DNA from: Minisyncoccota bacterium
Lineage (GTDB): Bacteria > Patescibacteriota > Minisyncoccia > Phycocordibacterales > UBA1006
Assembly: GCA_036405175.1 (NCBI GenBank)
Contig: DASWYC010000002.1
Span: 57,892 to 121,891, forward strand
Direction of reading: 5' to 3'
Length of the DNA: 64,000 nt
In this document: positions 1 to 64,000 of the stretch, in pieces
How positions within the stretch are numbered: position 1 is the stretch's first letter
Layout of the letters: the number at the start of each line of letters is the position of its first letter
Program-made: the position numbers and the translations under genes
Notes under the pieces: model-generated
What the model was told of the DNA's origin: nothing
The model's database searches: none
What the model saw: the letters and a program-made list of their open reading frames with translations, nothing else

Positions 1-218
1 CAAAATTACTGTAATTAATAAACTATTAATACGACTTAAGGCGCCGTCCTAAATATGACTTGCGGATCTTACGGGGATCGAAGTCGGGAAAGTGTTGGCG
101 GATAGCTAAGTTAGAATTCTTGCCTCTATAATTTATAGAGGCATTATATTTATCTCATTCTATACAAAATTAAGATTTTAGGGTATACTGGCGGTACTTA
201 TTAATAGTATAAATCACT

Positions 219-347
219 ATGGCAAAACGAAGTCCTAAAATTGGTGTGCACGTAAAGTCAAACCATTCTCCAAAGACCAAGAAGCGTATCGAGGCAAAGC
301 TCGTAATGCTTGAAGCTAAAAAAGCAAAGCGTGGAGGAAAGAAATAA
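219..347 (+). CDS. small lysine/arginine-rich ORF (42 aa, MAKRSPKIGVHVKSNHSPKTKKRIEAKLVMLEAKKAKRGGKK); possible ribosome- or nucleic-acid-associated small protein
   Basis: ATG at 219, stop 345-347. Promoter-like TATACT/TATAAA boxes lie upstream and a strong hairpin terminator follows. It is below the 60-aa cutoff of the ORF track. No family recognised. Confidence 0.3.
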   Translation: MAKRSPKIGVHVKSNHSPKTKKRIEAKLVMLEAKKAKRGGKK

Positions 348-362
348 AATTATTTCCTAAAA

Positions 363-393
363 AATCTTAACCAGTGATGGTTAAGATTTTTTA
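363..393. terminator. rho-independent terminator (AATCTTAACC / GGTTAAGATT stem + T-tract), bidirectional between convergent genes
   Basis: Perfect 10-bp inverted repeat followed by TTTTTT. Seen directly. Confidence 0.6.
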
Positions 394-980
394 GTATAGT
401 TAGCCAGGAATGGAATTGAAATCATTATTGCCCCCAAAAGATCAAGCGCCATATCTTTTTGCGCATCCCAAATATCGCCTTGAGATCCCAAGAAAGCTGC
501 GCCAGCTGAACCTCCATAGAGTGCGGCGTATGCCCATTCAATAACCTCGTATACCATTGCAACCGTTCCAATAGTAAAAATTCCAAATAAAACAGCAATC
601 CAAATAGTTGAAACCTTTTTTGTTTTCCAAAGATATTCGGCAATAGGATAGGCATAGAATCCTGCTGAAAAGTGCCCAATACGATCAAACATATTGCGTT
701 CAAATCCAAAAAGATTATTAAAAAAATCAAAAGGAACGAGTTCGAACGTATAATATCCACCAATAGTGTGCCAAAAAGCTAAAAATGCGATACAGCAGTA
801 TGCAAAGTTGGAAAAGCGGATATTCTTAAAATAGAGAATTGTAGCGGTTGTAACGATTAAGAGTATCGGAATATTTTCTGCCCACCACACTGCACGATCA
901 AAAGGATTAACCGCAAGAATAAAAAATTCTACTATATAAATTGCAAAAAGAATTTTTGGAAATATTGATTTATTTTCCAT
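381..980 (-). CDS. polytopic inner-membrane protein, YjdF/DUF2238-like
   Basis: 199 aa with multiple TM helices. Overall similarity to the YjdF-like family is from memory. Confidence 0.45.
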   Translation of the reverse strand: MENKSIFPKILFAIYIVEFFILAVNPFDRAVWWAENIPILLIVTTATILYFKNIRFSNFAYCCIAFLAFWHTIGGYYTFELVPFDFFNNLFGFERNMFDRIGHFSAGFYAYPIAEYLWKTKKVSTIWIAVLFGIFTIGTVAMVYEVIEWAYAALYGGSAGAAFLGSQGDIWDAQKDMALDLLGAIMISIPFLANYTKKS

Positions 981-983
981 GAG

Positions 984-1403
984 TTAATTAAGAAGCCCGT
1001 ACTCTTTGGCCATTGTAATAAGACGAGGAATAAATACAATCGCATAAATCACCGCAGAGGTAATGAATGCAATCAAAACTGCTCCCGCTGCAACATCTTT
1101 AGTATCGCGTGCATACGGATGAAAATCAGGAGAGGTAAGATCAATGTCAATTTCTATGGCTGAATTGAATGCTTCAGAAGCCATAACAAATCCCATTGAG
1201 AAAATGAGGATTGCCCATTCGGCAGTATTTACCTTGAAGTAGCATCCAAGAATAATAACCACGATACTTACCGCAATATGTACCCAAAAGTTATGCTGAG
1301 TTCTAACAAGTACCCATAAGCCACGAGATGCATGGGTAAGACTCTGGAAACGTTTAATAACACTAAAGCGTTTTTCTTCTGAATAATTGGTTGTCTGATT
1401 CAT
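984..1403 (-). CDS. dgkA: prokaryotic diacylglycerol kinase / undecaprenol kinase family protein
   Basis: 139 aa, 3 TM helices. The ASEAFNSAIE...D.....AKD.AAGAVL pattern is typical of the DgkA family. Confidence 0.6.
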   Translation of the reverse strand: MNQTTNYSEEKRFSVIKRFQSLTHASRGLWVLVRTQHNFWVHIAVSIVVIILGCYFKVNTAEWAILIFSMGFVMASEAFNSAIEIDIDLTSPDFHPYARDTKDVAAGAVLIAFITSAVIYAIVFIPRLITMAKEYGLLN

Positions 1404-3297
1404 GAAGAAAGTATATCACGCATATGAAGTGGGTGGACAAGTGGCACAAAAACGAGTTATCTTGTATAGTTGCTATAAGACTATGAAATCAAAACCGCAG
1501 CAATTTTTAGACAGAATGAATAAGGAATACATAAAGCTCCATAAGGTGTACGAGGAGTACTTCTGGACCTCATATATGGGAGACACATCGGTTAATCCTC
1601 AAAAAGATGAAGCGTTGGCGGCTCGAGATGCGTTTAGGGCGGATTCCACATACATTGCACAAATCAAAGATTTGTTGCCGAAAGCTAACAAGCAGGAACA
1701 GTCTCGCCTTAAGCTATGGCTTAAATTCTTTGAAGCGTATCAATCACCTCAAGAAGGGATTGAATTAAAGAAAAAGATTGATGCACTTGAAACTAAAATT
1801 ACTAAAAAACGAGCAACCCGCAAAGAAGGATATATTGATCCCGTTACCCAAAAGTTTGTTAAGGCATCGGAGAATAAAATGTCTACGATGACACGAACTC
1901 ATCCTGATGAAAAAATTCGCAAAGCATGTTTTGAGGCACGCGAAAAGTTGGCAGAGGATTGCTTGCCTGAATATATTGAAATGATTAAACTTCGCAATGA
2001 GTATGCACGCATGCTTGGTTTTGAAGACTTTTATGCATATAAAGTTGAGCGTGAAGATGGGATGACCAAAAAAGAACTATTTGCAATTTTTGATGCAATA
2101 TATGAAAAGACAAAATACGCATTTAAAGATTTAAGAACACTTGAAAAGAAAATGCCTAATCTAAGAAAGCCATGGAATTTTGGATACATGATGACCGGAA
2201 ACTTTACCAAAGAAGAAGATCAATATTTTCCATTTGAAGAAGCGGTTACTCGATGGGGTCGCTCATTTGCTGCGTTAGGAATAGACTTTCAAGGAGGAAA
2301 ACTGCAACTTGATTTGCTTGATCGGCAGGGAAAGTATGACAACGGATTCTGTCACTGGCCAGATATGGTGAGCTTTGAAAACGGAAAACGAAAACCAGGA
2401 AGTTCAAACTTTACCTGTAACGTGGTAATGGGGCAAGTAGGTTCTGCGTTTCAGGGATATCATACGCTGTTCCACGAAGGTGGACATGCTGCGCACTTAT
2501 TGAACTCTGAACAACAGGATGTTTGCGTCAATCATGAGTATGCACCAATGGCGTCATCATGGGCAGAAACACAAAGTATGTTCTTGGATACGATGTTAAG
2601 CAGTATTGAATGGCTCACACGATATGCGCATAATACACAAGGAGATGAATATCCGTTTGAGCTCTTTGTTCGTAGGGTTGAAAAGCTGGGTCCGTTACGA
2701 CCGCTCAATCTTAACGGAATCATCTTTGTTTCAAGTTTTGAGAAGGAGATTTATGAAACAAAAAATCTAACTGCCGAAAAGGTTAAGAATATTGCTCGTA
2801 AAGCATACAAGAAATATTTTGATCGAAGTGAAGATTCTCTGTATGCATTGAACGTACCTCATATTTATGCTTGGGAAAATTCAGGATCATATCACGGATA
2901 CGGTTTGGCAGAACTTGCTCTTGAGCAATGGCGGGATTACTTCTACAAAAAGTATGGATATATTGTTGATAATCCTCAAGTGGGTAAAGAGATGAAAAAA
3001 GTATGGGCGCTTGGCTCATCAAAAACATTTAAAGAATGTGTACAAATGGCAACTGGTAAAAAATTGAGCCCACAAGCATTTGTTCGTGTTGTTACTCGTT
3101 CAAAAGATACAATCATTAAGCTAGCTCAACAGCGTATTAAAAAACTTAACGAGGTTAAGGTTTCTCGTGCGGCTATAAAGCTTAATGCTCAGATAGCAAT
3201 GGTGAGCGGAAAAGAAACTATCGCAACAAATGCAAAGAGTTTTGAGGACATGGCAGAGAAATACGGAAAATGGCTCAAAACTCAGGTAGAAAAGTAG
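1402..3297 (+). CDS. M3-family zinc metallopeptidase (oligoendopeptidase F-like)
   Basis: HEGGHAAH motif (HExxH) with a downstream Glu (AETQS) as in M3 peptidases; 631 aa. The start overlaps the dgkA start (CATG), so the true start may be an internal Met (M28 or M39). Confidence 0.5.
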   Translation: MKKVYHAYEVGGQVAQKRVILYSCYKTMKSKPQQFLDRMNKEYIKLHKVYEEYFWTSYMGDTSVNPQKDEALAARDAFRADSTYIAQIKDLLPKANKQEQSRLKLWLKFFEAYQSPQEGIELKKKIDALETKITKKRATRKEGYIDPVTQKFVKASENKMSTMTRTHPDEKIRKACFEAREKLAEDCLPEYIEMIKLRNEYARMLGFEDFYAYKVEREDGMTKKELFAIFDAIYEKTKYAFKDLRTLEKKMPNLRKPWNFGYMMTGNFTKEEDQYFPFEEAVTRWGRSFAALGIDFQGGKLQLDLLDRQGKYDNGFCHWPDMVSFENGKRKPGSSNFTCNVVMGQVGSAFQGYHTLFHEGGHAAHLLNSEQQDVCVNHEYAPMASSWAETQSMFLDTMLSSIEWLTRYAHNTQGDEYPFELFVRRVEKLGPLRPLNLNGIIFVSSFEKEIYETKNLTAEKVKNIARKAYKKYFDRSEDSLYALNVPHIYAWENSGSYHGYGLAELALEQWRDYFYKKYGYIVDNPQVGKEMKKVWALGSSKTFKECVQMATGKKLSPQAFVRVVTRSKDTIIKLAQQRIKKLNEVKVSRAAIKLNAQIAMVSGKETIATNAKSFEDMAEKYGKWLKTQVEK

Positions 3298-3298
3298 T

Positions 3299-3622
3299 AT
3301 GAAAAAAGAAGCGTCGCCGTATGTTAAGCGAGTGATTGAGTTGGCGTTAAAAATTCCCAAAGGTCGCGTGACAACATACGGGATTATTAATCGACTTGCT
3401 GGCGGTTCTCCGCGTATGGCGCAAATGATTACAAGTATTCTCGGACGATCAGACGTTGCGGATAAGATTCCATTTCATAGAATTATTTATAGTGATGGTC
3501 GCGTATGGACAAGCCCAGAACACGATACTCAACGTATGAAACTCTACAAAACAGAAGGAATCAAGATTGATGAAAAAGGAAAGGTGATTGATTTTGATAA
3601 AAAAGTATATTTGTTTGAATAA
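3299..3622 (+). CDS. MGMT-fold alkyltransferase-like (ATL) protein; the active-site Cys of the PCHRV motif is replaced by Phe (IPFHRII)
   Basis: VTTYG...GSPRMA...IPFHRII matches the Ogt/Ada C-terminal DNA-binding domain, but without the acceptor cysteine. Confidence 0.55.
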   Translation: MKKEASPYVKRVIELALKIPKGRVTTYGIINRLAGGSPRMAQMITSILGRSDVADKIPFHRIIYSDGRVWTSPEHDTQRMKLYKTEGIKIDEKGKVIDFDKKVYLFE

Positions 3623-3626
3623 AAAA

Positions 3627-3651
3627 TAGCTCCACCTTTTTGATGGAGCTA
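3627..3651. terminator. hairpin terminator (TAGCTCCA / TGGAGCTA); an A-run on the plus side gives a T-run for the minus-strand gene
   Basis: Inverted repeat seen directly. Confidence 0.5.
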
Positions 3652-3670
3652 TTAAAAATACGTTTTAAGA

Positions 3671-4069
3671 TTAATCGAGTTTGTCTTTTAAGAAATCAAA
3701 TGCTTTAAGAGCTTTTTTCGCACGTACAGCCGCTGCTCCAAGTGAGTCATCCCCACCTTCGGAGTCTTCGAAGTTCCTATACTGTTCATAGCCATTTTTG
3801 TCTACAATTCTTTGTAGATATTTTAGCTGCTCTTTCATCATTTTTTTATGGTTGGTAATTATTTGCGAAGAAAAACTATTTATTATTTTCACTACGGTAA
3901 TAATCACCACGCATGCAGCAATCATAACAAGGGCAGGGTTATGATCTTTAAGTATCAATAAAGCCATTAGAAGAGCAATAATAGAAGCAATACCTCCAGT
4001 GAGGTAATTGTACATATTTTTATTCCTCATTAAAACGTAGTCGCGAGACATTTCTAAGAATCCTTCCAT
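3671..4069 (-). CDS. hypothetical membrane protein
   Basis: 132 aa ORF. The N-terminal half is hydrophobic and the C-terminal half is charged. Confidence 0.35.
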   Translation of the reverse strand: MEGFLEMSRDYVLMRNKNMYNYLTGGIASIIALLMALLILKDHNPALVMIAACVVIITVVKIINSFSSQIITNHKKMMKEQLKYLQRIVDKNGYEQYRNFEDSEGGDDSLGAAAVRAKKALKAFDFLKDKLD

Positions 4070-4080
4070 AGAATATGGGT

Positions 4081-4635
4081 TTAATTTTTAACTATATTAA
4101 CTAAATAAAATTTACTACAAAATAAAGAAAAGTCAAACAAAAGTCGCATAGTTTCTATGCGACTTACGGAAGAGTTCTTTCTTCGTTTTGTTTTGATCCG
4201 ACTTAATCTACGAAGACTAAGTAGTCTGTTGAAGGCTTTTGATAATATAAATCTTATTAGCAAAAGAGTGTAGTTAACCATTAGCGCAAAAAGTAAGTTA
4301 AGGAACGTGAACTTCAGAAATCTTAATGTTTCTTCGTGAAAGCTTGTCGTTATAAAACATCCTAAGAATCCGATTAATGGAAATAGTGCTATAACAACAT
4401 TGGTTCCTCTGTTTCTTTTTACTTCTTTTTCAATATCAAAGTTGTAGTTAATTCTTGATTCGTTGATTAACTCAATCTTTCCGAATAGTATCAAACTACA
4501 AACGGAAATAGTTACGACGAAAAAGAATTCATCTCTTTTTATTGACCATAAAAGTGCAGTAATAACAGCAAAGACAATCGTTGCAATAATGGGTAATAGT
4601 ACCCTTACAAAAAAAGATTCATTTTTCATATCCAA
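4081..4635 (-). CDS. hypothetical polytopic membrane protein
   Basis: 184 aa ORF with several TM segments and a basic C-terminal tail. Confidence 0.35.
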   Translation of the reverse strand: MDMKNESFFVRVLLPIIATIVFAVITALLWSIKRDEFFFVVTISVCSLILFGKIELINESRINYNFDIEKEVKRNRGTNVVIALFPLIGFLGCFITTSFHEETLRFLKFTFLNLLFALMVNYTLLLIRFILSKAFNRLLSLRRLSRIKTKRRKNSSVSRIETMRLLFDFSLFCSKFYLVNIVKN

Positions 4636-4721
4636 GAGTTGTTTTGGGTTTATGTTAATTTGTCTAATAGTATTATACTATATATATTATATAATGTCAA
4701 TATTTTGGATTCCTTTAAAAA

Positions 4722-5849
4722 CTAATTAACTTTTGTGATTTTAGTAAACCCAAATACATCACTTTTTACATCATACGCATACGGAAGCGCGGTGTAGTTT
4801 TGTACAATTTTTTCTACAAATGTATCAACAAATAATTTTGTTTTGTCATTCTCGTTCATATTCTTATACGTGCCAAAGACTGCAAAATATACATGGCCTT
4901 TCTCAGTATTAATTACACCTGCAAGATTTTGGTGATAGTTGATAAAGCCAGACTTAAGTACAACATTATCTGCACTTGAAAGTCCTGCAAGACGCTTACT
5001 TACTACACCCGGATCACGCCCCGGTACTGACATTACATCGGTGATCTGAAGCCCTACGTTATGAAGTGATTGCTCAAAATGTTTAAGGACTTTTAACGTA
5101 AGCTCACAGGTGGTGTAGTTATTTTTAAGTCCCGATCCGGTTCCAAACTTTACAGTGTTCGTATCTGCGCCATAAACTTGCTTCATGTATTTTTGAAACT
5201 CTGAATAGCCACCAGCTCGTTCAATGAGTACATCAGAAGAAATATTGGTTGAGTAATCATTAATCTGCTTCATAAGTATTGAAAGCGGTGCTGACTCAAA
5301 CGTATAGATACTTCCAGCTCCAGAATACTTTTTAGCTGAGTATGCTACTGCAAGATTTTTATCTACTGATATATTTTTATTATTCTTAAGCGCGCTTATC
5401 AGTGCAGACTTCACGGTTGGAGATGTTTGTTTCCAGTTAAAATAAAAGTTAGGAGAAAATACGATCTTTTTAATTGGTGATGAAGGACTCATTTGCTTAA
5501 TGACAGCTTCAAGATTTTCAATCACAAAGTGTGGATCGCCGCCACCGTTAATATAAAGTGTTGAGTCGTTCAAAATAAAGTCGGTTTTGTAGCGAAAATC
5601 TTTTCCAAGTTTTGCGAGTGCAAAATCGAATGTATATACTTTTGAAACTGAAGCCGGAATAACGCGTGCTGTTGGTCTATATGATTGCGTTGTTCCATCC
5701 GGATCTTGAAGACAGAATGCTTGCTGAGATATGGCAAGATTATTTTTTGCAACCAGTTGTTTATGAATTGTACTAAGATCTGCAGCAAACGTGAATTGAG
5801 GTATCAATGCACCAAGAATCAAAAGAGGGGTGAAAATTCGTAACATCAT
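4722..5849 (-). CDS. dacB: D-alanyl-D-alanine carboxypeptidase/endopeptidase, PBP4 (peptidase S13) family
   Basis: Signal peptide, SVSK (SxxK) active-site motif and GGGDP motif typical of DacB/PBP4. Confidence 0.7.
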   Translation of the reverse strand: MMLRIFTPLLILGALIPQFTFAADLSTIHKQLVAKNNLAISQQAFCLQDPDGTTQSYRPTARVIPASVSKVYTFDFALAKLGKDFRYKTDFILNDSTLYINGGGDPHFVIENLEAVIKQMSPSSPIKKIVFSPNFYFNWKQTSPTVKSALISALKNNKNISVDKNLAVAYSAKKYSGAGSIYTFESAPLSILMKQINDYSTNISSDVLIERAGGYSEFQKYMKQVYGADTNTVKFGTGSGLKNNYTTCELTLKVLKHFEQSLHNVGLQITDVMSVPGRDPGVVSKRLAGLSSADNVVLKSGFINYHQNLAGVINTEKGHVYFAVFGTYKNMNENDKTKLFVDTFVEKIVQNYTALPYAYDVKSDVFGFTKITKVN

Positions 5850-5909
5850 AATAAATAAGGACGAGAAAGTGTGATTAAGATTACTATCGCTCTAGTATTG
5901 TAAAGTTTC

Positions 5910-6116
5910 ATGAAAATTGTCGCAAATTTGAAGGTGTATAGTATGTATATGAATCAGAAGTTCATTACCGGCGTGTGTACTATTGTTGGGTCGGGTATTG
6001 GAAGTGCTATCCCACTCATATGGGGAGCATCCATGCTCTCAATGAGCTCAATGGTTTTTGGTGCACTCGGAGCTATTGCTGGTATTTGGGTTGGATTTAA
6101 GATAAATAATTACTAA
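5910..6116 (+). CDS. small hydrophobic glycine-zipper peptide (about 55-68 aa)
   Basis: Repeated GxxxG/AxxxG spacing (GSGIGSAIPLIWGASMLSMSSMVFGALGAIAGIWVG). Several in-frame Met starts are possible. Confidence 0.3.
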   Translation: MKIVANLKVYSMYMNQKFITGVCTIVGSGIGSAIPLIWGASMLSMSSMVFGALGAIAGIWVGFKINNY

Positions 6117-6183
6117 TTAGACAATATCTAAAATAAGTGTTATTGTAAACCAAAATTCAAAACATATTTTAAAAATCAAGAAC

Positions 6184-6972
6184 ATGAAGAAAAGATTTTC
6201 TTTTATTGGGGTAACTGATGTTTCAGATTCCCGCGAAGTTGAAGAGTTTTTAGGTACTTTTAAAAACTTTTGGCCCGAGAATGAAGTCTACAAGCTTCAG
6301 ATTGGACCCATGACGAATCCGCTCATTATTGCAGGTGTTGGCGGTAGTGAATGGGATGATATTTGGCCAAAACCAGAACGTTTGGCTGAGTTATTCCTGA
6401 GCGACGAGAAGCTATTTAACACTGTTCATTATGCTAACCCTAACAGTAACGATAACTTCCTGAACGACTTGTTAGCCATAACTTATTATGGAGGTGAAAA
6501 TCTGCACGGCATTCAGCTCGACATGGTGTGGCCCTCTATTGAGGTTCTACGAATGTATAGAGAGAAGAATCCCCACATAAAAATCATCCTGCAGGTTGGC
6601 AATGATTCTCTCAAGCAAGTCTTTGATAAAAAAGAAACGCTTGTTGATCACCTTCGGCTATACGAAGCTCTCATTGATTATGTGTTGCTTGATATGAGTA
6701 TGGGAAGAGGTATAGCAATGAATCCGGATCTCTTGGCTCAGCATATATCTTTGATCCAAGATTCTTTTCCAGGCCTTGGCGTTGCGGTGGCTGGCGGGCT
6801 TGGTCCTGACACTGCTGAGTTGGCTTACCCTTTGTTGGAAAGATTTAAAGGGTTAAGTGTTGATGCTCAGCGTAAGCTACATCGAGATGAAGATCTCAGA
6901 AAGCCCTTGGATATTGGTAGTGTGAATATGTACATTATAAAGAATCTAAACTTTATACTTGATAATTCATGA
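6184..6972 (+). CDS. TIM-barrel protein resembling phosphoribosylanthranilate isomerase (TrpF-like)
   Basis: N-terminal FIGVT, internal LHGIQLD and C-terminal VLLDMSMGRG...VAGGLGPDT resemble the TrpF pattern (ICGIT, QLHG, LLDs..GGtG, LAGGL.peN). Assignment is tentative. Confidence 0.3.
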   Translation: MKKRFSFIGVTDVSDSREVEEFLGTFKNFWPENEVYKLQIGPMTNPLIIAGVGGSEWDDIWPKPERLAELFLSDEKLFNTVHYANPNSNDNFLNDLLAITYYGGENLHGIQLDMVWPSIEVLRMYREKNPHIKIILQVGNDSLKQVFDKKETLVDHLRLYEALIDYVLLDMSMGRGIAMNPDLLAQHISLIQDSFPGLGVAVAGGLGPDTAELAYPLLERFKGLSVDAQRKLHRDEDLRKPLDIGSVNMYIIKNLNFILDNS

Positions 6973-6990
6973 GAATCTCAAATCGGTTTA

Positions 6991-7029
6991 AAAAGGCTTC
7001 GTGTAAAGTTTGCGAAGCCTTTTTGTTTT
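6991..7029 (+). terminator. rho-independent terminator (AAGGCTTCG / CGAAGCCTT + T-tract)
   Basis: Seen directly. Confidence 0.6.
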
Positions 7030-7046
7030 GAGTATGCTTAAGGTAT

Positions 7047-7976
7047 ATGAACAAAACCACCAGTATCATTATTGGAATCGTAATTATTCTTTTGGTTGGA
7101 TTTGCAATTGTTGTATCTGGCAAGAAGGCCAATGCACCAGTTGCTATAACTAACTTTGAAGAATGTGTAGCAGCAGGAAATCCAATTCAAGAAAGTTATC
7201 CTGAGCGCTGTACAACGCCAGATGGATTATCGTTTACTAAACAGATTGATCCAAATGATATGTCGCAATTTATTGTGCCAAATAATCCTCAGCCAAATGG
7301 GGAGATTTCAAGCGGTATTGAACTTACCGGAAAAGCTAATTGGTATTTTGAGGGATCGTTCCCGGTATACCTTCTTGATGCAAATGGTGTAGAGATGACG
7401 GCAACTCCTGCAACTGCACAGGGTGAATGGATGACAAGTGAATTAACTCCGTATAAGGCTGTTCTTAATTACTCAACCCCAACGACACCAACCGGAACAA
7501 TCGTATTACATAATGACAATGCATCGGGACTTCCGGAGAATGATAAAGAAGTTCGTATCCCGGTGAAATTTAAAGAATATAACCCTGATCAGAAGCTTAC
7601 TAAGGTAAAGGTGTATTTTAATAATTCAACCCAGAAGGCTGAATGCGAAAAGGTGATAGCTATTGAACGCTCGGTTCCAGAAACTCAAGCGATTGCACGT
7701 GCTGCGCTTGATGAGTTGCTTAAGGGGGTTATGTCGAGTGAGTTGAAGAATGGATATCAGACTTCAATTCAATCAGGAGTTAAGGTGAAAAGCCTAGATA
7801 TTAAAAATGGTACTGCAACGGTTGATTTCTCAAAAGAGCTAGGGGTTAATGCTGCGGGATCATGTCATGTTGGTGCCGTGCGCGCACAGATTGAGCAGAC
7901 GCTTAAACAGTTTAGTACAGTTAAAAAGGTTGTGATTTCTATTGAAGGAAATTCAAAAGATATTTTGCAACCGTAA
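7047..7976 (+). CDS. membrane-anchored protein with Gmad2-like Ig domain and GerMN domain
   Basis: N-terminal TM helix. The C-terminal region (QAIARAALDELLKG...ATVDFSKEL) resembles the GerMN family. Confidence 0.45.
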   Translation: MNKTTSIIIGIVIILLVGFAIVVSGKKANAPVAITNFEECVAAGNPIQESYPERCTTPDGLSFTKQIDPNDMSQFIVPNNPQPNGEISSGIELTGKANWYFEGSFPVYLLDANGVEMTATPATAQGEWMTSELTPYKAVLNYSTPTTPTGTIVLHNDNASGLPENDKEVRIPVKFKEYNPDQKLTKVKVYFNNSTQKAECEKVIAIERSVPETQAIARAALDELLKGVMSSELKNGYQTSIQSGVKVKSLDIKNGTATVDFSKELGVNAAGSCHVGAVRAQIEQTLKQFSTVKKVVISIEGNSKDILQP

Positions 7977-7986
7977 TGCGTTGATA

Positions 7987-8014
7987 TTGACTTGCTGGAG
8001 AGTTGGAGTATATT
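7987..8014 (+). promoter_or_regulatory. sigma70-like promoter: TTGACT, 16-nt spacer, TATATT
   Basis: Hexamers seen directly. It overlaps the first ATG of the next ORF, so that gene may start at a downstream Met (M16, around 8048). Confidence 0.35.
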
Positions 8015-8353
8015 TTTGATAAGTTATTAATTAAAAATATAGGCCCAATGATAGCGTTGTTGAATTTAACCCTGAGTTTTAGTATATTAGATCTTTTAAA
8101 AAAAGACTTTCGCTTTAACTTTACAAAAGGTAAGTATTGGTTCTGTAAACCGATTCATTCAAAAAGTTCCTATTATATTATAGGAATAGTAAAAATAAAT
8201 CCGGACTCATTTATTCCAGAATCAATTACTATTGGTATTTCGGATAGCCAAGATGGCGAACCAGAAAAAGATGTTCATGAATGTCGTTCACTTGAAGAAT
8301 TTGAAGTAATGAGAAAAAAATTAAAAGAAAGGTATCTATTAGAAAAGGCGTGA
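8003..8353 (+). CDS. hypothetical protein
   Basis: 116-aa ORF followed by a terminator. Start uncertain. Confidence 0.3.
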   Translation: MEYIFDKLLIKNIGPMIALLNLTLSFSILDLLKKDFRFNFTKGKYWFCKPIHSKSSYYIIGIVKINPDSFIPESITIGISDSQDGEPEKDVHECRSLEEFEVMRKKLKERYLLEKA

Positions 8354-8372
8354 TGAGAAATCACGCCTTTTA
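8344..8372. terminator. hairpin terminator (AAGGCGTGAT / ATCACGCCTT) between convergent genes
   Basis: Seen directly. Confidence 0.55.
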
Positions 8373-8382
8373 ACATATCTTG

Positions 8383-8856
8383 TTATTTCTTTACTTCAGC
8401 TGCGGGTCTGATAGAAACATTGGTTGCAGAAATACTTCCATCTGCATTTGGTGTTCCCATTACCATAACTTCTTCACCAACTTTCAAGTCAGTAATTGTT
8501 CCTGCTGCACTCTTTGAAACGGTGGTTGAAGGACTGATCATAATAATCTTTGATCCGGTCTCCCCCATTTGAACCGTAATACTTGTTGCATCAACAGAAA
8601 GAATCTTTCCCATTGCAGCATTGCCTCCAGCACGGCGCATCATGCCGCCTTGTGCACCGGCAACAAAGTTGCCACCCATGCCCATGCCAAAACCAGTATT
8701 ACCTCGTTGGCCTGCACGCATGGTGCCCATTTCACCACGCATAGCTCCACGCATTTTTGAATGAGCAACTTTAGTTCCAATAAAGAAGGCAAGCATAATC
8801 AAAATAACTGCGCCAATAATCATGCCGGTAAAACTTGTTCGTGAAAATGTATACAT
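8383..8856 (-). CDS. small membrane-anchored Gly/Met-rich protein; its C-terminal beta-rich module is paralogous to 12379..12873 (possibly DUF5666-like)
   Basis: N-terminal TM helix, then GMGMGG and MRGAMRGEMG low-complexity region. C-terminal ITDLKVGEEVMVMGTPNADGSISATNVSIRP aligns with PEDIKVDSVIVVIGEPSEDGTIAAKLIRILP of the other protein. Confidence 0.45.
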   Translation of the reverse strand: MYTFSRTSFTGMIIGAVILIMLAFFIGTKVAHSKMRGAMRGEMGTMRAGQRGNTGFGMGMGGNFVAGAQGGMMRRAGGNAAMGKILSVDATSITVQMGETGSKIIMISPSTTVSKSAAGTITDLKVGEEVMVMGTPNADGSISATNVSIRPAAEVKK

Positions 8857-8884
8857 AATAATTTATTTAAATAATAATGAGCAA

Positions 8885-10105
8885 CTACTCGTACCGTAGC
8901 GCTTCAATTGGATTTAGCTTAGCAGCACGCTGTGCGGGATAATATCCAAAGATAACACCAATTGCCGTTGAAACACCAAAGGCAAGCAGAATCGAACCAA
9001 ATGAAACATTCGTCTGAAGAATGCCCAGCTTGGTTACGGCAAACGAAACTGCCCAGCCAAATGCCACGCCGATCACGCCGCCGGTAAAGGTGAGCATGAC
9101 TGACTCAATTAAGAACTGGAGACTAATATCTGATCGTTTAGCACCGATTGCTTTGCGGAGTCCAATCTCGCGTGTACGTTCGGTAACCGTGGTGAGCATC
9201 ATATTCATGATGCCAATACCCCCAACCAGTAATGAGATTCCTGCAACGGCTGCTAAGAGTGTGGTGAATGTTCCAGTCACGCTTGATGCGGTTGCAATAA
9301 TATCTGATTGGTTGAGGGTTGAAAAATCTGCTGCGGATGGATCAGAAATCTTGTGGCGTGTGAGCAGGAGATTGGTAACGTCATTTTGCACTTGAGTAGT
9401 TATTTCAGAGTTTTCTGCAGAAATATCAATTTCGCTCAAGAACTTATTCCCGGTTAAATAATGTTGTGCAACAGTGTAGGGGACATAAATCGTATCATCA
9501 GCATTAGAAAATCCAGACCCCCCTTTGCTTGCGGTGATTCCAATAATTCTAAAGGTGATACCATTGATGCGAATACTTTCTCCTAATGGTTCTGGGTTTT
9601 CTGGAAAAAGATCTTCTGCTGTGGTTGGTCCAATTACGGCAACTTTTGATGCACTATTTACATGAGCATCGCTAAAGAAAGTTCCCGTTGCAACTGACAC
9701 ATTGCGCACGGCAGTGTAGCTTGGGGTGGTGCCAATAATACTCGTGTTAGTATTGGTTCCTTTTGCAATGACTTGTTGGCGAGAAGAAACAACAAATGCA
9801 ATACTACCAATGTTTTCAACTTGGTTTTCAATCGCTTCGCCATCTTCTACGGTAAGTGATTGACCGCCACCACGTCCTGCGCTTGGTCCACCAAAACTAC
9901 GCTGAGCACCAGGCATAATCATAATGAGATTTGATCCAATAGATTGAATACTTGATTCAATAGATTTCTGTGCACCTGCACCAATTGCCGTCATTGCAAT
10001 CACCGAGCTAATACCAATAATCACACCAAGCATGGTAAGTCCGGTGCGGACTTTATTGGCCATCAGTGATGAGTATGTTTCGTGGAGAATATCTTGCGTA
10101 GTCAT
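8885..10105 (-). CDS. ABC transporter permease, MacB/FtsX family
   Basis: N-terminal TM helix, large periplasmic domain, C-terminal FtsX-like 3-TM bundle. Start reassigned to MTTQD (ATG at 10105..10103), 1 nt after the ATPase stop. Confidence 0.75.
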   Translation of the reverse strand: MTTQDILHETYSSLMANKVRTGLTMLGVIIGISSVIAMTAIGAGAQKSIESSIQSIGSNLIMIMPGAQRSFGGPSAGRGGGQSLTVEDGEAIENQVENIGSIAFVVSSRQQVIAKGTNTNTSIIGTTPSYTAVRNVSVATGTFFSDAHVNSASKVAVIGPTTAEDLFPENPEPLGESIRINGITFRIIGITASKGGSGFSNADDTIYVPYTVAQHYLTGNKFLSEIDISAENSEITTQVQNDVTNLLLTRHKISDPSAADFSTLNQSDIIATASSVTGTFTTLLAAVAGISLLVGGIGIMNMMLTTVTERTREIGLRKAIGAKRSDISLQFLIESVMLTFTGGVIGVAFGWAVSFAVTKLGILQTNVSFGSILLAFGVSTAIGVIFGYYPAQRAAKLNPIEALRYE

Positions 10106-10106
10106 A

Positions 10107-10802
10107 TTATTTCTTATGATGATTTTTGTGATCACTGACAATGAGTCCGTCACGAATGGTAATAATTCTGTCTGCATATGCAGCAATCTCAGGTTCGTGG
10201 GTAATCAAAACAATCGTGCGACCAAGTTCTCTATTTAACTTTTGGAACGTTGCTAATACAATTTCTCCCGTTTTAGTATCAAGGTTTCCGGTAGGTTCGT
10301 CGGCAAGAATAATGGTGGGATCATTCACGAGTGCGCGGGCAATTGCAACACGTTGAATCTGTCCTCCGGATAGTTGATTTGATTTGTGTAGTAGGTGAGA
10401 GTCATTGAAGCCTGCAGATTTGAGTGCCGCTTTTGCTTTTTTCTGGCGCTCTTCTTCATTCATGTGTGCATACACAAGTGGCAGCTCAACATTTCTTAAT
10501 ACGGTAGTACGGGGAAGTAAATTAAATGCCTGAAAAACAAATCCAATATGAGTACGACGAATATCCGCTAATTCATCATCAGAAAGCTTTGAAACATCTT
10601 TACCATTCAAAAAGTACTTTCCATGCGTTGGCGTATCAAGTGCGCCAAGGATATGCATCAAGGTAGACTTTCCAGAACCACTTGGCCCGACAATAGCAAC
10701 AAATTCGCCATCAGGAATTTCAAAACTCACTCCTTTAAGTGCCTTAAATTCATTCTCACTTCCTGAAGAATATGTTTTGGTAACATCTTTAACTTCAATC
10801 AT
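10107..10802 (-). CDS. ABC transporter ATP-binding protein (MacB/LolD-type)
   Basis: Walker A GPSGSGKST, signature LSGGQIQRVAIARAL, Walker B ILADEPTGNLD. Confidence 0.85.
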   Translation of the reverse strand: MIEVKDVTKTYSSGSENEFKALKGVSFEIPDGEFVAIVGPSGSGKSTLMHILGALDTPTHGKYFLNGKDVSKLSDDELADIRRTHIGFVFQAFNLLPRTTVLRNVELPLVYAHMNEEERQKKAKAALKSAGFNDSHLLHKSNQLSGGQIQRVAIARALVNDPTIILADEPTGNLDTKTGEIVLATFQKLNRELGRTIVLITHEPEIAAYADRIITIRDGLIVSDHKNHHKK

Positions 10803-10811
10803 ATGAGTATA

Positions 10812-12374
10812 TTAGCGAGTGAATGTTCGCATGGTTGGTGTTGCACCCATGCCGCCGGCACGCACTGCACCACCACGCGTAGATCCGCCAACACTGTTAA
10901 GGATGCTTGGTGCTTGCGTAGATGACTGTTTGGTATTGCTGGTTGTCATGCTGCGTACCACAATACTTTCGCCTTCGGTAAGTCCTTCAACAATTTCTGT
11001 ATTGGTGTCATCAGAAATTCCAATAGTTACAGGTAGCTGCTTTGGTGCAGGATCGGTTGCGCTGGTTGCTTGAAGGACATAGGATGCATTTCCATCAGTT
11101 TTAACTGCAGCAATTGGCACCAGAACTACATCTTGGCGAACGTCGGTTGCAATTGTTGCAGACACGCTCATACCAGATTTAATACGCGCATCGGTGGTAT
11201 CAAAAGCAATCTTAACGTTGTAGTTCACCACACCTTGTGACACCGTTCCGAGCGTATCAACTTGAATGATCTTTCCAGTAACCGTAAGCTCATCAATTGC
11301 ATCAAATGTCATCGTTGCTTTTTGTCCAACCGCAACCTTTGCAGCATCAATTTCATTAAATGGAATAATGGCAACTTGTTGGTTGGTAATAATGGTTCCA
11401 AGTGCCGTTCCTGATCCAACTTGTTGTCCAACAATAACATCGGTGCTTGCAAGAGTTCCGGTAAGGGGTGCCTTCACATAGTACTTAGCAAGATTTTGCT
11501 GAGCATCAAACACGCTATTCTTTGCCTGTTGAAGTGAAAGTTGCTTTTGTTGGAGTTCAATCTCGTTAGTACCTTTTACTGTGGTTGCTTCTTTCAAGTC
11601 TTGAACAGCGTTTTCATAGGCATTTAAATTGCTTACATAGCTAGAGCTATTTTTATTAGGAATGGTAATGGTCCACGTTTGATTTTCATTTACGGTGGCT
11701 GGAAACTTGATAAAGAGTCCAGAAGCTCCTAGTGGTTGAGCTGTTGTAGTATTTACGGTGCCAATACCATTTGCTAGACCCGACATATTAAATGAGTATC
11801 CAGCATCAGTTTTATAGGTAGTAAGGGTAATAGTTCCTTCAGACCCGAGCGTATAGTTTCCAGAAATAGTAGGAGCTGTTGCATTCAAGTTGCGGTCACC
11901 TGGCATAGCTTCAAGCTGAGAGCTCAAGAGTGTTGAATATGCACGATCAACAGCTTTCTTTAAATCAGCGGTTGAGTTTTGCGAGCTATTAATGTAGCTA
12001 TCATATGAAAGCTGCGCAGACTGCAAACTAATTTGCGCATCACGCAAGCTTTTTTGTGCATCGGTACTTTTAATCACAAATAAAGTTTTTCCTTTGGTAA
12101 CCTTGTCGCCGGGTTTTGCATAGATGGCAATGAGTTCTCCTGACGCTTCTGGATTAATATCGAGTGAATTAGAGTTGGAAACTTGTCCGGTTCCAGAAAC
12201 AGTTGAAATAATCGTTCCTTTTTCCGCAGTTCCAAGCATATAGGTAGTTGCCTCTGCTTCTTTATGTGACGCGCGTACGATTAAAACTACTCCCACAATA
12301 ACAATAATAAGAGCGATGATGCTGCGTACTTTATGTGTGCGAATGTATTTGATAGTTTTAGAAAAGATAGACAT
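10812..12374 (-). CDS. HlyD/MacA-family periplasmic adaptor subunit with a long S/T-rich insertion
   Basis: N-terminal TM helix, coiled-coil, beta-barrel and MP domains. Start reassigned to MSIFSKTIKY (ATG at 12374). Confidence 0.7.
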   Translation of the reverse strand: MSIFSKTIKYIRTHKVRSIIALIIVIVGVVLIVRASHKEAEATTYMLGTAEKGTIISTVSGTGQVSNSNSLDINPEASGELIAIYAKPGDKVTKGKTLFVIKSTDAQKSLRDAQISLQSAQLSYDSYINSSQNSTADLKKAVDRAYSTLLSSQLEAMPGDRNLNATAPTISGNYTLGSEGTITLTTYKTDAGYSFNMSGLANGIGTVNTTTAQPLGASGLFIKFPATVNENQTWTITIPNKNSSSYVSNLNAYENAVQDLKEATTVKGTNEIELQQKQLSLQQAKNSVFDAQQNLAKYYVKAPLTGTLASTDVIVGQQVGSGTALGTIITNQQVAIIPFNEIDAAKVAVGQKATMTFDAIDELTVTGKIIQVDTLGTVSQGVVNYNVKIAFDTTDARIKSGMSVSATIATDVRQDVVLVPIAAVKTDGNASYVLQATSATDPAPKQLPVTIGISDDTNTEIVEGLTEGESIVVRSMTTSNTKQSSTQAPSILNSVGGSTRGGAVRAGGMGATPTMRTFTR

Positions 12375-12378
12375 ATAA

Positions 12379-12873
12379 TTATTGGAGTGCCTCTGGGCGA
12401 GGGAGAATACGAATAAGTTTTGCGGCAATGGTTCCATCTTCCGACGGTTCGCCAATTACTACAATGACTGAGTCAACCTTGATATCTTCTGGTTTTCCAT
12501 CGTCACGCATATTTTTAATACTCGTAGTGTTAGAGATTGTGATAACTTTCTCAGTATTATCGCGGTCTTCAACGGTAATATTAGGAAGGTCTACGGCCAG
12601 TACGCGTCCCATAGTTCCGTGCGTATTGGGGAACTCATTACGGATAATTACCATCTTCCCACCACGAGGACCTGGGCGTGGTCCAAAGTTCTGAATGTAG
12701 TTATTGTGCCACGATTGCCCAAATGATGCCTTACGGAATCCATACGCTGCTCCCATACGGAAGATTGCAATAAAAATAATTCCAAAGATGATTATGGCAA
12801 TCACGCATTGGAAAATACGGTTGGTAAATATGCGATCAACTTTTTGAAGAAATTCAGAGTTGTGTGAGTTCAT
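12379..12873 (-). CDS. small membrane-anchored protein, paralog of 8383..8856 (possibly DUF5666-like)
   Basis: TM helix, GPRPGPRGG low-complexity region and shared C-terminal module. Confidence 0.45.
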   Translation of the reverse strand: MNSHNSEFLQKVDRIFTNRIFQCVIAIIIFGIIFIAIFRMGAAYGFRKASFGQSWHNNYIQNFGPRPGPRGGKMVIIRNEFPNTHGTMGRVLAVDLPNITVEDRDNTEKVITISNTTSIKNMRDDGKPEDIKVDSVIVVIGEPSEDGTIAAKLIRILPRPEALQ

Positions 12874-12876
12874 ATA

Positions 12877-13272
12877 TTATTGAATTGCGAGAGATGAATA
12901 ATGAGAGAGTCGAAGCGACTTTTTAAGTGACCATGCAAAGCTGAACGTTGCCATAATCACCAAGATGATACTTGCAAGCGGAAGGCTTTCAAGAAGAATT
13001 ATGCCAAGATCTTTTAGAACATTCACGAGGGCACCACTTGATAATGCAAGCGAAAGATATTGATATAGTCCGCTTGATGCTGTTTGGATAACCAAATGTA
13101 TGATGGCAGCAAGGGTTCCGATTCCAGAAGCCCACATAAGTCTTTTATACAGTAGCGCTGATCCAGATGATTGTTGGACAGAATAAATACTTTGTTTAAT
13201 GCGTTCAGCTAAGCCATGAGGTGTTGAGATCTCTGATTGCAACAGTGTTCGCAATGTACGATGGTTATTCAT
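12877..13272 (-). CDS. putative membrane anti-sigma factor (assigned by position only)
   Basis: 131 aa, immediately downstream of the ECF sigma gene, about 45-aa cytoplasmic N-terminus followed by TM segments. No zinc anti-sigma motif. Confidence 0.3.
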   Translation of the reverse strand: MNNHRTLRTLLQSEISTPHGLAERIKQSIYSVQQSSGSALLYKRLMWASGIGTLAAIIHLVIQTASSGLYQYLSLALSSGALVNVLKDLGIILLESLPLASIILVIMATFSFAWSLKKSLRLSHYSSLAIQ

Positions 13273-13310
13273 ATACTATCTATACGTATAAGAATTAAGT
13301 TTTGGTGCAG

Positions 13311-13862
13311 CTATTGATTGAGTTCTTGCTTAAGTTTGCTGAGCGCACGATGGTGCCAACTTTTTACCGTGTTCATAGGGGTTTCTAAAACGTCACTAAT
13401 TTCTTGAAAGGTAAGTTCTTGTTGATAGTGAAGGATGAGTACAGATTTGTAATTGATTGGAAGATTGTTAAGATGATTTTCAAGAAACACTGAATCAAAT
13501 TGCTGATCAAGAATATCAACCACAGAAGTATGATCGCTGGGAAGTGAAGATTCAAAATCTTGATCATTAGATGAAAGTTGAGAAAAGGTGAATGATTTCT
13601 TTTTACGAAGATGATCCGTTGCAGTGTTGCGTGCAATAGTAAAGAGCCATGCTCTAAAACTTTGTGCGGAGTTGTATTGTGTAAACCGTTGCCACATTTT
13701 AATGAATGTTTCTTGGGTGGCGTCTTCCGCAAGTGCGGCATCATTACTTATGCGATAAATAAAGTTGTAGAGCGGGACAGTGTAGCGTTCAATTAATATA
13801 TTGAGCGCCTGAGAATCTTTAAGAAGAATTTTTTCTACGAGTGCGGTATCCGAAAGTTCCAT
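13311..13862 (-). CDS. RNA polymerase ECF-type sigma factor (sigma-70 regions 2 and 4)
   Basis: Region 2 FIKMWQRF...FRAWLFTIARNTATDHLRKK and a C-terminal region-4 HTH. Confidence 0.8.
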   Translation of the reverse strand: MELSDTALVEKILLKDSQALNILIERYTVPLYNFIYRISNDAALAEDATQETFIKMWQRFTQYNSAQSFRAWLFTIARNTATDHLRKKKSFTFSQLSSNDQDFESSLPSDHTSVVDILDQQFDSVFLENHLNNLPINYKSVLILHYQQELTFQEISDVLETPMNTVKSWHHRALSKLKQELNQ

Positions 13863-14061
13863 AGGTACACTCTATCATGATGATCAGAAAATAAAGAAGC
13901 AAAAAGTATTTTGTTATGAAATAACTTCATGAAGTGTCAATGATGTGGAAAATGATTTTTTGGATATACTAATCAAGACGAAGAAATTTTTCTTTAGAAA
14001 GATTTTTTAGCAAATTTACAATTTTATATCAAGTTTCACTATTAAACCAATCGTTTCTACA

Positions 14062-14211
14062 ATGGACAAGACATTTTTCCATGCGAGCCAAAATTTGGCA
14101 GCTCAAACAAACTCAACTCCTGATTCCATGAACGCAAGAACCAATATTAAAGACGTAGGAAAAGCAGCTGGTTTTGATAATTGTATGACTTTCGGTGCCG
14201 GCAGCTTCTAA
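14062..14211 (+). CDS. small ORF A (49 aa, MDKTFFHASQNLAAQTNSTPDSMNARTNIKDVGKAAGFDNCMTFGAGSF), paralog of ORF B
   Basis: Preceded by a conserved 17-bp motif plus TATACT and a conserved leader; followed by its own terminator. No signal peptide. Confidence 0.3.
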   Translation: MDKTFFHASQNLAAQTNSTPDSMNARTNIKDVGKAAGFDNCMTFGAGSF

Positions 14212-14236
14212 GCGAAATAAACTGAAGCTCAACCAA

Positions 14237-14278
14237 AAAACTGTTTTATCATTTTATCGATAAAACAGTTTTTATTTT
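14237..14278 (+). terminator. rho-independent terminator (AAAACTGTTTTATC / GATAAAACAGTTTT + T-tract)
   Basis: Perfect 14-bp inverted repeat. Confidence 0.6.
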
Positions 14279-14490
14279 GCTAAAGTTTTCAAAAGATAGA
14301 TGACAATAGAATAAGTAAAGAGCGGAGTTGTATATATTATTACAGCATACTCTAGTAGTATGTCAATAATGTGGAAAAAGGGAACGCAAGTATACTTGAA
14401 AGGAAGATGAAATTCTGATTGAAAAAACAGAAATTCAAGCTTGTTTATAATTTCATATCCAATTTTCACCATTAAACTAATATTTTAGTT

Positions 14491-14631
14491 ATGCCAAAAT
14501 CAAATCTTGCAAGCCAATCATTGGCAGCTTACAAAAAAACCGTACAATTCTTCCATGCCAAAGATATTAATGCCTCTTATGAAGATGCTGGTGGCCTTAT
14601 CGAAGACAGAGTGAGTTCCTATCGTGACTAA
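14491..14631 (+). CDS. small ORF B (46 aa, MPKSNLASQSLAAYKKTVQFFHAKDINASYEDAGGLIEDRVSSYRD), paralog of ORF A
   Basis: Shares the FFHA and SQxLAA motifs and the upstream leader with ORF A. Confidence 0.3.
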   Translation: MPKSNLASQSLAAYKKTVQFFHAKDINASYEDAGGLIEDRVSSYRD

Positions 14632-14653
14632 TTTAAGCGCCCGTCCGTAGTTG

Positions 14654-14696
14654 CCTACTATTCAAATGTCAAATGAATAGTAGGTATTTTATTTTC
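14654..14696 (+). terminator. rho-independent terminator (CCTACTATTCA / TGAATAGTAGG + T-tract)
   Basis: Perfect 11-bp inverted repeat. Confidence 0.6.
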
Positions 14697-14761
14697 TGAG
14701 AAAAAAGTTATCAAAACAAAAACCACTCAATCACTTGAGCGGCTTTTTAATTTCTTAATTT

Positions 14762-15277
14762 TTACATTTTGGTTTCAAGACTTGCAACTTGCGCACAATC
14801 TACCGGTGGAAGATCCATATACGTAAGATTCTTTGTATCAATATATACATAAGTACCATCTCCGCGATCTTTCATGCCACCAAAACCAATATGAGCTCCT
14901 TCTGCATCAACAACAAAGATGAGTTCTTCAGGATTCGTCATACCTTCTGCGCTTGCAGTCCAGGTTGCACGTACCGCTGCCATAGTTGGATTTGATTCAA
15001 TCGTTCCTGTGTATGGTCCAATCTTTTTATCTTTCTCGGCAGGAAGGATGTGGAATTCTCCAGACGTTGCGGTGTTGTTAATAGTGAGGGTGAGCCAAGC
15101 AATATCTTTCATGGTCGTACCGGTCTCCCTATAAAAACAGAGCTTGGTAGTCTCTGAGGCGGTTGGGTTAATAGGGGTTGGGGTAGTGGTTTGTGATGAA
15201 GGTTTGAGCCAGATAGCGCTTACGATTAAAAGAGCTCCACACAAAAGTGCCACTTTAAGTACGTCATTCTTGGTCAT
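14762..15277 (-). CDS. hypothetical secreted/membrane-anchored protein
   Basis: Start set at MTKNDVLKVALLCGALLIVSAIW (signal/anchor), then a T/P-rich linker. Confidence 0.4.
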   Translation of the reverse strand: MTKNDVLKVALLCGALLIVSAIWLKPSSQTTTPTPINPTASETTKLCFYRETGTTMKDIAWLTLTINNTATSGEFHILPAEKDKKIGPYTGTIESNPTMAAVRATWTASAEGMTNPEELIFVVDAEGAHIGFGGMKDRGDGTYVYIDTKNLTYMDLPPVDCAQVASLETKM

Positions 15278-15363
15278 ACTCTCTAAGTATACAGGAGTAG
15301 GGTAAAAAGTCCGATTTATGAGAAAACCCTTCAATTGACCACTTTCCAATTGTTTGCTATTAT

Positions 15364-15555
15364 TTGAACATTATGAAAGCATTCGCCCAGGACTTACAAC
15401 GAGAAATCACCAAAATCAACTGGCCTTCACGAGGTACCGTTTTTTCTTACACCGTAACGGTTTTGATTGTGTCGGTGGTGGTTGGATACATCTTGGGAGC
15501 TTTTGACAGCCTCTTTACCGCTGGACTTAAGTATTTGCTTTCATCACCTCTTTAA
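15364..15555 (+). CDS. secE: preprotein translocase subunit SecE
   Basis: 63-aa single-TM protein immediately upstream of nusG in the conserved secE-nusG-rplK arrangement. Confidence 0.7.
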   Translation: MNIMKAFAQDLQREITKINWPSRGTVFSYTVTVLIVSVVVGYILGAFDSLFTAGLKYLLSSPL

Positions 15556-15558
15556 TAT

Positions 15559-16107
15559 ATGAGCAAGCAATTAGAAACCGGTGAGCGCAACTGGTATGCC
15601 ATTCACACCTATTCTGGGTATGAAGATGCTGTTAAGCGCAATCTTACGCAGCGTGCAGAATCAATGGGAATGACCGACTATATTTTTGAAGTTATTGTTC
15701 CAACCGAGAAGAAGATTAAGATTAAAAACGGAAAACGTGTTGAGGAAGAAGAAAAAATCTATCCTGGATATGTTTTGGTAGACATGATTGTTACCGATGA
15801 GTCATGGTACTTGGTGCGAAACACTCCACGAGTTACCGGATTCGTAGGATCAGGTGTTCAGCCGGTTCCCGTATCAGAAGAAGAAGTTGCTCGCTTGCTT
15901 GCCAACATGAAGCCAAAGAGTGATGCAAATTACGAAGTAGCCTATGAAGTTGGTGAAGTAGTTAAGATCGGTGAAGGACCATTTAAAGACTTTGAAGGAA
16001 AGATCTCAGAAATTAATCGCCAAACCGGAAAGCTTAAAGTACTTGTATCAATGTTTGGTCGCGAAACACCGGTAGAACTTGATTTCCTTCAGATTAAAAA
16101 GTTGTAA
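15559..16107 (+). CDS. nusG: transcription termination/antitermination factor NusG
   Basis: NGN domain (WYAIHTYSGYE) and C-terminal KOW motif (GEVVKIGEGPFKDFEGKI). Confidence 0.9.
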   Translation: MSKQLETGERNWYAIHTYSGYEDAVKRNLTQRAESMGMTDYIFEVIVPTEKKIKIKNGKRVEEEEKIYPGYVLVDMIVTDESWYLVRNTPRVTGFVGSGVQPVPVSEEEVARLLANMKPKSDANYEVAYEVGEVVKIGEGPFKDFEGKISEINRQTGKLKVLVSMFGRETPVELDFLQIKKL

Positions 16108-16116
16108 TAGTTACCG

Positions 16117-16178
16117 TTTCCTACATAGAATCCTGATGATGCCTCTCCCGTCATCTTGCTTCTAAGCTATGTAGGTAG
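16117..16178 (+). promoter_or_regulatory. structured leader between nusG and rplK (9-bp stem TTCCTACATAG / CTATGTAGG around a 38-nt loop)
   Basis: Inverted repeat seen directly. No T-tract follows, so it is more likely a leader or processing structure than a terminator. Confidence 0.3.
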
Positions 16179-16207
16179 GGAGAGATTAGAAGAAATTTGA
16201 AATTATT

Positions 16208-16630
16208 ATGGCAAAGAAAATCACTCGAAAACTTAAATTGATTATTCCTGGGGCAAAGGCAACTGCAGCTCCACCACTTGGACCGGCAATCGGAGGATTG
16301 GTGAACATTGGAGAATTCGTAAAGCAATTTAACGAACAAACCAAAGACAAGGCTGGTATGATGACCACTTGTGTACTCACCGCATACGATGACCGTTCAT
16401 TTGACTTTGAAATCAAGACATCACCAATTTCTGCTCTTATTAAAAAAGAACTTGGAATTGAATCAGGATCTGGAAAGAATCGTCAAAAGAAAGTTGGTAA
16501 ATTGACCCAAGCGCAATTGCGCAAGATCGCAGAAGAAAAACTTCCTGACCTTAATGCTATGACCGTTGAAGCGGCTATGGAAATGGTAAAGGGATCTGCT
16601 CGATCAATGGGGGTTGATGTGGCTGAATAA
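16208..16630 (+). CDS. rplK: 50S ribosomal protein L11
   Basis: MAKKITRKLKLIIPGAKATAAPPLGPAIGGLVNIGEFVKQFNEQT is typical L11. Confidence 0.95.
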   Translation: MAKKITRKLKLIIPGAKATAAPPLGPAIGGLVNIGEFVKQFNEQTKDKAGMMTTCVLTAYDDRSFDFEIKTSPISALIKKELGIESGSGKNRQKKVGKLTQAQLRKIAEEKLPDLNAMTVEAAMEMVKGSARSMGVDVAE

Positions 16631-16655
16631 TCCATTGATTGTTTGGTTGAGAAAA

Positions 16656-16686
16656 AAGGCGCAGCCGTAGGCTGCGCCTTTTTTCA
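16656..16686 (+). terminator. rho-independent terminator (AAGGCGCAGCC GTAG GGCTGCGCCTT + T-tract)
   Basis: Seen directly. It overlaps the spurious N-terminal extension of the argS ORF. Confidence 0.7.
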
Positions 16687-16726
16687 TATACTTTTAATCT
16701 ATCTCTTTTTTTGCTATTCTTACTTT

Positions 16727-18442
16727 ATGAAACTCCTCGCGCAGATTAAACAATCAATTGAGTCGTATCTCCTCAAAACACATGGTATTGCGGAAGATGC
16801 TCAGCTAATTTTATCTGATCTTAATCACGCTGATTTTCAATATAACGGTGCGCTCAAATTTGCAAAACAGCTTGGTGTTGCGCCACTAAAAATTGCAGAA
16901 GAAATTGTTGAACAACTTACGCAGTATGTTCAAGATGTTGAGATTAAAGCCGTGGCTCCAGGATATGTTAATTTTATCTACACACAATCATATATTGAAG
17001 ACGCACTTGCGCCGCTTGTAACCGGGGATGTTAAGCCGAACATTGTAGACAAAAAACGCATCATGGTTGAGTACACTGATCCAAACACCTTTAAAGTGTT
17101 CCATATTGGGCACCTTATGACCAATGCTATTGGAGAATCATTAGCGCGTTTGTTTGAATACGGTGGACACGATGTGATTCGTGCAAATTATCAGGGAGAT
17201 GTTGGACGTCATATTGCTCAGGCAATTTATGGAGTACTCAATGGTGATATTCAGCGCCCTGCAGATGATGCTCCGCTTAAAGAAAAAACAGAATATCTTG
17301 GAAAGTGTTATGTCTATGGTGCTCAGCAATTTGAAGCGTCAGATGATGCAAAAGCAAAAATCAGAGAAATCAACGCTCATATTTATAACAATGATAACGA
17401 AGAAATTAACGCATGGAATCAAAAAGGGCGCAATTGGTCACTGGAGCGTTTTGAAGAACTCTATAAAATTCTTAATACAAAATTTAATTACTACTTTTTT
17501 GAATCTCAAACCGCACCAATCGGACTAGAGAAGGTAAAAGCAAATATTCCAAGCGTATTTGTTGAATCTGACGGGGCAATCGTATTTAAGGGTGAAGAAT
17601 ATGGATTGCATACGCGTGTATTCATTAACAAAGAAGGCCTGCCAACCTATGAAGCAAAAGATGTTGGACTTGCGTATCTTAAGCATGAAAAAGAACCAAA
17701 GCTTAATATTTCAATTACCGTAACCGCCAATGAACAGGCTGAATACTTTAAGGTAATGAAGAAAGCTGTTGAATGTATTGATCTAAAAATTGCATCACCA
17801 ATGATGCATGTGTACCACGGAATGATGAGCGGGCCGGGTGGTAAAAAAATGTCATCACGTAAAGGTGATGTTGTTACCGGTGAAAGCTTGATTGAGGACG
17901 CAATGGAGCGCGCACGCGAGGTAATTGAAGAACACTATAAAGATAAAAAAACTGCCGCAGAAAAGGATGCTATTGCAGAAGCGGTTGCAGTTGCTGCTAT
18001 TAAATTCACCATTCTTAAACAGGACAGTTCAAAAAATATTATGTTTGATCTTGAAAAGGCACTTTCTTTTGAAGGAGATAGTGGACCATATTTGCTCTAT
18101 ACCAATGCACGGTTGTGTTCAATCATTCGTAAATCATCAGGATTGATGAATGTTCTTGGGCGAATGTTTAGTGCTAAAAAATCTGACCCAGTGGGCGAGC
18201 TTGAACGAGTATTGATGCAATTTCCAATTGTTGCTGAGCGCGCTGTTGAAGCAATGGAATCACATCGCATCACTACCTATGCACTTGAACTTTCACGAGC
18301 AATTAATAGTTGGTATGGATCACATAAAGTTATTGGGTCAGGGGAGTACGAAGCGTATCGTTTACGTGTGGTGCAGGCTGCACAGCAAACGCTTAAAACA
18401 TGCATTGAACTTTTGGGGATGAAAGCGGTTGAGGAGATGTAG
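16727..18442 (+). CDS. argS: arginine--tRNA ligase
   Basis: HIGH-type motif FHIGHLMTN, C-terminal DALR anticodon-binding region. Start moved to MKLLAQIKQ (16727), downstream of the rplK terminator. Confidence 0.9.
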   Translation: MKLLAQIKQSIESYLLKTHGIAEDAQLILSDLNHADFQYNGALKFAKQLGVAPLKIAEEIVEQLTQYVQDVEIKAVAPGYVNFIYTQSYIEDALAPLVTGDVKPNIVDKKRIMVEYTDPNTFKVFHIGHLMTNAIGESLARLFEYGGHDVIRANYQGDVGRHIAQAIYGVLNGDIQRPADDAPLKEKTEYLGKCYVYGAQQFEASDDAKAKIREINAHIYNNDNEEINAWNQKGRNWSLERFEELYKILNTKFNYYFFESQTAPIGLEKVKANIPSVFVESDGAIVFKGEEYGLHTRVFINKEGLPTYEAKDVGLAYLKHEKEPKLNISITVTANEQAEYFKVMKKAVECIDLKIASPMMHVYHGMMSGPGGKKMSSRKGDVVTGESLIEDAMERAREVIEEHYKDKKTAAEKDAIAEAVAVAAIKFTILKQDSSKNIMFDLEKALSFEGDSGPYLLYTNARLCSIIRKSSGLMNVLGRMFSAKKSDPVGELERVLMQFPIVAERAVEAMESHRITTYALELSRAINSWYGSHKVIGSGEYEAYRLRVVQAAQQTLKTCIELLGMKAVEEM

Positions 18443-18460
18443 GGTGATATACTTTAGGGT

Positions 18461-18877
18461 ATGTTCATACATGATTATATCTATGTTCCATTTATAAATA
18501 TTTTTATATTCTATCCTTGGATTACTTATATTCTTATTATTATTGGGTCTTTTCTTGCTCGTTTAAGAAATAAAAAGAAAAACCAACAGATTGATATTCT
18601 CTATTGGGTGTTCACTGGAATTGCAGCAGTCTCACTAATTGGGCTCAACCTTACGTTTACTAGCCTTAGCACAGGTTTCTTTATCGCTGAACTTGTGATT
18701 GCTGCTGTTCTGCTGACAATTAAATTCTTTTTTAAAAAAGAAAATTTTGTTGTGAACTATTTGCTGCTGATAATTACTATCCCCGCTATTATTTCTATAA
18801 TCGTAATTATTATGACTTTATTGCACCCTCCATGTATGGGATGTATAGACCTTCCACGTGTTCCACTTCCAATTTAA
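18461..18877 (+). CDS. small 4-TM membrane protein ending HPPCMGC...VPLP; tandem paralog 1
   Basis: Aligns throughout with the next gene (WVFTGIAAVSL vs YVFLGISVLAL; FIAELVIAAVLL vs FVAEIIIMIVLL; HPPCMGC vs HPDCMGC; C-terminal VPLP). Confidence 0.5.
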   Translation: MFIHDYIYVPFINIFIFYPWITYILIIIGSFLARLRNKKKNQQIDILYWVFTGIAAVSLIGLNLTFTSLSTGFFIAELVIAAVLLTIKFFFKKENFVVNYLLLIITIPAIISIIVIIMTLLHPPCMGCIDLPRVPLPI

Positions 18878-18887
18878 AAAATAAAAA

Positions 18888-18919
18888 ATCACAGAATAAT
18901 ATTATTCTGCGATTTTTAA
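18888..18919 (+). terminator. hairpin terminator (ATCACAGAATAAT / ATTATTCTGCGAT + T-tract)
   Basis: Seen directly, one mismatch. Confidence 0.5.
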
Positions 18920-18958
18920 ATGAATGAAGAGTATCGGGAGAGGTGATATGCTATAGAT

Positions 18959-19420
18959 ATGCACATTATTTCTATGCTACTTCCATGGGTTTCAGGTATT
19001 TTAATTTGTATTGGACTTATTATTGCATGGCAAAGGAGTAAAAAGAGAAATCGTTCTTTAAATATAACCTATTATGTATTTTTAGGTATTTCAGTACTTG
19101 CCCTGATCGTAATAGACCGATTTTTTAGAGGTATGCTTATAAGTCTGTTTAGTAATACTGTTCATCCAGGCTACTTCGTAGCTGAAATCATTATTATGAT
19201 TGTATTATTAATAATAAGATTTATTCCTAAAAAAGGAAATTTAAATTTTATTGTAAATCATCTCTTGTATATATTTGCTATTCCAGTTATTCTCGGCACG
19301 ATTGATTTGGTGAATGCGGTTCGTCATCCTGACTGTATGGGTTGCCCAATTTACATTAATGATGATCCCACCAGAGAATTCAATGCCATAGAAGGATTGA
19401 GACATGTGCCTTTGCCCTAA
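18959..19420 (+). CDS. small 4-TM membrane protein ending HPDCMGC...VPLP; tandem paralog 2
   Basis: See paralog 1. Confidence 0.5.
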   Translation: MHIISMLLPWVSGILICIGLIIAWQRSKKRNRSLNITYYVFLGISVLALIVIDRFFRGMLISLFSNTVHPGYFVAEIIIMIVLLIIRFIPKKGNLNFIVNHLLYIFAIPVILGTIDLVNAVRHPDCMGCPIYINDDPTREFNAIEGLRHVPLP

Positions 19421-19435
19421 TAAAAGAAAATAAAA

Positions 19436-19467
19436 AACAGTAGAATGATTTCATTCTACTGTTTTTG
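19436..19467. terminator. hairpin terminator (AACAGTAGAATGA / TCATTCTACTGTT + T-tract)
   Basis: Perfect 13-bp inverted repeat. Confidence 0.65.
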
Positions 19468-19484
19468 TAATTGAGCAAAAAACT

Positions 19485-19835
19485 TTAATTTAAATACTTA
19501 TATTCGAATTGTCTTCGATATTCAAGATAAGAACAGATTAGTGTGGTTAAACCAAGAGTAATACTAAGCCAAAAGGCTTCTTTGAAGAGGGTGTATGAAA
19601 ACCAAACCAAACAAAATCCCCCTATAAGTAAAATACAGTGGATAAAACTTTTTGCGTTAGCGGTCAAGAATGACAGTACTATTGCTGCACTAATTCCTCC
19701 AAAAAAACTGAAAACTGTACCCAAAGGGATTCTTGTCTCTTTGATTGCAAATGAGACGGTGGCGAGTCCTACAATTAAGACAATGTAATAGAAATTAATC
19801 CAAAATAAACTTTTACGTTTTTCCATGTTGTTCAA
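19485..19835 (-). CDS. hypothetical 4-TM membrane protein
   Basis: 116-aa hydrophobic ORF. Confidence 0.4.
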   Translation of the reverse strand: MNNMEKRKSLFWINFYYIVLIVGLATVSFAIKETRIPLGTVFSFFGGISAAIVLSFLTANAKSFIHCILLIGGFCLVWFSYTLFKEAFWLSITLGLTTLICSYLEYRRQFEYKYLN

Positions 19836-19926
19836 GTTTTAAAGTGATATTCTCAAAATACTATTCTTTATATAGATTGTCAAATTTACTAATGCAAAAC
19901 CCCATAAAATACGCTATACTCTTCAA

Positions 19927-22900
19927 ATGAAACAGCCTGACCTGAGCAAGTATTTTGAAGGATTTGAAAAATCTAAGCGTTCGCACGATGAGGAAAATAT
20001 CCTCAATTTTTGGCAAGAAAATCAAATCTTTGAACAATCACTTAAAAAACCATCACCAAAAGGAGAGTATGTTTTTTATGAAGGTCCTCCAACGGCAAAC
20101 GGCCGTCCAGGAATTCACCACTTTTTAGCACGCTCATTTAAAGATGCAATTCCTCGCTATAAAACAATGCAAGGATATCATGTAGCGCGTAAGGCTGGTT
20201 GGGATACACACGGTCTTCCTGTTGAACTTCAGGTAGAAAAAGCGCTTGGGTTGGCTAATAAAAAAGAAATTGAACAATACGGTGTAGAAAAGTTTAATGA
20301 AGCGTGTAAAGAATCAGTGTGGCAGTATCAGTCTGAGTGGGAAGCTATGACCGCCCGCATGGGGTATTGGATTGATATGGAAAATCCATATATCACCTAT
20401 GAGACTCCATATATTGAATCAGTATGGAATATCCTTAAGACAGTTGATGACAAGCAGCTTCTCTTTAAGGATTACAAAATTATTCCATGGTGTCCTCGTT
20501 GTGGAACGGGACTTTCTTCTCATGAGCTTTCACAGGGTTATGAAGATGTAAAAGATATCTCAGTAACAGCAGCATTTAAAGTGACGGGCTCAATTGTTAA
20601 TCTTCCAGAAAATACTTCTATTCTTGCATGGACAACAACACCGTGGACGCTCTTTGGAAACGTTGCGCTTGCCGTAGGAAATACTATTAATTATGTTCTC
20701 GTTCAAGATAGTTCACGTGACAATGCACACTTTATTATCGCTGAAGATCGTTTAAGTTTTGCATATCCTGATCAATCAATAATTAAGGTTATTGGAACGT
20801 ATACAGGAAGTGAATTGGTTGGCACAAAGTATCAACCATTGTTTCCATATGCTGCAGAGTTTATTCAATCACAAACAACTCCTGAACAATTTTCAAAAGC
20901 ATACACGGTATACGATGCAGATTTTGTAACAACCAGTGACGGAACGGGTGTTGTCCACACTGCAGTAATGTATGGAGCTGACGATTTTGATCTTGGTACA
21001 AAATTAGGATTGCCAAAAGTTCATATGGTAAACCAAGACGGAACGTACAAAGAGGGTCTTAAAGATTTTACCGGACGATTTGTTAAAGACGAGCAGGTGA
21101 CCATTGATATTCTCAAAGAACTCACTGTATATAATTCTCTTTTTTCAAAACTCAAGTACGAACACTCATATCCTCACTGTTGGCGCTGTAAAACGCCGGT
21201 GCTGTATTACGCGCGTGACTCATGGTTTATTAGAATGTCTCAACTTGCAGACACGTTGCAGCAAGAAAATGAAAAGATTAATTGGAATCCAAGCCACATC
21301 AAAGAGGGGCGTTTTGGAGAATGGCTCCGTGGTCTTAAAGACTGGGGATTGTCTCGCGAACGGTATTGGGGAACACCACTTCCAATTTGGGAATCAGAAG
21401 AGGGTGGACGGATTACGGTGGGTTCACTTGAAGAGTTAAAAACATATTCAACAAAACCAACCGTTGATCTTATTTTGATTCGTCACGGGTTTGCAACTCA
21501 TTTGCGTGACGGAATCTTTGCCGGTGATCGTGCAAACGATACCGCAACACTTACTGAAGAAGGAATTAAACAGGTACAAGAGCTTGCAAATACGTGTGGC
21601 GATACTATTAAATCTGCTGACGTGATTTTTGTTAGTCCATTTAAGCGTACGCAGGAAACCATTACAATCTTGCAGGATGCGCTTGGTCTTACTCAAGAAG
21701 TTATTGTTGATGATCGTTTAGTTGAAATGAATTTTGGAGCATTTAATGGTAAGAAAAACTCAGAACGCGATGGCTACTTTGATAATGATCAGTACACTAA
21801 AGCAAATCCAGAAGGTGAATCACTCTTTGACGTGCAAAAACGCGTAACGGCGTTCTTGAAAGATGTTGAATCTCAATATGCTGGTAAAAAAGTGATCGTA
21901 ATTAGTCACGATGATACGCTCAGTTTGCTATGTTCTGTTGCACGTGGAATTGTTGATAAAGTTCCTCAGATTCAATATTTTAATCCTGCAGAGTGTCGTA
22001 CCGTAACTTCAACAAATTTGCCAGTAAGCCATGACGGGTTTGTGGATCTCCATAAGCCATATATTGATAATATTGTGCTCAAAAAAAATGAGCGTATATA
22101 TACACGCGTACCAGAAGTGATTGATGTGTGGTTTGATTCTGGGTCAATGCCATTTGCACAACAGCATGCACCATTTGCTGGGGAGCTTACCAGTGCTCAA
22201 TATCCAGCAGATTACATAACCGAAGGTCTTGATCAAACCCGCGGATGGTTTTATACCTTGCTTGCTATTGGATGTTTGATGGGTAAAGGTTCACCATATA
22301 AGAATGTAATTTGCTTAGGACTTTTGCTTGATGACAAGGGGCAGAAAATGTCTAAATCAAAGGGGAACATTGTGTCGCCATGGAAGGTCATGTCTGGCGT
22401 TGGATCAGATGTTGCCCGCATGTGGTTGTATAGCGTGAACCAGCCAGGAGAATCAAAGAGTTTTGACATGGCAATGTTGCAGGATCTTGAGCGTAAATTG
22501 TTTGTGATCTTTGAAAACTGTTTAGAATTTTATAAGCTTTCACCCGATGTTCAAACATCATACAATGCTGATCTTCTTAAGAATGCATCATACTTGGATA
22601 AATGGTTAATAGCATACATGAATACTGTTAAGAAAATGGTGACCGAATCACTTGATGCATACGATCTTTTCACCGCAACTCGCACCATCCGCGATTGTGT
22701 GACCGAATTGTCTCAATGGTATGTGCGTCGTTCGCGTGAAGCACTTAAAGAAGAAGGGGTAGTTGGGGATGCAACGCGTCATACCTACCGCAATGCACTC
22801 CGCGATATTGCCATAATGTTGGCACCGTTTACCCCATTCCACGCAGAAAAATTCTTCCAAGACGTGAAGTTTGAAAATGACCCAGCGTCAGTACATCTTG

Positions 22901-23406
22901 CTGATTGGGTAATATTTAATACTGATAGTTCATCAGATATCTTGAATGAAATGGATCAGACACGCACTGTGATCTCGGAAATTCTTAAGAAGCGTGACGA
23001 GGTAAAAATTAAAGTACGCCAACCGCTCGCTTCAGTGACACTTAATCGCTCATTTAACATTGAACTTCAAGAACTTATTAAAGATGAGGTAAATGTAAAG
23101 GAAATAAAGGTTGATGAAAATGCGTTTGAAACAACACTTGATACAAATCTCACCCAAGAACTTATTGAGGAAGGAATTGCTCGTGAAATCACGCGTGCTA
23201 TTCAATCAATGCGTAAGAATAATAATCTTTCACCAGATGATGCGTTTACGGTTACACTCCAAGATTCAGAACTCGTGCAAAAGATCCTGGATACCTATGG
23301 TGATGATATCTCAAAGAAAACAAAAACTACTCTTGCAACCGCCGCATCGATTACTGATTCAGAAAAAATTACCACTAATCTTGGCGATATTCTCATTCAA
23401 AAGTAA
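19927..23406 (+). CDS. ileS: isoleucine--tRNA ligase (eukaryote-like type 2) with an inserted histidine-phosphatase (PGAM-like) domain of about 190 aa
   Basis: PTANGRPGIHHF (HIGH), WDTHGLP, KMSKS (GQKMSKSKGN). The insert between ...EELKTYSTKPTVD and LHKPYIDN carries RHG, SPFKRTQET, LVEMNFGAFNG and SHDD motifs. Confidence 0.9.
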   Translation: MKQPDLSKYFEGFEKSKRSHDEENILNFWQENQIFEQSLKKPSPKGEYVFYEGPPTANGRPGIHHFLARSFKDAIPRYKTMQGYHVARKAGWDTHGLPVELQVEKALGLANKKEIEQYGVEKFNEACKESVWQYQSEWEAMTARMGYWIDMENPYITYETPYIESVWNILKTVDDKQLLFKDYKIIPWCPRCGTGLSSHELSQGYEDVKDISVTAAFKVTGSIVNLPENTSILAWTTTPWTLFGNVALAVGNTINYVLVQDSSRDNAHFIIAEDRLSFAYPDQSIIKVIGTYTGSELVGTKYQPLFPYAAEFIQSQTTPEQFSKAYTVYDADFVTTSDGTGVVHTAVMYGADDFDLGTKLGLPKVHMVNQDGTYKEGLKDFTGRFVKDEQVTIDILKELTVYNSLFSKLKYEHSYPHCWRCKTPVLYYARDSWFIRMSQLADTLQQENEKINWNPSHIKEGRFGEWLRGLKDWGLSRERYWGTPLPIWESEEGGRITVGSLEELKTYSTKPTVDLILIRHGFATHLRDGIFAGDRANDTATLTEEGIKQVQELANTCGDTIKSADVIFVSPFKRTQETITILQDALGLTQEVIVDDRLVEMNFGAFNGKKNSERDGYFDNDQYTKANPEGESLFDVQKRVTAFLKDVESQYAGKKVIVISHDDTLSLLCSVARGIVDKVPQIQYFNPAECRTVTSTNLPVSHDGFVDLHKPYIDNIVLKKNERIYTRVPEVIDVWFDSGSMPFAQQHAPFAGELTSAQYPADYITEGLDQTRGWFYTLLAIGCLMGKGSPYKNVICLGLLLDDKGQKMSKSKGNIVSPWKVMSGVGSDVARMWLYSVNQPGESKSFDMAMLQDLERKLFVIFENCLEFYKLSPDVQTSYNADLLKNASYLDKWLIAYMNTVKKMVTESLDAYDLFTATRTIRDCVTELSQWYVRRSREALKEEGVVGDATRHTYRNALRDIAIMLAPFTPFHAEKFFQDVKFENDPASVHLADWVIFNTDSSSDILNEMDQTRTVISEILKKRDEVKIKVRQPLASVTLNRSFNIELQELIKDEVNVKEIKVDENAFETTLDTNLTQELIEEGIAREITRAIQSMRKNNNLSPDDAFTVTLQDSELVQKILDTYGDDISKKTKTTLATAASITDSEKITTNLGDILIQK

Positions 23407-23433
23407 TCGCAATATCATTGCGTAGACATATAT

Positions 23434-24006
23434 ATGAGTCATGAGTTTTCTCATAAAAAAGCCATTGTATTTGGGTATAGAAATTATGGAGAAAAAGATC
23501 GCTATTACAATTTATTGATAGAAGATGATGGGCTCCGGTATGTGCGTGTTCAAGGGGTGCGTGATGTAAAGTCAAAACATCGTAATCTACTTGGACTCTT
23601 TGCATGTCCCACTATTACCTATATTCACGGACGGGAATACCGCCTGATTGGAATTCAAGAAGATGAATATCTGGCAACAACAGAAGAATTGGTATTTGCA
23701 TTTAGCTTTATTGCTAATATAACTCGTGTTGTTGAATTTGATGAAGCTGAACACAAAGGTCTCTATCATCTGATTCGTGAAATTCATGACGAGATTAGCC
23801 AGCATCCAGCTGTCCCTCGTACAAAGCTGCTGGTCTATATTGCTAGCACAATTCTTAACTTTATTGGATATGGGGACGAAAAACACGAGCACATGCCGCT
23901 TGAACAGGTTATACTTACCTATGAGACCATTCATACGAAAGTCCGTGCTATGGTGTATGAACATCGCGAGCTCAGCTTTTTGAATGAATATCTTGATATT
24001 GTATGA
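23434..24006 (+). CDS. RecO-like protein (N-terminal OB-fold domain; no zinc-finger seen)
   Basis: Weak resemblance to the RecO N-terminal domain and helical region; 190 aa. Overlaps the next gene by ATGA. Confidence 0.35.
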   Translation: MSHEFSHKKAIVFGYRNYGEKDRYYNLLIEDDGLRYVRVQGVRDVKSKHRNLLGLFACPTITYIHGREYRLIGIQEDEYLATTEELVFAFSFIANITRVVEFDEAEHKGLYHLIREIHDEISQHPAVPRTKLLVYIASTILNFIGYGDEKHEHMPLEQVILTYETIHTKVRAMVYEHRELSFLNEYLDIV

Positions 24007-25901
24007 ATCAGAAGTCACCCATAGAAGAACTTAAGGAGGAAATTACTCATAATGATCCGGTGCCGCACCAAAAAAAGATCATTAAGGATACCAGCTTGCC
24101 CAATAAAAAAGAGCTTGAGTTTTTTAATCCTCAAGAAAAACAAAAAAATTCATATGTAGTACCAAAGCATAAATTTCTTAATACGGTGTTTTTTGTTTCG
24201 TTTGCATTTTTCTTAGCCGTGTTTGGGTACATGGTGTATCGCTATAAATTTGCTGATAGTGTAATTTCAAATCGAAAGATCGAAGTGCATGTGGTAACAC
24301 CAGCATCAATCACCTCTGGAAAGGATGCGCTCTTTACGATGTCGATTAATAACGACAATAAAGCTCCGCTCATGAAGCCAGAAATTGTCACCACGATTAC
24401 AGAAATTAATCAATCAAAAACTGCACCGCTCTTGGATGCGTATGAAAAAGAAGTAAATATTACGCTGAAAGATATTGGAAGTGAGGCTGTTGTTAATCAA
24501 GATGTTCCACTCTTATTTATTGGATCAGCAGGAAAGAAGTTTTTAGTTGAATCACAACTCCAATATTCACTTCCGGATTCTGTGGCGCGTTTTACAAAAG
24601 ATCTGCTGCGCCAAGAGGTGACCATTACCAACAATCCGATTGCTATTACTCCTAAATTAAGTGAGCAGAGAATTGTTGAAGGACAAGAATACACCACAAG
24701 TTTTACGCTTCAAAATACTGATACGAATGATTTTGAAAACATTGCACTCCGCATTAGTGCTCCAGAGGGGGCAACGGCAGTCATTCAAGAAGCTAAAAGT
24801 TTTGAAGGGGGAGGCACGTATCCAATTGGACTTTTAAAGAGTCGTGAGCTTCAAACTTTTACGCTGAATGGTGTTCTTGATGCGCGATCACAAGATGTAT
24901 CTGTAATTACTATTGAAGTGGTGTCACTTAAAAGTCTAGGAAGTGAAGAAGTTGATAGTGTGCTTTCAAAAAATACTATTACCTTTACAAAAGAAAAACC
25001 ATTTATTACCGCTCGCCTTGATGGAAATGAGGCACAGCTCACTGTGATCCCACTAAGAGATATTACTACTTCATTTACCATTAAAAATAATTCAAAAGAA
25101 GATTTGCAAGATATTGAAATTCGTCTGAGCTCAACGGGAGATATTATTAACAAACAATCATTGGCAAGTGATAACGCATCATCGGTGGGAACAGGAGAGA
25201 TTGTGTACAGTCGCTTTACGGATGATCGTCTTGAGTCACTTAAGATTGGAGAGAGTATTAGTCTTCCGCTTAAGTTTAGCTCTAATCCGGTGGTGTCTCG
25301 TCAGTTCTTAACAGAAAATCCAGAAAGTGTTGTGGTTGCAAATATTCAAGCGCGCAACTCATCGTTGGAAACATTTAATTTAAAAGATTATCAAGTTGGA
25401 AAAGTGCAGGGTCAAACAACTGCTGAGCTCACGTTCTACACCATTCCATCAACAAATGGTACCTATGTTGAATCGGGAGCATTTCCGTTGAGGATTGGAA
25501 GTACAAGTCAAATGTTAGTACGGTTTGAAGTGAAAAATACTTCAAACACTTTAAATGCCACCAAGATAAGTTTTAAATTGCCGTACTATGTAAGTTTTGG
25601 GCAGAATAAAACATTGGGTGAGAATGTTGCCTATAATGATGTTGAGCGTACCGTAACGTGGAATATTGGTGAGTTGGCAGCAGGAGCTGGCGTGATTGAA
25701 GGAACTGAGCGTGCCCTTACTTTGAGCTTATTTATCACTCCTGTGGTGTCCCAGGCTGATCAAGTAGTGCCACTTACCTCAGAAGTAACGTTAAGCGGAA
25801 CGGATGCGCTCACTAAAAAAGCAATTCAGGTTAAGCGACCATCACTTAAACCATCATTTGATGGGGTAAACGATGATCAGCTTAAGGTGCAGCGGCGATA
25901 A
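24003..25901 (+). CDS. membrane-anchored extracellular protein with repeated beta-sandwich (CARDB/DUF11-like) modules
   Basis: Single N-terminal TM helix. Internal repeats share T.TFTLQNT... / TTSFTIKNNS... / VRFEVKNTSN patterns. Confidence 0.45.
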   Translation: MNQKSPIEELKEEITHNDPVPHQKKIIKDTSLPNKKELEFFNPQEKQKNSYVVPKHKFLNTVFFVSFAFFLAVFGYMVYRYKFADSVISNRKIEVHVVTPASITSGKDALFTMSINNDNKAPLMKPEIVTTITEINQSKTAPLLDAYEKEVNITLKDIGSEAVVNQDVPLLFIGSAGKKFLVESQLQYSLPDSVARFTKDLLRQEVTITNNPIAITPKLSEQRIVEGQEYTTSFTLQNTDTNDFENIALRISAPEGATAVIQEAKSFEGGGTYPIGLLKSRELQTFTLNGVLDARSQDVSVITIEVVSLKSLGSEEVDSVLSKNTITFTKEKPFITARLDGNEAQLTVIPLRDITTSFTIKNNSKEDLQDIEIRLSSTGDIINKQSLASDNASSVGTGEIVYSRFTDDRLESLKIGESISLPLKFSSNPVVSRQFLTENPESVVVANIQARNSSLETFNLKDYQVGKVQGQTTAELTFYTIPSTNGTYVESGAFPLRIGSTSQMLVRFEVKNTSNTLNATKISFKLPYYVSFGQNKTLGENVAYNDVERTVTWNIGELAAGAGVIEGTERALTLSLFITPVVSQADQVVPLTSEVTLSGTDALTKKAIQVKRPSLKPSFDGVNDDQLKVQRR

Positions 25902-26201
25902 GATGGTGGAAAATCTAAATATTTACATTTGTGAATTTTGGAGTAAGATCTGAAGAGAACAGCACTTTCAACCTATAAACATTTATCGTCATGTATGCAC
26001 AACGTTGCATGGTTATTAATGGATCAGATCCAAAGATACTCGTTGAATTTTCTCCTCCTGCTTGGATAATCGTACAGGTAGAGTTGTATATAAAGATCTA
26101 CTATCCTAATGTTGCATCAATGGACATTTCAGATTATTTGGCATTCTTTGATTCAATGGTTCTGCAATTGCTGCATGCCCAAGAATTTCATCGTCGAATT
26201 G

Positions 26202-26231
26202 AGCCTGATGTAGATCGGGCTTTTTCTTTTC
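26202..26231 (+). promoter_or_regulatory. hairpin + T-tract (AGCCTGAT GTAG ATCGGGCT TTTTCTTTT) about 30 nt upstream of the glyQS start; possible attenuator or terminator
   Basis: Seen directly. No T-box consensus (GGTGG.ACCGCG) found. Confidence 0.3.
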
Positions 26232-26262
26232 AAAAACGCCTTTTGTGGTATAGTTAATTTCT

Positions 26263-27639
26263 ATGAGCAAACAAACACGAAATTTCCCTCTCGATGCTCT
26301 TGTTAGTCTGGCAAAGCAGCGAGGTTTTATCTACCAAGGTTCAGAAATTTACGGGGGGATTGCCGGGATGTTTGATTACGGTCCATTGGGGACACTCCTT
26401 AAAAGAAATATTGTAGACGCATGGGTGAATTATTTTGTGCATGGTCGTGAAGACATGTTCTTGATTGACTCTGCAATTTTGATGAATAAAAAAGTTTGGG
26501 AGGCAGCCGGTCACGTTGAGGAATTTGTTGATCCGCTCGTTGATGATCTTAAAACCAACAAGCGCTATCGTGCTGACCATCTTTTGGAAGATAAAGGAAT
26601 TGATCCATCAAAAATGACGATTGATCAAATGACTCAGGCATTTGTTGATAATAAAATTTTGAGCCCCGAAGGAAATCCTGTTGGACCAGTTCGCAAATTT
26701 AATATGATGCTTGAAACAAAAGTTGGAGCGATGGAAGATTCAAGCGCAATATCGTATCTTCGTCCAGAAACGGCTCAAGGTATCTTTGTGAACTATAAAA
26801 ATATTGTTGATTCATTTGCTCCAAAATTGCCATTTGGAATTGCACAAATTGGTAAGGCATTTAGAAATGAAATTACACCACGTGATTTTATCTTCCGCCT
26901 CCGCGAACTTGAGCAAATGGAGATTGAATATTTCATTAATCCAAACGCAGATTGGCTCGCTATTTTTAATACGCTCTTTGAAGAACAGAAAAAGTTTCTA
27001 GAGTCAGTTGGAGTAAAGGCAGATTCAGTCCATGCCTATGAACATCCGGACGAAGCTCGTTCACATTACTCAAAGAAAACTTTAGACTGGGAATTTGATT
27101 ATCCGTTCGGAACTAAAGAGCTCACCGGTATTGCATATCGTACTAACTACGACCTCACTAAGCATGCTGAGTTTTCAAAAACAAAACTCACCTATTTTGA
27201 CCTTGAAACCAATGAGCACATTGTGCCTCATGTAATTGAGCCAACGTTTGGACTTGATCGACTTGTATTGGCGTTGCTCGTTGATGCGTATGAAGAGCAA
27301 GATCTTGGAGAGGGAAATACGCGCACCGTGCTTCACCTTCAAAAAAATATGGCACCATATTTATGTGCAGTATCACCACTTCTTAAAAACAATCCAGAGA
27401 TGGTTGAAAAAGCTCAAGCTGTATACAAAACCCTTAAAGTGGCCACAAAAGGACGCACCATTTGGGAAGATAACTCAAATATTGGAAAGCGATATCGTCG
27501 TCAGGATGAAATTGGAACACCATACTGTATTGTTGTTGATCATCAAACACTTGAAGACAATACGGTGACCGTGCGTGACCGCGATACGATGGCTCAAGAA
27601 CGTGTTGCAATTGATGAGTTAAAAAACTACATTGCATAG
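26263..27639 (+). CDS. glyQS: glycine--tRNA ligase, homodimeric alpha2 (archaeal/eukaryal-like) type
   Basis: N-terminus RGFIYQGSEIYGGIAGMFDYGPLGTLLKRNI is typical of alpha2 GlyRS; class II motifs present. Confidence 0.9.
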   Translation: MSKQTRNFPLDALVSLAKQRGFIYQGSEIYGGIAGMFDYGPLGTLLKRNIVDAWVNYFVHGREDMFLIDSAILMNKKVWEAAGHVEEFVDPLVDDLKTNKRYRADHLLEDKGIDPSKMTIDQMTQAFVDNKILSPEGNPVGPVRKFNMMLETKVGAMEDSSAISYLRPETAQGIFVNYKNIVDSFAPKLPFGIAQIGKAFRNEITPRDFIFRLRELEQMEIEYFINPNADWLAIFNTLFEEQKKFLESVGVKADSVHAYEHPDEARSHYSKKTLDWEFDYPFGTKELTGIAYRTNYDLTKHAEFSKTKLTYFDLETNEHIVPHVIEPTFGLDRLVLALLVDAYEEQDLGEGNTRTVLHLQKNMAPYLCAVSPLLKNNPEMVEKAQAVYKTLKVATKGRTIWEDNSNIGKRYRRQDEIGTPYCIVVDHQTLEDNTVTVRDRDTMAQERVAIDELKNYIA

Positions 27640-27642
27640 CCT

Positions 27643-28914
27643 ATGTATCAAGAAAGAAAATTAAACAATGGGACTCGGTTGGTAACGTATCATCAAAAAG
27701 ATCTTGATACGGTAACTATGATGGTGCTTGTAAAGACGGGAGCGCTCTTTGAAGATGCTCATGAAAAAGGGATCGCACATTTCCTTGAGCATATGTGTTT
27801 TAAAGATACTAAAAACTACACCAAAGAAGATTTGTTGAAAGAATTTGAAATGCGCGGTGCGGTTTCGAATGCATTTACGGCATATGAATGTACGGCATAC
27901 TATGCAAAAACCACAAAAGATATGTATGAGGAGGTATTTCCTTTGATTAGTGAAATCTATCACTACCCTCAATTTCCTGAAGATGAAATTGTTATTGAGA
28001 AGGGAGTAGTTATTGGCGAAATTAATATGAATAAAGATTTGCCACAGATGATGACGTATAAAAAGCATCAAGAGTTTTTGTATGGCATAGGAAAGCCGCA
28101 TGGAGATGCTATTTTAGGAAGTATTGAATCGGTAAATTCATTAACGCGTGACATGCTAAAAGACTTTCATGATCGTTTCTATATTCCAGAAAATACGGTT
28201 ATTATGATCGCAGGTAACTTTGATGAATCAAACATTGTTGAATTATGTGAAAAACATTTTACCAAACCGGCCGGCTCACCAGTGCTGCCAATACCTCCTA
28301 CGCAGCAAAGCACAGGTGGGGCTATTAATCTTGTTGAAAAAGAATCAGAGCAGTCGCATATTATTTACTCATACAATACAGAGTCTTTTTATCATAAAGA
28401 TGCAACGCTTTTGACCGTACTCGGTAATATTCTTGGACAAGGGCTTACCTCGCGTCTCTTTATGCGGCTCCGTGAAAAAATGGGAGCAGGGTATTATGCG
28501 CAAGCTGAACTTGATGAGACCTATGATGCCGGAGCACTTTTGATTGCAACAGGCACCGAGCATGCTCGTGTGCAAGAGGTAATTATGGCAATCCACGATG
28601 AATGTACCAAGCTTATTAATGAAGAAATTTCAGAGGCAGAACTTAAGAAAGTGAAAGATATGACGTTAGCGCGTCATATTATGGGGCTTGAATCAAGTGA
28701 TAGTCGGGCAGATTACAACGGAGTGCGTGCAATTCTTGGGTTGCCAGAGCGTAATGCAGAAACGCTCAAGCATGAGCTTGAAGTGATTACACCTGCGGAT
28801 GTGATCCGGATTGCTCGTCAGTATTTTATACCGGAAACTCTGCTTGTTACCGTTGTGGGTCCAGCACTCGTGCGTGAACAAATTGATGCATGCCACGCGC
28901 AACTTTTTAACTAA
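27643..28914 (+). CDS. M16-family (insulinase/pitrilysin-like) zinc peptidase
   Basis: Inverted zinc motif HFLEH (HxxEH) near the N-terminus; 423 aa. Confidence 0.8.
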   Translation: MYQERKLNNGTRLVTYHQKDLDTVTMMVLVKTGALFEDAHEKGIAHFLEHMCFKDTKNYTKEDLLKEFEMRGAVSNAFTAYECTAYYAKTTKDMYEEVFPLISEIYHYPQFPEDEIVIEKGVVIGEINMNKDLPQMMTYKKHQEFLYGIGKPHGDAILGSIESVNSLTRDMLKDFHDRFYIPENTVIMIAGNFDESNIVELCEKHFTKPAGSPVLPIPPTQQSTGGAINLVEKESEQSHIIYSYNTESFYHKDATLLTVLGNILGQGLTSRLFMRLREKMGAGYYAQAELDETYDAGALLIATGTEHARVQEVIMAIHDECTKLINEEISEAELKKVKDMTLARHIMGLESSDSRADYNGVRAILGLPERNAETLKHELEVITPADVIRIARQYFIPETLLVTVVGPALVREQIDACHAQLFN

Positions 28915-28964
28915 CTTTCCACTGAACTCAGGGGTTCATGAAAAAATACTTGGTGTGATATACT

Positions 28965-30068
28965 GTGCCTATGAAAGATGGCAAGATGGAAATCTCAATC
29001 CGATCAACCACACTTATTAAAATTGGTGTTTTTGCTGGAATTGCATACCTAGTAACGCAAGTGTGGAGCTTCCTTCTAATTATCCTCTGTGCTGTGGTAT
29101 TGGCAGCATTCGTTGAAAGTCTTGCTGATGGATTGGTAAAATATAAAATTCCACGAGGACTCGCAATTGTGATGGTGTATTTGATTATGATTGTTGCAAT
29201 CAGTGGATTGCTCTATGCCCTTATCCCGCTCTTTGCAAGTGAGCTCTCAGGAATTTTTGCATTGCTTCCAAACAGTGAAGAAGGTTCATCTATTTTTCAA
29301 GCATTTGGTGACTTTATTAATGCTAAAGAAGTATTTTCACAGGTAAGCCAAGGTGGCGGAGCGGCAGCAGGATCAGGGCTAGCTGATCTTAAGAGTTTGG
29401 TTTCATTATTGTCTGGCGGAATTCTTAAAACTATTTCTTCAAGTTTAGGAGGAATTGTCAACGCAGTGTTGTTGGTAATCATTTCACTCTATTTAGCAAT
29501 GCAGAAGCGTAGTGTTCATAAGTTTTTAAAAGCAGTAACACCCTATGAATATGAACCGTATGCAATCTCGCTCTGGGCTCGCACCGAGAAAAAAATTGGT
29601 TCATGGTTTAAGGGGCAGCTTCTTTCAGCATTCATTGTTGCCGTACTTACTGCTATCGGACTCTTCTTCTTGAAAGTTCCGTATGTTATTTTGCTTTCAG
29701 CATTTGCGGCCATCATGGGACTTATTCCGTTTGGAATTATTTTGGCAACTATTCCTGCGCTCATTATTGCGTTCTTGGCGGGAGGGTTTGAACTCTTTGC
29801 ACTTACCGGGTTGCTATACTTTGTGATCCAGCAGATTGAAGGATACGTAATTCATCCGTTGGTGCTCAATAAGGCTACCGGAGTTCCGTCACTCATTATT
29901 ATGTTGTCTTTGATTGTTGGAGGAAAGATTGCAGGAATTGTTGGTGTATTCCTTGGTTTGCCAATCTCAATTATGCTTACCGAGATTGTAAACGATCTTG
30001 AAGCTAAAAAACAAAATAAACGTGCGTTATTTGAAACTCCGGTTTCAGAAGAAATTACTGCTGAATAA
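28965..30068 (+). CDS. AI-2E family transporter (PerM/YhhT/TqsA-like, UPF0118)
   Basis: 367 aa, about 8 TM helices, characteristic topology and motifs. Confidence 0.7.
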   Translation: MPMKDGKMEISIRSTTLIKIGVFAGIAYLVTQVWSFLLIILCAVVLAAFVESLADGLVKYKIPRGLAIVMVYLIMIVAISGLLYALIPLFASELSGIFALLPNSEEGSSIFQAFGDFINAKEVFSQVSQGGGAAAGSGLADLKSLVSLLSGGILKTISSSLGGIVNAVLLVIISLYLAMQKRSVHKFLKAVTPYEYEPYAISLWARTEKKIGSWFKGQLLSAFIVAVLTAIGLFFLKVPYVILLSAFAAIMGLIPFGIILATIPALIIAFLAGGFELFALTGLLYFVIQQIEGYVIHPLVLNKATGVPSLIIMLSLIVGGKIAGIVGVFLGLPISIMLTEIVNDLEAKKQNKRALFETPVSEEITAE

Positions 30069-30104
30069 AAAACTCCTTTTCGATTTATCAAAAAGGAGTT
30101 TCAT
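30067..30104. terminator. hairpin terminator (AAAACTCCTTTT / AAAAGGAGTTT) between convergent genes
   Basis: Seen directly. Confidence 0.6.
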
Positions 30105-30122
30105 CTATTAGTACAAAAGCAA

Positions 30123-30491
30123 TCAATCTTCACCTCTAAAGTGCTCTTTAAGAAGAGTGAGTAGTTTTTCTATTTCTTGAGTATTAGTTAAATCTAACGT
30201 GTTTTTATCCGATGCCGTAAGGGTGGGTCTTGGATAGATGATTGTCTTTTTAAATTGAAGACAATAAACTATACTTCCTGTTGCATAGAGATCCAGAAAA
30301 GCTCGGGCCTTTTCTTTTTCAATACGAAAGCGTGCTACGCCAAAAGGATATGTTGTTTTAACTTCTGTTCCAAGCTCCTTCTGTAAAAGAAGGGCAATTT
30401 GTTGAGCATTAGTTTTGAGTTGCTCTTTTTGCCTATTGAGTCGTTCTGAGATTTTTATAATTTTCATTTTAATAAGTTTATGATTCATCAT
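30123..30491 (-). CDS. hypothetical protein
   Basis: 122-aa ORF, divergent from gatC. Confidence 0.3.
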   Translation of the reverse strand: MMNHKLIKMKIIKISERLNRQKEQLKTNAQQIALLLQKELGTEVKTTYPFGVARFRIEKEKARAFLDLYATGSIVYCLQFKKTIIYPRPTLTASDKNTLDLTNTQEIEKLLTLLKEHFRGED

Positions 30492-30561
30492 TATCGTACG
30501 CTTAAATCGTTATACTCGCAAGCTTCTTTCAAAATGGGTTCAAAAATGCTACAATCCACGC

Positions 30562-30828
30562 ATGGAAATCAATACGTCGTACTTGGCAAATCTTGCACGT
30601 ATCCACTCAGATCGTGTATCAGAAGGCCTTAAATCAAGCATTGCAAGTATTCTGGAATTTGTAGATAAACTTGCCGGAGCAGAGGTTAAGAGTTTTAAAA
30701 ATACCAATTATAACCGCACACGCCCAGACAACGTAGAAAATTTTGCATTCTCTCGAGAATTGCTTCTCAAAAATTTCCCACAACAACAGGATGGATTTTT
30801 AGTCGTTCCACAAATTTTGAAAAAATAA
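30562..30828 (+). CDS. gatC: Asp/Glu-tRNA amidotransferase subunit C
   Basis: 88 aa, immediately upstream of gatA with a 1-nt spacer; typical GatC size and pattern. Confidence 0.7.
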   Translation: MEINTSYLANLARIHSDRVSEGLKSSIASILEFVDKLAGAEVKSFKNTNYNRTRPDNVENFAFSRELLLKNFPQQQDGFLVVPQILKK

Positions 30829-30829
30829 T

Positions 30830-32251
30830 ATGATTGATACTGATTCACTTACTATTACAGAAGCACGCAAGTTATTAGGTGCAGGAACTATTACCAGTTC
30901 AGAGCTTACACAAGTCTATCTTGAAGAAATTGAGCGTGAAAACGGAGAGCTTAATGCATTTATTGAAATCTATGAAGATGCACTTGATTCTGCAGCTATT
31001 GCAGATAAATCAAATGGCTCAGGAGTTTTGCACGGTATTCCAATGGGAATTAAAGATAATATTTTAATTGAAGGAAAGCATGCGTCATCAGGGTCAAAGA
31101 TTTTGAAGGATTATGTTGCATCGTACGATGCGCATGTGATTACTGAGCTTAAAAAAGCCGGAGCATTGTTTATTGGTCGCACCAATATGGACGAATTTGG
31201 GATGGGATCTTCAACAGAATCATCACACTATGGCCCAACAAAAAACCCCGTAGATCCAACACGGGTACCAGGAGGCTCATCAGGAGGTTCGGCAGCAGCA
31301 GTAGCTTCAGGAATGGTGCCAGTGGCACTTGGATCAGACACAGGAGGTTCATCGCGCCAACCGGCAAGTTTTTGCGGTATTGTTGGATTCAAGCCAACGT
31401 ATGGAACCGTGTCTCGTCGTGGGTTGATGGCACTTGCCAGTTCACTTGATCAGGTGGGTGTATTAGCGAAGACATGCAATGATGCCAACTTGGTGTATAC
31501 CGTAATCTCAACCGAAGATCAGTTTGACGCCACAAACATTCCAATGAGTGAACGAGCGACTACTAAGAAGGAGATTAAGAAGGTTGGTGTACTGAGAAAT
31601 TTTGTAGCATCACAAAACATTGATGCATCAGTTAAGGATGCATATGAAAAGTTTTTGAATGAACTTGAAGCTGCCGGACATGAATTGGTGGAAATTGATA
31701 CTCAGCTCTTTGTTGATGCTATCTCCGTGTACTATATTATTCTTCCTTGCGAAGCATCATCAAACCTTGCACGATATGACGGTGTACGTTTTGGATTGCG
31801 CGAAGATTATGTAGATCTGCTTGAACAGTACGTATATACTCGTGCATCAGGATTTGGAGATGAAGTGGTGCGCCGTATTCTACTGGGAACATTCTCTCTT
31901 TCTGCAGGATATAAAGATGCCTACTATGGAAAAGCAAATGCTAAGCGTCAAGAAATTACCGCAACATTCCGTAAGCTCTTTGCGGAACAAGTTGATGCGA
32001 TTGTGACACCAACTGCACCAACACCAGCATTTAAGATTGGAGGAATTTCTTCGGCACTTGAGATGTACATGCAGGATCTCTTCACGTTGCCAATCAATAT
32101 TGCAGGAGTTCCATGTGTTTCAATTCCATATACTCATGACGAGGCAGGACTTCCAATTGGAATGCAGATTATTGGAGACTATTTTAGTGATCACACTATT
32201 CTTGATTTTGGAACTAAATTTGAAAAACTTACTCCATTCAAACAGAGCTAG
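30830..32251 (+). CDS. gatA: Asp/Glu-tRNA amidotransferase subunit A (amidase signature family)
   Basis: Amidase signature [12 protein letters not shown], Ser-cisSer-Lys triad context. Confidence 0.9.
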
Positions 32252-32277
32252 TCTCTGTTTTTTGGTATACTAAAGCT

Positions 32278-32811
32278 ATGTTTGCATTCTTGCTTGATCC
32301 CCTCGTAAATTCTGGAATTACCAAAGGAGTTTTTGGGCTTTTGACCAATAACGGCTTAATTGGTTTTGCGTCACTATTAACATTTCTTGGTTTGATGGCA
32401 ATTGGATATTCATATATTCGTATTAAAGAAATTAAAAAAGAAGAAGATGAGAAGTGGACAAACTTTTTTGTACGCAAATATGAGACACAGCAGGCTCAGC
32501 CATCGCGATGGGAGACTATTCGAGGACTTTTTCTTTCTGATGCAGAAGAGAAGTGGCGTTTGGCGATTATTGAAGCTGATTCGTTAATTGAAGAATTATT
32601 ACGTGCAAAAGGCGTGCCAGGTGCAACATTTGCTGACATGCTAAAAGCTAATCCGCCATTTCTTGCGCCCGTGATTCAGCAGGTATGGGGAGTGCATATT
32701 ATGCGTAATCGTATTGCTCATGAAGGGCTTATGTTTAAGGTTGATCGACGATTAGCAAATCATGCGTATCAGGTGTACGAGGCTGCAGTGAATATGATTC
32801 AGGCAGCGTAG
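32278..32811 (+). CDS. membrane-anchored protein with C-terminal HEPN-like (DUF4145-like) domain
   Basis: Two N-terminal TM helices. C-terminal helical domain with an Rx4H motif (RNRIAHEG). Confidence 0.35.
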   Translation: MFAFLLDPLVNSGITKGVFGLLTNNGLIGFASLLTFLGLMAIGYSYIRIKEIKKEEDEKWTNFFVRKYETQQAQPSRWETIRGLFLSDAEEKWRLAIIEADSLIEELLRAKGVPGATFADMLKANPPFLAPVIQQVWGVHIMRNRIAHEGLMFKVDRRLANHAYQVYEAAVNMIQAA

Positions 32812-32822
32812 AGTGAACTAAG

Positions 32823-32858
32823 AAAAGGGTGGTCGGCTTTGCCGACCACCCTTTTTCT
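32823..32858 (+). terminator. rho-independent terminator (GGGTGGTCGGC / GCCGACCACCC + T-tract)
   Basis: Perfect 11-bp stem. Confidence 0.7.
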
Positions 32859-32918
32859 TACACTAACTTCTAAGTCCACTGAAAAATCCCACCATTTCTG
32901 GTCGGATTTTTCTTCTTG

Positions 32919-32989
32919 TTGCGGAGGTCCGAATCGAACGGACATCCCAGGGTTATGAGCCCCGTGAGTTACCTTTACTCCACTCCGCG
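32919..32989 (-). tRNA. initiator tRNA-fMet (anticodon CAT)
   Basis: Hand-folded cloverleaf. C1·A72 mismatch, A11:U24, three consecutive G:C pairs at 29-31:39-41, T-loop TTCGATT. No CCA encoded. Confidence 0.8.
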
Positions 32990-33070
32990 AGCCCCTCAAC
33001 TATACCAAACAAACAAAAAATTGGCAAACTAGGTATTGCACCACGTATACCTGATATACTAGAAGTATAT

Positions 33071-33442
33071 ATGAAGAAATCACTCAAATTTATCCTTATC
33101 GGGATAATTGGAATTGTTATTGGATTTGTGGGCGGTCGTTTTATTCGCGTTCAGCCAGCTCCAATGGATCATTCTCAAATGGGAATGGGTGACCAGATGT
33201 CATCAATGACCACTTCAATCAAAGATTTGAAAGGGGATGAGTTTGATAAAAAGTTTCTTGAAGAAATGATCGTGCATCACCAGGGCGCAGTAGACATGGC
33301 ACGTTTAGTGCTTAAAAATAGCCAAAGGGAAGAGCTTAAGGCACTCGCCAGTGATATTGTGAGTGCTCAAACGAAAGAAATTAGCATGATGAAAGAGTGG
33401 CTTAAAACGTGGTTTGCACCCGCTGGAACTAAAAAGAAATAA
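33071..33442 (+). CDS. DUF305-family secreted/anchored protein
   Basis: N-terminal TM/signal. HHQGAVDMA motif characteristic of DUF305. Confidence 0.65.
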   Translation: MKKSLKFILIGIIGIVIGFVGGRFIRVQPAPMDHSQMGMGDQMSSMTTSIKDLKGDEFDKKFLEEMIVHHQGAVDMARLVLKNSQREELKALASDIVSAQTKEISMMKEWLKTWFAPAGTKKK

Positions 33443-33443
33443 G

Positions 33444-33484
33444 CAAATATCCCAGATCACCTAGGTGACCTGGGATATTTCTTG
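33444..33484. terminator. long hairpin (AAATATCCCAGATCACC / GGTGACCTGGGATATTT), bidirectional terminator for the DUF305 gene and the minus-strand tRNA
   Basis: 17-bp stem with one mismatch; T-runs on both sides. Confidence 0.6.
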
Positions 33485-33558
33485 TGTCAGAGGGCGGACT
33501 TGAACCGCCGACCTGAGGTTTATGAATCCTCCGCTCTAACCAGCTGAGCTACACTGAC
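33485..33558 (-). tRNA. elongator tRNA with CAT anticodon (tRNA-Met or lysidine-type tRNA-Ile2)
   Basis: Hand-folded. D-arm GCTCAGCTGGTTAGAGC, anticodon loop TTCATAA, T-arm GGCGGTTCAAGTCCGCC (Ile2-like in E. coli), C11:G24. Confidence 0.75.
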
Positions 33559-33791
33559 AGTCACCATAGTATACAAAAAAATCAATATTTTTCAACACTA
33601 TTTTATGTTTCAAAAATCACTAAAAATTCATACGCAGTGGCTAATTCTGTCACAATAAGATTTGTCATAATCCATCTAGTCAAAAAAAGCTATATATGGT
33701 ATGGTAAGAGGGCTTGAGGACTCGACCAGAGAGGGCTTTTGACACCCTTTTCCTCCTGCATATTATTAGAAATTTCGTCAAAAACCATAAT

Positions 33792-34317
33792 TATGGACGA
33801 CATTCAATCAACAAAAGTTTACGAACTTGGATATCATCTTCTTTCAACACTCGGAGAAGCTGAAGTTGCTAAATTTCACAGTGATGTAACTGCTCTTGTA
33901 ACAAGCAAGGGCGGAGAAATCATTTCAGAAATGGCGCCGGAACTTATCCGTCTCGCATATCCAATGTTCAAGGTTATCGATAACAAACGAATCTCATTTG
34001 AAACCGCACACTTTGGCGTAATCAAATTTGAGGGAACCATTGAGCTTCTTGAAGAAGTTGCTCAGATGGTAAAGATCCACAAGGGAGTTCTTCGCCACCT
34101 TCTTATCAACACTGTTCGCGAGGATACGCTTGCTAAAAAGCGTCCTATGCGTGGCATTCAACGAGCATCAAAGTCTGATGAATCAGAAACCGAAGCAGAA
34201 GCTCCTGTAGCAGCTGCAGAAGAACCTGAAGTTAAGGACGATGTGCAAGACGATGAAATGCAAAACAAGATTAATAAATTGGTTGAAGAAGATCTCACAG
34301 TCGAAGGTGATGAATAA
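33792..34317 (+). CDS. rpsF: 30S ribosomal protein S6 with acidic C-terminal tail
   Basis: YELGYHL...LAYPM...HFGVIKFEG pattern. Start at MDDIQSTKVYE. The rpsF-ssb-rpsR gene order is conserved across bacteria. Confidence 0.8.
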
Positions 34318-34340
34318 TTAATAACTCATTCTTAATCTGT

Positions 34341-34805
34341 ATGTATCTTAATAAAATCTATATTCTCGGAAATCTTACCCAAAATCCAGAACTTAAAACA
34401 CTTCCTACGGGAAATAAAGTGTGTACGTTCTCGGTAGCTACTAATCGTACCTGGAAGGACGCTGCAACCGGACAAAAAAAGGACGCAGTTGAATTCCACT
34501 CAATCGTAACCTATGGTCGTCAGGCAGAAATCTGCGGACAATACCTTCAAAAAGGTTCACAACTCTTAGTGGAAGGACGCGTGCAAACTCGTTCATGGGA
34601 TGATACTGATGGCAAAAAGCGCTATCGTACCGAGGTAATTGCAGAAAATATTCAACTTGGAAATCGCCCACAAGGCGGTTCAGCTCCGCGCGACTTTGGA
34701 TCTGATAATCAGATTCCTCAAACTGACGAGCCAAAACAAGCAGCTCCAGCAATGGATGCAATTGAATATCCAGCTGATGTAGATTTAGAAGATATCCCAT
34801 TTTAA
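34341..34805 (+). CDS. ssb: single-stranded DNA-binding protein
   Basis: OB fold and a C-terminal acidic tail ending DIPF. Confidence 0.9.
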   Translation: MYLNKIYILGNLTQNPELKTLPTGNKVCTFSVATNRTWKDAATGQKKDAVEFHSIVTYGRQAEICGQYLQKGSQLLVEGRVQTRSWDDTDGKKRYRTEVIAENIQLGNRPQGGSAPRDFGSDNQIPQTDEPKQAAPAMDAIEYPADVDLEDIPF

Positions 34806-34816
34806 GATAAATCAAT

Positions 34817-35014
34817 ATGCAATGTTTTTTCAAACAAAACGGAATTAAACACATCGATTACAAAGATGTTGATCTTTTGAAGCGATTTTTGTCACCTTCA
34901 GGAAAGATCTTGCCTGCACGTCGTGCGGGAGTATGCCGAAAGAATCAACGAAAACTTTCAGCAGCCATTAAACGTGCTCGATTTATGGGATTCCTCCCAT
35001 ACATCCAAGGATAG
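34817..35014 (+). CDS. rpsR: 30S ribosomal protein S18
   Basis: [36 protein letters not shown] is typical S18. Confidence 0.9.
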
Positions 35015-35030
35015 GGTATACTAGAACTCT

Positions 35031-35630
35031 ATGGCACTTTTAGATTACAACGAGGTAACACTCAAAAAGTATGTGGTGGTAGATGGAGAACCCTATGAAG
35101 TAGTGGACTCACATGTTGCTCGTACTCAGATGAGAAAACCTACCAATAAGACCAAGCTTAAAAGCCTCATTTCTGGACGCGTGATCGAACAGGTATTCCA
35201 AGTTTCTGATCGCGTTGAAGAAGCTGATATTTCTAAGAAACCAATTACCTTCTTGTATAAAAACGAGAAGAAAGCTGAGTTTTGGTTCAGCTGGCCTGAT
35301 AATCCAAAAGATCGTTTTGTCCTTGATGACAAAATTGTTGGAGATCAGATTAAATATATTAAAGAGAAATCAGAAGTTGAAGCGCAAGTATTTACCCTTA
35401 AAGACGGGGAAGAGAAAATCATCGGAATTAAGTATCCCATGAAGGTTGATCTTCGTGTTGTGGAAGCTCCACCTTCAATCAAGGGAGACACCGCTACCGG
35501 TGGAACCAAGGTTGTGGTACTCGAGACTGGTGCAACCGTAAACGCTCCGCTCTTCATCAATGAAGGGGAACTCATTAAAGTAAATATTGAAACTGGAGAA
35601 TACTCAGAACGAGTTAATGAGTCTAAATAA
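35031..35630 (+). CDS. efp: elongation factor P
   Basis: KOW-like N-domain with a basic loop (QMRKPTNKTKLKS); three-domain length. Confidence 0.9.
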   Translation: MALLDYNEVTLKKYVVVDGEPYEVVDSHVARTQMRKPTNKTKLKSLISGRVIEQVFQVSDRVEEADISKKPITFLYKNEKKAEFWFSWPDNPKDRFVLDDKIVGDQIKYIKEKSEVEAQVFTLKDGEEKIIGIKYPMKVDLRVVEAPPSIKGDTATGGTKVVVLETGATVNAPLFINEGELIKVNIETGEYSERVNESK

Positions 35631-35647
35631 CAACATTGTTTGTTAAT

Positions 35648-35680
35648 CAAAACCCGCAGAAATGCGGATTTTGTATTTTG
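35648..35680 (+). terminator. hairpin terminator (AAAACCCGCA GAAA TGCGGATTTT)
   Basis: Seen directly. It overlaps the 5' end of the annotated ORF 35636. Confidence 0.5.
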
Positions 35681-35728
35681 TTGAGATTTATGTATAATCC
35701 CAAACAGAACCAAACCTTATCAATTACA

Positions 35729-36268
35729 ATGAAAACAAAAAAGCAAGAAAGGGTGTTCTTTGGGAAAGTGGATTATCAGAATCTTAAAGCGCCTTCATAT
35801 TTAAATCAATTAATTCTTGCTTTAACAACGATATTAAAGTTTATCGCACTAAGGCAGGTATTTTCAGGAAAAGCCTCTACAAACAAACAGGCCTTGCATT
35901 TGATAAAGCATATTCAAAGTTCGATAAGAAGTATTCAAGGAAACTTTGAGTTAAACGAGATAGATCTTGTTCTCAGGTCAAACTTTCGTAACGAACGTTT
36001 TGATAAATTTGTGAGCTTGGAAGTGTGTGAAGAGCAAAAATACTTTCTCGTTGCTATTGCTATACAGAATGTTGCGAAGGAGTTTAATAGAGACTTTTTA
36101 GAGCTCGTTGAAATTGTTGGTAAGAAACCATGGGTGGGCAATCGACAGGTTATTCCTGAAGACTTGGTTAATTCTTCGGAAAAAGAAATCAATTGGCGTG
36201 CTGTAAGTAATTTTGAAAAAATTATTTTCCACGCTCTTGATTGTCCTAAGTCAGGGGACATTATGTAA
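35729..36268 (+). CDS. hypothetical protein
   Basis: Start moved to MKTKKQERV, downstream of the efp terminator. Confidence 0.35.
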   Translation: MKTKKQERVFFGKVDYQNLKAPSYLNQLILALTTILKFIALRQVFSGKASTNKQALHLIKHIQSSIRSIQGNFELNEIDLVLRSNFRNERFDKFVSLEVCEEQKYFLVAIAIQNVAKEFNRDFLELVEIVGKKPWVGNRQVIPEDLVNSSEKEINWRAVSNFEKIIFHALDCPKSGDIM

Positions 36269-36284
36269 AAAACCCTTTATTATA

Positions 36285-36319
36285 AAAGCTCTCACTGTTT
36301 GTGCAGTGAGAGCTTTTTA
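36285..36319. terminator. hairpin terminator (AAAGCTCTCACTG / CAGTGAGAGCTTT), bidirectional (convergent with recA)
   Basis: Perfect 13-bp stem. Confidence 0.7.
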
Positions 36320-36334
36320 CATTTAGTTTTACTA

Positions 36335-37462
36335 CTATTCATCCAGCCCTGCTTCATCCTCGGAACTATCTACTGACGGTGCAGCAGATTCTCCTGAACG
36401 ATCACGTTTAGTTGCAGTTTTAATATCTGCCAACAACGAATCTTCAACGGTTGGATTTTCTCGCAAGAATGTACGAGCAGCATCATATCCACGTCCAAGC
36501 TTTACCACTTCGCTGCCATCGGTCGGAGTATACGTATATGCAGCTCCAGACTTTCCAATAACTTTATACTTTTCTCCAAGCGCCAAGAGTTCTCCTTGCT
36601 TTGAAATTCCTTCGTTATAGATAATATCAAAGTCGGTTTGACGGAATGGTGCCGCAACTTTATTTTTAACAATCTTTACACGTGTACGGTTTCCAACAAC
36701 TTCTTCTCCTTTTTTAATCTGCGCAATCTTGCGGATATCGATACGGATAGAAGTATAGAACTTAAGCGCTTTTCCTCCTGGAGTAGTTTCTGGATTACCA
36801 AACATCACACCAATTTGCATACGTACTTGGTTGATAAAGATAATTACTGTTCGTGTTTTTGAAACAAGGGCAGTCAATTTGCGAAGGGCTTGAGACATCA
36901 AGCGTGCTTGTTTTCCAACATGGTAATCTCCCACATCTCCTTCAATTTCATCACGCGGTGTCAATGCTGCTACTGAGTCGATAACAATAATATCAAGCTT
37001 GCCTGAACGCACCAAGGTGTCAGCAATTTCAAGCGCCTGTTCTCCATTATCTGGTTGAGATACCAAAAGATTATTAATATTTACACCAAGCTTGCGTGCA
37101 TAGTCTGGATCAAGTGCGTGTTCGGCATCAATAAATGCACATACACCGTTTAATTTCTGAGCTTCTGCAATTGCGTGAAGTGCAAGTGTTGTTTTTCCAG
37201 ATGATTCTGGCCCAAAGATTTCAATAATACGTCCGCGAGGGTATCCTCCAACGCCAAGCGCATCGTCAACGCCGATTGATCCGGTAGGGATTACATCAAC
37301 ATCAACTTTTGCGGTCTCATCAAGCTTCATAATTGATCCTTCACCAAATTTGGTTTGAATCATTGCAATGGTTTCTTTGAGTTCTTTGGAAATATCTCCG
37401 TGTGCATCTCCTCCTTTAGATGCTTTACCAACTGATTTGTCCGATTTTGCTTTCTTTGCCAT
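36335..37462 (-). CDS. recA: recombinase RecA
   Basis: Walker [11 protein letters not shown]1/L2 loop regions, typical RecA length. Confidence 0.95.
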
Positions 37463-37471
37463 ACGAATGTG

Positions 37472-37976
37472 TTAATTAACGGGTGTTAGTGAAGGCGTTG
37501 CTTCAGAATCTGTATTAGTAATATCTATAGTATCTTCGCTTTTAGTTTGAGCGTCAATAGCCGGTGTATCAGATTTCTTTGTGACTGATGGTGAAATATA
37601 TGGTTGGCATGGGAATCGGCAATAAAGTCTCAGAATGCGGCGTTTTTGCATTGAGAAAGGATCTTGTAGGTCAATGATGAGGGTATTGTTTCCAGGCGAT
37701 AACAGTATGTCATGCTGGAATGTGCCTTCGGGAGAAAGGGTAATAGGGTATCCATTAATTTGAATACTTTGGGTGCGTTTTGTTGATCCTTCAAGAATCA
37801 CCAAAGGATATTCAAACGCCGTTCCATCCTTAATATTTTCAAAGATTACTTTTGGTGGAAGTATGAGCGAGCGACCTACATATAATACGTATACTGCACC
37901 ACAGATTGATGCAATGACCGTTACTAAAAGTGAAACACGTTGAGCAACTGATTTCTTTTTATTCTTCATCAGCATA
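37472..37976 (-). CDS. hypothetical membrane-anchored protein
   Basis: Start set at MLMKNKKKS, overlapping the ftsK 3' end. Single TM helix plus a beta-rich domain. Confidence 0.4.
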
Positions 37977-40262
37977 TGAACGCTCAATATCTGATCCACG
38001 TGGTCCCATGCCATCAGATTCCTCATTATCATTCATAGAACTACCATTGTTGCCGCCAAGTACCGCACGAGGTTTTGCGCCATCCTGTGGTCCGATAATT
38101 CCTTTGTTTTCTAAGATATCCATTAAGCGTGCCGCACGTGAATAGCCAATCTTAAAGCGGCGCTGCAAATAGCTGGTTGAAGCTTTTCCGGCTTGCATAA
38201 CAACCTGTTTAGCTTCTTCATATAAATCATCATCGGCATCGTCGTCTCCTCCAGTATCACCACCAAACCCGCTTGAGCCACCAGAACTCATACCATCACC
38301 GCTTCCGCCGGTTGGAATAATAATTTGATCGAGTTCTTCGCCATTTTCTTCTTTAATCTGAGCAACAACGGCTTTAAGCTCATCTTCTGAAACGTATGCA
38401 GACTGCAAGCGTTCACCCTTGGCAGACTCTGAGCCAACAAAGAGCATATCTCCAGCACCAAGCAATTTTTCTGCACCCGCAACATCAATAATAGTGCGTG
38501 AGTCAATTTGTGATGCAACTCTAAGCGCAATACGTCCAGGAATGTTTGCTTTGATGAGTCCAGTAATAACATTAACCGATGGGCGCTGTGTTGAAAGAAT
38601 CAAGTGAATCCCAACTGCACGAGACATCTGCGCCAGGCGTACAATTGCAGCTTCAAGTTCGCGAGGGAACGACTGCATAAGATCCGCCATTTCATCAATA
38701 ACAATCACAATATATGCCATACGCTCTGGAAGGTTTGAGGTATCTGATGCATCGTTAATATTTTTGTAGGCAGGCTCAACAATATTGGCATGATATGAAC
38801 CAATATCGCGCACTGAGTTTTCTTCCAAAATATTGTAGCGACGCTCCATTTCTTTAACCGCCCAACGGAGTGCAAAAATAGCTTGTTTTGGATTTTTAAT
38901 TACCGGCGTCAACAAATGCGGGATGTTGTTGTACAGCGTAAGCTCAACACGCTTTGGATCCACCATGATAAAGCGGAGCTTCTTTGGTCCATTGCGGTAG
39001 AGAAGACTGGTAATAATATTATGTACGGCTACAGATTTTCCAGCTCCCGTTGCTCCTGCAACCAACAGGTGAGGGAGCTTTGCAAGATCAGCAAAGTGAT
39101 GCTGACCAGTAATACTTGCTCCAAGTGCAAAGTACAGTGGTTTGTGTGAATTCTTAAATTGAGCGTCCGCTAACATTGATCCAAGTCCAACGAGAGCTTT
39201 TTTGCTGTTTGGAAGTTCGATTCCCACTAATGACTTTCCAGGGATGGGTGCTTCAATGCGAATAGATGAAGCAAGTGCAAGCTCAAGGTTAGCTTGGAGT
39301 CCAACAATTTTTTGAAGACGTGTTCCTTCACGAGGTTTCACTGCAAAACGAGTTACCGTTGGCCCCACATCAATTTCTTCAACTGTTACATCAATATCAA
39401 AGTTCTTGAGGGTGCGCACAATTTCATCACTGCGTGCTTGGGTGTCTTCAATACCAGCTTTCCCAGACGATGTCTTAAGAAGGTTAAGTGCTGGCGGGTT
39501 GTAATCATCAATAAGCGATGTATCTGAGAGGGGAACAAAGGCGGGTGTCTCAGCAATCTTGCCATTCTTTTTTGAAGGAGCTTCGGTGCGCTCTGATTCT
39601 GTTCCGTTTCTAATAATAGGTACAGTGCGCTGACGATCTTCATCAGTGAGCACTACTTCTTCAAGTATGTCATCACCTTCGAGATCTTCTTGGGAAGCTA
39701 CTGCGCGATCACCAAGTGTGGTAATAAATTCAATAAAATTATCCCACCACGATTTGATGGTCTTGTGACGGAGCATGATGATAGCAATGATACCGATAAA
39801 AATTACAACCGATACCAACATGGCACCGTAGAGTCCAAAGAGTGTTTGCGAGATATTCCTCAGCGTGAATCCAAGCGTTCCTCCGGCGGTTGCATTGTTG
39901 GGAAGAAAATCGAGCATGGTTGCAACCGTGGCAAGAAGTACCACCGCAAGTGCGCTATCAATTCCATCAAGCGTACTTTTTTTGGTGAAGAGCAGCTGCG
40001 CACCAATCACTGCGGCGGCAAGTGTTGTGAGGAGGAGTGTACATACTCCAAGAAATTGAATGAGGTATCCGGTAATAAATTCTCCGATGAGTCCTCCGTT
40101 TGAAAGAAGGGAATAAAGAGCAAGTGCGCTGATTAAAAAAAGTACTAATCCGAAGAATCGGATCATGCGCGATTTGGTGATTAAGATTTCAACAGGATCT
40201 TCTTCTGGAAGAGGTTGTTTGCGAGGTCGTCCGGGTTTAGCCATGCATATATTATATATCAT
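37959..40262 (-). CDS. ftsK: DNA translocase FtsK/SpoIIIE
   Basis: N-terminal 4-TM, linker, motor domain with Walker A GATGAGKS, C-terminal gamma (winged-helix) domain. Confidence 0.9.
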   Translation of the reverse strand: MIYNICMAKPGRPRKQPLPEEDPVEILITKSRMIRFFGLVLFLISALALYSLLSNGGLIGEFITGYLIQFLGVCTLLLTTLAAAVIGAQLLFTKKSTLDGIDSALAVVLLATVATMLDFLPNNATAGGTLGFTLRNISQTLFGLYGAMLVSVVIFIGIIAIIMLRHKTIKSWWDNFIEFITTLGDRAVASQEDLEGDDILEEVVLTDEDRQRTVPIIRNGTESERTEAPSKKNGKIAETPAFVPLSDTSLIDDYNPPALNLLKTSSGKAGIEDTQARSDEIVRTLKNFDIDVTVEEIDVGPTVTRFAVKPREGTRLQKIVGLQANLELALASSIRIEAPIPGKSLVGIELPNSKKALVGLGSMLADAQFKNSHKPLYFALGASITGQHHFADLAKLPHLLVAGATGAGKSVAVHNIITSLLYRNGPKKLRFIMVDPKRVELTLYNNIPHLLTPVIKNPKQAIFALRWAVKEMERRYNILEENSVRDIGSYHANIVEPAYKNINDASDTSNLPERMAYIVIVIDEMADLMQSFPRELEAAIVRLAQMSRAVGIHLILSTQRPSVNVITGLIKANIPGRIALRVASQIDSRTIIDVAGAEKLLGAGDMLFVGSESAKGERLQSAYVSEDELKAVVAQIKEENGEELDQIIIPTGGSGDGMSSGGSSGFGGDTGGDDDADDDLYEEAKQVVMQAGKASTSYLQRRFKIGYSRAARLMDILENKGIIGPQDGAKPRAVLGGNNGSSMNDNEESDGMGPRGSDIERSYADEE

Positions 40263-40296
40263 TCGCTCAAGTTAAAACGGATATAAATTCTTACAA

Positions 40297-40427
40297 AATA
40301 ACTCCTGATGAAGCAGCGGATCAAGTCCTATTCTCGGTGTATTTGAGGCACACAATAAAGCAGAGTTTACACACATTAAAAAGTGCCTCAAATACACCTC
40401 CGAAACTGCTTCATCAGGAGTTATTTT
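40297..40427. repeat. 131-bp nested inverted repeat: outer 21-bp perfect stem plus inner 15-bp perfect stem
   Basis: AAATAACTCCTGATGAAGCAG...CTGCTTCATCAGGAGTTATTT and GTGTATTTGAGGCAC...GTGCCTCAAATACAC, seen directly. Confidence 0.6.
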
Positions 40428-40464
40428 ACATGCTACTTTTAGGCAAGAACTGGGCGAATGATAT

Positions 40465-41505
40465 GTGAAATCTATGATCAGAAAGGTTTATTGCACAACA
40501 GGTTTTTATAATGGACATATTGAAATGTCCTTTAAAATATGTAGAATACGAGTAATGGACAAATCACCACTCGCAAATTCTAATGGACAGGATAATCATG
40601 GTAATGGACAAGAAAATGTATGGTTGGAATTTATAACGGACAATAAAGATTTTCTTGTGTCCTTTAGAACGCGTGTCCGTAAGATTTCTTCAGCACTCTA
40701 TATGCTGGGTAACCTTTGGCAGGAAGATGACTTTGGTAAACACTTACATTCGGTGTCCCTTACTATTTTGAGTGCTTCAAAAATTCCTGTAACGGACAAT
40801 CGTCACACTATCATGAATCACTTTATGTCCGTTAAAGAGTCAGTTGAGTATGCATTGTCTCTTATTATCTTTGGCGCAGAAGCAGGACTTCTTGCCACAT
40901 CAAACGTAACCATGATTACGCCGTTTTGCATTGCACTGCTTGGTGACCTCCACGATCTTGAAAATACCCTTCCTGCACTTTTTAATACTTCACGCGTTAA
41001 TAATGCTAAGAGTACTGCTCAAGCGCCAGATGCGAGCGCAGATCTGGCCAACATACTTACTAAGGATCACGGAGATTTCTTTAATCAAGCTGGTTCAGAA
41101 CGCAAAGAAATTCGTGTTCCTGTTCAGCCGCCTACATATATACATACCCCAGCATCAGCAGCAGCTGAAGTTCCTGTGGCTCAAGATATCCACACACTAA
41201 TGTCGCCAACAACGGCTCCGGTTACTGCCCAAGAATTTGTTCAAGCTCGAACCGTTCCAGTTGCTCAAACACAATTGCAACAGCCAGTGCGTACTCGCCA
41301 GGAGGCTACAACTAATCAATATCGGGAAGCTATTTTTGCTGCCATCAAAGCATCAGAACAACAAACACCAAGTGAATTGCAGGCTCAATTTCCAGCATTA
41401 AGCGCAAAGCGTATTCAGCGAGAGCTCCAGCAATTGGTGCAAGAAAAACGGGTCATTAAGAAAGGGGAAAAGCGCTGGGTTTCCTACCATTTGAACGCTT
41501 CATAG
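40465..41505 (+). CDS. hypothetical protein with Q/P/T-rich linker and C-terminal winged-helix-like DNA-binding module
   Basis: C-terminus AKRIQRELQQLVQEKRVIKKGEKRWVSYHL resembles a wHTH. Start uncertain. Confidence 0.35.
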   Translation: MKSMIRKVYCTTGFYNGHIEMSFKICRIRVMDKSPLANSNGQDNHGNGQENVWLEFITDNKDFLVSFRTRVRKISSALYMLGNLWQEDDFGKHLHSVSLTILSASKIPVTDNRHTIMNHFMSVKESVEYALSLIIFGAEAGLLATSNVTMITPFCIALLGDLHDLENTLPALFNTSRVNNAKSTAQAPDASADLANILTKDHGDFFNQAGSERKEIRVPVQPPTYIHTPASAAAEVPVAQDIHTLMSPTTAPVTAQEFVQARTVPVAQTQLQQPVRTRQEATTNQYREAIFAAIKASEQQTPSELQAQFPALSAKRIQRELQQLVQEKRVIKKGEKRWVSYHLNAS

Positions 41506-42080
41506 GATCCTCACAAAATCCCTTGCAGGATAAGCTCAAATGTGGCATAATCTTAGTGTAATATCATGCTCGTAAACACGTCACAACACATAGCAAGAGT
41601 CAGTAGTTTGTAACCCATTGGGTTGTGGAATACCATCTCTTGAATAACTTCATTTCATTGGTATATACTTAGAACACCTTCGTGGACACACAGTGCTTTG
41701 TATCAATAAAGTATTACTGTGCCCATGAGGCACCATCATAAGGAGTAACCTTGTGATGAATAATTACCAACCAAATACATCAGGTTAATAATTATTACTC
41801 TGGTAAAGAAATCGGAAAGACCAAAAAAGATTTCCTTTTTGTCTGATATCTTTTCTTTTGCGAACTTTATCAATTCTTATTTTGGTTACACACATTGAAA
41901 AAAGGTGGACTTATTATTAAGTCGAATCCACCTCGTGTGTAATAAAAGACAGTTTTCTATTGAACTATCTGAAGGTACAACACACTACGACTAGATTGAC
42001 CGTCTGTCGATAGCGGTGAATTTCGTATTGCGTTTCAGATGGAGAGGTAGATTAATGTCTTGTTATGTACATTACAAGAT

Positions 42081-44111
42081 ATGACTAGTAAATCAATCAA
42101 GAACGTGATTGGTCTCGTAGCTATTACTGCTCTTGCGTCAGTTTCATTGACCGCAAACGCAGCATCAGCTTACACCCACTCACGTACTCTTAAAGTAGGT
42201 TCACGCGGACTCGCTGTTGAATCACTTCAAGATGCTCTCAACGCATGTTGGGATCTAGGGCTCACTGCCGATGGAATCTTCGGTAAGGGAACCCGTGCTG
42301 CTGTTATGGCTGCACAAAAAGACCTCGGTCTTAAGGCCGACGGAGTTGTAGGACCAATGACTGGTGCTGCAATCGAGGATTGTGATGGAGCTGTAGTAAC
42401 ACCTACTACCCCAACCACACCTACTACCCCAGGAACTTTGACTCCTGGAGCAGAACTCCGCACTCGTAACTTCCAAATCCGCAACGCATCTAACTCTTCA
42501 GTAGAAGAAGGAGCACGTGGAGTAGAAGTTGCTCGCGTACAGTTCGATACTCAGTACTCAGATGCTAAGCTCGAACGAATTGACCTTGTGGCAACTCCTA
42601 ACGGAACTGTGCCATCACCAACTACACCATGGCGTGTATTTGATCGCGTAATGATCAAGGTAAACGACACTCAAGTAGCTTCATTCGATACTGCTAACGC
42701 AACTATGTGGGATGAAGTTTCATCAGGTGTATACCGCCTTCGCCTTTCAGGACTTACTGCTATCCTTCCAAAGGATCGCACACAAAACATCTCAATCCTT
42801 GCTGACATCAATTCTGGTGCTAACGGAGGATCAGGCGATGTTAAGTGGGATATCTCACTCGGAGCTGACGCTCAGGGAATCCGTATGCTTGACCAGGCTG
42901 GAATTACTCAATACGTAGGACTCGCTTCTACTTTTACCGGAACCACTTTTGGAACCGATAAGGTTGCAAGCAATGCTGCAGTATTGACTATTAAGAACCT
43001 CGGAGGTCTTTCAACTGTACGCGTAACAGCTAGTTCAAATGACCCTGTATCAAAGACCTTGATGGCTAACAAGAACACTGCTTCATCAGCAATGCTTGTA
43101 CACTCATACACCGTTAAGGCTGAAGAAGGAGATATCAAGATCAAGACCGTTCCAGTTAAGCTTGACATCACCGAAGCTTCAGGAGGAACACAGGCAACTG
43201 TTTCTTCAACTGACTACGGAGCACTCTATAAGGCTGTTATTGACTCAACTTGGATTGAAATCAACGGAACCCGTTTTGACTCAATCACATCAAAGTCATC
43301 AGCTGACAACACCACTTACGAAACTGATACCATCAACTTCGACGTTAACCGCAACTTCACTATTACTAGTGGATCAACTGCAACTATTAACGTTTATGTA
43401 AAGCTTGCGTCAATGCCTGATAACTCAGGAAATCCAAACGCAAACTCAGGTGCAACTATCAAGTCTTCAGTAACTGGAACCACTTTGGCTCTTGAAACTG
43501 GAATGTATGATGCTGTACCAAGCAACTCAATCACCGGTTCAGCTACTGGATATGTTCACACTATCCGTACATCAGGTGTTGTTGCAACCATGGGAACTGC
43601 TTCAATCGCACGTACCACCAACAACAGTGGACAAACCACTGCAGTTGAATACACCATTCCGTTGACTCTTACCGCATCTGGAAACACCTTCTATATCGGA
43701 CAGTCAGCAGAATTTGCTGCAACCTCAACCCTTGCCGCAGATGGAGCATCGGCTAAGGCTCTTGCATTCACCTTGCAATCAGCTTCAGCAGCATCAACAG
43801 ATATCACTTCTGTAAACAACTCAGTGTTTACAAACGGAACTGCTGATGGAACTGTTATCTCAACCCTTTCATCTTCAAACGCTTCAATCCAAAATCTTGG
43901 ATACCGTCTTGATGATGGATCAGCTAAGAACTTTACTCTTAAGGTTACTGCAACCGCAGCGTCAGACGGAACAACCGACTCACTCCGCGTAGCACTTAAG
44001 ACCCTCAAGTTCTACAATGCTGACACTCTTGCTGATGGAGCAGGTGAAACTGTATTCACCCTTCTCCCAGTTGAGAACTTCCGCACCGAATTCCAAACTC
44101 TTACTCGCTAA
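42081..44111 (+). CDS. secreted cell-surface protein: signal peptide, peptidoglycan-binding (PG_binding_1-like) domain, TTPTTPTTP linker, large T/S/A-rich beta-rich domain; candidate abundant envelope/S-layer-like protein
   Basis: LKVGSRGLAVESLQDALNA...GLTADGIFGKGTRAAVMAAQKDLGLKADGVVGPMTGAAI matches the PGBD pattern. Codon usage resembles rplL (highly expressed type). Confidence 0.55.
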   Translation: MTSKSIKNVIGLVAITALASVSLTANAASAYTHSRTLKVGSRGLAVESLQDALNACWDLGLTADGIFGKGTRAAVMAAQKDLGLKADGVVGPMTGAAIEDCDGAVVTPTTPTTPTTPGTLTPGAELRTRNFQIRNASNSSVEEGARGVEVARVQFDTQYSDAKLERIDLVATPNGTVPSPTTPWRVFDRVMIKVNDTQVASFDTANATMWDEVSSGVYRLRLSGLTAILPKDRTQNISILADINSGANGGSGDVKWDISLGADAQGIRMLDQAGITQYVGLASTFTGTTFGTDKVASNAAVLTIKNLGGLSTVRVTASSNDPVSKTLMANKNTASSAMLVHSYTVKAEEGDIKIKTVPVKLDITEASGGTQATVSSTDYGALYKAVIDSTWIEINGTRFDSITSKSSADNTTYETDTINFDVNRNFTITSGSTATINVYVKLASMPDNSGNPNANSGATIKSSVTGTTLALETGMYDAVPSNSITGSATGYVHTIRTSGVVATMGTASIARTTNNSGQTTAVEYTIPLTLTASGNTFYIGQSAEFAATSTLAADGASAKALAFTLQSASAASTDITSVNNSVFTNGTADGTVISTLSSSNASIQNLGYRLDDGSAKNFTLKVTATAASDGTTDSLRVALKTLKFYNADTLADGAGETVFTLLPVENFRTEFQTLTR

Positions 44112-44144
44112 TCGCGTTTAAGCTGGAACTAGGTTCTGGATAAC

Positions 44145-44174
44145 AAAAAACACCCTTCGGGGTGTTTTTTGTTA
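44145..44174 (+). terminator. strong terminator AACACCC TTCG GGGTGTT + TTTTTGTT (UUCG tetraloop); identical copy at 45826
   Basis: Seen directly. Confidence 0.75.
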
Positions 44175-44386
44175 TGGGAAAAGGGGAATTTATGGGTAAG
44201 GATATTGGGAAATATAGTAGGGGATATGAAGCCCTAAACCCTCTATATAACTGTTAAAAACTCCGTAAAGTCTTTATAAATAAGGAATATTAAGAGTACT
44301 TTACAAATACATCTAAGTATGATATAATAATACTATCAAATTACTTATTAATACAATAATATATACATTTTAAATCTTTTAAGAGC

Positions 44387-44782
44387 ATGAAAAAGAGAAC
44401 AGGTTTATTTGTGATTTTGGGCCTTGCCATTAGTTCTATCTATTTGGGGTTGTCAATTAATTCGGTGCCTCAATATTGGAGAAGAGCCGGTTTGATTATT
44501 TTGTTTTTCGTAACTATGTTACTGCAGAGCTGTATGCCGGGGATGTACAGTCCTTATGGGAACTCATACGGATATCAGCAGCCTTACGGTAATCCATATG
44601 CTACTGGGAGACCTTATTGCCCTCCTCCGGTGCGGGGAAATCCAAGCGCCTACGGAGACGCAGCATACTGGTATAATTATCAGCGTTTGGCACGAAATGG
44701 TGGCCTAAACATAGGTCTTCAGCCACAGCGAAGATTCAGAACGGTAATGGAGGCTGTTGATGCCTTGGGTTACTCAAGATAG
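44387..44782 (+). CDS. hypothetical membrane protein with Tyr/Gly/Pro/Asn-rich low-complexity tail
   Basis: Two hydrophobic segments then SPYGNSYGYQQPYGNPYATGRPY. Confidence 0.35.
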   Translation: MKKRTGLFVILGLAISSIYLGLSINSVPQYWRRAGLIILFFVTMLLQSCMPGMYSPYGNSYGYQQPYGNPYATGRPYCPPPVRGNPSAYGDAAYWYNYQRLARNGGLNIGLQPQRRFRTVMEAVDALGYSR

Positions 44783-44945
44783 GCCCTTAAATTGATTATC
44801 TTAATTTTAAACTAAGCGTACTTTTGTACGCTTTTTTATTTTCTCTTTAATAATAATTCACCATAAAATCATTAAGTAGGCAAGTAGACGCAATGCCTAA
44901 ATTTTGATTTCATTAATGTATACCAAGAATAATTCTGAAATCTTT

Positions 44946-45824
44946 ATGAACACCCCAACCAAGTCTGCATCACTTGTTCGCCAGATTGCTACCCTTGCAG
45001 GTATTGTTGTACTCGTATTTGCTATGGCAATGTCATCAGCTGATGCTCAATCAGTTCGTCGCGTATTTGTAACCTTGCCAGATGGAACCGCAACCGACAT
45101 GACCATCACCGAGGCATATCAGCGTAACCTTGTTAATACTATGAATGGTCAAAGCGGCCAAACCGGAATCGGCGGACGCAAAGCCCTCGCAACTACCGTT
45201 AACGCAGAAGGAGTTACTACTTCATCAGCAACTATGGTTGGAATCGTTCGTCCTGCAGATGGATGTGTTGCAGGTACCGCTACTCAAGGATTTGAATTTG
45301 GATACGGATCTGAATGGACCAAGGCATCACCTCGCGTAGAAGACGTGAATGATGGAGTAATCATGTACACCTTGCGTGATGTTCCAGCAGGAAAGACCTA
45401 TTCATATCGTGCATGGGTAACTGATTGTACAGGAACCACCTATGGGTCAACTCGCAGTGTAACTACTCGTGTACCAGCTCCAGCGGTAACCGTACCAGCA
45501 CAAGCTATTGATGGAGGTTCAGTAGTTGTTCCAGCAGGAACTTCAACCGAAGATACTAAGAAAGATACTTCTCGTATTGATTTTGGAAACCTCTTCAATA
45601 AGAAAGATTCAACAGATTCAGAAACAACCACTCCTACTACTGAAACCAAGAAAGCAGATGTAAAGACCGAAACCAAAGCTGATGCTAAGGCTGAAGATGC
45701 TGCAGTAGAAACAGAAGCAGCTCCAAAGAAGAAAGGCGGATTCTTCCAGTGGCTTTTGAAGGGAAACACCTCAGAAGCTCCAGCAGATACTGAAGAAACT
45801 CCAACTGCATCTTCAAACAGCTAA
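44946..45824 (+). CDS. secreted T/S-rich hypothetical protein with acidic/K-rich C-terminal tail
   Basis: Start at MNTPTKSAS with signal peptide. Ends with the same terminator as the 42081 gene. Confidence 0.5.
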   Translation: MNTPTKSASLVRQIATLAGIVVLVFAMAMSSADAQSVRRVFVTLPDGTATDMTITEAYQRNLVNTMNGQSGQTGIGGRKALATTVNAEGVTTSSATMVGIVRPADGCVAGTATQGFEFGYGSEWTKASPRVEDVNDGVIMYTLRDVPAGKTYSYRAWVTDCTGTTYGSTRSVTTRVPAPAVTVPAQAIDGGSVVVPAGTSTEDTKKDTSRIDFGNLFNKKDSTDSETTTPTTETKKADVKTETKADAKAEDAAVETEAAPKKKGGFFQWLLKGNTSEAPADTEETPTASSNS

Positions 45825-45825
45825 T

Positions 45826-45857
45826 TTTAAACACCCTTCGGGGTGTTTTTTGTTATC
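45826..45857 (+). terminator. terminator identical to 44145..44174
   Basis: 27-nt identity AACACCCTTCGGGGTGTTTTTTGTTAT. Confidence 0.75.
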
Positions 45858-45914
45858 AAAATTTATTGTTAGTTTGAAATACCCAAACCAGATGAAGAAT
45901 GATATAGTGAATAT

Positions 45915-46781
45915 ATGAAAGCAGTAAAACCTCAAGGAACAACCTGGAAAATCATTGGGATTACTATTTTTGCATCAGTACTTATTGCAGTGCTTGCTGG
46001 CGTAGTCTTTAGAGCGCTTGGATACTATAGTTTGGCTCCGTATGCAGGAATTATTGCGGTAACTGTTTTAAATGTTATTTCATTTTTCTATTCAGATAAG
46101 ATTATTTTACGCATGCATGGAGCAGAAGAAGTTGATCCGCATCGCAATCCAGAACTGTATGATATGGTTGGGCAACTTTCTCAGACAGCAGGCATCCCTA
46201 TCCCAAAGCTCTACATTATTGAAGATGATGCGCTCAATGCATTTGCAACGGGGCGTGATTATAATCATAGTGCGGTGGCGGTGTATCGGGGACTTCTCGA
46301 TAGATTGGATAGAGAAGAATTGCGCGGTGTATTGGCGCATGAAATTGCTCACATTAAAAACTACGATATGCTCACAGGAACACTATTGTCTGTTGGGGTG
46401 GGATTCTTGGCGGTGTTGGCAGATATGATTGGGCGTGTAGTAGTGAGAGAAATTGGTAAGGATAATGCCATTGTATATTTCTTGGGAAGTATCATTCTAT
46501 TCTTTTTGATTCCTATTGGTTCACTCTTGATTCAGATGTTTGTATCACGCAAGCGTGAGTTTGCTGCTGACCGTGATGGGGCGCATCTTGCAAAGAGTTC
46601 TGATGGATTGGCGCGGGCACTTATAAAGCTTGAACAGGCTCATATTCCGCAAGAAACCAATGTTGCAGCCGCTCAGAACCTCTACATTATTCATCCTTTT
46701 AGAGGAGGATTAGCATCGCTCTTTTCTTCACATCCTTCAACGGAGGATCGTGTAGCGCGGCTCCAAAAGATGGTTTTGTAA
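45915..46781 (+). CDS. htpX: M48-family zinc metalloprotease HtpX
   Basis: HEIAHIKNYD (HExxH) and TM helices flanking the protease domain. Confidence 0.85.
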   Translation: MKAVKPQGTTWKIIGITIFASVLIAVLAGVVFRALGYYSLAPYAGIIAVTVLNVISFFYSDKIILRMHGAEEVDPHRNPELYDMVGQLSQTAGIPIPKLYIIEDDALNAFATGRDYNHSAVAVYRGLLDRLDREELRGVLAHEIAHIKNYDMLTGTLLSVGVGFLAVLADMIGRVVVREIGKDNAIVYFLGSIILFFLIPIGSLLIQMFVSRKREFAADRDGAHLAKSSDGLARALIKLEQAHIPQETNVAAAQNLYIIHPFRGGLASLFSSHPSTEDRVARLQKMVL

Positions 46782-46789
46782 GCAAAGAA

Positions 46790-47008
46790 GTCCCAAACGA
46801 GGCTTTTTTACTGCAGAACGAGTTCTCTTGGCAAAATAGCTATTTTATAGTATGATCTTCCCATACGGCCAAAGAAAAGAGGCACGGAATCGCCACGTAA
46901 AACTGGTTATCCCATAAGCCCTCTCGAGGTATAACAAATACATTGTAAGCGGCGGCCGTGGTCGCAAATCAATTTTTACCAGCGATGTGCACTCGCGCAT
47001 CAATTTAT
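46790..47008 (+). promoter_or_regulatory. putative rplJL leader region (GC-rich stems GCGGCGGCCGTGGTCGC / GCGATGTGCACTCGCGC)
   Basis: 220-nt untranslated region upstream of rplJ. L10(L12)4 autoregulatory leaders are common in bacteria. No covariance check done. Confidence 0.3.
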
Positions 47009-47506
47009 ATGGCTACAAGTAAAGCTAAAAAAGAAGAGACATTGTCTGATCTTAAAGCTGCTTTCACAAACGGAGCTTCAGCAACATTCGTATCATTTGC
47101 TGGTGTAGACGTGGCGTCATCAACTGACCTTCGTCGTTCACTTGCAGGAGAAGGCGTATCATATCAAGTTGCAAAGAAGACCCTCATTGCAAAGGCAGTA
47201 CAGGATGGTGGATTTTCTGGAGACATGCCTGAATTGCCAGGAAATATTGCGGTAACCGTATCGCAAAACGATCCAACAGCATCAGCACGTGTACTCTACA
47301 ACTGGTTTAACGATAAAAAAGAGATGAAAGAACTCTTTACAATCGTTGGAGGTATTTATGAGGGAAAGCTCATGAATGCTACCGAGATGCAGGCTATTGC
47401 AACGATTCCAGACATTAAAACCCTTCGTGGAATGTTTGTTAACATTATCAACAGCCCAATTCAATCTATGGTCATCGCACTTTCAAAGATTGCGGAGGCA
47501 AAATAA
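47009..47506 (+). CDS. rplJ: 50S ribosomal protein L10
   Basis: Start set at MATSKAKKEETLSDLKAAF. Typical L10 pattern; immediately upstream of rplL. Confidence 0.85.
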   Translation: MATSKAKKEETLSDLKAAFTNGASATFVSFAGVDVASSTDLRRSLAGEGVSYQVAKKTLIAKAVQDGGFSGDMPELPGNIAVTVSQNDPTASARVLYNWFNDKKEMKELFTIVGGIYEGKLMNATEMQAIATIPDIKTLRGMFVNIINSPIQSMVIALSKIAEAK

Positions 47507-47533
47507 TTACTCATTAATTTTTTATATTTATAT

Positions 47534-47968
47534 ATGGAAGAAGACGTAAAAGTAGCAGCAGAAGCTGCAGAAGTTACAGCAACTGAAGAAGTTACTGTTC
47601 CTGAAAAGTTCAAGACTATCGTTAAGGCTATTGAAGAAATGTCAGTAGTTGATCTTAATGAGCTTGTTAAAGTATTTGAAAAGAAATTTGGTGTATCAGC
47701 AGCAGCTGTTGCCGTTGCAGGACCTGCAGCTGGTGGCGCTGGAGCAGCAGAAGAAAAGACCGAATTCACCCTTGTTCTTACCTCAGATGGTGGAAACAAG
47801 ATCCCTGTGATGAAGGTTATTAAAGAAGCTCTTGGCCTTGGACTTGCAGAAGCTAAGACCATGGTTGAATCTCTCCCCGCAACCGTTAAAGAAAACGGTA
47901 AGAAGGAAGAAATCGATGCGCTCAAGAAGCAAATCGAAGAAGCAGGAGGAAAGGTTGAAGTTAAGTAA
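47534..47968 (+). CDS. rplL: 50S ribosomal protein L7/L12 (with about 25-aa acidic N-terminal extension)
   Basis: [28 protein letters not shown], Ala/Gly hinge, C-terminal domain [13 protein letters not shown]. Confidence 0.9.
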
Positions 47969-47986
47969 TCTTAATCTCTTGAACAA

Positions 47987-48014
47987 AAAGCACTCAGTAC
48001 TGAGTGCTTTTTGT
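47987..48014 (+). terminator. rho-independent terminator (AAAGCACTCAGT / ACTGAGTGCTTT + T-tract)
   Basis: Perfect palindrome. Confidence 0.75.
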
Positions 48015-48057
48015 GTACATGAGTAATAATGTGTGGATATCTTTTTAGATTACATAT

Positions 48058-49041
48058 ATGATGCATATGAATGTGTATACTATAGATATGAAAAAGGAGG
48101 TATCATCTAAGAAAACAAAAAATGCAAATGAATTGCAAAAGTCTGCCACCCTTAAAAAAGTAGTTACTAAAAAGAAGGTGGTACGAACATCTACACCAAA
48201 AGTAATGAGTGTTAATGATTGGCTTCATGAGCCAGTGATCTTGGTTCCAGTGGTGTTTGTTCTTTTGTTTGGAACGTTGGCGTTATGGACAAGCATTCTT
48301 CCTATGGAGGCTCCTTTGAATACTAAGAATCACTCAGGACTTGTTGTTAAGGATGAGGTATATGCCAAAGAATCAGGATTCTTTAATCGTTCTCGTCAAT
48401 ATACTATTGCAATCAAGTATCCTCAATTTGGACAATCAAGCTCAGCTTTTGGGGCTGTGCGTAAATACATGATGAATGATATTGCTGATATTGTTCAGCG
48501 CGGCATGCAGCTTTCAAATACTTCAGCGCGCGTAACCATTCAGGGAGGATATACTACGTCATCATCATACTCATCACAGTTTGGCGAAGTATTTTCTATT
48601 GTGTTAAGCGTACGTACTCGTGCATATGACAACCTCACTGGTGCACTCATGAACGATAGTGTAACCACTCGTTCATACAATATTGATCTTGATACTAACG
48701 AGCTTATTTGGCTTGATGATATTAAGACCTTGAATCAAACCAGTCTTACCTCACTCATTAGAAGTGAATTGACGGCAACAGGAAGCTCAAATGTTGCAAG
48801 CGCTATTGGGTATCTTAATATGACTATGGCGTCTGGATACGGTAAAGCACTTCCATTTACCATTCAAGGTGAACGTGCACTTATTTATCTTGATTCACCA
48901 CTTGGTGGATATGCTATTAAGCCAACAGTAATCAGTATTCCTCTTGATGCAACTATTGAGTTACCAGTAGCAGTAGAAGAGCCTGTTGTTGAAGAAGAGG
49001 CTGCAGAAACTGCTCCTACAACCCAAAAAACAGCTCAATAA
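48058..49041 (+). CDS. membrane-anchored protein with DUF4163/DUF3298-like (RsiV/PdaC-type) extracellular domain
   Basis: TM helix, then YTIAIKYPQFGQ...NDIADIVQRG pattern reminiscent of DUF4163; acidic tail. Confidence 0.4.
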   Translation: MMHMNVYTIDMKKEVSSKKTKNANELQKSATLKKVVTKKKVVRTSTPKVMSVNDWLHEPVILVPVVFVLLFGTLALWTSILPMEAPLNTKNHSGLVVKDEVYAKESGFFNRSRQYTIAIKYPQFGQSSSAFGAVRKYMMNDIADIVQRGMQLSNTSARVTIQGGYTTSSSYSSQFGEVFSIVLSVRTRAYDNLTGALMNDSVTTRSYNIDLDTNELIWLDDIKTLNQTSLTSLIRSELTATGSSNVASAIGYLNMTMASGYGKALPFTIQGERALIYLDSPLGGYAIKPTVISIPLDATIELPVAVEEPVVEEEAAETAPTTQKTAQ

Positions 49042-49083
49042 TCAATCTGTTCTTATTAAAGAATATTTGATATACTGAGGTTA

Positions 49084-49665
49084 ATGGAGACCCTTTCTAA
49101 GATATTTCAGTCGGTATACCGTGTTAAATTAATGCGCCTTTTTCTCTTTAATCCTCAAACTACCTATACTATTCAGGCGCTTATAACAACATCACGCATT
49201 TCGCGGGCTCAAGCACTTAAGGAAATTAAAATTCTTGAATCTGCCGGGTTTATTAAAAAGGCAAAAGATGGTAAAGCAAATGTGAATACATATAGCCTTG
49301 AGCCAAAATTTCCGCTCATTGAACCTCTTAAATCACTTATTATTGATTCTGAACTTATTCGCACAAAAGATATTGCTGAAAAGTTTACCAATGTTGGCGT
49401 GATTAAGCTGCTCATTCTTTCAGGAATCTTTACCAAAAATGAGTCACGTCAGGTAGATATTTTTGTGGTAGGGGATAAGGTAGATAAACAGAAGTTTATG
49501 AAAGCCATGATGGTGCTTGAATCAGAAATTGGAAAAGAGCTTCGATATTGTTTATTTACCCCAGAAGAATATGCGTATCGTATTAATATGCACGATTCAT
49601 TGGTGCTTGATGTGATTAACTATCCAAACCAGCGTATTATTGATAAGATTTCACCTCGTTCATAA
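49084..49665 (+). CDS. winged-helix regulator-like protein with C-terminal nucleotidyltransferase-like region
   Basis: N-terminal wHTH-like (TIQALITTSRISRAQALKEIKILESAGFIKK); C-terminal DIFVVGD motif. Confidence 0.35.
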   Translation: METLSKIFQSVYRVKLMRLFLFNPQTTYTIQALITTSRISRAQALKEIKILESAGFIKKAKDGKANVNTYSLEPKFPLIEPLKSLIIDSELIRTKDIAEKFTNVGVIKLLILSGIFTKNESRQVDIFVVGDKVDKQKFMKAMMVLESEIGKELRYCLFTPEEYAYRINMHDSLVLDVINYPNQRIIDKISPRS

Positions 49666-49835
49666 CGAGGTGATTTCTTGACAGCTTTGGAGAATATTTC
49701 TTTATAATTTTTCCTCAGAGTTGCTTTAAAACTATGAAGATTGAGTGAATTATTCTGATATACTATAAGTACGACTTGCGATCTATCGTTTCGTAAGATC
49801 GGTTTAACAGTAATTAGATCGTAAATTCTATACGT

Positions 49836-50507
49836 ATGGATTTTCTCAGTATTTTCACAGGAACTCTCTCTGTCCTCTGGATCGGAGTAATTGCTTCTGC
49901 GACTAAAATCATTGGAGCTATCCTTATTTTCATCATTGGATGGCTTCTTGCATCACTTGTTGAGAAAGCAATCGAAGAAATCTTTGAAGCTATCAAGCTT
50001 GATCGTCTTCTTGCTCATACCGGTCTTGATACTGCAGTATCAAACGCTGGATACAACCTCAACTCAGGAAAGTTTGTTGGTACCATTTTTAAGTGGCTTA
50101 TCATCATCCTCTTCCTTAAACTTGCTCTTGGTGTAGTAAATCTTACCCAAGTAGATGTATTCCTTGATAAAATTACCAGCTACATTCCATCAGTGATTGT
50201 TGCTACTGTAGTTTTGTTTATTACCTCAATCGTTGCATCAACACTTGCAAAGATCGTAAAGGGAAGCTCAAAAGCTATCAAGCTTGGATCAAGCAACTTT
50301 ATTGCAAAGATCGTAGAAGTTTTGGTGTGGGTATTTGGAATTGTTGTTGTTCTTTCTGAGCTCAACATTGCACAAAACATTGTGGTTCCAGTATTCCTCG
50401 GAATTGTATACGGAATTATCGCTATGCTCGCAATTGCAGGAGGACTTGCATTCGGACTTGGCGGAAAAGAGCACGCTTCAAAGTGGCTTGATAAAGTTGA
50501 ACGCTAA
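49836..50507 (+). CDS. conserved TM-helix repeat membrane protein (PF05552-like)
   Basis: Internally repeated TM helices (IIGAILIFIIGWLLASLVEKAI / IAKIVEVLVWVFGIVVVLSELNIAQNI). Highly-expressed-type codon usage. Confidence 0.4.
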   Translation: MDFLSIFTGTLSVLWIGVIASATKIIGAILIFIIGWLLASLVEKAIEEIFEAIKLDRLLAHTGLDTAVSNAGYNLNSGKFVGTIFKWLIIILFLKLALGVVNLTQVDVFLDKITSYIPSVIVATVVLFITSIVASTLAKIVKGSSKAIKLGSSNFIAKIVEVLVWVFGIVVVLSELNIAQNIVVPVFLGIVYGIIAMLAIAGGLAFGLGGKEHASKWLDKVER

Positions 50508-50525
50508 TTTGTTAGCCTTCAGGCA

Positions 50526-50553
50526 AAAACCAGCAGCAATGCTGGTTTTTTGT
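50526..50553 (+). terminator. rho-independent terminator (AAAACCAGCA GCAA TGCTGGTTTTTT)
   Basis: Seen directly. Confidence 0.75.
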
Positions 50554-50582
50554 TATGAAAATATTCAGTGTATAATGAGGGT

Positions 50583-51611
50583 ATGAATAAGAAACGCATT
50601 GCTATCAACGGTTTTGGGAGAATTGGTCGCGCATTTTTTAAGATTGCACTTAACGATCCAGAGTGTGAGATTGTTGCCATTAATGACTTGATGGATCCGG
50701 AGACTCTTTTGTATTTACTCAGTTATGACTCGGTGTATGGAGGATTCATGCAAGGAAAAATTACGCTCGATGGGGCAGACTTGGTGACCCCATTTGGACA
50801 CGTAAAGCTCTTGCAAGAAAAAGAACCAACAAAGTTACCATGGCGTGATATGAAAATTGATGTGGTAATTGAATCAACCGGTCTCTACACTAATTATGAT
50901 AAAGCGCAATTTCACATTGATCAGGGGGCAAGCCATGTACTTATCACGGGCCCAGTAAAAGGGGAATCAGCTGCAAAAGGAATTACGGCACTTTCAGGAA
51001 TTAATCTTGATCAAGTTACGACGTGTTCTATTACTTCAAATGCATCATGTACCACCAACTCAGCATCGCCAATCATTGCTATTATGGATGAGTCAATTGG
51101 AATTGAAAAAGCAATCCTTTCAACCGTACATGCGTATACGGCAACACAATCTATTGTTGATGGAGGAGGGAAAAAGGATAAACGAGAAATGCGTGCAGCT
51201 GCACAAAATATTATTCCAAGTACTACCGGTGCAGCTATTGCGGTAACAGAAGTGTATGAGCCGCTCAAGAATAAATTTGATGGAATTTCACTTCGTGTGC
51301 CAGTGGTTGCCGGCTCAATCGCAGACATTACCTTTATTTCAAAGCGCCCTACAACAGTGGAGGAAGTACAGCGCATTCTGGTAAAAGCATCGCAAGATCC
51401 ACGCTGGGAGGGGATCTTTACCGCCTCAAACGCACCGCTCGTTTCTACAGATATTATTGGCTCACCGTACGCTTCTATTGCAGATCTTCAGATGGTAAAA
51501 GTGGTAGATGGCAATCTTGTAAAAGTGTTGGCTTGGTACGATAATGAAATGGGGTACACACATACACTTTTGCGTCATGTGAAAGCGATTAAGTCAATAC
51601 CTCGATCATAA
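50583..51611 (+). CDS. gap: glyceraldehyde-3-phosphate dehydrogenase
   Basis: N-terminal Rossmann motif INGFGRIGR, active site SNASCTTN. Start at MNKKRIAING. Confidence 0.9.
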   Translation: MNKKRIAINGFGRIGRAFFKIALNDPECEIVAINDLMDPETLLYLLSYDSVYGGFMQGKITLDGADLVTPFGHVKLLQEKEPTKLPWRDMKIDVVIESTGLYTNYDKAQFHIDQGASHVLITGPVKGESAAKGITALSGINLDQVTTCSITSNASCTTNSASPIIAIMDESIGIEKAILSTVHAYTATQSIVDGGGKKDKREMRAAAQNIIPSTTGAAIAVTEVYEPLKNKFDGISLRVPVVAGSIADITFISKRPTTVEEVQRILVKASQDPRWEGIFTASNAPLVSTDIIGSPYASIADLQMVKVVDGNLVKVLAWYDNEMGYTHTLLRHVKAIKSIPRS

Positions 51612-51630
51612 TCGTAATAAACATACTTCT

Positions 51631-52326
51631 ATGGAACAGTCATCACAAAAAACAACTACAACAATTGTTGTTATTGCACTTGTAATAATTATTGGATTGA
51701 TAATTGTGTTGTCGCAGCGTACCGTAAAGGCGCCTGAGCCAACAACTCCTGAGCAGCCTACTACTCCCGTAACTCAAACACCGGTCACTCCTGCAACTGC
51801 CGTGTACGCTGATACTCAATATGGATATGAGGTTACGTATCCAACAAATTTTACCCTCAACACCAGCAAAAATATTATTAATGATGGCTATATTGCAGAA
51901 GGAAAGCCACTTGTATCATCATGGGTGCTTGATTTTCCAAACGACACCTATAAGGGTACCAATCTTACCCGAGTTCATATGGGGGTAGGAGTATTTGAAG
52001 CAGATGAAAAGTCATGTGTAAATATGGTAACCGGGAATCCTCTTACCGCATTCCCAAGCAAGCAAACTCCTGTGACTATTAATGGTCAAAAGTTTACTAA
52101 AGTAACGGGAATTGGCGATGCTGGAGCTGGTCAATTTGAAACCACGGAATACTATGCAACGTATAAAAATAATAAATGTTATCGAATGATTCTTCTTGGA
52201 CATGGATTTAATGATATTGTTGGGCACAATCAAGATAATCCAAGTGATCAAGTGAAGCAGTATGACATTGCACCACTTGATGCAATCTTTACCACCTTTG
52301 CTGAATCGTTCAAATTTACTAACTAA
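51631..52326 (+). CDS. hypothetical secreted/anchored protein with TP-rich linker
   Basis: TM anchor, PEPTTPEQPTTPVTQTPVTP linker, globular C-terminus. Confidence 0.4.
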   Translation: MEQSSQKTTTTIVVIALVIIIGLIIVLSQRTVKAPEPTTPEQPTTPVTQTPVTPATAVYADTQYGYEVTYPTNFTLNTSKNIINDGYIAEGKPLVSSWVLDFPNDTYKGTNLTRVHMGVGVFEADEKSCVNMVTGNPLTAFPSKQTPVTINGQKFTKVTGIGDAGAGQFETTEYYATYKNNKCYRMILLGHGFNDIVGHNQDNPSDQVKQYDIAPLDAIFTTFAESFKFTN

Positions 52327-52329
52327 TAT

Positions 52330-52812
52330 ATGAACGATACGCCAACACTTCTCATTACTTGTGATCATGCAGGGTTTGAGGACAAGCAGCAACTCTGCGT
52401 GCTTCTTGAACAAGAAGGAAAATATACAGTGGTAGATGTAGGGCCAGACTCAATGCATCCTGACGATGACTACCCGCTTACCGTAGCACCAATGTGTAAA
52501 CTTCTTCAAGAAGCTCTTGCTCAAAAACAACAAGCTTTTGGAATTATCATTGCTCGGTCTGGACAGGGTGAGGCAATGGTGGCTAATCGTTTCAAGGGAA
52601 TCCGTGCCATGGTAGTGAATAATGCTAATGACGAAGTGGTACGGTTAGGGCGTGATCACAATAATGCAAATGTAATTTCATTAGGAACCGCATTTATGAC
52701 GCTTGGTGAAATTAAGCATGCAATTGATATTTTTGTATCTACACCATTTTCAAATGATACGCGTCATCAACGCCGTATTGCTCAGATTGATGACTGCACT
52801 ATTTATGAGTAA
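52330..52812 (+). CDS. rpiB: ribose-5-phosphate isomerase B
   Basis: RpiB/LacAB family pattern (LITCDHAG...GIIIARSGQGEAMVANRFKGIRA). Confidence 0.85.
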   Translation: MNDTPTLLITCDHAGFEDKQQLCVLLEQEGKYTVVDVGPDSMHPDDDYPLTVAPMCKLLQEALAQKQQAFGIIIARSGQGEAMVANRFKGIRAMVVNNANDEVVRLGRDHNNANVISLGTAFMTLGEIKHAIDIFVSTPFSNDTRHQRRIAQIDDCTIYE

Positions 52813-53449
52813 GTATCACATTGTTCCGGCATGTCTTCCATATACCCAGGAAGATCTGGAAAATTTCTTAAAGCGTTGGCAGGGGCACGCGGCACATATT
52901 CATATCGATTGTGTTGGAGAAAAATATGCTGCGGGCGTACTACCAACGCTTTCATGGCGTCAAGAAGTTGATCTGCTTAAGGAATATATCAGTGACTTTA
53001 GCTGTATTGAATTTCATATTATGGATACAGGATTTTCTCGCGAATCAATCTTGGCTATTCGTGAAGCGCTCCCTAATGTGCTCATATTTTGCAAAGAAGT
53101 TCATCATAATGTATGTCCGGAGCTTAAGCATCCATATATTGTAGGTGAGATGTCTGAAGACTGTTCCGATGCTCTTTGTATGACCATTGAGAATATTGGT
53201 GTGCAAGGACAAGAGTTTTTATATGAACATGTGGGTGAATTGGTTGAATGCGTAACAAAGTCTGCTTTTGAAAATATTCATATTGATGGAGGTGTCACGC
53301 CTGATGCTATTAAGAAGGTAGTTGAAAATATTGAACCGGTCGCTGGTGATACAGCTCATAAGCACATCTACTTCACCATCGGAACCTATTTACGAGGTGA
53401 AGACTATCTTGAAAAATATACCGATCTTCATAACTTATTTCCCGCATAA
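52804..53449 (+). CDS. divergent ribulose-phosphate 3-epimerase-like TIM-barrel protein
   Basis: HIHIDCVGEKY...IEFHIMD...IHIDGGVTPD resembles the Rpe metal-ligand pattern (H.D...H...D). Start ATG overlaps the rpiB stop (ATGAGTAA). Lies between rpiB and tkt. Confidence 0.45.
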
Positions 53450-53494
53450 AACTGCCTGAGACGGCAGTTTTGCTATGGTAAACTAAAGAAGAAT

Positions 53495-54349
53495 ATGATT
53501 TCTTATGATCGCGTACAAGAATTAAAAATAATTGCTGCTCGTGTACGTGAGTCTATTATTGAAATGCTGGTAAGTGCAGGGTCGGGACACACTGCTGGAC
53601 CGCTTGGATTTACTGATGTTTTAGTGGCACTTTATTTTCAAACAATGAAACATAATCCAAAAAATCCATCATGGGAACATCGTGATCGATTTTTGTTATC
53701 TCATGGACATATTTGTCCAGCTCTGTATGCAACCATGGCGCACGCTGGATATTTTTCAAAAGCTGAGCTGTTAACTCTGCGTTCGTTTGGGTCACGATTG
53801 CAAGGGCATCCTCATCGTGAATACTTGCCAGGAATTGAAACATCATCAGGTCCACTTGGCTGTGGAATTTCTCAAGGAGTTGGCATGGCACTTGGATTAC
53901 AATTACAAAAAAATCCTGCACGAGTTTTTGTAGGAATTTCTGATGGAGAGTTGCAGGAAGGAAATACATGGGAGGCGCTTATGCTCGCTGCGCACTACAA
54001 GCTCACTAATTTTGTGATTATTTTAGATAGAAACCATATTCAGATTGATGGATTTACGGAAAATATTGTAGGGCTTGATCCGGTGGCAGATAAAATGCGT
54101 GCATTTAATTATGAGGTTGCTGAAGTTGATGGCCATAATTTTGAAGAGCTTGAAAAAGTGCTGCATCAAAAAAATACCAGCGGAAGACCATTATTCGTGA
54201 TTGCGCATACAACTCCGGGGAAAGGTGTAAAAGCATTTGAGAATAAATTTGAATGGCACGGTAAGCCACCGGTAGACAAAGAAGCATATGATGCTTTGGC
54301 AAGCTTGCGCAGTTTAGAGGGTGCCTTAGTAGCTCCGCATCATCACTAA
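53495..54349 (+). CDS. transketolase, N-terminal (TPP-binding) subunit
   Basis: GSGHTAGPLG...GISDGELQEGNTWEA are typical TPP-binding motifs. Split tkt arrangement. Confidence 0.9.
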   Translation: MISYDRVQELKIIAARVRESIIEMLVSAGSGHTAGPLGFTDVLVALYFQTMKHNPKNPSWEHRDRFLLSHGHICPALYATMAHAGYFSKAELLTLRSFGSRLQGHPHREYLPGIETSSGPLGCGISQGVGMALGLQLQKNPARVFVGISDGELQEGNTWEALMLAAHYKLTNFVIILDRNHIQIDGFTENIVGLDPVADKMRAFNYEVAEVDGHNFEELEKVLHQKNTSGRPLFVIAHTTPGKGVKAFENKFEWHGKPPVDKEAYDALASLRSLEGALVAPHHH

Positions 54350-54352
54350 TAT

Positions 54353-55315
54353 ATGAATGAATCACCTATAAAAAAAGAACCAAGTCGTCATGGATTTGGT
54401 AGAGGATTGGTTGAAGCCGCACGAATACATCATAACGTGGTTGGTTTGTGTGCTGATTTGACTGAGTCTACACGGATGAAGGAATTTAAAGAAGAGTTTC
54501 CAGATCGATTTTTTGAGGTTGGTGTTGCTGAACAGAATATGGCTGCTGTTGCATCTGGATTGGCAGCTTCAGGATTTATTCCAGTCATTGCATCGTATGC
54601 AATGTTCTCTCCAGGACGTAATTGGGAACAAATTAGAACAACCATTTGTTATAACAATCAGCCGGTAATTATTGCTGGTCATCACACCGGTCTTTCTGTT
54701 GGTTCGGATGGTGGGTCTCATCAAGCACTTGAAGATATTGCACTCATGCGTGTGCTTCCTAATATGCGTGTAGTGAGTCCATGCGATAGTGTTGAAGCGA
54801 CTCAGCTTATGAAATTATTGGTTCAAAATCCAAAACCGTCATATATGAGATTGGCACGTAGTGAGACAGAGATTTTAACACAACAGAGCGATGCAGTTGA
54901 TCTGTCATCTAATACTATTTTGTATCAAAGCAGTAATACTGCTGAGGTTGTAATTATCTCAACCGGAGTAATTGGGGTTGAGGCTCGCTATGCTGCTCAA
55001 GCGTTAGCACAGCAAGGTGTGAGTGTGGCTTTGTTAAATGCCCGCATCTTAAAACCATTTCCTGTTGAGCAGTTGCGGTTTTTGATGGAACAATTTGGTG
55101 TAACTACTATTGTGACCGTTGAAGAACATCAAAGAAACGGTGGGCTCGGTTCAATTATTGCTGAATTGATTGCTGATAATGGATGGTCACAGAAGTTGTT
55201 ACGAATTGGAGTGGATGATCAGTTTGGGCAATCAGGGACTGTTGAAGAATTATATAAAGCGTATGGTTTGGATAGAGATTCTTTGACAGAAAAGATTAAA
55301 GGTTTCATTGGCTAA
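54353..55315 (+). CDS. transketolase, C-terminal (pyrimidine-binding) subunit
   Basis: FEVGVAEQNMAAVASGLA...; follows the N-subunit with a 3-nt spacer. Confidence 0.9.
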   Translation: MNESPIKKEPSRHGFGRGLVEAARIHHNVVGLCADLTESTRMKEFKEEFPDRFFEVGVAEQNMAAVASGLAASGFIPVIASYAMFSPGRNWEQIRTTICYNNQPVIIAGHHTGLSVGSDGGSHQALEDIALMRVLPNMRVVSPCDSVEATQLMKLLVQNPKPSYMRLARSETEILTQQSDAVDLSSNTILYQSSNTAEVVIISTGVIGVEARYAAQALAQQGVSVALLNARILKPFPVEQLRFLMEQFGVTTIVTVEEHQRNGGLGSIIAELIADNGWSQKLLRIGVDDQFGQSGTVEELYKAYGLDRDSLTEKIKGFIG

Positions 55316-55321
55316 AATTCT

Positions 55322-55447
55322 TTGACTCGAAACTTTTTCATTCACAGTGGCCTCTATTGGGCCTACGCTCGACGATTCGATATATTCGCCCAATGAGCTC
55401 ATCATCGGTCGTCTCCGCGACTGCTCATTCAAAAAGTTTCGAGTCAA
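55322..55447. repeat. 126-bp element bounded by 17-bp perfect inverted repeats (TTGACTCGAAACTTTTT / AAAAAGTTTCGAGTCAA) with an inner 7-bp hairpin (ATTGGGC/GCCCAAT)
   Basis: Seen directly. Confidence 0.5.
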
Positions 55448-55610
55448 ACTCAATCTGGGAAATGTCTTATAGAATATCTCGATCACATACTTTCAAGACA
55501 GTCTCGGAGACATATAAAAAGCACCGTCGTATGATTATTCATTAATGAGGTGCTTTTTATATGTTGAGAATAGGGCTTGACCCGCTGTCTTGAAAGTATG
55601 TGATAAAAAC

Positions 55611-56063
55611 CTACTCACTTTCAGCAACGCGCACAATCAACTTCTTTCCAAACCCAAAGTATTGTCCGGCATTTAAGAAGATAAGCGAAAGCAAAATCAG
55701 AATATAAAAGATATATTCAGAAATAAAGAGTGAGCCGTTCGTTAAAAATGGGAATTTTTCAATGAGGGGAATGTAATAAAGTGTTACCGCAACGATTCCA
55801 AAAATAGATGCAAGGCGCGTACTAAATCCAATAATCAAACAAACACCCAGCACAAGAATTCCCCAAGAATTCAAAAAGTGTACCCATTCAAGAATATCAG
55901 GTGTGGTAAACCAGCTATAAAGTGATTCAAATGTATTCGTACGTTGAATATAGGGAACAGCACTCCATGTTTTGTCAGAAATATGCAACCATCCATTCCA
56001 CGCAAATAACCACCCCATACAAATACGGAGTGTTGCAATGAGCCAAGTAGGAAGACTATTCAT
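55611..56063 (-). CDS. DoxX-family membrane protein
   Basis: 4-TM protein with RICMGWLFAWNG pattern typical of DoxX. Confidence 0.55.
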   Translation of the reverse strand: MNSLPTWLIATLRICMGWLFAWNGWLHISDKTWSAVPYIQRTNTFESLYSWFTTPDILEWVHFLNSWGILVLGVCLIIGFSTRLASIFGIVAVTLYYIPLIEKFPFLTNGSLFISEYIFYILILLSLIFLNAGQYFGFGKKLIVRVAESE

Positions 56064-56184
56064 AAAAATAGTATAGCACTCGTCAATATCTAAGAATGTG
56101 CGGAATACAAATAATTATTGACATAATACTATATATGTGATATATTATTTCAAAATATTTTGCTACTTAAAACTTTGAAAAACA

Positions 56185-56775
56185 ATGGAAAAAAATACTC
56201 TTGGGATTATTGCAGGGTGCATTGCACTCTCAGCTTTCGTACCTTTTACCTATGCGATATTAAAAGGACCAGCTAAGCCAAGTATCGTCACGTGGGGTAC
56301 TTGGGTGGTAGTAAATATTTTACTACTTAAAAGTTATCACGATAACGGAGCGTACAGTACTCTTTGGATGCCTAAGGCATTTCTTCTGGGTGATATTATT
56401 ATCTGCATTCTTTCAATTAGGTTTGGAGAACGGAAGATCTCCAGAATTGATAAAGCAGTTATTGCAGTCACTATTCTTAATATTGCAGGTATCATATTCT
56501 ATAAATATGACAAAGAGGTGGTATTAATGCTCTCAGTTATCGCGCTCGCAATTGGAGGTGTCCCAACAATGATAAAATCTTGGAAACGTCCGTACAACGA
56601 GGATAAATGGGTGTGGTCAATCTTTGGTTTGGGAGCAATCCTTAATCTTGTTGCAGTTGAAGATTGGTCGCATTGGCAAATCTTTGCTCATCCATTATAT
56701 GCAGTATGCGTAGATGTGACAATTGCTATTATCCTTTGGCTAAGAAGTGGCGTCAAAAGACCATTAGTCGCCTAA
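56185..56775 (+). CDS. hypothetical polytopic membrane protein
   Basis: 196 aa, about 6 TM helices. Confidence 0.4.
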   Translation: MEKNTLGIIAGCIALSAFVPFTYAILKGPAKPSIVTWGTWVVVNILLLKSYHDNGAYSTLWMPKAFLLGDIIICILSIRFGERKISRIDKAVIAVTILNIAGIIFYKYDKEVVLMLSVIALAIGGVPTMIKSWKRPYNEDKWVWSIFGLGAILNLVAVEDWSHWQIFAHPLYAVCVDVTIAIILWLRSGVKRPLVA

Positions 56776-56845
56776 AAGATGACATTATTAAAAAGCCTTC
56801 TTCTGGATAAGAGGGCTTTTGTGTTGAAAGGATGTTTGCACGGGG

Positions 56846-57469
56846 TTAAAGTTTCTCAATAATTTTTTTGAGTCCTTTAATAGAATGCGCTATATATTTA
56901 TGCGGTGAATTTTTGAGACGCTTCACACCATGAAGTCCCCACGTTACAACAATAATTTTTTCAACACCGAATTCATAAGCTTCAAGCGCATCGCCACGAG
57001 TGTCGGTAACAAAAATTAATTCGCTTGGCTGTATTCCAAATTGTTCACAAATCATTCTAAACTTTTCAACCTTTGACGCATGAGTTTCTTTGCCGCCAAT
57101 AAATGAAAAACCTGAACTGATGCCGTGATGATTAAGACAAGCAATCACGGGTTCTTCATAACAGGACGTATTGAGTGTGATTGTGTTATCTTTAGAAATA
57201 TTATGAATGAATTCGGCTGCTCCTGCAAACAGCTTTACGGTTTTAATAGCCTTCAGATAGTTTTGAAAACGTGTTTGAAATTCTTCAGGAGATACCGGAA
57301 TTTCTTGATGGCCAGTAGACCCTATATGTTTCCAGTAGTTACCATCATGAACTTTCTGAAAATCTCTGAACGTCATAGTAGGTGAACAGGCTTTTCTGTA
57401 CGGCCAGTGAAGGTGATACGAATCAGCCAAAACGCCATCCCAATCAAAACAGATAACCTTTCTTTTCAT
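56846..57469 (-). CDS. HAD-superfamily hydrolase
   Basis: Motif I FDWDGVL (DxD) at the N-terminus; HAD fold length. Confidence 0.7.
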   Translation of the reverse strand: MKRKVICFDWDGVLADSYHLHWPYRKACSPTMTFRDFQKVHDGNYWKHIGSTGHQEIPVSPEEFQTRFQNYLKAIKTVKLFAGAAEFIHNISKDNTITLNTSCYEEPVIACLNHHGISSGFSFIGGKETHASKVEKFRMICEQFGIQPSELIFVTDTRGDALEAYEFGVEKIIVVTWGLHGVKRLKNSPHKYIAHSIKGLKKIIEKL

Positions 57470-57523
57470 TATCTAAAGCGTAACACAAAAAATATAACCG
57501 AACGAATCGGTTATATTTTCTTG

Positions 57524-57595
57524 AGGCGTGAGCGGGAATCGAACCCGCGCATATCGGTTTTGCAGACCGCTGCGTTTCCACTTCGCCATCACGCC
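57524..57595 (-). tRNA. tRNA-Cys (GCA)
   Basis: Hand-folded. Acceptor GGCGTGA/TCACGCC, anticodon loop CTGCAAA, T-arm GCGGGTTCGATTCCCGC. A terminator hairpin (57490..57520) lies downstream on the minus strand. Confidence 0.8.
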
Positions 57596-57619
57596 GTTAA
57601 ACTAGTGACCTAGTTTTTG

Positions 57620-57701
57620 TGCCCAGGAAAGGACTTGAACCTTCATACCTCGCGGTGCTTGCTCCTAAGGCAAGTGCGTCTACCAATTTCGCCACCTGGG
57701 C
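57620..57701 (-). tRNA. tRNA-Leu (TAG), class II with long variable arm
   Basis: Hand-folded. Acceptor GCCCAGG/CCTGGGC, anticodon loop CTTAGGA, 13-nt variable arm. Confidence 0.8.
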
Positions 57702-57818
57702 ATATTTGTGGCTTGCTTCTTCGAGATAATTCTCAAAATCGCATGGTAATACTGTACCATATTGCAGGATTTTTTCACCTTTTTAGCGTTCGACACAATT
57801 AAGACTTTGTAAAGATTA

Positions 57819-57847
57819 TTGACTTTCTGCTTAAAAAACAGTAAATT
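57819..57847 (+). promoter_or_regulatory. sigma70-like promoter: TTGACT, 17-nt spacer, TAAATT. The -10 ends 8 nt before the ATG, giving a probable leaderless mRNA.
   Basis: Hexamers and spacing seen directly. Confidence 0.45.
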
Positions 57848-57855
57848 CATGAAGT

Positions 57856-58362
57856 ATGAAACAACTTGATCCAAAGGCAGTCTGGTTTTTCTTTATTAAT
57901 TCTATTTTGCGCGCAATAATTCCAGCAATTATTGTAGCTAGTTGGGTGCTAGAGCTTTTATCTGGTTCTGTTGAAAATGGTGAAACTTCACTAAAGGTTT
58001 TTAATTGGCTTTGGCTGATTGTTCCAGTATTTTTTGCTTTGTGCTATGGTTGGGCAAAACTTACATATCGTTTCTATCGTTATGAACTTCTCGATTCAGG
58101 ATTTCGTAAAGAATCAGGGGTAATCTACAAAAAATACGTTACGATTCCATATGATCGAATTCAAAACGTTGATATTAACCGAGGAATTTTAGCTCGCATT
58201 CTTGGACTTTCTGATCTTAATATTCAAACCGCTGGAATGGGGGCAGCAACTATTGGCGGCGGTGCAGAGGGGCGGCTTCCTGCAGTTTCTAAGGAAGACG
58301 GTGAAAAGCTTCGAGATGAATTGATTCAGCGAACTCGCCAGTCTAAAAATCAGGGACTCTAA
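57856..58362 (+). CDS. membrane protein with bacterial PH domain (bPH_2/YdbS-like, PF03703-like)
   Basis: Two TM helices then VTIPYDRIQNVDINRGILARILGLSDLNIQTAG, typical of bPH_2. Confidence 0.6.
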   Translation: MKQLDPKAVWFFFINSILRAIIPAIIVASWVLELLSGSVENGETSLKVFNWLWLIVPVFFALCYGWAKLTYRFYRYELLDSGFRKESGVIYKKYVTIPYDRIQNVDINRGILARILGLSDLNIQTAGMGAATIGGGAEGRLPAVSKEDGEKLRDELIQRTRQSKNQGL

Positions 58363-58465
58363 GGTTTTAAGAAAGAAATTTGAAGCATGGAATATGAGTC
58401 CGGCAAACCAGCCGGGCTTTTATTCTATTCCAATTTTCAGAAAATATAGTATTATAGTCATATTC

Positions 58466-58538
58466 GCGCTAATAGCTCAGTCGGTAGAGCAGCTGCCTCT
58501 TAAGCAGACGGTCGAAGGTTCGAGCCCTTCTTGGCGCA
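58466..58538 (+). tRNA. tRNA-Lys (CTT)
   Basis: Hand-folded. GCGCTAATAGCTCAGTCGGTAGAGC..., anticodon loop CTCTTAA, T-arm GAAGGTTCGAGCCCTTC. Confidence 0.85.
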
Positions 58539-58560
58539 CATAATATAATAGATAGTACAA

Positions 58561-58594
58561 CAAACCCCACCTGTAATAAGGTGGGGTTTGTTGT
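58561..58594 (+). terminator. rho-independent terminator (CAAACCCCACC / GGTGGGGTTTG + T-rich)
   Basis: Perfect 11-bp stem after the tRNA-Lys. Confidence 0.7.
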
Positions 58595-58786
58595 GGAAAT
58601 TGACAGATATAAGATCACGATGTAATATTTTCTTAATCGCTATTTCCTACACAATTTAAAGATTCTACTTAATTTGTTTAAATACTTCTTATAAGTATTT
58701 AGTAAATAGGTTAGAGCACGAAAAATCGGAATCCTTGCCACTATTACTTAGAGGCAGGGATTTTCATTTTAATTTATAATTATCCT

Positions 58787-59374
58787 ATGACTCAAAAAGT
58801 ATTCGTTGGTATTGATGAGGTTGGTCGCGGACCGATTGCCGGATCGGTGGTGATCTGCGCATATGTTGTTGCAACTAGCATGTATCAAGAATTTTGCCGC
58901 ACGGCGCAGGGAATCAATGATTCAAAAAAACTTTCATCAAAAAAGCGGCAAGCGTGGATTGAGAAAACTAAAAATAGTGGATTCTCTATTCTTAAAGAAA
59001 AGTCAGCCGCAGAAATAGACGAATATGGAATTTCATATTGTCTCACAAAAAATATTGAAGAAGCGCTCCAAGAAATTGAACTACAAGGATATGAAATTGA
59101 AAAAGTATTTTTGGACGGCTCGCTGAAAGCGCCAGAAAAGTATTCTCAAGAAACAATTATTAAAGGGGACGAGTCACAGCCGCTTATCTCCATGGCTTCA
59201 ATTGTTGCAAAAGAATATCGGGATGATTATATGAAAAAGCTTGGCGCTCAATTTCCAGAATATGGATTTGAACAACATATGGGCTATGGAACCAAGCACC
59301 ACTACTCAAAAATCCTTGAAAATGGGGTTATTTCTACAATCCACCGCCTCAGCTTCCTTGCAAAGCTCCTCTAG
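58787..59374 (+). CDS. rnhB: ribonuclease HII
   Basis: N-terminal GIDEVGRGPIAGSVV catalytic motif. Confidence 0.9.
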   Translation: MTQKVFVGIDEVGRGPIAGSVVICAYVVATSMYQEFCRTAQGINDSKKLSSKKRQAWIEKTKNSGFSILKEKSAAEIDEYGISYCLTKNIEEALQEIELQGYEIEKVFLDGSLKAPEKYSQETIIKGDESQPLISMASIVAKEYRDDYMKKLGAQFPEYGFEQHMGYGTKHHYSKILENGVISTIHRLSFLAKLL

Positions 59375-59421
59375 TATCCCAAGTTGCAAAAAATACCAAT
59401 ATATTGTAGAATATTCACACT

Positions 59422-59613
59422 ATGGTAAACCGAATGCGTCATACAAAAAGCCATACCGCAAACCGTCGTTCTCACCACGCTCTTAAGGAGGTTCATCAGT
59501 CTAACTGTGCTAACTGTGGCGCTATCAAAAAAGCTCACAACGCATGTCCAACCTGTGGAATGTATCGTGGAAGAATGGTATTAAAATCACGTGCTGCGGT
59601 TGTGGTACAATAA
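59422..59613 (+). CDS. rpmF: 50S ribosomal protein L32
   Basis: Basic N-terminus RRSHHAL and a CxxC...CxxC zinc ribbon (CANCG...CPTCG). Confidence 0.8.
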   Translation: MVNRMRHTKSHTANRRSHHALKEVHQSNCANCGAIKKAHNACPTCGMYRGRMVLKSRAAVVVQ

Positions 59614-59670
59614 TATTACCCTAACAGGTGATATTATTTTGTTTTTTACTAAATCTTTTTAGCTATTTGT

Positions 59671-60597
59671 ATGTCCCAACGTCATCTTGCTCGTTCTCTC
59701 GTTATGCAAGGGCTCTACGCCCGAGATTTTGCCTTGGATCAAGGTGAAGAAGAGTGTTTTAATACACTCATGTACACTGTTAATGAATATGCTAAAGGGA
59801 TGGATAATCCGGAATTCGTATACGATCTTTATCGTAATATCATCAGAAAAATTGCCGTACTTGATGAAGTAATTCAAAAAGCTGCGCCGCAATATCCTAT
59901 TCAAACTATTTCAGGAGTTGACCGCAATGTGATGCGCATTGGGCTTTATGAGCTTTTGTTTGGTGACTATGATCAAGTGCCACCAAAGGTTGCAATCACT
60001 GAAGCTATTGTGCTTGCAAAAACATTCGGTGGAGAAAATTCAAATAAATTTGTGAACGGAGTACTTGGAACAATTTATCGTGAACTTGGTGAGCCACAGA
60101 AAGATCACAAGCCTGAAGAAAAGAAAGATGTGGTTGATGATGCAGATTTGCCGGTGCTTAAAAAAGCTGGAGGATTTATTTACACCGTTGAAGATGGCAT
60201 GATTTATGTTGTGCTTGTTCATGATATCTTTGGATTCTGGACGTTTTCAAAAGGTGGACAAAAAGAAGGTGAGGATCTTCGCCAAGCAGCAGCTCGTGCG
60301 CTTCAAGAAGAGCTTGGTATCACTGTAACTCCTCAGGAAGAAATTGGAATGCATAAATATACTGCTCACTCGCCAACAGAAGGAAAGGTTATTAAGGAAG
60401 TTACGTACTATTTATGTCAGGCACCAGAGCGCTCAGATTTGGTAATTGGAGACATGGATGGTGGAATCATTGACGCACGTTGGTTTTCGTTGGATGAAAT
60501 TACCGATTTGCGTATGTACAGCGATGTGGTAAAAATAGTAGGAACCGCACTGGAAATCATTGCTGAAAAGCATCAAGATTTAGTAAAGGCGCGCTAA
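59671..60597 (+). CDS. nusB: NusB-NUDIX fusion: antitermination factor NusB N-terminal domain (about 145 aa) fused to a NUDIX hydrolase domain
   Basis: NusB-like N-terminus LARSLVMQGLYARDF...ITEAIVLAKTFGGENSNKFVNGVLG. C-terminal Nudix box GGQKEGEDLRQAAARALQEELGI. Confidence 0.8.
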   Translation: MSQRHLARSLVMQGLYARDFALDQGEEECFNTLMYTVNEYAKGMDNPEFVYDLYRNIIRKIAVLDEVIQKAAPQYPIQTISGVDRNVMRIGLYELLFGDYDQVPPKVAITEAIVLAKTFGGENSNKFVNGVLGTIYRELGEPQKDHKPEEKKDVVDDADLPVLKKAGGFIYTVEDGMIYVVLVHDIFGFWTFSKGGQKEGEDLRQAAARALQEELGITVTPQEEIGMHKYTAHSPTEGKVIKEVTYYLCQAPERSDLVIGDMDGGIIDARWFSLDEITDLRMYSDVVKIVGTALEIIAEKHQDLVKAR

Positions 60598-60612
60598 ATA
60601 TATATCTCTCTT

Positions 60613-61302
60613 ATGATCAATACGACCGCACTCGAGAAAATTATCGGAACAAAGATTAAGGATCAAGATCTCTATACTCAGGCATTTACGCACCGTTCGT
60701 TTATTAATGAACATCCTCATTTGGGGCTTTCGCATAATGAACGTCTTGAGTTTTTAGGTGATGCTGTTTTGGAATTAGTGGCAACTCATGCGCTCTTTTT
60801 ACAATATCCAAAACATCCAGAAGGGCAATTAACGGCCTTTAGAAGTGCGATTGTTCGCACGGAATCTATTTCAGAAAGTGCTCGTGAAATTGGTTTAAAT
60901 GATTTTCTTCTCCTTTCAAAAGGTGAATCACGTGATACAGGGAAGGCTCGTGACTATATTTTGGCAAATACCTATGAGGCGTTGATTGGTGCAATTTACT
61001 TGGATGCCGGCTATGAAGCTGCATCTGCGTTTATTAAAAACACTTTGCTTCATAAAGTTGAAGGGGTAGTAGAAGGAGGATTATGGCGCGATCCAAAATC
61101 ATACACGCAAGAGAAAGCGCAGGAGCAATTTAATGTGACACCAATGTATAAAAGTCTTAAAGACGAAGGGCCTGATCACGATAAAATATTTACCGTTGGA
61201 GTATTCTTTGGTGAGAAAGAGGTTGCGCGTGGGGTAGGAAAGTCTAAACAAGATGCCGAGCAGGCTGCGGCACGCAAAGCGATTGAGATGTTTAATTGGT
61301 AA
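60613..61302 (+). CDS. rnc: ribonuclease III
   Basis: Signature ERLEFLGDAVLELV and a C-terminal dsRBD. Confidence 0.9.
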   Translation: MINTTALEKIIGTKIKDQDLYTQAFTHRSFINEHPHLGLSHNERLEFLGDAVLELVATHALFLQYPKHPEGQLTAFRSAIVRTESISESAREIGLNDFLLLSKGESRDTGKARDYILANTYEALIGAIYLDAGYEAASAFIKNTLLHKVEGVVEGGLWRDPKSYTQEKAQEQFNVTPMYKSLKDEGPDHDKIFTVGVFFGEKEVARGVGKSKQDAEQAAARKAIEMFNW

Positions 61303-61370
61303 TATTGACTAATGTTAATATATATGTTATAAGACATGTATATTTGTTTAACCTCAAAATACTAAAATAA

Positions 61371-61886
61371 ATGAAACATAGAATACTTAAGCTTCGAGTT
61401 GTCGTCCCAGGGAATATAAACCTGAATACTCTTATTCCAAATACAATGATGAAGTTGGAGAAAAAACAAAAGAAGAAGGGTGTTTATGCATATGGTAGCT
61501 CACTCCTCAGTAAGCCTGCAGTGCCAAAGGGTTTATTTCCAGGCAAAACCTACAAGGTGATTATCATTTCTCGAGAAAGTGTTGCCGTAAATGAAGACTC
61601 AAGTAAGCTGTATTATCAGGGTCAAGAATACCTCTGGTTCGGGGCTCATGGGTTCTGTATTCTGGCGAGTTTTTTATCAAAAAAGATGAAATCTAAAATC
61701 GGAGAACAGGAAAGATTAATATCTTTTGGAGAAAAGATGCCATATGAAACTTTTGATGAAACAAAAGTGGATAACAGGTTGGCTGCAATGTATGTTACGA
61801 CTTCTCGTAATATTTTCCAATTTGTTATACCTGAGTGCGGAAGTAATCAAAGAAGGGACATGCTGGTTGCTTTTAGGCCTATTTAA
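61371..61886 (+). CDS. hypothetical protein
   Basis: 171-aa ORF between rnc and smc, followed by a long hairpin (61890..61928). Confidence 0.3.
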   Translation: MKHRILKLRVVVPGNINLNTLIPNTMMKLEKKQKKKGVYAYGSSLLSKPAVPKGLFPGKTYKVIIISRESVAVNEDSSKLYYQGQEYLWFGAHGFCILASFLSKKMKSKIGEQERLISFGEKMPYETFDETKVDNRLAAMYVTTSRNIFQFVIPECGSNQRRDMLVAFRPI

Positions 61887-61956
61887 ATAGAAGGATCACC
61901 TACATAACTATGTAAGGTGATCCTTTTTGCTTAACTCGTGATACAATAACAACAAC

Positions 61957-64000
61957 ATGACCGCGCTCAAACGCCTTGAAATGGAGGGTTTTAAATCATT
62001 TGGAAAGAAAGTTATCCTCCAATTTAACACACCTATTACGGGTGTTGTTGGGCCTAATGGGTCAGGAAAATCAAATATTGTGGAGGCATTCCGCTTTGTG
62101 TTTGGAGAACAATCAATGAAATCAATGCGTAGCGATGCGGGAGCAGATTTGCTTTTTCAAGGTGCAGGTACCAAAGCTACAGAGGCTTACGTATCAATTA
62201 TTTTTGAAAATGTTTCAATTAAAAACAAAGCACTCCTTTCAGATATTAGTGCGCTGTTGGAAGGTGATGAGTTGGAAATCAAACGTACTATTACATTGGA
62301 TAAAGGTTCACAGTATTTTATTAACGGAACAAATGTGCGTCTTAAAGATGTGACGGCATTGGCTGCTGCACTTTCTTTGGGAATTGGAAGTCATCATATC
62401 ATTTCACAAGGTGAGGCGGATAGGATTATGTCTGCAACGGCACGTGAGCGTAAGCTCATGATTGAGGATTCTCTTGGGTTGCGCATCTATCACATTAAAA
62501 TCAAAGAGACTGAGAAAAAGTTGGATCAGGCACTGATGAATGTGCGTGAGTTGGCAGCAAAAAAACAATCAATCATTCCAATCTTTAATGATCTTAAAAA
62601 ACAAGTTGAAAAGATTGAGTTGGCACAATCACTCAGAACAGAATTACAAACGGCGGCATCAGTGTATTTTTCATTATTAGAAAAAAGTTTGTCCGAGGAG
62701 AGCAAAAAGAACTCAGAAGAGTATGGTGTGATTTTGCAGGAGCTTGCAAAAGTTGAACAGGAAAAATCAATCAAAGAAGAATCACTTATTGCAAAAAAAA
62801 GCAGCATGACCAAGCGGGTTACGAATGTTGAACTTGAAGAATCAATTGAACAACGCCGTAATGATATACGGAATTGTGAACGTGATAGTGATGCGCTTAC
62901 CATGAAAATTGATTTTGCTATGAGAGAGGCAGAAAAGCTTGTAAAAAAAATGACCCATCAAAATCATATTCACTACACAATTTCTCATGAAGAATATGAA
63001 GTATTTCAGTCTGTTCTTAAGCACATTGAACAGGCCTCAACACTTGAGCAGATAAAAACTATTTTAAATAGTGCGGATTTTGAAACATGTAAAAAAGTTT
63101 TTAGCTCGCAGCAGGATAGAGTTGCAAAGCAGGATTTTGAAATTGATATCCAGAATTATCGTGATGAGGCAACGCAGTTGGAAGAACAAAGAAATGCATT
63201 AACAGAAAAGTTGCGTGGACTTCAGGCGGCATATCAGGATTTGATTAATCAAAAAAAGCAGGATGAGCAAGCCTTTGTTGAAAGTTTTTCTCAGATTGCA
63301 GATGATGAACGTGCGGTGATGCAGTTACAGCAGCGCGTAATGGAGCTCATGCAGCGCAAAAATATGTTGGATATGGCGCGTAGTAACGTGGCACATAAGC
63401 AGGAAGAAATGAATACCTTTAAAGAGTATATTGGTGCATATGTTGATCTTGCTCAGGAGATAAACAATGACGATGCTCAAAAGTTTACCGGTAAAGAACT
63501 GGGTGCACTTAAGCAGCAGTGTGAACGTTTGTGCTACAAAATTGAAGATATGGGAGGTGGAGGTGGCGGAGATGTGATGCATCTGTTTGAAGAAACTCAA
63601 AAAGAACTTGATGTTATTGCAGGACATAGTGATGATACAAGTCGTGCCGTTGATGAACTTCAAAAGATAATTGCTGACTTGCAGGAATCACTCAAACAAG
63701 AATTTGAAGAAGGACTAGAAGCGGTAAATAATTCGTTCAAGCATAATTTTGTAACCCTCTTTTCTGGTGGTGATGCACGTATTGTGATATTGAAGAGTGA
63801 GGATGAGGACGGCGTGTCTGAGGGAATTGATATTGACGTTGCGTTGCCTAAGAAAAACATTACCTCACTCGCAATGCTTTCAGGAGGAGAGCGTGCGCTT
63901 ACCTCGATTGCGCTATTGTTTGCACTCTGTTCGTTGACTCCGCCACCATTCTTAGTGCTCGATGAAACCGACGCTGCACTTGACGAAGCAAACTCAGCAC
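61957..64000 (+). CDS. smc: SMC-family chromosome partition ATPase with short coiled-coil and no recognisable hinge (3' end beyond window)
   Basis: N-terminus LEMEGFKSFGKK...GPNGSGKSNIVEAFRFVFGEQSMKSMRS. C-terminal head ...LSGGERALTSIALLFAL...FLVLDETDAALD only about 640 aa later. Open to window end in frame. Not in the ORF track because no stop falls inside the window. Confidence 0.8.
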   Translation, partial: MTALKRLEMEGFKSFGKKVILQFNTPITGVVGPNGSGKSNIVEAFRFVFGEQSMKSMRSDAGADLLFQGAGTKATEAYVSIIFENVSIKNKALLSDISALLEGDELEIKRTITLDKGSQYFINGTNVRLKDVTALAAALSLGIGSHHIISQGEADRIMSATARERKLMIEDSLGLRIYHIKIKETEKKLDQALMNVRELAAKKQSIIPIFNDLKKQVEKIELAQSLRTELQTAASVYFSLLEKSLSEESKKNSEEYGVILQELAKVEQEKSIKEESLIAKKSSMTKRVTNVELEESIEQRRNDIRNCERDSDALTMKIDFAMREAEKLVKKMTHQNHIHYTISHEEYEVFQSVLKHIEQASTLEQIKTILNSADFETCKKVFSSQQDRVAKQDFEIDIQNYRDEATQLEEQRNALTEKLRGLQAAYQDLINQKKQDEQAFVESFSQIADDERAVMQLQQRVMELMQRKNMLDMARSNVAHKQEEMNTFKEYIGAYVDLAQEINNDDAQKFTGKELGALKQQCERLCYKIEDMGGGGGGDVMHLFEETQKELDVIAGHSDDTSRAVDELQKIIADLQESLKQEFEEGLEAVNNSFKHNFVTLFSGGDARIVILKSEDEDGVSEGIDIDVALPKKNITSLAMLSGGERALTSIALLFALCSLTPPPFLVLDETDAALDEANSA

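What the first reader, a model, noticed from the sequence alone, without database searches (positions are those of the whole stretch)
21460..22040. Histidine-phosphatase (PGAM-like) domain inserted in-frame into isoleucyl-tRNA synthetase
The ileS ORF (19927..23406) is 1159 aa, roughly 100-200 aa longer than typical IleS. By my from-memory alignment to type-2 IleS (for example Thermus), the short linker ...ELK..ATKP...DPHRPYVD holds about 190 extra residues here.

The insert carries all four catalytic elements of the histidine phosphatase superfamily branch 1, in the right order and spacing:
- RHG (LILIRHGFATH)
- SPL.R..QTA-like SPFKRTQETI (second Arg)
- L.E..FG..NG (LVEMNFGAFNG, catalytic Glu)
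- C-terminal SHDD (second His)

So a probably active phosphatase is embedded in a surface loop of the aminoacylation core. I am not aware of such an aaRS architecture. It could be an editing or moonlighting activity, for example on a phosphorylated nucleotide or signalling metabolite, or it could be a selfish domain insertion.
Basis: partly seen in the sequence, partly recalled or inferred. Interest (0 to 1): 0.85.

Follow-up and report, generated by a model that had tools for sequence, protein, structure and literature searches.

The report
Phosphatase domain nested inside IleRS
The isoleucyl-tRNA synthetase of this candidate-phyla-radiation bacterium carries a complete, apparently active histidine phosphatase inside its catalytic core; relatives encode the same phosphatase as a separate gene just upstream of ileS, so it looks like an undescribed accessory enzyme of the synthetase, with unknown substrate.

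Summary
ORF 19927..23406 (1159 aa) is a type-2 IleRS. Residues 512-702 (21460-22032) are a complete branch-1 histidine phosphatase domain (Pfam His_Phos_1, E=1.7e-29), placed where a solved IleRS2 has about 3 residues, in the CP3 subdomain.

It is not an assembly artefact and not unique. The identical protein was assembled from at least three sequencing runs. The 120 best homologues (47-51% identical, plus one at 84% and the identical database entry) all share the architecture. At least 105 of 120 matching GTDB genome loci, mostly Patescibacteria, carry it.

The catalytic Arg-His, Arg and His are 100% conserved and the Glu 97%.

The main new result is where the insert came from. The same phosphatase family exists as a free-standing gene of about 190 aa. 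In 52 of 59 informative metagenome loci that gene lies immediately upstream of an insert-less ileS, in an argS-phosphatase-ileS-recO operon. The family also occurs as tandem pairs, at a second IleRS site, inside ValRS (2-4 copies) and next to tyrS.

So the insert is the fused form of an IleRS partner enzyme. Its substrate is unknown. Nine literature searches found no description. The window's own copy is atypical: the phosphate-pocket Asn is replaced by Leu.

The parts
19927..23406 (+). ileS: type-2 isoleucyl-tRNA synthetase with a nested phosphatase, 1159 aa
   Evidence: ORF. TIGR00392 scores 853 bits against a cut-off of 621. The full-length AF2 model has pLDDT 91.4 and pTM 0.85. Its IleRS body superposes on 1ile with TM 0.91 normalised to the target.
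20110..20121 (+). HIGH signature motif (G62-I-H-H65)
   Evidence: Sequence and coordinates. H64 and H65 are invariant in the 119-sequence alignment.
20632..20649 (+). CP1 editing-domain threonine-rich peptide TTTPWT (residues 236-241)
   Evidence: Sequence. Residues W235-L242 are invariant in the family. The role of this peptide in editing is from established knowledge of IleRS, not tested here.
21361..21372 (+). RYWG motif (residues 479-482) of the CP2-CP3 linker, which marks the start of CP3
   Evidence: Sequence. In yeast IleRS the CP2-3 linker ...SRNRYWG lines the reveromycin A / tRNA binding pocket and CP3 follows it (PMC7955072). The CP3 definition is also given in PMC7191050.
21460..22032 (+). 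Histidine phosphatase (His_Phos_1, branch 1) domain nested in CP3, residues 512-702
   Evidence: Pfam E=1.7e-29 in the full protein and 6.4e-31 for the excised region. The boundaries come from the alignment to 8c8w. The insert-only AF2 model has pLDDT 94.2 and pTM 0.91. Foldseek matches to CobC, PspA, PhoE, GpgP, TIGAR and 9mmh have TM of about 0.66-0.76.
21481..21489 (+). R519-H520-G521: phosphate-pocket Arg and nucleophilic His
   Evidence: Aligns to the RHA/RHG motif of PspA, dPGM and 9mmh. R and H are 100% conserved and G is 97% conserved in 120 homologues. Coordinates.
21502..21504 (+). Leu526, at the position of the phosphate-pocket Asn (RHGxxxxN); atypical in this copy
   Evidence: This position is Asn in 93% of the family and Leu here. 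Coordinates. Free-standing members have N, Q or K at this position.
21646..21648 (+). R574: second phosphate-pocket Arg (SPFKRTQET)
   Evidence: 100% conserved. Aligns to the SPLKRT motif of PspA.
21724..21726 (+). E600: proton-donor Glu (VEMNFG)
   Evidence: 97% conserved. It is Asp in some members of the representative set. Aligns to the IEIDHG motif of PspA.
21907..21909 (+). H661: second catalytic His (ISHDD)
   Evidence: 100% conserved. Aligns to the VVSH motif of PspA.
22033..22110 (+). CP3 resumes (..DGFVDLHKPYIDNIVLKKNERIYTR..). The Zn-knuckle cysteines found in other IleRS2 are absent here.
   Evidence: Alignments. Only about 15% of the family keep Cys at the knuckle positions. T. thermophilus CP3 carries a zinc motif (PMC7191050).
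22345..22359 (+). KMSKS signature motif (residues 807-811)
   Evidence: Sequence. K807-S811 are invariant.
16727..18442 (+). argS (arginyl-tRNA synthetase), upstream member of the conserved argS-(phosphatase)-ileS-recO gene order
   Evidence: Pfam families on the identical contigs. BLASTP to the ArgRS of L126 and L132 gives E=2e-68.
23434..24006 (+). Short RecO-like gene (190 aa, RecO_N only), downstream member of the conserved gene order
   Evidence: Pfam RecO_N E=2.9e-6, 27.7 bits against a cut-off of 27. recO follows ileS in L126, L128, L133 and many metagenome loci.

Best explanation
The segment is a complete, folded and very probably catalytically competent branch-1 histidine phosphatase. 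It is compact (about 190 aa) and of the PhoE/CobC/PspA type. It is nested in the CP3 subdomain of what appears to be the housekeeping type-2 IleRS of a Paceibacterota (Patescibacteria/CPR) bacterium.

It is the fused form of an IleRS partner enzyme. In related lineages the same phosphatase family is a separate gene, separated from an insert-less ileS by a few nucleotides or overlapping it, directly upstream in an argS-phosphatase-ileS-recO operon. In the clade that includes this window it has been moved into the CP3 loop. In other lineages it is duplicated in tandem, inserted at a second IleRS site, or inserted into ValRS.

Shown here:
- domain identity
- insertion point
- intact IleRS motifs
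- invariant catalytic residues
- clade-wide distribution
- the operon/fusion relationship

Inferred chemistry: His520 attacks a terminal phosphoryl group held by R519, R574 and H661. E600 protonates the leaving group, and the phospho-histidine is then hydrolysed.

Inferred role: the substrate is something tied to the IleRS reaction. My leading guess, at only about 0.3, is a nucleotide-type phosphomonoester, most specifically a blocking 2'/3'-phosphate on the 3'-terminal nucleotide of tRNA(Ile) that must be removed before charging. Hydrolysis of a small phosphorylated product or by-product such as PPi or a nucleotide comes next, at a similar 0.3.

The confidence given below applies to the core statement (active accessory phosphatase of operon origin), not to the substrate.
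For: Domain and site:
- Pfam and NCBIfam hits.
- Alignment to 8c8w places 193 aa in a gap of about 3 residues.
- CP3 assignment from PMC7191050 and PMC7955072.

Fold:
- Full model pLDDT 91.4, pTM 0.85, insert blocks mostly 91-97 (range 81-97).
- Insert model pLDDT 94.2, with Foldseek hits to small histidine phosphatases.
- The IleRS body superposes on 1ile at TM 0.91.

Not an artefact:
- The identical protein lies on 4 contigs; 3 places from 3 runs are shown. The identical database entry P0005 (sources NCBI and Logan, NCBI MAG name) has a longest contig of 668 kb.

Selection:
- R519, H520, R574 and H661 are 100% conserved and E600 97% across 120 homologues, most only about 50% identical.
- Insert pairwise identity is 42%, against 73% for the Rossmann core and 43% for the C-terminal domain.
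- Apart from truncated fragments and two single substitutions, every copy in every architecture keeps R-H..R..E/D..H.

Distribution:
- All 120 best hits carry PF00300.
- 530 cluster representatives score E<=1e-30.

Partner relationship:
- A free-standing phosphatase lies directly upstream of ileS in L126, L127, L128/129 and L133/134.
- Measured spacers are 1-10 nt in L126-L128, with a 10-nt overlap in L133/134.
- Of 80 metagenome loci, 14 are fused. Of the 59 informative free-standing loci, 52 have ileS immediately downstream. argS lies upstream in 45 of 66.
- Free-standing and inserted domains are as similar to each other (33%) as within each class (34-36%).

Recurrence:
- Tandem CP3 pairs, a second IleRS site, and ValRS with 2-4 copies.
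- A two-domain phosphatase upstream of tyrS.
Against: - No enzymatic data exist, so activity and substrate are inferred.
- The window's own copy deviates at 5 of 22 insert positions that are >=90% conserved in the family: N513V, Y515L, N526L, I656V and H700V. One of these is the phosphate-pocket Asn, so this particular copy could be less active than typical members.
- Seven of 59 informative free-standing genes have unrelated neighbours, so linkage to ileS is not obligatory.
- Multiple copies and several insertion sites argue against a single precise geometric coupling to the synthetic site.
- All the closest characterised relatives are small-molecule metabolic phosphatases. No histidine phosphatase acting on tRNA ends turned up in the literature search.
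- I could not test whether this genome has a second, insert-less ileS.
Confidence: 0.8

Rival explanations
1. Hitch-hiking metabolic enzyme. The domain is an ordinary small-molecule phosphatase or mutase, for example phosphoserine or sugar-phosphate phosphatase, phosphoglycerate mutase or an alpha-ribazole-type phosphatase. Its chemistry has nothing to do with aminoacylation. It sits next to or inside ileS only because that guarantees constitutive co-expression in a tiny genome with few promoters.
For: - The closest sequence and structure relatives are metabolic phosphatases: CobC, PspA, archaeal dPGM, PhoE, GpgP, TIGAR and the riboflavin-pathway HFP 9mmh.
- 7 of 59 free-standing genes lie in unrelated contexts.
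- Multi-copy arrays and several insertion sites fit a dosage role better than precise coupling.
Against: - Every characterised subfamily model scores far below its cut-off: CobC 77 against 163, archaeal dPGM 74 against 225, PspA 58 against 350, SixA 36 against 74.5, pgm_1 38 against 82.
- The partner is very specific: ileS in 52 of 59 loci, then ValRS, tyrS and proS, with no other fusion partner among the top 150 representatives.
- Moving an upstream gene into an internal loop is not a simple read-through fusion. Internal insertion has happened at three or more sites in two synthetases.
- The junction residues are strongly conserved (P699 97%, H700 92%, N701 87%), which suggests a fixed docking.
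Confidence: 0.2
2. Protective protein phosphatase. The domain removes inhibitory phosphorylation from the synthetase itself, for example phosphorylation placed by HipA-type toxin kinases, which are known from the literature to target class I synthetases such as GltX and TrpS. That knowledge is from memory and was not checked here.
For: - The superfamily includes protein phosphatases (PGAM5, Sts-1, SixA; established knowledge).
- Its N-terminal half gives a weak SixA match of 36 bits.
- Association with several class I synthetases: IleRS, ValRS, TyrRS.
Against: - No kinase partner was seen in any of the contexts examined.
- The SixA score is below its cut-off of 74.5 bits.
- Nothing points to IleRS as a kinase target.
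- Multi-copy arrays are not explained.
Confidence: 0.08
3. Non-catalytic module. The phosphatase fold is kept as a phosphate-binding or structural domain, for example an extra tRNA-backbone or 5'-phosphate clamp, or a replacement for the lost CP3 zinc knuckle, without turnover.
For: - Most family members have lost the CP3 zinc-knuckle cysteines.
- The window copy lacks the pocket Asn.
- The junctions are rigid and conserved, and the full model has high pTM.
Against: - The nucleophile His and both Arg are invariant, and the acid Glu/Asp is kept in about 250 domains across all architectures, including free-standing proteins that have no IleRS to scaffold.
- Pseudo-enzymes usually lose the nucleophile in at least some lineages.
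Confidence: 0.06
4. Selfish or mobile insertion (intein-like or transposed cassette), or an assembly or frameshift chimera.
For: - The family consensus ends in ..PLPHN, which superficially resembles an intein C-terminal His-Asn.
- The domain occurs at several sites and in several copy numbers.
Against: - Pfam matched no other family to the excised insert at E<=0.01, so there is no Hint or endonuclease signal.
- The residue after HN is not Cys, Ser or Thr, and there is no N-terminal splice-site Cys or Ser.
- No flanking direct repeats.
- GC is 0.394 against 0.402 for the rest of the gene.
- The identical protein comes from independent assemblies, and over 100 divergent orthologues have the insert at the same column.
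Confidence: 0.02

Closest known systems
Small branch-1 histidine phosphatases: PhoE (1h2e), CobC alpha-ribazole phosphatase (6e4b, 6nru), PspA phosphoserine phosphatase (4ij5), GpgP Rv2419c (4pza), riboflavin-pathway HFP (9mmh)
   Same: Same fold and size of about 190-210 aa. Same catalytic set: RHG His nucleophile, second Arg, Glu, second His. Foldseek TM is about 0.66-0.76.
   Different: - At most 29% identity.
- Every subfamily HMM scores far below its cut-off.
- Family-specific N-x-Y before the RHG strand.
- Encoded inside or directly next to a synthetase gene rather than in a metabolic operon.
- This copy lacks the pocket Asn.
Type-2 (eukaryote-like, mupirocin-resistant) bacterial IleRS, e.g. 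Priestia megaterium IleRS2 (8c8w) and Thermus thermophilus IleRS (1ile)
   Same: The ileS equivalog score is above its cut-off. HIGH, KMSKS, the CP1 editing peptide, the anticodon-binding domain and the DUF5915 C-terminal domain are all present. The body superposes on 1ile at TM 0.91.
   Different: A 191-residue catalytic domain sits at the tip of CP3, and the CP3 zinc-knuckle cysteines are lost.
IleRS with an embedded N-acetyltransferase domain (NCBIfam NF040702, ileS_w_GNAT)
   Same: A precedent, in a curated model, for an IleRS that carries an extra catalytic domain.
   Different: A different domain (GNAT, not a histidine phosphatase). The window protein scores 305 bits against a cut-off of 1999, so it is not a member. 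I did not examine where the GNAT domain is inserted.
Bifunctional RNase H / acid phosphatase (Rv2228c type, NCBIfam NF005567)
   Same: The best NCBIfam match for the insert (84.6 bits, to the CobC-like C-terminal half). It is a precedent for a His_Phos_1 domain fused to a nucleic-acid enzyme.
   Different: That is a terminal fusion, not a nested insertion, and the partner is RNase H. The score is well below the cut-off of 326.
HD phosphohydrolase domain of bacterial CCA-adding enzyme (2',3'-cyclic phosphodiesterase / phosphatase for tRNA 3'-end repair; from memory, not checked here)
   Same: Conceptual analogue for the leading substrate guess: a phosphohydrolase attached to an enzyme that works on the tRNA 3' end. 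One family member (P0077) carries an HD domain in addition to the phosphatase.
   Different: An unrelated fold and mechanism. No evidence here that the insert touches tRNA.

Membership tests
Histidine phosphatase superfamily, branch 1 (Pfam PF00300) | Profile HMM match above the curated threshold | tested here: met
   103.3 bits in the full protein and 108 bits for the excised region, against a cut-off of 21.7.
Histidine phosphatase superfamily, branch 1 (Pfam PF00300) | RHG motif with the nucleophilic His, second Arg, Glu proton donor and second His, in that order | tested here: met
   R519-H520-G521, R574, E600 and H661 align to the catalytic residues of PspA, dPGM and 9mmh. They are 97-100% conserved in 120 homologues.
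Histidine phosphatase superfamily, branch 1 (Pfam PF00300) | Phosphate-pocket Asn, five residues after the RHG Gly (RHGxxxxN) | tested here: not met
   Leu526 in the window protein. The position is Asn in 93% of the fused family and N, Q or K in free-standing members. This residue is auxiliary rather than superfamily-defining, but it lowers confidence in full activity of this copy.
Histidine phosphatase superfamily, branch 1 (Pfam PF00300) | Alpha/beta PGAM-like fold | tested here: met
   AF2 insert model pLDDT 94.2. 275 PDB matches at E<=0.001; the 50 best listed are all histidine phosphatases or mutases.
Histidine phosphatase superfamily, branch 1 (Pfam PF00300) | Phosphatase or mutase activity through a phospho-histidine intermediate | not testable with these tools
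   Needs biochemistry.
Cofactor-dependent phosphoglycerate mutase (dPGM) | Equivalog or subfamily HMM above the curated cut-off | tested here: not met
   TIGR01258 scores 37.8 against 81.7. NF038349 (archaeal dPGM) scores 73.8 against 225. The other gpmA models score <=47 bits against cut-offs of 261-421.
CobC alpha-ribazole phosphatase / PspA phosphoserine phosphatase / SixA phosphohistidine phosphatase | Equivalog HMM above the curated cut-off | tested here: not met
   TIGR03162 scores 77.2 against 162.9. NF045917 scores 57.6 against 350. TIGR00249 scores 36 against 74.5.
Isoleucyl-tRNA synthetase (type 2) | ileS equivalog HMM above cut-off; HIGH and KMSKS motifs; CP1 editing domain; anticodon-binding domain | tested here: met
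   TIGR00392 scores 853 bits against 621. GIHH at residues 62-65, KMSKS at 807-811 and TTTPWT at 236-241. Anticodon_1 and DUF5915 are present. The best PDB matches are IleRS2.
Isoleucyl-tRNA synthetase (type 2) | Being the only (housekeeping) IleRS of the genome | not tested
   Only 64 kb of a contig of about 668 kb is available. No second ileS or second phosphatase copy lies in the window. The housekeeping gene order argS-ileS-recO is suggestive.
Mupirocin-resistance IleRS MupA/MupB; ileS_w_GNAT | Exception-model HMM above cut-off | tested here: not met
   MupB scores 742 and MupA 703 against 1900. ileS_w_GNAT scores 305 against 1999.
Intein / mobile insertion | Hint-domain blocks, N-terminal Cys/Ser, C-terminal His-Asn followed by Cys/Ser/Thr, homing endonuclease or flanking repeats | tested here: not met
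   Only His_Phos_1 matches the insert at E<=0.01. The family HN is followed by E/D/L and others, and the window has V-S-H-D there. No direct repeats.

The most novel reading that the evidence does not exclude
The phosphatase is a third catalytic activity of the synthetase, alongside aminoacylation and editing. It acts on a substrate delivered by IleRS itself. The most striking version is that it removes a blocking 2'/3'-phosphate or pyrophosphate from the 3' end of tRNA(Ile), left by nuclease or toxin damage, so that repair and charging are coupled. An alternative version is that it hydrolyses PPi or a nucleotide by-product at the enzyme to drive charging in an energy-poor symbiont. That would define a new class of accessory activity in class I synthetases, used in trans (operon partner) or in cis (CP3 insert) across a large part of the Patescibacteria.
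Probability: 0.3. Interest if true: 0.88.

Novelty: new variant of a known kind. Interest (0 to 1): 0.7.

Why it matters
Aminoacyl-tRNA synthetases are among the most intensively studied enzymes. Their known accessory activities are editing domains, tRNA-binding appendages and, in eukaryotes, signalling domains.

Here an apparently active phosphatase is wired to IleRS in hundreds of species-level lineages. It appears as a closely spaced or overlapping upstream gene, or nested in CP3, sometimes in two to four copies, and also in ValRS. That implies an unrecognised requirement of the charging reaction, or of tRNA(Ile)/tRNA(Val) maintenance, in CPR bacteria, which are ultra-small episymbionts with minimal metabolism.

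The question is directly testable, because both the excised domain and the free-standing orthologues can be expressed.

It also has practical value for annotation. NCBI currently names these proteins 'class I tRNA ligase family protein', and the neighbouring free-standing genes carry generic 'phosphoglycerate mutase' or 'PhoE' labels.

Tried and rejected
1. A word-indexed homologue search with the insert alone returned only 4 hits. This was a sensitivity artefact, not rarity. The full-length search and the exhaustive HMM search showed hundreds.

2. The search for related loci on genome contigs with the 25-sequence insert alignment failed, because no stretch was conserved enough. I replaced it with a junction-specific degenerate DNA pattern.

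3. I hoped to measure the distance and orientation between the phosphatase pocket and the aminoacylation and editing sites. Model coordinates are not exposed, so no geometry could be computed. The IleRS structure papers I read give no CP3-tRNA contact.

4. Nine literature searches found no description. They combined IleRS, aaRS, tRNA synthetase, histidine phosphatase, His_Phos_1, phosphoglycerate mutase, phosphatase domain, CPR, Patescibacteria, Parcubacteria and cyclic phosphate. One further search was rejected for syntax.

5. PPi hypothesis: I looked for evidence that Parcubacteria lack inorganic pyrophosphatase. The papers found were uninformative.

6. Intein or mobile-element reading: rejected.

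7. Assembly chimera: rejected.

8. Membership of dPGM, CobC, PspA or SixA: rejected on curated cut-offs.

9. A disproportionately relaxed insert in the window lineage: not supported. The ratio of insert to core identity is 0.33/0.58 for the window and 0.42/0.69 for the rest of the family, which is similar. This lineage has nevertheless lost several family-conserved insert positions.


Full report
**1. Observation**

The ORF 19927..23406 (+) encodes 1159 aa. Pfam finds four domains:
- tRNA-synt_1, E=5e-117
- His_Phos_1 (PF00300) at residues 515-675, E=1.7e-29, 103 bits against a cut-off of 21.7
- Anticodon_1
- DUF5915

NCBIfam's ileS equivalog TIGR00392 scores 853 bits against a cut-off of 621.

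Against the solved Priestia megaterium IleRS2 (8c8w, 1032 aa), residues 20-509 align to chain residues 12-479 and residues 703-1065 align to 483-852. About 193 residues therefore occupy a position where the reference has about three.

The finding's coordinates (21460-22040) correspond to residues 512-704. I place the insert at 512-702, i.e. 21460-22032.

They align residue for residue with the catalytic residues of PspA, dPGM and a recently solved histidine-family phosphatase:
- R519-H520-G521
- R574
- E600
- H661

Base composition of the insert (GC 0.394) matches the rest of the gene (0.402). No repeats flank it.

**2. Not an artefact, and not unique**

The identical 1159-aa protein is on record on four contigs. 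The three places shown come from three separate sequencing runs. The identical database entry P0005 is held by both NCBI and Logan, is named 'MAG TPA: class I tRNA ligase family protein [Candidatus Paceibacterota bacterium]', and has a longest contig of 668 kb.

A full-length search returned 8000 IleRS-like proteins. All 120 best hits carry PF00300 together with the IleRS domains. One is the identical database entry, one is 84% identical, and the rest are 47-51% identical. They are 1111-1297 aa long and, where named, come from Paceibacterota, Vogelbacteria, Pacebacteria, Minisyncoccia and 'Patescibacteria group'.

In a MAFFT alignment the insert lies at the same columns in all of them.

I then scanned the GTDB species genomes with a junction-specific degenerate DNA pattern. 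It encodes P-H-N at the end of the insert, five free codons, then D-L-H-x-P-x-I-D of CP3. tblastn confirmed the insert in 105 of the 120 loci. Several of the rest have the match at the locus edge.

An exhaustive HMM search of 1.84 billion cluster representatives with a 25-sequence insert profile found 530 representatives at E<=1e-30.

My first insert-only word search returned four hits. That reflected the limits of the index, not rarity.

**3. Where the insert sits**

The insert follows the RYWG motif (residues 479-482). In yeast IleRS this motif belongs to the CP2-CP3 linker that lines the tRNA/reveromycin pocket, and CP3 comes next (PMC7955072).

CP3 is a small, structurally variable subdomain that connects CP2 to the second half of the Rossmann fold. 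It binds zinc in T. thermophilus (PMC7191050).

Insert-less relatives have CxxC...CxxC with a short loop at exactly this point. Only about 15% of the fused family keep those cysteines, and the window protein has none.

AlphaFold2 with the 119-sequence alignment gives pLDDT 91.4 and pTM 0.85. The 10-residue blocks over the insert are mostly 91-97, with two lower blocks of 87 and 81. The IleRS body superposes on T. thermophilus IleRS with TM 0.91 normalised to the target, so the synthetase fold is intact around the insert.

The insert modelled alone (pLDDT 94.2) is a compact histidine phosphatase. Its nearest solved structures are CobC, PspA, PhoE, GpgP, TIGAR and the riboflavin-pathway phosphatase 9mmh, with TM about 0.66-0.76 and identity <=29%.

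I could not measure how the phosphatase pocket faces the synthetic or editing site.

**4. Selection**

Across the 120 homologues, conservation of key insert positions is:

| Position | Conservation |
|---|---|
| R519, H520, R574, H661, S570, G546 | 100% |
| G521, E600 | 97% |

Pairwise identity among family members:

| Region | Identity |
|---|---|
| Insert | 42% |
| Rossmann core | 73% |
| CP1 | 67% |
| C-terminal domain | 43% |

The insert therefore evolves like a peripheral but constrained domain.

The window lineage (with P0006, 84% identical) is the most divergent member. It has lost five of the 22 insert positions that are >=90% conserved: N513V, Y515L, N526L, I656V and H700V. N526 is the phosphate-pocket Asn of the RHGxxxxN motif. 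The catalytic tetrad is intact, but this copy may be less active than typical ones.

**5. The key context: a partner enzyme**

The top 150 representatives of the exhaustive search fall into several classes:

- (a) IleRS with a single CP3 insert. This is the majority, including many fragments.
- (b) IleRS with a tandem pair in CP3 (for example P0184, 1468 aa).
- (c) IleRS with a CP3 insert plus a second copy about 165 residues downstream, between the catalytic and anticodon-binding domains (P0177 at 871-1061; also P0171, P0190, P0221).
- (d) ValRS with inserts. P0235 (1538 aa) scores 849 bits on the valS equivalog against a cut-off of 704 and has domains at 439-637 and 912-1114. P0125 is a ValRS N-terminal fragment with four copies.
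- (e) Complete free-standing proteins of 188-213 aa with Met starts.
- (f) Two-domain proteins with no synthetase part (P0203, P0241, P0257); of these only P0257 was checked in its gene context.

Apart from truncated fragments and two single substitutions, every copy in every class keeps R-H..R..E/D..H. Free-standing and inserted domains are as similar to each other (33%) as within each class (34-36%), so they form one family.

Gene context of the free-standing forms:

| Locus | Arrangement |
|---|---|
| L126 | argS ... phosphatase (195 aa) - 7 nt - ileS (955 aa, no insert) ... recO |
| L128/L129 | argS - phosphatase - 1 nt - ileS (984 aa) - recO |
| L127 | phosphatase - 10 nt - ileS N-terminus |
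| L133/L134 | argS - phosphatase - ileS (938 aa, 10-nt overlap) - recO |
| L132 | argS - phosphatase, then a convergent ileS |
| L130/L131 | two-domain phosphatase plus a third fragment, upstream of an archaeal-type tyrS |
| L135 | divergent from proS |

To put numbers on this I fetched 80 metagenome loci related to the free-standing form. The tally:
- 14 are fused IleRS, 10 of them with argS upstream.
- 66 are free-standing, and 59 of those have downstream sequence.
- 52 of the 59 (88%) have ileS immediately downstream on the same strand. Six of these have two phosphatase genes in tandem.
- argS lies upstream in 45 of the 66.
- The seven exceptions have unrelated neighbours.

The window has the same gene order with the phosphatase moved inside: argS (16727-18442), two small ORFs, ileS::phosphatase, then a RecO_N-only gene.

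The insert-less IleRSs that pair with the free phosphatase are only 34-40% identical to the fused family. The partnership therefore spans deep IleRS lineages.

**6. How it most likely works**

Shown:
- an intact IleRS with HIGH, KMSKS and the editing peptide
- an intact histidine-phosphatase fold and catalytic set
- long-term purifying selection
- a Rosetta-stone relationship with IleRS (operon neighbour or nested domain), with recurrence in ValRS

Inferred chemistry: His520 attacks a terminal phosphoryl group bound by R519, R574 and H661. E600 acts as the acid, and the phospho-histidine is hydrolysed.

Inferred biology: the substrate is tied to the IleRS reaction. My estimates for the substrate class are:

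| Candidate | Estimate |
|---|---|
| Nucleotide-type phosphomonoester presented by tRNA (blocking 2'/3'-phosphate or pyrophosphate on the 3' end) | about 0.3 |
| Small phosphorylated product or by-product (PPi, nucleotide) | about 0.3 |
| Unrelated metabolic phosphatase that is merely co-expressed | about 0.2 |
| Protein phosphatase protecting the synthetase | about 0.08 |
| Non-catalytic module | about 0.06 |

For coupling: the very specific partner, repeated internal insertions rather than end-to-end fusions, and conserved junction residues (P699 97%, H700 92%, N701 87%).

Against precise coupling: multiple copies, several sites, a working free-standing form, and 12% unlinked genes.

No literature precedent for a histidine phosphatase acting on tRNA ends was found.

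**7. Comparison with known families**

The insert is a member of the histidine phosphatase superfamily, branch 1. It is not a member of any characterised subfamily. The dPGM, CobC, PspA and SixA models all score far below their curated cut-offs.

The host is a bona fide type-2 IleRS. It does not reach the MupA, MupB or ileS_w_GNAT exception models. The ileS_w_GNAT model shows that IleRS with an extra catalytic domain is a known kind of thing.

Nine literature searches found nothing on IleRS or ValRS with a histidine phosphatase. The architecture is visible only as automatic Pfam annotation and generic names such as 'class I tRNA ligase family protein'.

**8. Verdict**

The feature is real, ancient, widespread in Patescibacteria and, as far as the searchable literature shows, undescribed. 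It is best described as a new variant of a known kind (a synthetase with an accessory catalytic domain).

It comes with an unexpected evolutionary story (operon partner, then nested domain, with multi-copy and ValRS versions) and an open, testable functional question.

Interest 0.7. It is still high, because a third, conserved catalytic domain linked to IleRS would surprise specialists.

Noticed in passing
P0235 (locus L125:703-5319) and P0125: Valyl-tRNA synthetases carrying the same phosphatase family. P0235 (1538 aa, valS equivalog 849 bits) has two copies, at 439-637 and 912-1114. P0125 is a ValRS N-terminal fragment with four copies in a row. A PemK-family toxin gene lies just upstream of the ValRS in L125.
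   Followed up: partly
P0177, P0171, P0190, P0221 (representative proteins): IleRS variants of 1379-1419 aa with a second phosphatase copy at a different site, between the catalytic/stem-contact region and the anticodon-binding domain (P0177 residues 871-1061). This is in addition to the CP3 copy. Both copies keep the catalytic residues.
   Followed up: partly
P0077 (1297 aa): One fused IleRS also carries an HD phosphohydrolase domain (PF01966, residues 1102-1196), directly after the segment (1047-1087) that matches the C-terminal DUF5915 model. That makes two different phosphohydrolase domains in one synthetase.
   Followed up: no
L132:2682-5609 (-): The IleRS next to the free-standing phosphatase P0228 is on the opposite strand. 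It is called as two genes, a C-terminal half of 554 aa matching ileS profile positions 420-855 and an upstream 412-aa piece that was not scanned, separated by 24 nt. It is either a split IleRS or a frameshift or assembly error.
   Followed up: no
L161, L162, L177, L180, L181, L213; L130/L131: Some genomes have two free-standing phosphatase genes in tandem upstream of ileS. L130/L131 have a two-domain phosphatase (410 aa) plus a 109-aa fragment upstream of an archaeal-type tyrS.
   Followed up: partly
window 21457-22110 (residues 511-728): The window lineage (with P0006) has lost the CP3 zinc-knuckle cysteines and several family-conserved insert and junction residues (N513V, Y515L, N526L, H700V, N701S). 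It is the most divergent member of the fused family, although its catalytic tetrad is intact.
   Followed up: partly
window 23434-24006 (+): The gene after ileS is a short RecO-like protein (190 aa) that matches only RecO_N, at 27.7 bits against a cut-off of 27. In related operons RecO is 241-246 aa with both RecO_N and RecO_C.
   Followed up: no
window 18959-19835: Between argS and ileS, where relatives have the free-standing phosphatase gene, the window has two small hydrophobic ORFs: 153 aa on + (no Pfam match) and 116 aa on - (not scanned). Gene callers on the identical contigs called a 148-aa and an 81-aa gene there.
   Followed up: no
window 32918-32989 and 33484-33558 (-): Two tRNA genes with a CAT anticodon lie about 500 bp apart. 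One could be tRNA-Ile2 (lysidine-dependent AUA decoder), which would be the IleRS substrate most dependent on modification. I did not distinguish initiator, elongator and Ile2.
   Followed up: no
P0008; L013 and the many loci titled 'uncultured Candidatus Saccharibacteria': A few fused IleRS come from records labelled Flavobacteriaceae or Spirochaetia, and many from MAGs labelled Saccharibacteria by the submitter. These labels may reflect mis-binning or generic naming rather than true distribution outside the Paceibacteria-type lineages.
   Followed up: no

Follow-up and report, generated by a model that had tools for sequence, protein, structure and literature searches.

A family of nested palindromic elements with a covarying three-way-junction core in intergenic spacers of two closely related Patescibacterial genomes

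The long hairpin upstream of ftsK in the genome of a Minisyncoccota bacterium belongs to a family of non-coding elements that share an asymmetric three-way-junction core and whose structure covaries from copy to copy. We regard it as about an even bet that this is a lineage-restricted family of palindromic repeats, of the ERIC/REP/RPE kind, whose entry or expansion dates from the common ancestor of the source genome and a relative with 91–93% identity and which persists by folding. The elements are most likely selfish, non-autonomous DNA, and the position of the first copy (element A) upstream of ftsK is incidental. Four copies were found within the approximately 87 kb of the source genome that were read. 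To our knowledge, the Patescibacteria (CPR) have tiny, tightly packed genomes in which few repeats or non-coding RNAs have been described.

The hairpin upstream of ftsK

Element A is located in the 64,000-nucleotide stretch of DNA analysed here (the window). It is a nested perfect hairpin lying upstream of ftsK, as described in the original prediction; pairing is perfect in both inverted repeats, but each arm is one base longer than had been given there (22 instead of 21 for the outer repeat and 16 instead of 15 for the inner), and the loop has the predicted 31 nt. The features of the element and its surroundings are:

40295–40427, minus strand (canonical strand, ftsK-sense): element A, the reported hairpin, an AB-type member of the family
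40295–40316: left arm of the outer stem, 22 nt, pairing with 40406–40427 (100% complementary)
40406–40427: right arm of the outer stem, 22 nt, pairing with 40295–40316 (100% complementary)
40336–40351: left arm of the inner stem, 16 nt, pairing with 40383–40398 (100% complementary)
40383–40398: right arm of the inner stem, 16 nt, pairing with 40336–40351 (100% complementary)
40352–40382: apical loop, 31 nt, the least conserved part of A, with 4 substitutions and a 2-nt indel relative to the 93% relative
40317–40335, minus strand: canonical 3' side of the conserved junction, consisting of GAGAAUA, the mini-hairpin GGA-CUUGA-UCC and G; the plus strand reads CGGATCAAGTCCTATTCTC
40399–40405, minus strand: canonical 5' side of the conserved junction, UUUCGGA; the plus strand reads TCCGAAA
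40249–40269: left arm of a third-tier inverted repeat, 21 nt, pairing with 40451–40471 (81% complementary) and overlapping the stretch immediately ahead of the ftsK start
40451–40471: right arm of the third-tier inverted repeat, pairing with 40249–40269
37959–40244, minus strand: ftsK, a flanking gene outside the element (Pfam FtsK_SpoIIIE, alpha and gamma domains)
40555–41505, plus strand: flanking hypothetical gene without a Pfam match, called as 316 aa

The hairpin is real and non-random. Its outer repeat is the longest inverted repeat of the window, and a search of the window for the outer arm, allowing up to 3 mismatches, found it nowhere else, none being expected by chance. RNA folding of the region (156 nt) gave −63.5 kcal/mol on the plus strand (z = −10.9) and −68.7 kcal/mol on the minus strand (z = −9.75), and none of 200 shuffles equalled the fold. 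As DNA, the element folds with about −40 kcal/mol on either strand. The third-tier inverted repeat, which takes part in a 231-nt fold, is present in the 93% relative with 20 nt and 95% complementarity. Logan contigs from SRR11449177-88 match the window with 100% identity, and the sequence of A is unchanged in independent Logan assemblies of at least 6 sequencing runs, which shows that it is no assembly artefact.

The genes on both sides of A are divergent, as had been predicted, but the predicted starts, 40262 for ftsK and 40465 for the next gene, are those of the longest ORFs. Most likely, ftsK starts at the ATG at 40244, which gives an N-terminus (MAKPGRPRK) conserved in relatives. The most likely start of the downstream hypothetical gene is 40555 (MDKSP), with TTGAAA-16-TAGAAT at 40520–40547 ahead of it. 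With these starts the spacer is about 310 bp long, with A in its middle, 50 nt from the probable ftsK start. A −10-like TATAAT is situated between A and the ftsK ATG; judged from the sequence, A is therefore probably outside the ftsK mRNA. FtsK has relatives with 93% and 72% identity and then none above approximately 65%: the next ones show 63–65% identity over two-thirds of the protein and at most 55% over its full length, and the remaining named matches are mostly from Patescibacteria (Paceibacteria, Kaiserbacteria and similar).

Further copies in the source genome and in a close relative

Multiple genomic copies, which the original prediction had taken as the sign of a mobile element, were indeed found: three are present in the window and one just outside it, favouring a repeat or mobile element. 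Two of them, B and C, were first found by a window-wide repeat search as nested perfect hairpins of the size of A. A covariance model was then built from A, its orthologue in the 93% relative (A') and B, and run with search filters off. It scored A with 151.6 bits on the minus strand and 52.6 on the plus strand, and recognised the following copies, its other matches being simple terminator-like hairpins:

55482–55604, plus strand: element B, an AB-type paralogue with a 20-bp perfect outer stem, a 16–17-bp inner stem and the core found in A (131.1 bits)
55321–55448, minus strand: element C, a C-type paralogue with an 18-bp perfect outer stem (18.8 bits; 27.1 bits with a family-wide model)
L027:9818–9933, plus strand, 4.7 kb past the end of the window: element D (30.5 bits)
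L020:2763–2876, plus strand: C', a C-like copy in the 91–93% relative (31.8 bits)
L030:9785–9900, minus strand: D', the counterpart of D in the 91–93% relative (29.1 bits)

Element C is also matched by the regular expression of the family, its core being CAG-UCGCGGA...GAGCGUAGG-GGCC/GGCC mini-hairpin-CUG. The family-wide model, the second one built, detected no further members in approximately 160 kb. Elements B and C share the spacer between the convergent transketolase and DoxX genes, where they lie head-to-head only 33 nt apart, while D precedes a gene for an LTD-domain protein unrelated to ftsK. Thus, copies occur in divergent (A), convergent (B, C and C') and co-directional (D) spacers and have no fixed relation to the neighbouring genes.

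Across the family the elements are 115–133 nt long. A and B have in common a 19-mer, CGGRTCAAGYCCTATTCTC (reverse-complemented in one relative to the other), which occupies the same structural positions in both, has a chance expectation of 0.03, and occurs nowhere else in the window; B carries a compensatory GGA/UCC to GGG/CCC swap. The motif (C)TCCGARA is likewise common to A and B at matching structural positions. In contrast to these junction sequences, the stems of A and B are only about 50–60% alike, and the four sets of outer arms (A, B, C and D) show either no relation to each other or a likeness of about 50%. Overall identity between copies is approximately 55–75%, the pair A and A' (94%) excepted.

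Searches for related sequences elsewhere gave no match. The Rfam scan proposed in the original prediction brought up no family reaching its gathering threshold; at gathering and at E ≤ 10, only generic hairpin (miRNA-precursor) models appeared, with 14–27 bits against thresholds of 57–110. BLAST against phage and plasmid records found nothing, and no description of the family was met with in Rfam or the literature searched. Exact-match scans with the AB-type core returned 5 matches in GTDB representative genomes, 4 in JGI metagenomes and 2 in IMG/VR, none with a nested hairpin, which is chance level, and the C-type core had 0 matches in IMG/VR. These scans, limited to exact matches and to one per large collection, suggest that the family is restricted to the source lineage; its copies come from only two genomes, both uncultivated and closely related.

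Conserved core and covariation

The canonical strand, i.e. the one reading the conserved core in family orientation, is the minus strand for A and C and the plus strand for B and D. On it, each copy comprises four parts: 1) an outer stem of 18–24 bp, 2) a strand-asymmetric three-way junction, 3) an inner stem-loop and 4) a mini-hairpin of 3–4 bp. The shared core can be written as CAG-UNNCGGA ... GAGNNUAGG-mini-hairpin-CUG, and the order from 5' to 3' is outer arm, (CAG), U, NNC, G, GA, inner stem-loop, GA, GNN, UA, mini-hairpin, G, (CUG) and outer arm. The copies fall into two subtypes, AB (GAGAAUAGG) and C (GAGCGUAGG). The short NNC/GNN helix is UUC/GAA in A, CGC/GCG in all C-type copies and CUC/GAA, with one C·A, in B; the mini-hairpin appears as GGA/UCC, GGG/CCC, GGCC/GGCC or GGGC/GCCC. 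C-type copies have, in addition, a conserved bulged A in the inner stem and the motif CGAYUAU near the apex.

The GA dinucleotides facing each other in the junction may form tandem sheared G·A pairs. Such pairs would fit a kink-turn, but the bulge is of 1 nt as against 3, and we have left this as an unclassified G·A motif. Self-cleaving ribozymes were rejected: the junction strands of 7, 7 and 1 nt do not fit the hammerhead core CUGANGA / GAA / H when compared by hand, a CUGAUGA within the outer arm of A is not conserved in the other copies, and there were no ribozyme families among the Rfam matches.

Since alignment of the two subtypes by MAFFT failed at the 3' side, covariation was measured on a curated composite alignment (A12; 59 columns, seven copies, apical parts removed) made from our own structural parse. 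In this curated alignment 95.4% of the cells form standard pairs, as compared to 64% in shuffles, and 21 of the 25 pairs have undergone double-sided change. The covariation score was 0.943, whereas shuffles gave 0.26 (0 of 500 reached the observed value) and sliding the partners gave 0.09–0.19. These data show that the family exists and that its structure covaries.

Comparison with related genomes

The orthologous region upstream of ftsK, where the original prediction had suggested looking for presence/absence polymorphism, does differ in this way between related genomes, and the same holds for the other sites. Three spacers are worth noting: 1) The ftsK spacer measures approximately 310 bp in the source genome, where it contains A, and approximately 340 bp in the 93% relative, where it contains A', compared to 71 bp without the element in the 72% relative. 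2) The transketolase-DoxX spacer is 295 or 337 bp long with elements versus 15 bp in the 72–75% relatives. In the 91–93% relative, it holds a single C-type copy (C') on the plus strand beside DoxX, the rest being unalignable to the source genome. 3) The spacer with D or D' is 226 or 221 bp long versus 61 bp in the 72–75% relatives. All three spacers are thus filled in the source genome and the 91–93% relative, and short and empty in the 72–75% relatives, of which approximately 40 kb were scanned and contained no family member. Formally, three losses in the 72–75% lineage are as parsimonious as three gains. Copy number together with presence/absence between related genomes argues against a regulator specific to ftsK.

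Between A and A', which are 94% identical, there are one compensated change from A-T to G-C and one T·G, both in the outer stem, and one G·G; the junction is unchanged and the loop has changed most. The C-type copies have diverged further, with identities of 73% (C and C'), 73% (C and D') and 69% (D and D'), and the outer stem of D', 19 bp and perfect, is about 60–65% like that of D by a hand count from alignments. Sharing a site thus does not make these copies any more similar than occupying different ones, which fits a burst before the two species split. As A is 94% identical between the species, against approximately 70% for the C and D copies, it may be under extra constraint.

Orientation also differs between the two species: D is on the plus strand and D' on the minus strand, and C is on the minus strand and C' on the plus strand, so that flipped or rearranged copies occupy two of the three shared spacers. 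Contigs from several runs of the source strain were identical across B and C, without polymorphism, suggesting that nothing is flipping at detectable frequency now.

Upkeep of the stems and proposed mode of persistence

Taking the whole stems together, 227 of 234 pairs are Watson-Crick; the others are 4 G-U, 1 A·C and 2 further mismatches. A G-U share below 2% is far below what RNA-level selection usually tolerates, and it agrees with a process in which one arm serves as the template for the other at the level of DNA. The predominance of Watson-Crick over G-U pairs (227 versus 4) suggests that the arms are kept perfect by template switching. During replication, template switching makes perfect stems and introduces compensatory changes in a single event, and it can turn round the segment that the arms enclose (PMC8794818, PMC7202029, PMC10710096, PMC13100816). 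Template-switch hairpins resemble the elements described here in their perfect Watson-Crick arms, one-step compensation, mirrored indels and inter-arm inversion (PMC8794818, PMC10710096, PMC7202029, PMC13100816). However, template switching is a mutational mechanism that does not define a family of elements, and it leaves the conserved asymmetric junction at different loci unexplained.

From these patterns we infer mobility, the polarity of gain, a homogenising mechanism and protein recognition, for which we propose that i) the family may have colonised intergenic spacers in the common ancestor of the source genome and the 91–93% relative, ii) the element would act as a folded single strand, either in the form of DNA, at the replication fork, or in the form of RNA, on read-through, iii) the conserved junction, with its short covarying helix, bulged G, tandem G·A/A·G and (G/A)UAG plus mini-hairpin, could be the recognition site of a putative trans-acting protein, and iv) template switching during replication, or conversion of one arm by the other, may keep the pairing of the arms strictly Watson-Crick, and template switching would explain the flips as well. 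Against mobility, there are only four copies in the approximately 87 kb, all of them old and diverged, with no sign of recent movement.

In none of the seven copies does a direct repeat abut the arms or a target-site duplication occur in the flanks, and no terminal sequence is common to the copies, only the internal junction being shared. Transposase, HUH/Y1, reverse-transcriptase and integrase domains were absent from 36 ORFs of the window scanned against Pfam, and the precomputed Pfam labels of loci covering much of the rest of the window likewise include no such mobility domain. A retron msr/msd, a bridge RNA and an omega RNA were rejected, as no reverse transcriptase, IS110 or TnpB gene is adjacent. 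Empty sites share AGTTATTTTG (A site) and TGAATA.AAAAG (transketolase-DoxX site) with the 3' arms. We rejected the idea that the target flank had been copied in inverted orientation to give an outer arm, since shuffled queries reached the same local score in 9–18% of the trials.

Comparison with known repeat families

The closest parallels are small repeats of other bacteria, none of which matches in every respect. The ERIC or IRU sequences of Enterobacteria, imperfect palindromes of approximately 127 bp, are of the same size class and are also non-coding and intergenic, each forming one long imperfect hairpin (PMC3184786, PMC2229807). They resemble the present elements as well in lacking obvious terminal repeats with target duplication, in presence/absence between relatives, and in having no known function or mobilising enzyme. 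There is no sequence similarity, however, and ERIC has a full-length consensus, in contrast to the present copies, which have a conserved junction but wholly different stems. Unlike those of ERIC/IRU, the stems here are perfect and nested, are accompanied by a side hairpin and occur in a Patescibacterium. The element shows no apparent resemblance to the ERIC consensus.

REPs and REPINs, whose RAYTs are Y1 HUH transposases, are likewise extragenic palindromes and are recognised as folded single strands, as is proposed here. In C-type copies, GUAG stands immediately 5' of a GC-rich hairpin, which we take to be the arrangement of REPs and regard as a lead only. GUAG with the mini-hairpin is found in three of the four C-type copies, while D' has GCAG and the AB-type copies AUAG, and the hairpin is only of 3–4 bp. 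In contrast to a REPIN, which consists of two inverted REPs, each element has one asymmetric core; REP copies number in the hundreds and are near-identical, whereas the present ones are few and diverged (58–73% identity), and no RAYT gene was seen in the approximately 87 kb read.

Element A is not a classical MITE, although the MITE-like element among the candidates of the original prediction is partly supported by the multiple copies and the presence/absence polymorphism. Bacterial MITEs (Correia/NEMIS, RUP, Nezha and others) are also short, non-coding and multi-copy, with inverted-repeat ends and insertion polymorphism. They have family-specific terminal repeats bound by a transposase, and target-site duplications; in the present family, conserved terminal arms, target-site duplication and near-identity of copies are lacking, the ends being unrelated between copies.

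The RPEs of Rickettsia and the hairpin elements of compact organelle genomes (PMC2800124) are also old, diverged palindromic repeats in reduced genomes. As here, copies are kept between species, compensatory change preserves the structure, and no mobilisation mechanism is known. RPEs, on the other hand, often form in-frame parts of genes, while the present copies are all intergenic, and there is no sequence relation.

Functional RNA as an alternative

It is possible, though the less favoured view, that the elements are structured small RNA genes or RNA modules on neighbouring transcripts, with a junction binding a protein or ligand and stems serving as a scaffold free to covary. A structured RNA was also among the originally predicted candidates, and the strand-asymmetric, covarying core agrees with it. 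Both the short helix (UUC/GAA versus CGC/GCG) and the mini-hairpin covary within this core, the bulged A and the apical CGAYUAU are kept in the C-type copies, and the constant junction and changing loop of A and A' would be expected. Furthermore, the canonical strand of each of the seven copies has a fold 3–9 kcal/mol more stable than that of its complement, and the few wobble pairs stand 4:1 on the canonical strand, which weakly favours it as the strand that matters. A functional RNA would also show the asymmetric core, the better canonical fold and this wobble ratio.

Support from promoters, terminators and Rfam is lacking, however. No promoter-like or terminator-like site was found consistently at the copies, and an intrinsic terminator was rejected, there being no terminator call at any copy and no T run after the arms. 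Several further observations speak against RNA genes: the head-to-head arrangement of B and C across 33 nt, the flips of orientation at the same spacer between close species, the low G-U content of the 234 stem pairs and the absence of the family from the next relatives. Perfect duplexes of at least 20 bp would, moreover, be substrates for RNase III, which is encoded at 60613–61302.

We also put forward, with a rather low probability, a new class of elements defined by structure, in which the junction with its tandem G·A pairs and the (G/A)UAG-hairpin would be recognised on a folded single strand of RNA or DNA by a putative Patescibacterial protein and the ends would be set by pairing instead of sequence; such elements could be mobile, with termini specified by structure, or a mobile family of protein-binding sRNAs.

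Explanations tied to single loci

A cis-regulatory element of ftsK or of the divergent gene pair, whether a structure in the 5' UTR or an operator palindrome, is very unlikely. Its location 50 nt upstream of the probable ftsK start and on the ftsK-sense strand would suit such a role, A and its ftsK-proximal flank are 94–96% identical in the 93% relative, and one arm of the third-tier inverted repeat overlaps the sequence immediately ahead of ftsK. However, the existence of homologous elements after transketolase, after DoxX and before the unrelated LTD-domain gene argues strongly against it, the ftsK spacer of the 72% relative does without the element, and the position of the TATAAT suggests that the element is probably not part of the ftsK mRNA.

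Slightly less probable still is an invertible DNA switch (inverton), in which the outer arms would be the sites of an invertase that flips a promoter-bearing interior. The interior is opposite between the two species at two of the three shared spacers while the arms are still palindromic, which speaks for an inverton. The arm sequences differ between loci, however, so that there is no common invertase site; furthermore, no recombinase gene was seen nearby, no promoter was found inside the elements, and the contigs from several runs of the strain, as far as contig-level data go, are all in one orientation.

There is only a slight chance that the element is a recombination site folded from single-stranded DNA, either dif/Xer-like or attC-like as in integrons. 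It is a hairpin with an unpaired centre and extra-helical bases, its size is in the attC range and it adjoins ftsK; A also has AAATAAC/GTTATTT at the base of its hairpin, a partial match to the attC R-box. This R-box (RYYYAAC / GTTRRRY) is not common to B, C and D, which have no AAC/GTT at the base, and neither a cassette array nor an integrase was found. The segregation or dif-like site that the original prediction had offered did not hold up: no resemblance to the 28-bp dif consensus was apparent on our own reading, GC skew has no terminus-like inflection at the site, and copies in several unrelated spacers, combined with the empty ftsK site in the 72–75% relatives, exclude such a role. A chance palindrome or assembly artefact, for which only the AT-rich composition speaks, has a negligible probability and is already refuted by z-scores of about −10 to −12, identical independent assemblies, a diverged but structure-preserving copy in another species and paralogues with the same core.

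Significance

For annotation, neither a regulatory signal of ftsK nor a dif-like site should be read into the hairpin. Read as a lineage-restricted palindromic repeat, the family adds 220–320 bp to spacers that are 15–71 bp long in close relatives and clearly illustrates the invasion of a streamlined genome by non-coding DNA. The combination of a conserved three-way-junction core, perfect stems unrelated in sequence and flipping interiors is unusual for small repeats of bacteria. In addition, the family offers a clean natural case of long stems that diverge completely yet stay Watson-Crick while the interior flips, a signature predicted by template-switch models. If the junction proves to be a recognition site for a protein, this would be a sign that the phylum has an uncharacterised enzyme specific for single strands or an uncharacterised RNA-binding protein.

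A third level of symmetry around element A

Element A, the nested hairpin at 40295-40427 of the window and one copy of the 115-133-nt palindromic repeat family, lies within a further inverted repeat, which was also found in the relative that carries the family (91-93% protein identity to the window genome):

Window 40249-40269 / 40451-40471, third-tier inverted repeat, ATATCATTCGCCC / GGGCGAATGATAT
L011:9801-9820 / 9990-10009, third-tier inverted repeat in the relative

Between these arms lie element A and, to its left and right, roughly 25 nt of spacer, so that the three levels make up a palindrome of 223 bp. Arm complementarity is 81% in the window and rises to 95% in the relative, and ATTCGCCCAAG is common to the third-tier repeat and a simple hairpin located 3' of a SpoU gene (L024:8356-8394). 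The loop of an older hairpin may have been the landing place of element A.

The ftsK spacer of the relative contains an additional 46-bp segment (L011:9720-9765) beyond the far end of element A; the window lacks this segment. Both genes flanking element A have -10-like hexamers, TATAAT/TAGAAT (window 40226-40262 and 40520-40557). Since these lie just 6-7 nt upstream of the probable start codons of both genes, the sequence suggests that mRNAs in this organism are leaderless or near-leaderless.

Other features of the window

Gene order at window 55611-58600, involving DoxX, a HAD hydrolase, a tRNA cluster, a bPH_2 gene and RNase HII, is unlike that at L020:2886-6401 of the same relative. There is therefore a local rearrangement between the two genomes beside the transketolase-DoxX spacer, in which elements B (55482-55604) and C (55321-55448) are located.

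A palindrome lies between convergent genes:

Window 47983-48014, perfect 32-nt palindrome, ACAAAAAGCACTCAGTACTGAGTGCTTTTTGT

The starts of two fetched loci, L006 and L007, fall exactly within it, at window 48012, which is also the Logan contig end for L007; this may reflect a de Bruijn-graph break at the palindrome and not biology.

The isoleucyl-tRNA synthetase ORF (window 19927-23406, 1159 aa) carries a His_Phos_1 (histidine-phosphatase) domain at residues 515-675, within the catalytic domain. Likewise, the leucyl-tRNA synthetase encoded just beyond the window (L027:15725-18682) has a NUDIX insert.

Hairpins and core matches elsewhere

In the 72-75% relatives, from which the family is absent, a hairpin of another kind lies 3' of a tRNA gene (L023:6350-6435, the same as L032:500-585); it is 86 nt long, with 35-nt arms that are 86% complementary (z -7.4). 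Two IMG/VR viral contigs (L009:2234-2255 and L010:10292-10313) share the identical 22-mer GAGAATAGGGCTTGATCCGTTT, a match to the AB-type core (the junction common to elements A and B). No hairpin surrounds it in either contig, and it scores 13.9 bits with R1, the covariance model built from element A, its orthologue in the relative and element B; the match is probably a coincidence inside a gene common to both contigs. A 143-nt nested hairpin (L018:6921-7063) is present on an unrelated metagenome contig (JGI Ga0315547_1001942), which was obtained via a chance motif match situated elsewhere on the contig. This hairpin scores 22 bits with R1, and a different organism may thus carry an element of comparable type.

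Follow-up and report, generated by a model that had tools for sequence, protein, structure and literature searches.

A 2024 metatranscriptome of Ca. Yanofskyibacterium (PMC10936435, Table S2) places PMX_810_sub_00350 in the top five of its secreted genes by expression. This gene of 2079 nt encodes a 692-aa protein with a signal peptide and a peptidoglycan-binding domain (PGBD), and a gene for a 343-aa hypothetical protein precedes it. A host-binding role has been proposed for PGBD proteins of archaea-parasitising Paceibacteria. For three-Ig-domain Paceibacteria proteins of 643-727 aa, a preprint reports an AlphaFold-multimer p6 hexagonal lattice of 13.5 nm, which matches an observed 13-nm S-layer (10.1101/2024.05.28.596244). 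The set modelled there comprises Yanofskybacteria GMX57981.1 (692 aa), Nealsonbacteria DGGOD1a UMX47672.1 (727 aa) and Vogelbacteria A0A1G2QP48 (643 aa), the first of which is very probably the PMX_810_sub_00350 of Kuroda et al. 2024 (PMC10936435). An apparent S-layer is seen by cryo-EM in Ca. Nealsonbacteria. The same preprint presents six-Ig candidates from Patescibacteria (~1130-1270 aa, one being Nealsonbacteria A0A1G2EN61), whose expression is high in two Minisyncoccaceae, and states that the genome of the three-domain species, Yanofskybacteria, is without a six-domain homologue. S-layer genes of Lactobacillus typically combine a pair of promoters with biased codon usage and a long, stabilising 5' UTR (PMC3666127).

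We analysed a window of 64,000 nucleotides (the whole stretch of DNA, with positions counted from its first letter; all features lie on the + strand), in which gene 1 (42081..44111, 676 aa) probably encodes the principal surface protein of a Paceibacteria (CPR/Patescibacteria) cell, most probably its S-layer subunit. An S-layer role for such an architecture is already proposed, and gene 1 adds another member; the view of a preliminary description of this DNA, that such proteins are functionally uncharacterised in CPR cells, has been only partly true since the expression study and the S-layer preprint. What appears to be undescribed so far is the long, conserved, folded RNA leader of the gene: neither of the two reports cited here (PMC10936435 and 10.1101/2024.05.28.596244) appears to describe the leader, the conserved winged helix-turn-helix (wHTH) neighbour or the RecA-FtsK synteny.

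The gene 1 protein, its family and its neighbourhood

The protein begins with the n, h and c regions of a Sec signal peptide (aa 1-29, 42081-42167) ending in TANA/AS, followed by a PG_binding_1 domain (aa 43-97, 42207-42371; Pfam E 4.4e-13) and a TP-rich disordered linker (aa 104-130, 42390-42470) with TTPTTPTTP at aa 107-116, as the preliminary description had it. That description had further claimed a beta-rich region of some 550 aa rich in T, S, A and G, which agrees with the composition (T 14%, A 12%, S 10%, G 8%) and with the AF2 model (pLDDT 76.8), where the C-terminal 545 aa are all-beta and fold behind the linker into three Ig-like beta-sandwiches, D1 (aa 131-290, 42471-42950), D2 (aa 291-482, 42951-43526) and D3 (aa 483-676, 43527-44108). 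The Foldseek matches of the model are tandem Ig-like surface proteins (E 1e-10 to 1e-7) at low TM-scores (0.1-0.2), and the modelled fold would be that of generic Ig-like sandwiches, also used by adhesins. PDB sequence matches are exclusively to PGBDs and cover aa 27-121 only; neither a catalytic domain in the remaining 545 aa (Pfam, PDB, PHROG) nor an LPXTG motif in the protein was found. Amino-acid identity to the orthologue in a related locus, L007, is 85% in the PGBD, 86% in D1, 67% in D2 and 48% in D3, as compared with 95% for RecA; on this alignment, divergence is fast and rises toward the distal C-terminal domain.

The family is large in Patescibacteria: 150 or more full-length cluster representatives match at E<=1e-134, and the matches at E<=1e-30 number 4053, some of these through repeated PGBDs alone. 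The order RecA-FtsK, DeoR-like wHTH, structured spacer of 440-1080 nt, gene 1 orthologue is found in 12 of 12 loci, which span 25-30% protein identity. The upstream gene, up346 (40555..41505; 316-346 aa depending on the start), encodes an N-terminal helical domain, a variable low-complexity linker and a C-terminal DeoR-like wHTH (Pfam HTH_DeoR matches 7 of the 12 members, best E 7.5e-7), and has a homologue directly upstream of the leader in all 11 related loci. It is 69% identical in L007, its codon adaptation index (CAI) is average (0.565), and by synteny it may serve the locus as a DNA-binding partner or a regulator. After the orthologue, L011 and L012 have a Wzy_C-family gene and nucleotide-sugar genes.

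Promoter-like sites, folded leader and terminators

Gene 1 is preceded by 575 nt (41506..42080) that had been described as ORF-free and carrying several hairpins. Indeed, the + strand holds no ORF of at least 40 aa and none is conserved in a relative; the leader has no Rfam family match, and no terminator was detected inside it. Promoter-like site P1 (41523..41551) consists of a -35 TTGCAG (41523-28), a 17-nt spacer and an extended -10 TGgCATAAT (41543-51), with the two hexamers kept in L007 as well as in L010 (TTGCGA-17-TGgTATAAT in the latter), although the L010 protein is merely 29% identical. A consensus scan gave a second site, P2 (41640..41669; -35 TTGAAT at 41640-45, extended -10 TGgTATATAct at 41659-69), whose hexamers are kept in L010 while the spacer varies, the pattern expected of a promoter. 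With transcription predicted to begin near 41675, an RNA from P2 would have the first hairpin at its very 5' end. The 5' UTR would thus measure ~405 nt from P2 or ~520 nt from P1; it is also possible that the leader RNA comes from read-through of the upstream gene instead of these predicted starts.

The leader folds far more stably than its shuffles, with a z of -5.45 over its whole length and of -6.4 to -7.6 over its final 450 nt (window background -0.82 +/- 1.56). All 12 loci behave alike in the 450 nt that precede the orthologue (z -6.1 to -9.9), the + strand usually giving a more stable fold than its complement, a bias that a role for G-U pairs would predict. Between the window and L007, the leader has 96.1% identity from position 41619 on (K = 0.040), as against a dS of 0.65-1.2 in neighbouring genes; between L011 and L012, the leader is 74% identical and the gene DNA 48%. 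Leader sequences could not be aligned beyond the clade of the window, L007 and L010. Within these three sequences, two of them close, there are 14 compensatory base pairs (0-4 in slid controls; 0 of 500 shuffles reached 14). Hairpin domain 1 (41678..41730; outer stem 41678-85/41723-30, inner stem 41689-41721, RNAalifold helices 2-4) has compensatory double changes at 3 pairs in L010, and the best-supported helix, a hairpin with a conserved AGUAA loop (41734..41758), has 8 of its 10 pairs altered on both sides yet still paired. In the long hairpin at 41885..41943 (GUUACACAC...GGUGGA...UCCACC...GUGUGUAAU), the outer stem (helix 10) does not differ among the three sequences, and the inner stem (helices 11-12) contains several unpaired cells in L010; the invariance of the outer stem is no evidence of covariation, but shows, as far as these alignments go, strong sequence constraint. 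Helix 17, the hairpin GAUUGACCGUCUGUCGAUAGCGGUGAAUU (41994..42022), is likewise identical in all three, and its TGTCGA core can be aligned even in L011 and L012. A near-palindrome, CTTGTTATGTACATTACAAG, adjoins the start codon.

Downstream of gene 1, terminator T1 (44141..44175) is a perfect 15-bp hairpin, UAACAAAAAACACCC-UUCG-GGGUGUUUUUUGUUA (dG -20.5 kcal/mol), whose A-tract/U-tract symmetry could allow termination in two directions. T2 (45829..45856), after gene 2, is AAACACCC-UUCG-GGGUGUUU with a U-tract and an 8-bp core stem (dG -12.7). The 27-mer reported to end both genes is exact (44149-44175 and 45830-45856; chance expectation 0) and the identity reaches 28 nt, from 44148 and 45829, the latter coordinate having originally been given one off. 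The suggestion that it marks a regulon found no support in the 64 kb window or in the relatives, where no further copy of the core was seen.

Codon usage, gene 2 and the intervening cassette

Codon adaptation was evaluated for the 63 ORFs of this single 64-kb window, with L11, L10, L12, S6, EF-P, NusG and SSB as the CAI reference set. Gene 2 (CAI 0.78, rank 2 of 63) and gene 1 (0.74, rank 6 of 63, z +1.9) stand above the non-reference ORFs (0.585 +/- 0.082), and on the first RSCU principal axis gene 1 lies at the extreme of all 63, beyond rplL. Its codon fractions are 0.89 for AAG, 0.71 for ATC and 0.85 for AAC (against 0.35, 0.19 and 0.30 in the other ORFs outside the reference set). For the codon set that had been said to occur otherwise only in rplJ/rplL and the gene at 49836, rplL (0.75), an msc-like gene (0.66), gene 1 (0.65) and gene 2 (0.60) are the top 4 of the 63 ORFs; the ranking stands, but not the exclusivity, a weaker form of the bias being shared by L11, SSB, NusG, EF-P, S6 and RecA. 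The raised local GC that had been noticed is real (0.46 vs a window mean of 0.397), but GC3 shows no such rise (0.34 and 0.29 in genes 1 and 2; 0.24-0.43 in the other ORFs), and the excess therefore comes from amino-acid composition, that is, from Thr, Ala, Gly and Ser codons.

Gene 2 (44946..45824, 292 aa) is a secreted protein as claimed, with a signal peptide ending in SSADA/QS, 16% T and 12% A; its AF2 model, a poor one (pLDDT 47.7), has a small beta-sandwich core (~aa 80-175) and a disordered tail rich in T, K, E and D. No Pfam or PHROG match was obtained, the database has just two matching clusters (its own and that of a 79% relative), and the match in L010 is weak (37% over 100 aa). Gene 2 is a lineage-restricted orphan whose tie to gene 1 is positional only, and it may be a surface accessory. 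The locus is not one of two genes and two transcription units, since a variable cassette (44300..44842) lies between them, with a strong promoter-like site (44300-44328, 11/12 consensus matches), an ORF (44387..44782; 131 aa, Y/G/P-rich, with a TM/lipobox-like N-terminus) and a terminator (44814-33); with its own signals, this ORF makes three transcription units. Its CAI of 0.394 ranks 62 of 63 and its GC3 of 0.43 is the highest. The same slot holds an unrelated 247-aa Cys-rich ORF in L007, and an IS200-type Y1 transposase with small ORFs in L010. The cassette is outside the surface-protein system.

Alternative readings and comparison with known systems

The proposal of an abundant wall-anchored surface protein is supported by the architecture, codon bias, leader, terminator, synteny (12/12) and literature, from which we infer both abundance and lattice formation. 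Gene 1 might instead encode an abundant adhesin, anchored by its PGBD to the episymbiont wall and binding the host surface through its Ig-like domains, with no self-assembling lattice. We find this rather unlikely. Adhesins lead the Foldseek matches (AgI/II C-terminal domains, PrgB Ig-like domains, MSCRAMMs), the fast divergence of D3 is expected of host-specificity determinants, and Kuroda et al. took similar-looking, highly expressed PGBD proteins for host-attachment factors (PMC10936435); however, the TM-scores are those of generic tandem sandwiches, a single-copy, universally syntenic gene with the most extreme codon bias better fits a structural bulk protein, and the preprint has a lattice for such an architecture, its spacing agreeing with the observed S-layer (10.1101/2024.05.28.596244). 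The two roles are not mutually exclusive. It is very improbable that the protein is a peptidoglycan-remodelling or lytic enzyme acting on its own or the host wall: endolysins, DD-carboxypeptidases and lytic transglycosylases typically carry PGBDs, all PDB and PHROGs sequence matches are to the PGBD of such enzymes and JGI names some relatives 'peptidoglycan hydrolase-like protein', but beyond these matches lie only three non-enzymatic beta-sandwiches.

Recent horizontal acquisition, rather than high expression, would be a highly implausible source of the composition and codon usage of genes 1 and 2. The GC of 0.46 vs 0.40 and the variable slot with its transposase in L010 may point that way, but GC3 is not raised, both genes favour the codons that ribosomal-protein and translation genes of this genome also favour, the core neighbourhood is constant in all 12 loci, and the ORF that really stands apart is the 131-aa insert. 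As for the 575-nt region, we entertain as a tentative possibility that it is more than a stabilising UTR and acts as a functional RNA in its own right, be it a separate non-coding RNA, small or long, or a regulatory leader that responds to a ligand or protein and gates S-layer synthesis, possibly with the wHTH. The 41885-41943 outer stem and the 41994-42022 hairpin are invariant even in L010, beyond what hairpin stability needs, and therefore suggest specific binding sites; the near-palindrome beside the start codon, the wHTH gene always adjoining the leader, and a leader of 400-520 nt, longer than S-layer 5' UTRs, which run to the low hundreds of nucleotides, are in keeping with this. Against it are the missing Rfam match and internal terminator, and motifs confined to the immediate clade, which would require co-evolution of any site for a ligand or protein.

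In the preferred reading, that of a surface-layer protein, the pre-protein would be exported by Sec with removal of its signal peptide, and PG_binding_1 would hold it non-covalently on the cell's own peptidoglycan. The flexible Thr/Pro-rich linker would space out the three Ig-like sandwiches as an outer layer, with the fastest-evolving D3 presumably most distal and exposed; one might speculate, from this linker and the Thr-rich composition, that the protein is O-glycosylated. Very high output would be ensured by two predicted tandem sigma-70-type promoters, codons that are translationally optimal within the window, an intrinsic terminator that is very strong by its sequence, and a leader of ~400-520 nt whose stable, selectively maintained hairpins most likely guard the mRNA from 5'-end-dependent decay and may carry regulation as well. 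The DeoR-like wHTH neighbour is, by synteny, a candidate dedicated regulator. Gene 2, highly codon-adapted, clade-specific and secreted, would be transcribed separately.

The three-Ig S-layer candidates share with gene 1 the phylum, class, size range, signal peptide, PGBD and three Ig-like sandwiches, as well as a ~340-aa hypothetical protein immediately upstream (343 aa there, 316-346 aa here); the link to GMX57981.1, UMX47672.1 and A0A1G2QP48 is one of architecture, length and gene neighbourhood. High expression was measured there and is read from codon bias here, and the lattice was modelled there, whereas gene 1 is known from its sequence and predicted monomer fold. The six-Ig candidates follow the same building principle, tandem Ig-like domains in a hexagonal pyramid lattice, but have double the length, six domains and an 18.5-nm cell (vs 13.5 nm). 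Tandem Ig-like domains also characterise the csg-type S-layer glycoprotein of Haloferax volcanii, which belongs to another domain of life and has a lipid/membrane anchor in place of peptidoglycan binding. Like slpA of Lactobacillus acidophilus and L. brevis (PMC3666127), gene 1 would have two promoters, a long structured 5' UTR, codon bias, an efficient terminator and a product divided into wall-binding and assembly modules. The two have no sequence or domain kinship, the presumed anchor of gene 1 being PG_binding_1 on peptidoglycan and not an SLH, CWB2 or basic C-terminal wall-polysaccharide domain, and the leader of gene 1 is much longer than that of slpA and far better conserved than the protein that it precedes.

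Layout of the locus and the product of gene 1

The preliminary description presented the region as a locus of two secreted-protein genes. Both do lie on the + strand, gene 1 at 42081..44111 (676 aa) and gene 2 at 44946..45824 (292 aa), but the interval comprises three + strand transcription units, with an additional ORF (44387..44782, +, 131 aa) that has its own promoter-like site (44300-28, +, TTTACA-17-TATAAT with TG) and its own terminator (44814-33, +). Directly 5' of the ORF-free leader of gene 1 (41506-42080) is a + strand gene of 316-346 aa that ends at 41505, and beyond it, on the opposite strand, are FtsK and RecA. The downstream neighbours are an M48 peptidase gene, rplJ and rplL. 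The region upstream of rplJ (46844-47092) is 94-97% identical to that of L007, the closest relative among the loci compared, as expected for an L10 autoregulatory leader; the Rfam L10_leader model scored below its gathering threshold there. We also observed a variable insertion slot directly after the gene 1 terminator (44176-44945 in the window, 8950-10000 in L007 and 8050-10190 in L010, a more distant relative). It holds the 131-aa ORF, Y/G/P-rich and with atypical codons, in the window, an unrelated Cys-rich secreted ORF of 247 aa in L007, and an IS200-type Y1 transposase with small ORFs in L010.

The product of gene 1 is identical to the NCBI entry 'MAG TPA: peptidoglycan-binding domain-containing protein [Candidatus Paceibacterota bacterium]'. 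By inspection it begins with a Sec signal peptide (n-region MTSKSIK, hydrophobic core NVIGLVAITALASVSL, c-region TANA|AS), which lines up with those of 29 homologues directly before a conserved AYTH motif. The only domain that Pfam reports is PG_binding_1 (aa 43-97, E 4.4e-13), with PG_binding_3 below threshold. Peptidoglycan-binding domains (PGBDs) were the sole matches of the 30-member family profile among PDB sequences, and PHROG matches were confined to aa 27-121. In an AlphaFold2 model computed from the alignment of 30 sequences (mean pLDDT 76.8), a helical PGBD is followed by a disordered linker (aa 104-130) that includes TTPTTPTTP, and by three beta-sandwich domains, D1 to D3, at approximately aa 131-281, 297-480 and 484-676.

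A first homologue search returned about 30 full-length relatives (570-700 aa, 22-32% identity), and those that are named belong to Paceibacterota, Patescibacteria or Moranbacteria. In a profile search of 1.84 billion cluster representatives, the best 150 matches all had E<=1e-134; nearly all of these were full-length, in proteins of roughly 550-800 aa, and two longer proteins aligned through repeated PGBDs only. A further 4053 matches had E<=1e-30, some of them through PGBD repeats only. The C-terminal domains alone recovered 10 matches, swamped by low-complexity words, and a search of metagenome contigs with the close-clade alignment recovered one PGBD fragment only. A search of genome contigs with a 12-sequence alignment seeded on the PGBD motif yielded at least 7 family loci together with about 70 unrelated PGBD proteins.

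We fetched 11 related loci for synteny (L007, L010-L012, L014-L020; 12 with the window). All 11 keep one order: RecA, a small ORF and FtsK lie on the minus strand, and after them come the upstream-gene homologue, 440-1080 nt of ORF-poor spacer and the gene 1 orthologue. Across these loci identity is 72-95% for RecA and 46-93% for FtsK and, leaving aside the closest relative, 25-30% for gene 1. Gene 1 is thus, judging from gene order and these identities, a vertically inherited, fast-evolving core gene. Against L007 its overall dN/dS is 0.28, and those of RecA, FtsK and M48 are 0.05-0.10. Amino-acid identity to the L007 protein falls along its length, from 85% in the PGBD and 86% in D1 to 67% in D2 and 48% in D3, which is the pattern expected if D3 faces outward. 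In two of the related loci, from lineages further removed (L011 8159-14046 and L012 8040-13917), the gene 1 orthologue is immediately followed by a membrane protein of about 670 aa of the Wzy_C family, and by genes for a nucleotide-sugar epimerase, a dehydratase and an aminotransferase, possibly a glycosylation cluster; together with the Thr/Ser richness of the protein, these genes hint that the surface protein may be glycosylated, a suggestion that we offer as a lead only.

Codon usage, composition and terminators

The preliminary description had singled out a codon set as a sign of high expression, and this observation holds: rplL, an msc-like gene at 49836, gene 1 and gene 2 are the top four of the 63 ORFs of the window for that set. 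Using L11, L10, L7/L12, S6, EF-P, NusG and SSB as the reference set for the codon adaptation index (CAI), we found gene 2 at 0.78 (rank 2 of the 63) and gene 1 at 0.74 (rank 6, third among non-reference genes), against 0.585 +/- 0.082 for the non-reference ORFs. The 131-aa intervening ORF is the opposite of genes 1 and 2, with a CAI of 0.39 (rank 62/63). Gene 1 also marks the extreme of the first principal axis of relative codon usage, with a score of 1.60; the msc-like gene (1.01) and rplL (0.91) come next. The bias takes the classical form, in which AAG and the C-ending codons of two-fold families are favoured: the frequencies of AAG, ATC, AAC and TTC are 0.89, 0.71, 0.85 and 0.63 in gene 1, and 0.35, 0.19, 0.30 and 0.20 in the window's other non-reference ORFs. 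The higher GC content that had been remarked on is present at the locus, but GC3 is not raised, so that it follows from amino-acid composition. Horizontal transfer as the cause of this composition was rejected on the basis of synteny and GC3.

Gene 2 is highly codon-adapted. Its product has a signal peptide and a charged, disordered tail, and aa 80-175 probably form a small beta-sandwich; its predicted structure is poor (pLDDT 47.7), and its database matches are a single other cluster (79% identity, L007 lineage) and a weak match in L010. The msc-like TM-repeat gene (49836-50507, +), whose codon bias is also very high (CAI 0.75), drew attention for another reason. Between the window and L007 its protein sequence is unchanged (100% identity) and its DNA differs little (97-99% identity), with a dS of 0.083 against 0.34-1.2 for neighbouring genes, which points either to exceptional constraint at synonymous sites or to recent recombination between lineages.

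Genes 1 and 2 do share a terminator, as had been noticed: after gene 1, a perfectly paired stem of 15 bp is capped by a cUUCGg tetraloop (dG -20.5), and gene 2 has the same 28-nt core (dG -12.7). We found no support for the idea that it marks a regulon: the 64-kb window holds no further copies of AAACACCCTTCGGGGTGTTTTTTGTTAT and the pair in L007 differ from each other. The two L007 terminators are alike without being identical, and that of gene 1 in L010 is of the same design with a different sequence. We read both as ordinary strong terminators, and their identity in this genome probably reflects local homogenisation.

The leader of gene 1 and the gene upstream of it

The leader is much more conserved than its surroundings. 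Between the window and L007, dS is 0.65 for RecA, 0.77 for FtsK, 0.83 for gene 1 and 1.18 for M48, and DNA identity in 150-nt windows averages 82 +/- 9%. From 41619 up to the ATG of gene 1, the non-coding DNA is 96.1% identical (K = 0.040), as slow as the non-synonymous sites of RecA. The gene 1 protein is 65-69% identical in L007 and 29% in L010; despite the latter figure, the L010 leader contains long blocks nearly identical to those of the window. Likewise, between L011 and L012 the leader is 74% identical, the gene 48% and the upstream gene 60%. Leader sequences can be aligned within sub-clades only, and an nhmmer profile of the leader found its own clade (window, L007/L008, L010) and none in L011-L093.

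This conservation is accompanied by structure. The predicted fold of the leader RNA has -145 kcal/mol vs -110 +/- 6 for shuffles (z = -5.45). The last 450 nt reach z about -6.4 to -7.6, as low as only one of 91 background windows across the 64 kb, whose z averages -0.82 +/- 1.56. Strong folding is a trait of the whole family, as the 450 nt upstream of the gene 1 orthologue reach z -6.1 to -9.9 in 12/12 loci. A consensus fold of the window, L007 and L010 has 130 pairs, with 90% of cells paired. In these three sequences 14 pairs change on both sides yet stay paired, against 0-4 with slid partners, and 0/500 column shuffles reach 14. Three + strand hairpins stand out, at 41734-41758 (AGUAA loop conserved, 8/10 pairs covarying), 41885-41943 (outer stem invariant) and 41994-42022 (invariant). 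The many G-U pairs indicate an RNA of the + strand, as does the greater stability of the + strand fold in most loci. Two 450-nt control windows, 55301-55750 (z -6.9) and 61601-62050 (z -5.6), also fold far better than shuffles, the former covering the gap between the convergent ORFs 54353..55315 and 55611..56063; both are possibly further structured RNAs or terminator clusters.

Two promoter-like sites on the + strand of the leader are conserved, each with a variable spacer: P1 (41523-51, TTGCAG-17-TGgCATAAT) and P2 (41640-67, TTGAAT-16-TGgTATATA). A sequence scan found none within 290 nt of the ATG of gene 1. A hairpin close to the 5' end of an mRNA is known to protect it from 5'-end-dependent decay, and the predicted start from P2 would put the first hairpin (helix 41678-41730) a few nt from the 5' end.

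A 9-codon uORF, MSCYVHYKI (42055-42084), starts at ATG 42055, its TGA overlapping the ATG of gene 1 (ATGA), and GGAGAGG at 42041-47, 7 nt before ATG 42055, is the only Shine-Dalgarno-like sequence near the start; this uORF was set aside as a functional feature, as neither the SD nor its ATG is kept in L010, and we found no small ORF common to the window and L010 leaders. A near-palindrome, CTTGTTATGTACATTACAAG, is also present at 42058-42077. Rfam offered no credible family for the leader, either over the whole window at gathering score or over 41400-42200 at E<=10. Most economically, the leader would be an unusually elaborate version of the stabilising leaders of other S-layer genes. A bolder reading, to which we give distinctly less credence, is that the 400-1000-nt spacer represents a class of long, structured RNAs acting in cis that has not been described before and that obligatorily accompanies the S-layer gene of Patescibacteria; it would act with the upstream protein as a dedicated control module for envelope synthesis and not simply as a passive stabiliser.

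Two regions are common to the homologues of that upstream gene (40555..41505, +), a helical one at the N-terminus (K-I-x-x-A-L-Y-M-V-T-D) and a winged helix at the C-terminus (SEKTIQRELxxLVxEGxIxKxGSKRWSxY). Pfam HTH_DeoR is matched by 7/12 members (best E 7.5e-7), and a sequence search found no relative of solved structure. Its constant adjacency makes this winged helix-turn-helix (wHTH) protein a candidate regulator, on synteny. Between ftsK (start 40262, - strand) and the wHTH gene there is, in addition, a near-perfect hairpin of about 130 nt (40295-40425, +), with outer stem AACUCCUGAUGAAGCAG.../...CUGCUUCAUCAGGAGUU and inner stem GGUGUAUUUGAGGCAC/GUGCCUCAAAUACACC. Its MFE of -63.5 kcal/mol compares with -23.8 for shuffles (z = -12.3). 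Identity to L007 is 93-95%, and one or more of the differences look compensatory. No Rfam family fits this hairpin, which could represent a repeat element, a small RNA, or else a cruciform or operator belonging to a divergent promoter region.

Relation to known surface proteins

Much of bacterial diversity belongs to the CPR/Patescibacteria, and their envelope is still described as poorly understood. Ca. Nealsonbacteria have an apparent S-layer by cryo-EM. Kuroda et al. 2024 (PMC10936435) reported that, in three Paceibacteria, the top five signal-peptide genes by expression include genes for PGBD proteins. S-layer candidates of Patescibacteria have been proposed in two sizes, about 1130-1270 aa with six Ig-like domains and 643-727 aa with three, the latter set including the 692-aa Yanofskybacteria protein from the Kuroda et al. 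study; in silico, the three-domain protein is stated to assemble into a 13.5-nm hexagonal pyramid lattice, which comes near the 13 nm of a p6 layer observed experimentally (10.1101/2024.05.28.596244).

The present locus adds genomic evidence independent of this 2024 transcriptome and modelling work, namely core-genome synteny, window-extreme codon bias and distal-domain divergence, all of which support the family with a PGBD and three Ig domains as the major surface protein of Paceibacteria. With minor corrections the first observation stands, and the initial reading of gene 1 as an S-layer-type or major surface protein is supported. The locus also shows how gene 1 may be wired for high expression, as judged from sequence signals. 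What appears to be new is the long, selectively maintained, structured leader and its conserved wHTH neighbour, which seem not to have been described before. The leader is a concrete RNA element that could serve as an expression or stability cassette and could mark surface-protein genes in other CPR genomes, and the wHTH protein offers a candidate regulator where, across the phylum, almost no regulation is known.

Three other kinds of protein were weighed against this reading. Classical S-layer proteins are anchored by SLH or CWB2 domains, whereas Pfam finds neither (PF00395, PF04122) in gene 1. Sortase-anchored Ig-fold adhesins (MSCRAMM, antigen I/II) carry a C-terminal LPXTG and a hydrophobic tail; gene 1 has no LPxTG sorting signal anywhere, and its C-terminus, ...LLPVENFRTEFQTLTR, lacks such a tail. 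In PGBD hydrolases (endolysins, DD-peptidases, lytic transglycosylases) a catalytic domain is joined to the PGBD. A role as a peptidoglycan hydrolase is very unlikely, as no catalytic domain was found in gene 1, its Pfam, PDB-sequence and PHROG matches end at about aa 121 and the remainder is predicted to fold as beta-sandwiches.

The three-Ig-domain PGBD class of Paceibacteria (10.1101/2024.05.28.596244) is where gene 1 finds its likeness, in the N-terminal Sec signal peptide, the PGBD on the N-terminal side, the three Ig-like beta-sandwiches, a length within about 640-730 aa and the lack of a catalytic domain. The neighbourhood is similar too: PMX_810_sub_00350 (2079 nt, 692 aa), which has a signal peptide and outranks the genes around it in expression values (PMC10936435, Table S2), is preceded by a 343-aa hypothetical gene, like this locus. 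Gene 1 thus matches the proposed class, by architecture, length and neighbourhood, in every feature tested, and its protein is best filed as a member of this recently proposed, experimentally unproven kind of CPR S-layer protein. The design of its expression is parallel to that of the Lactobacillus slpA genes, in which biased codons go with two promoters and a 5' UTR that is long and structured (PMC3666127); gene 1 has a long structured leader, two promoter-like sites with predicted starts, and biased codons.
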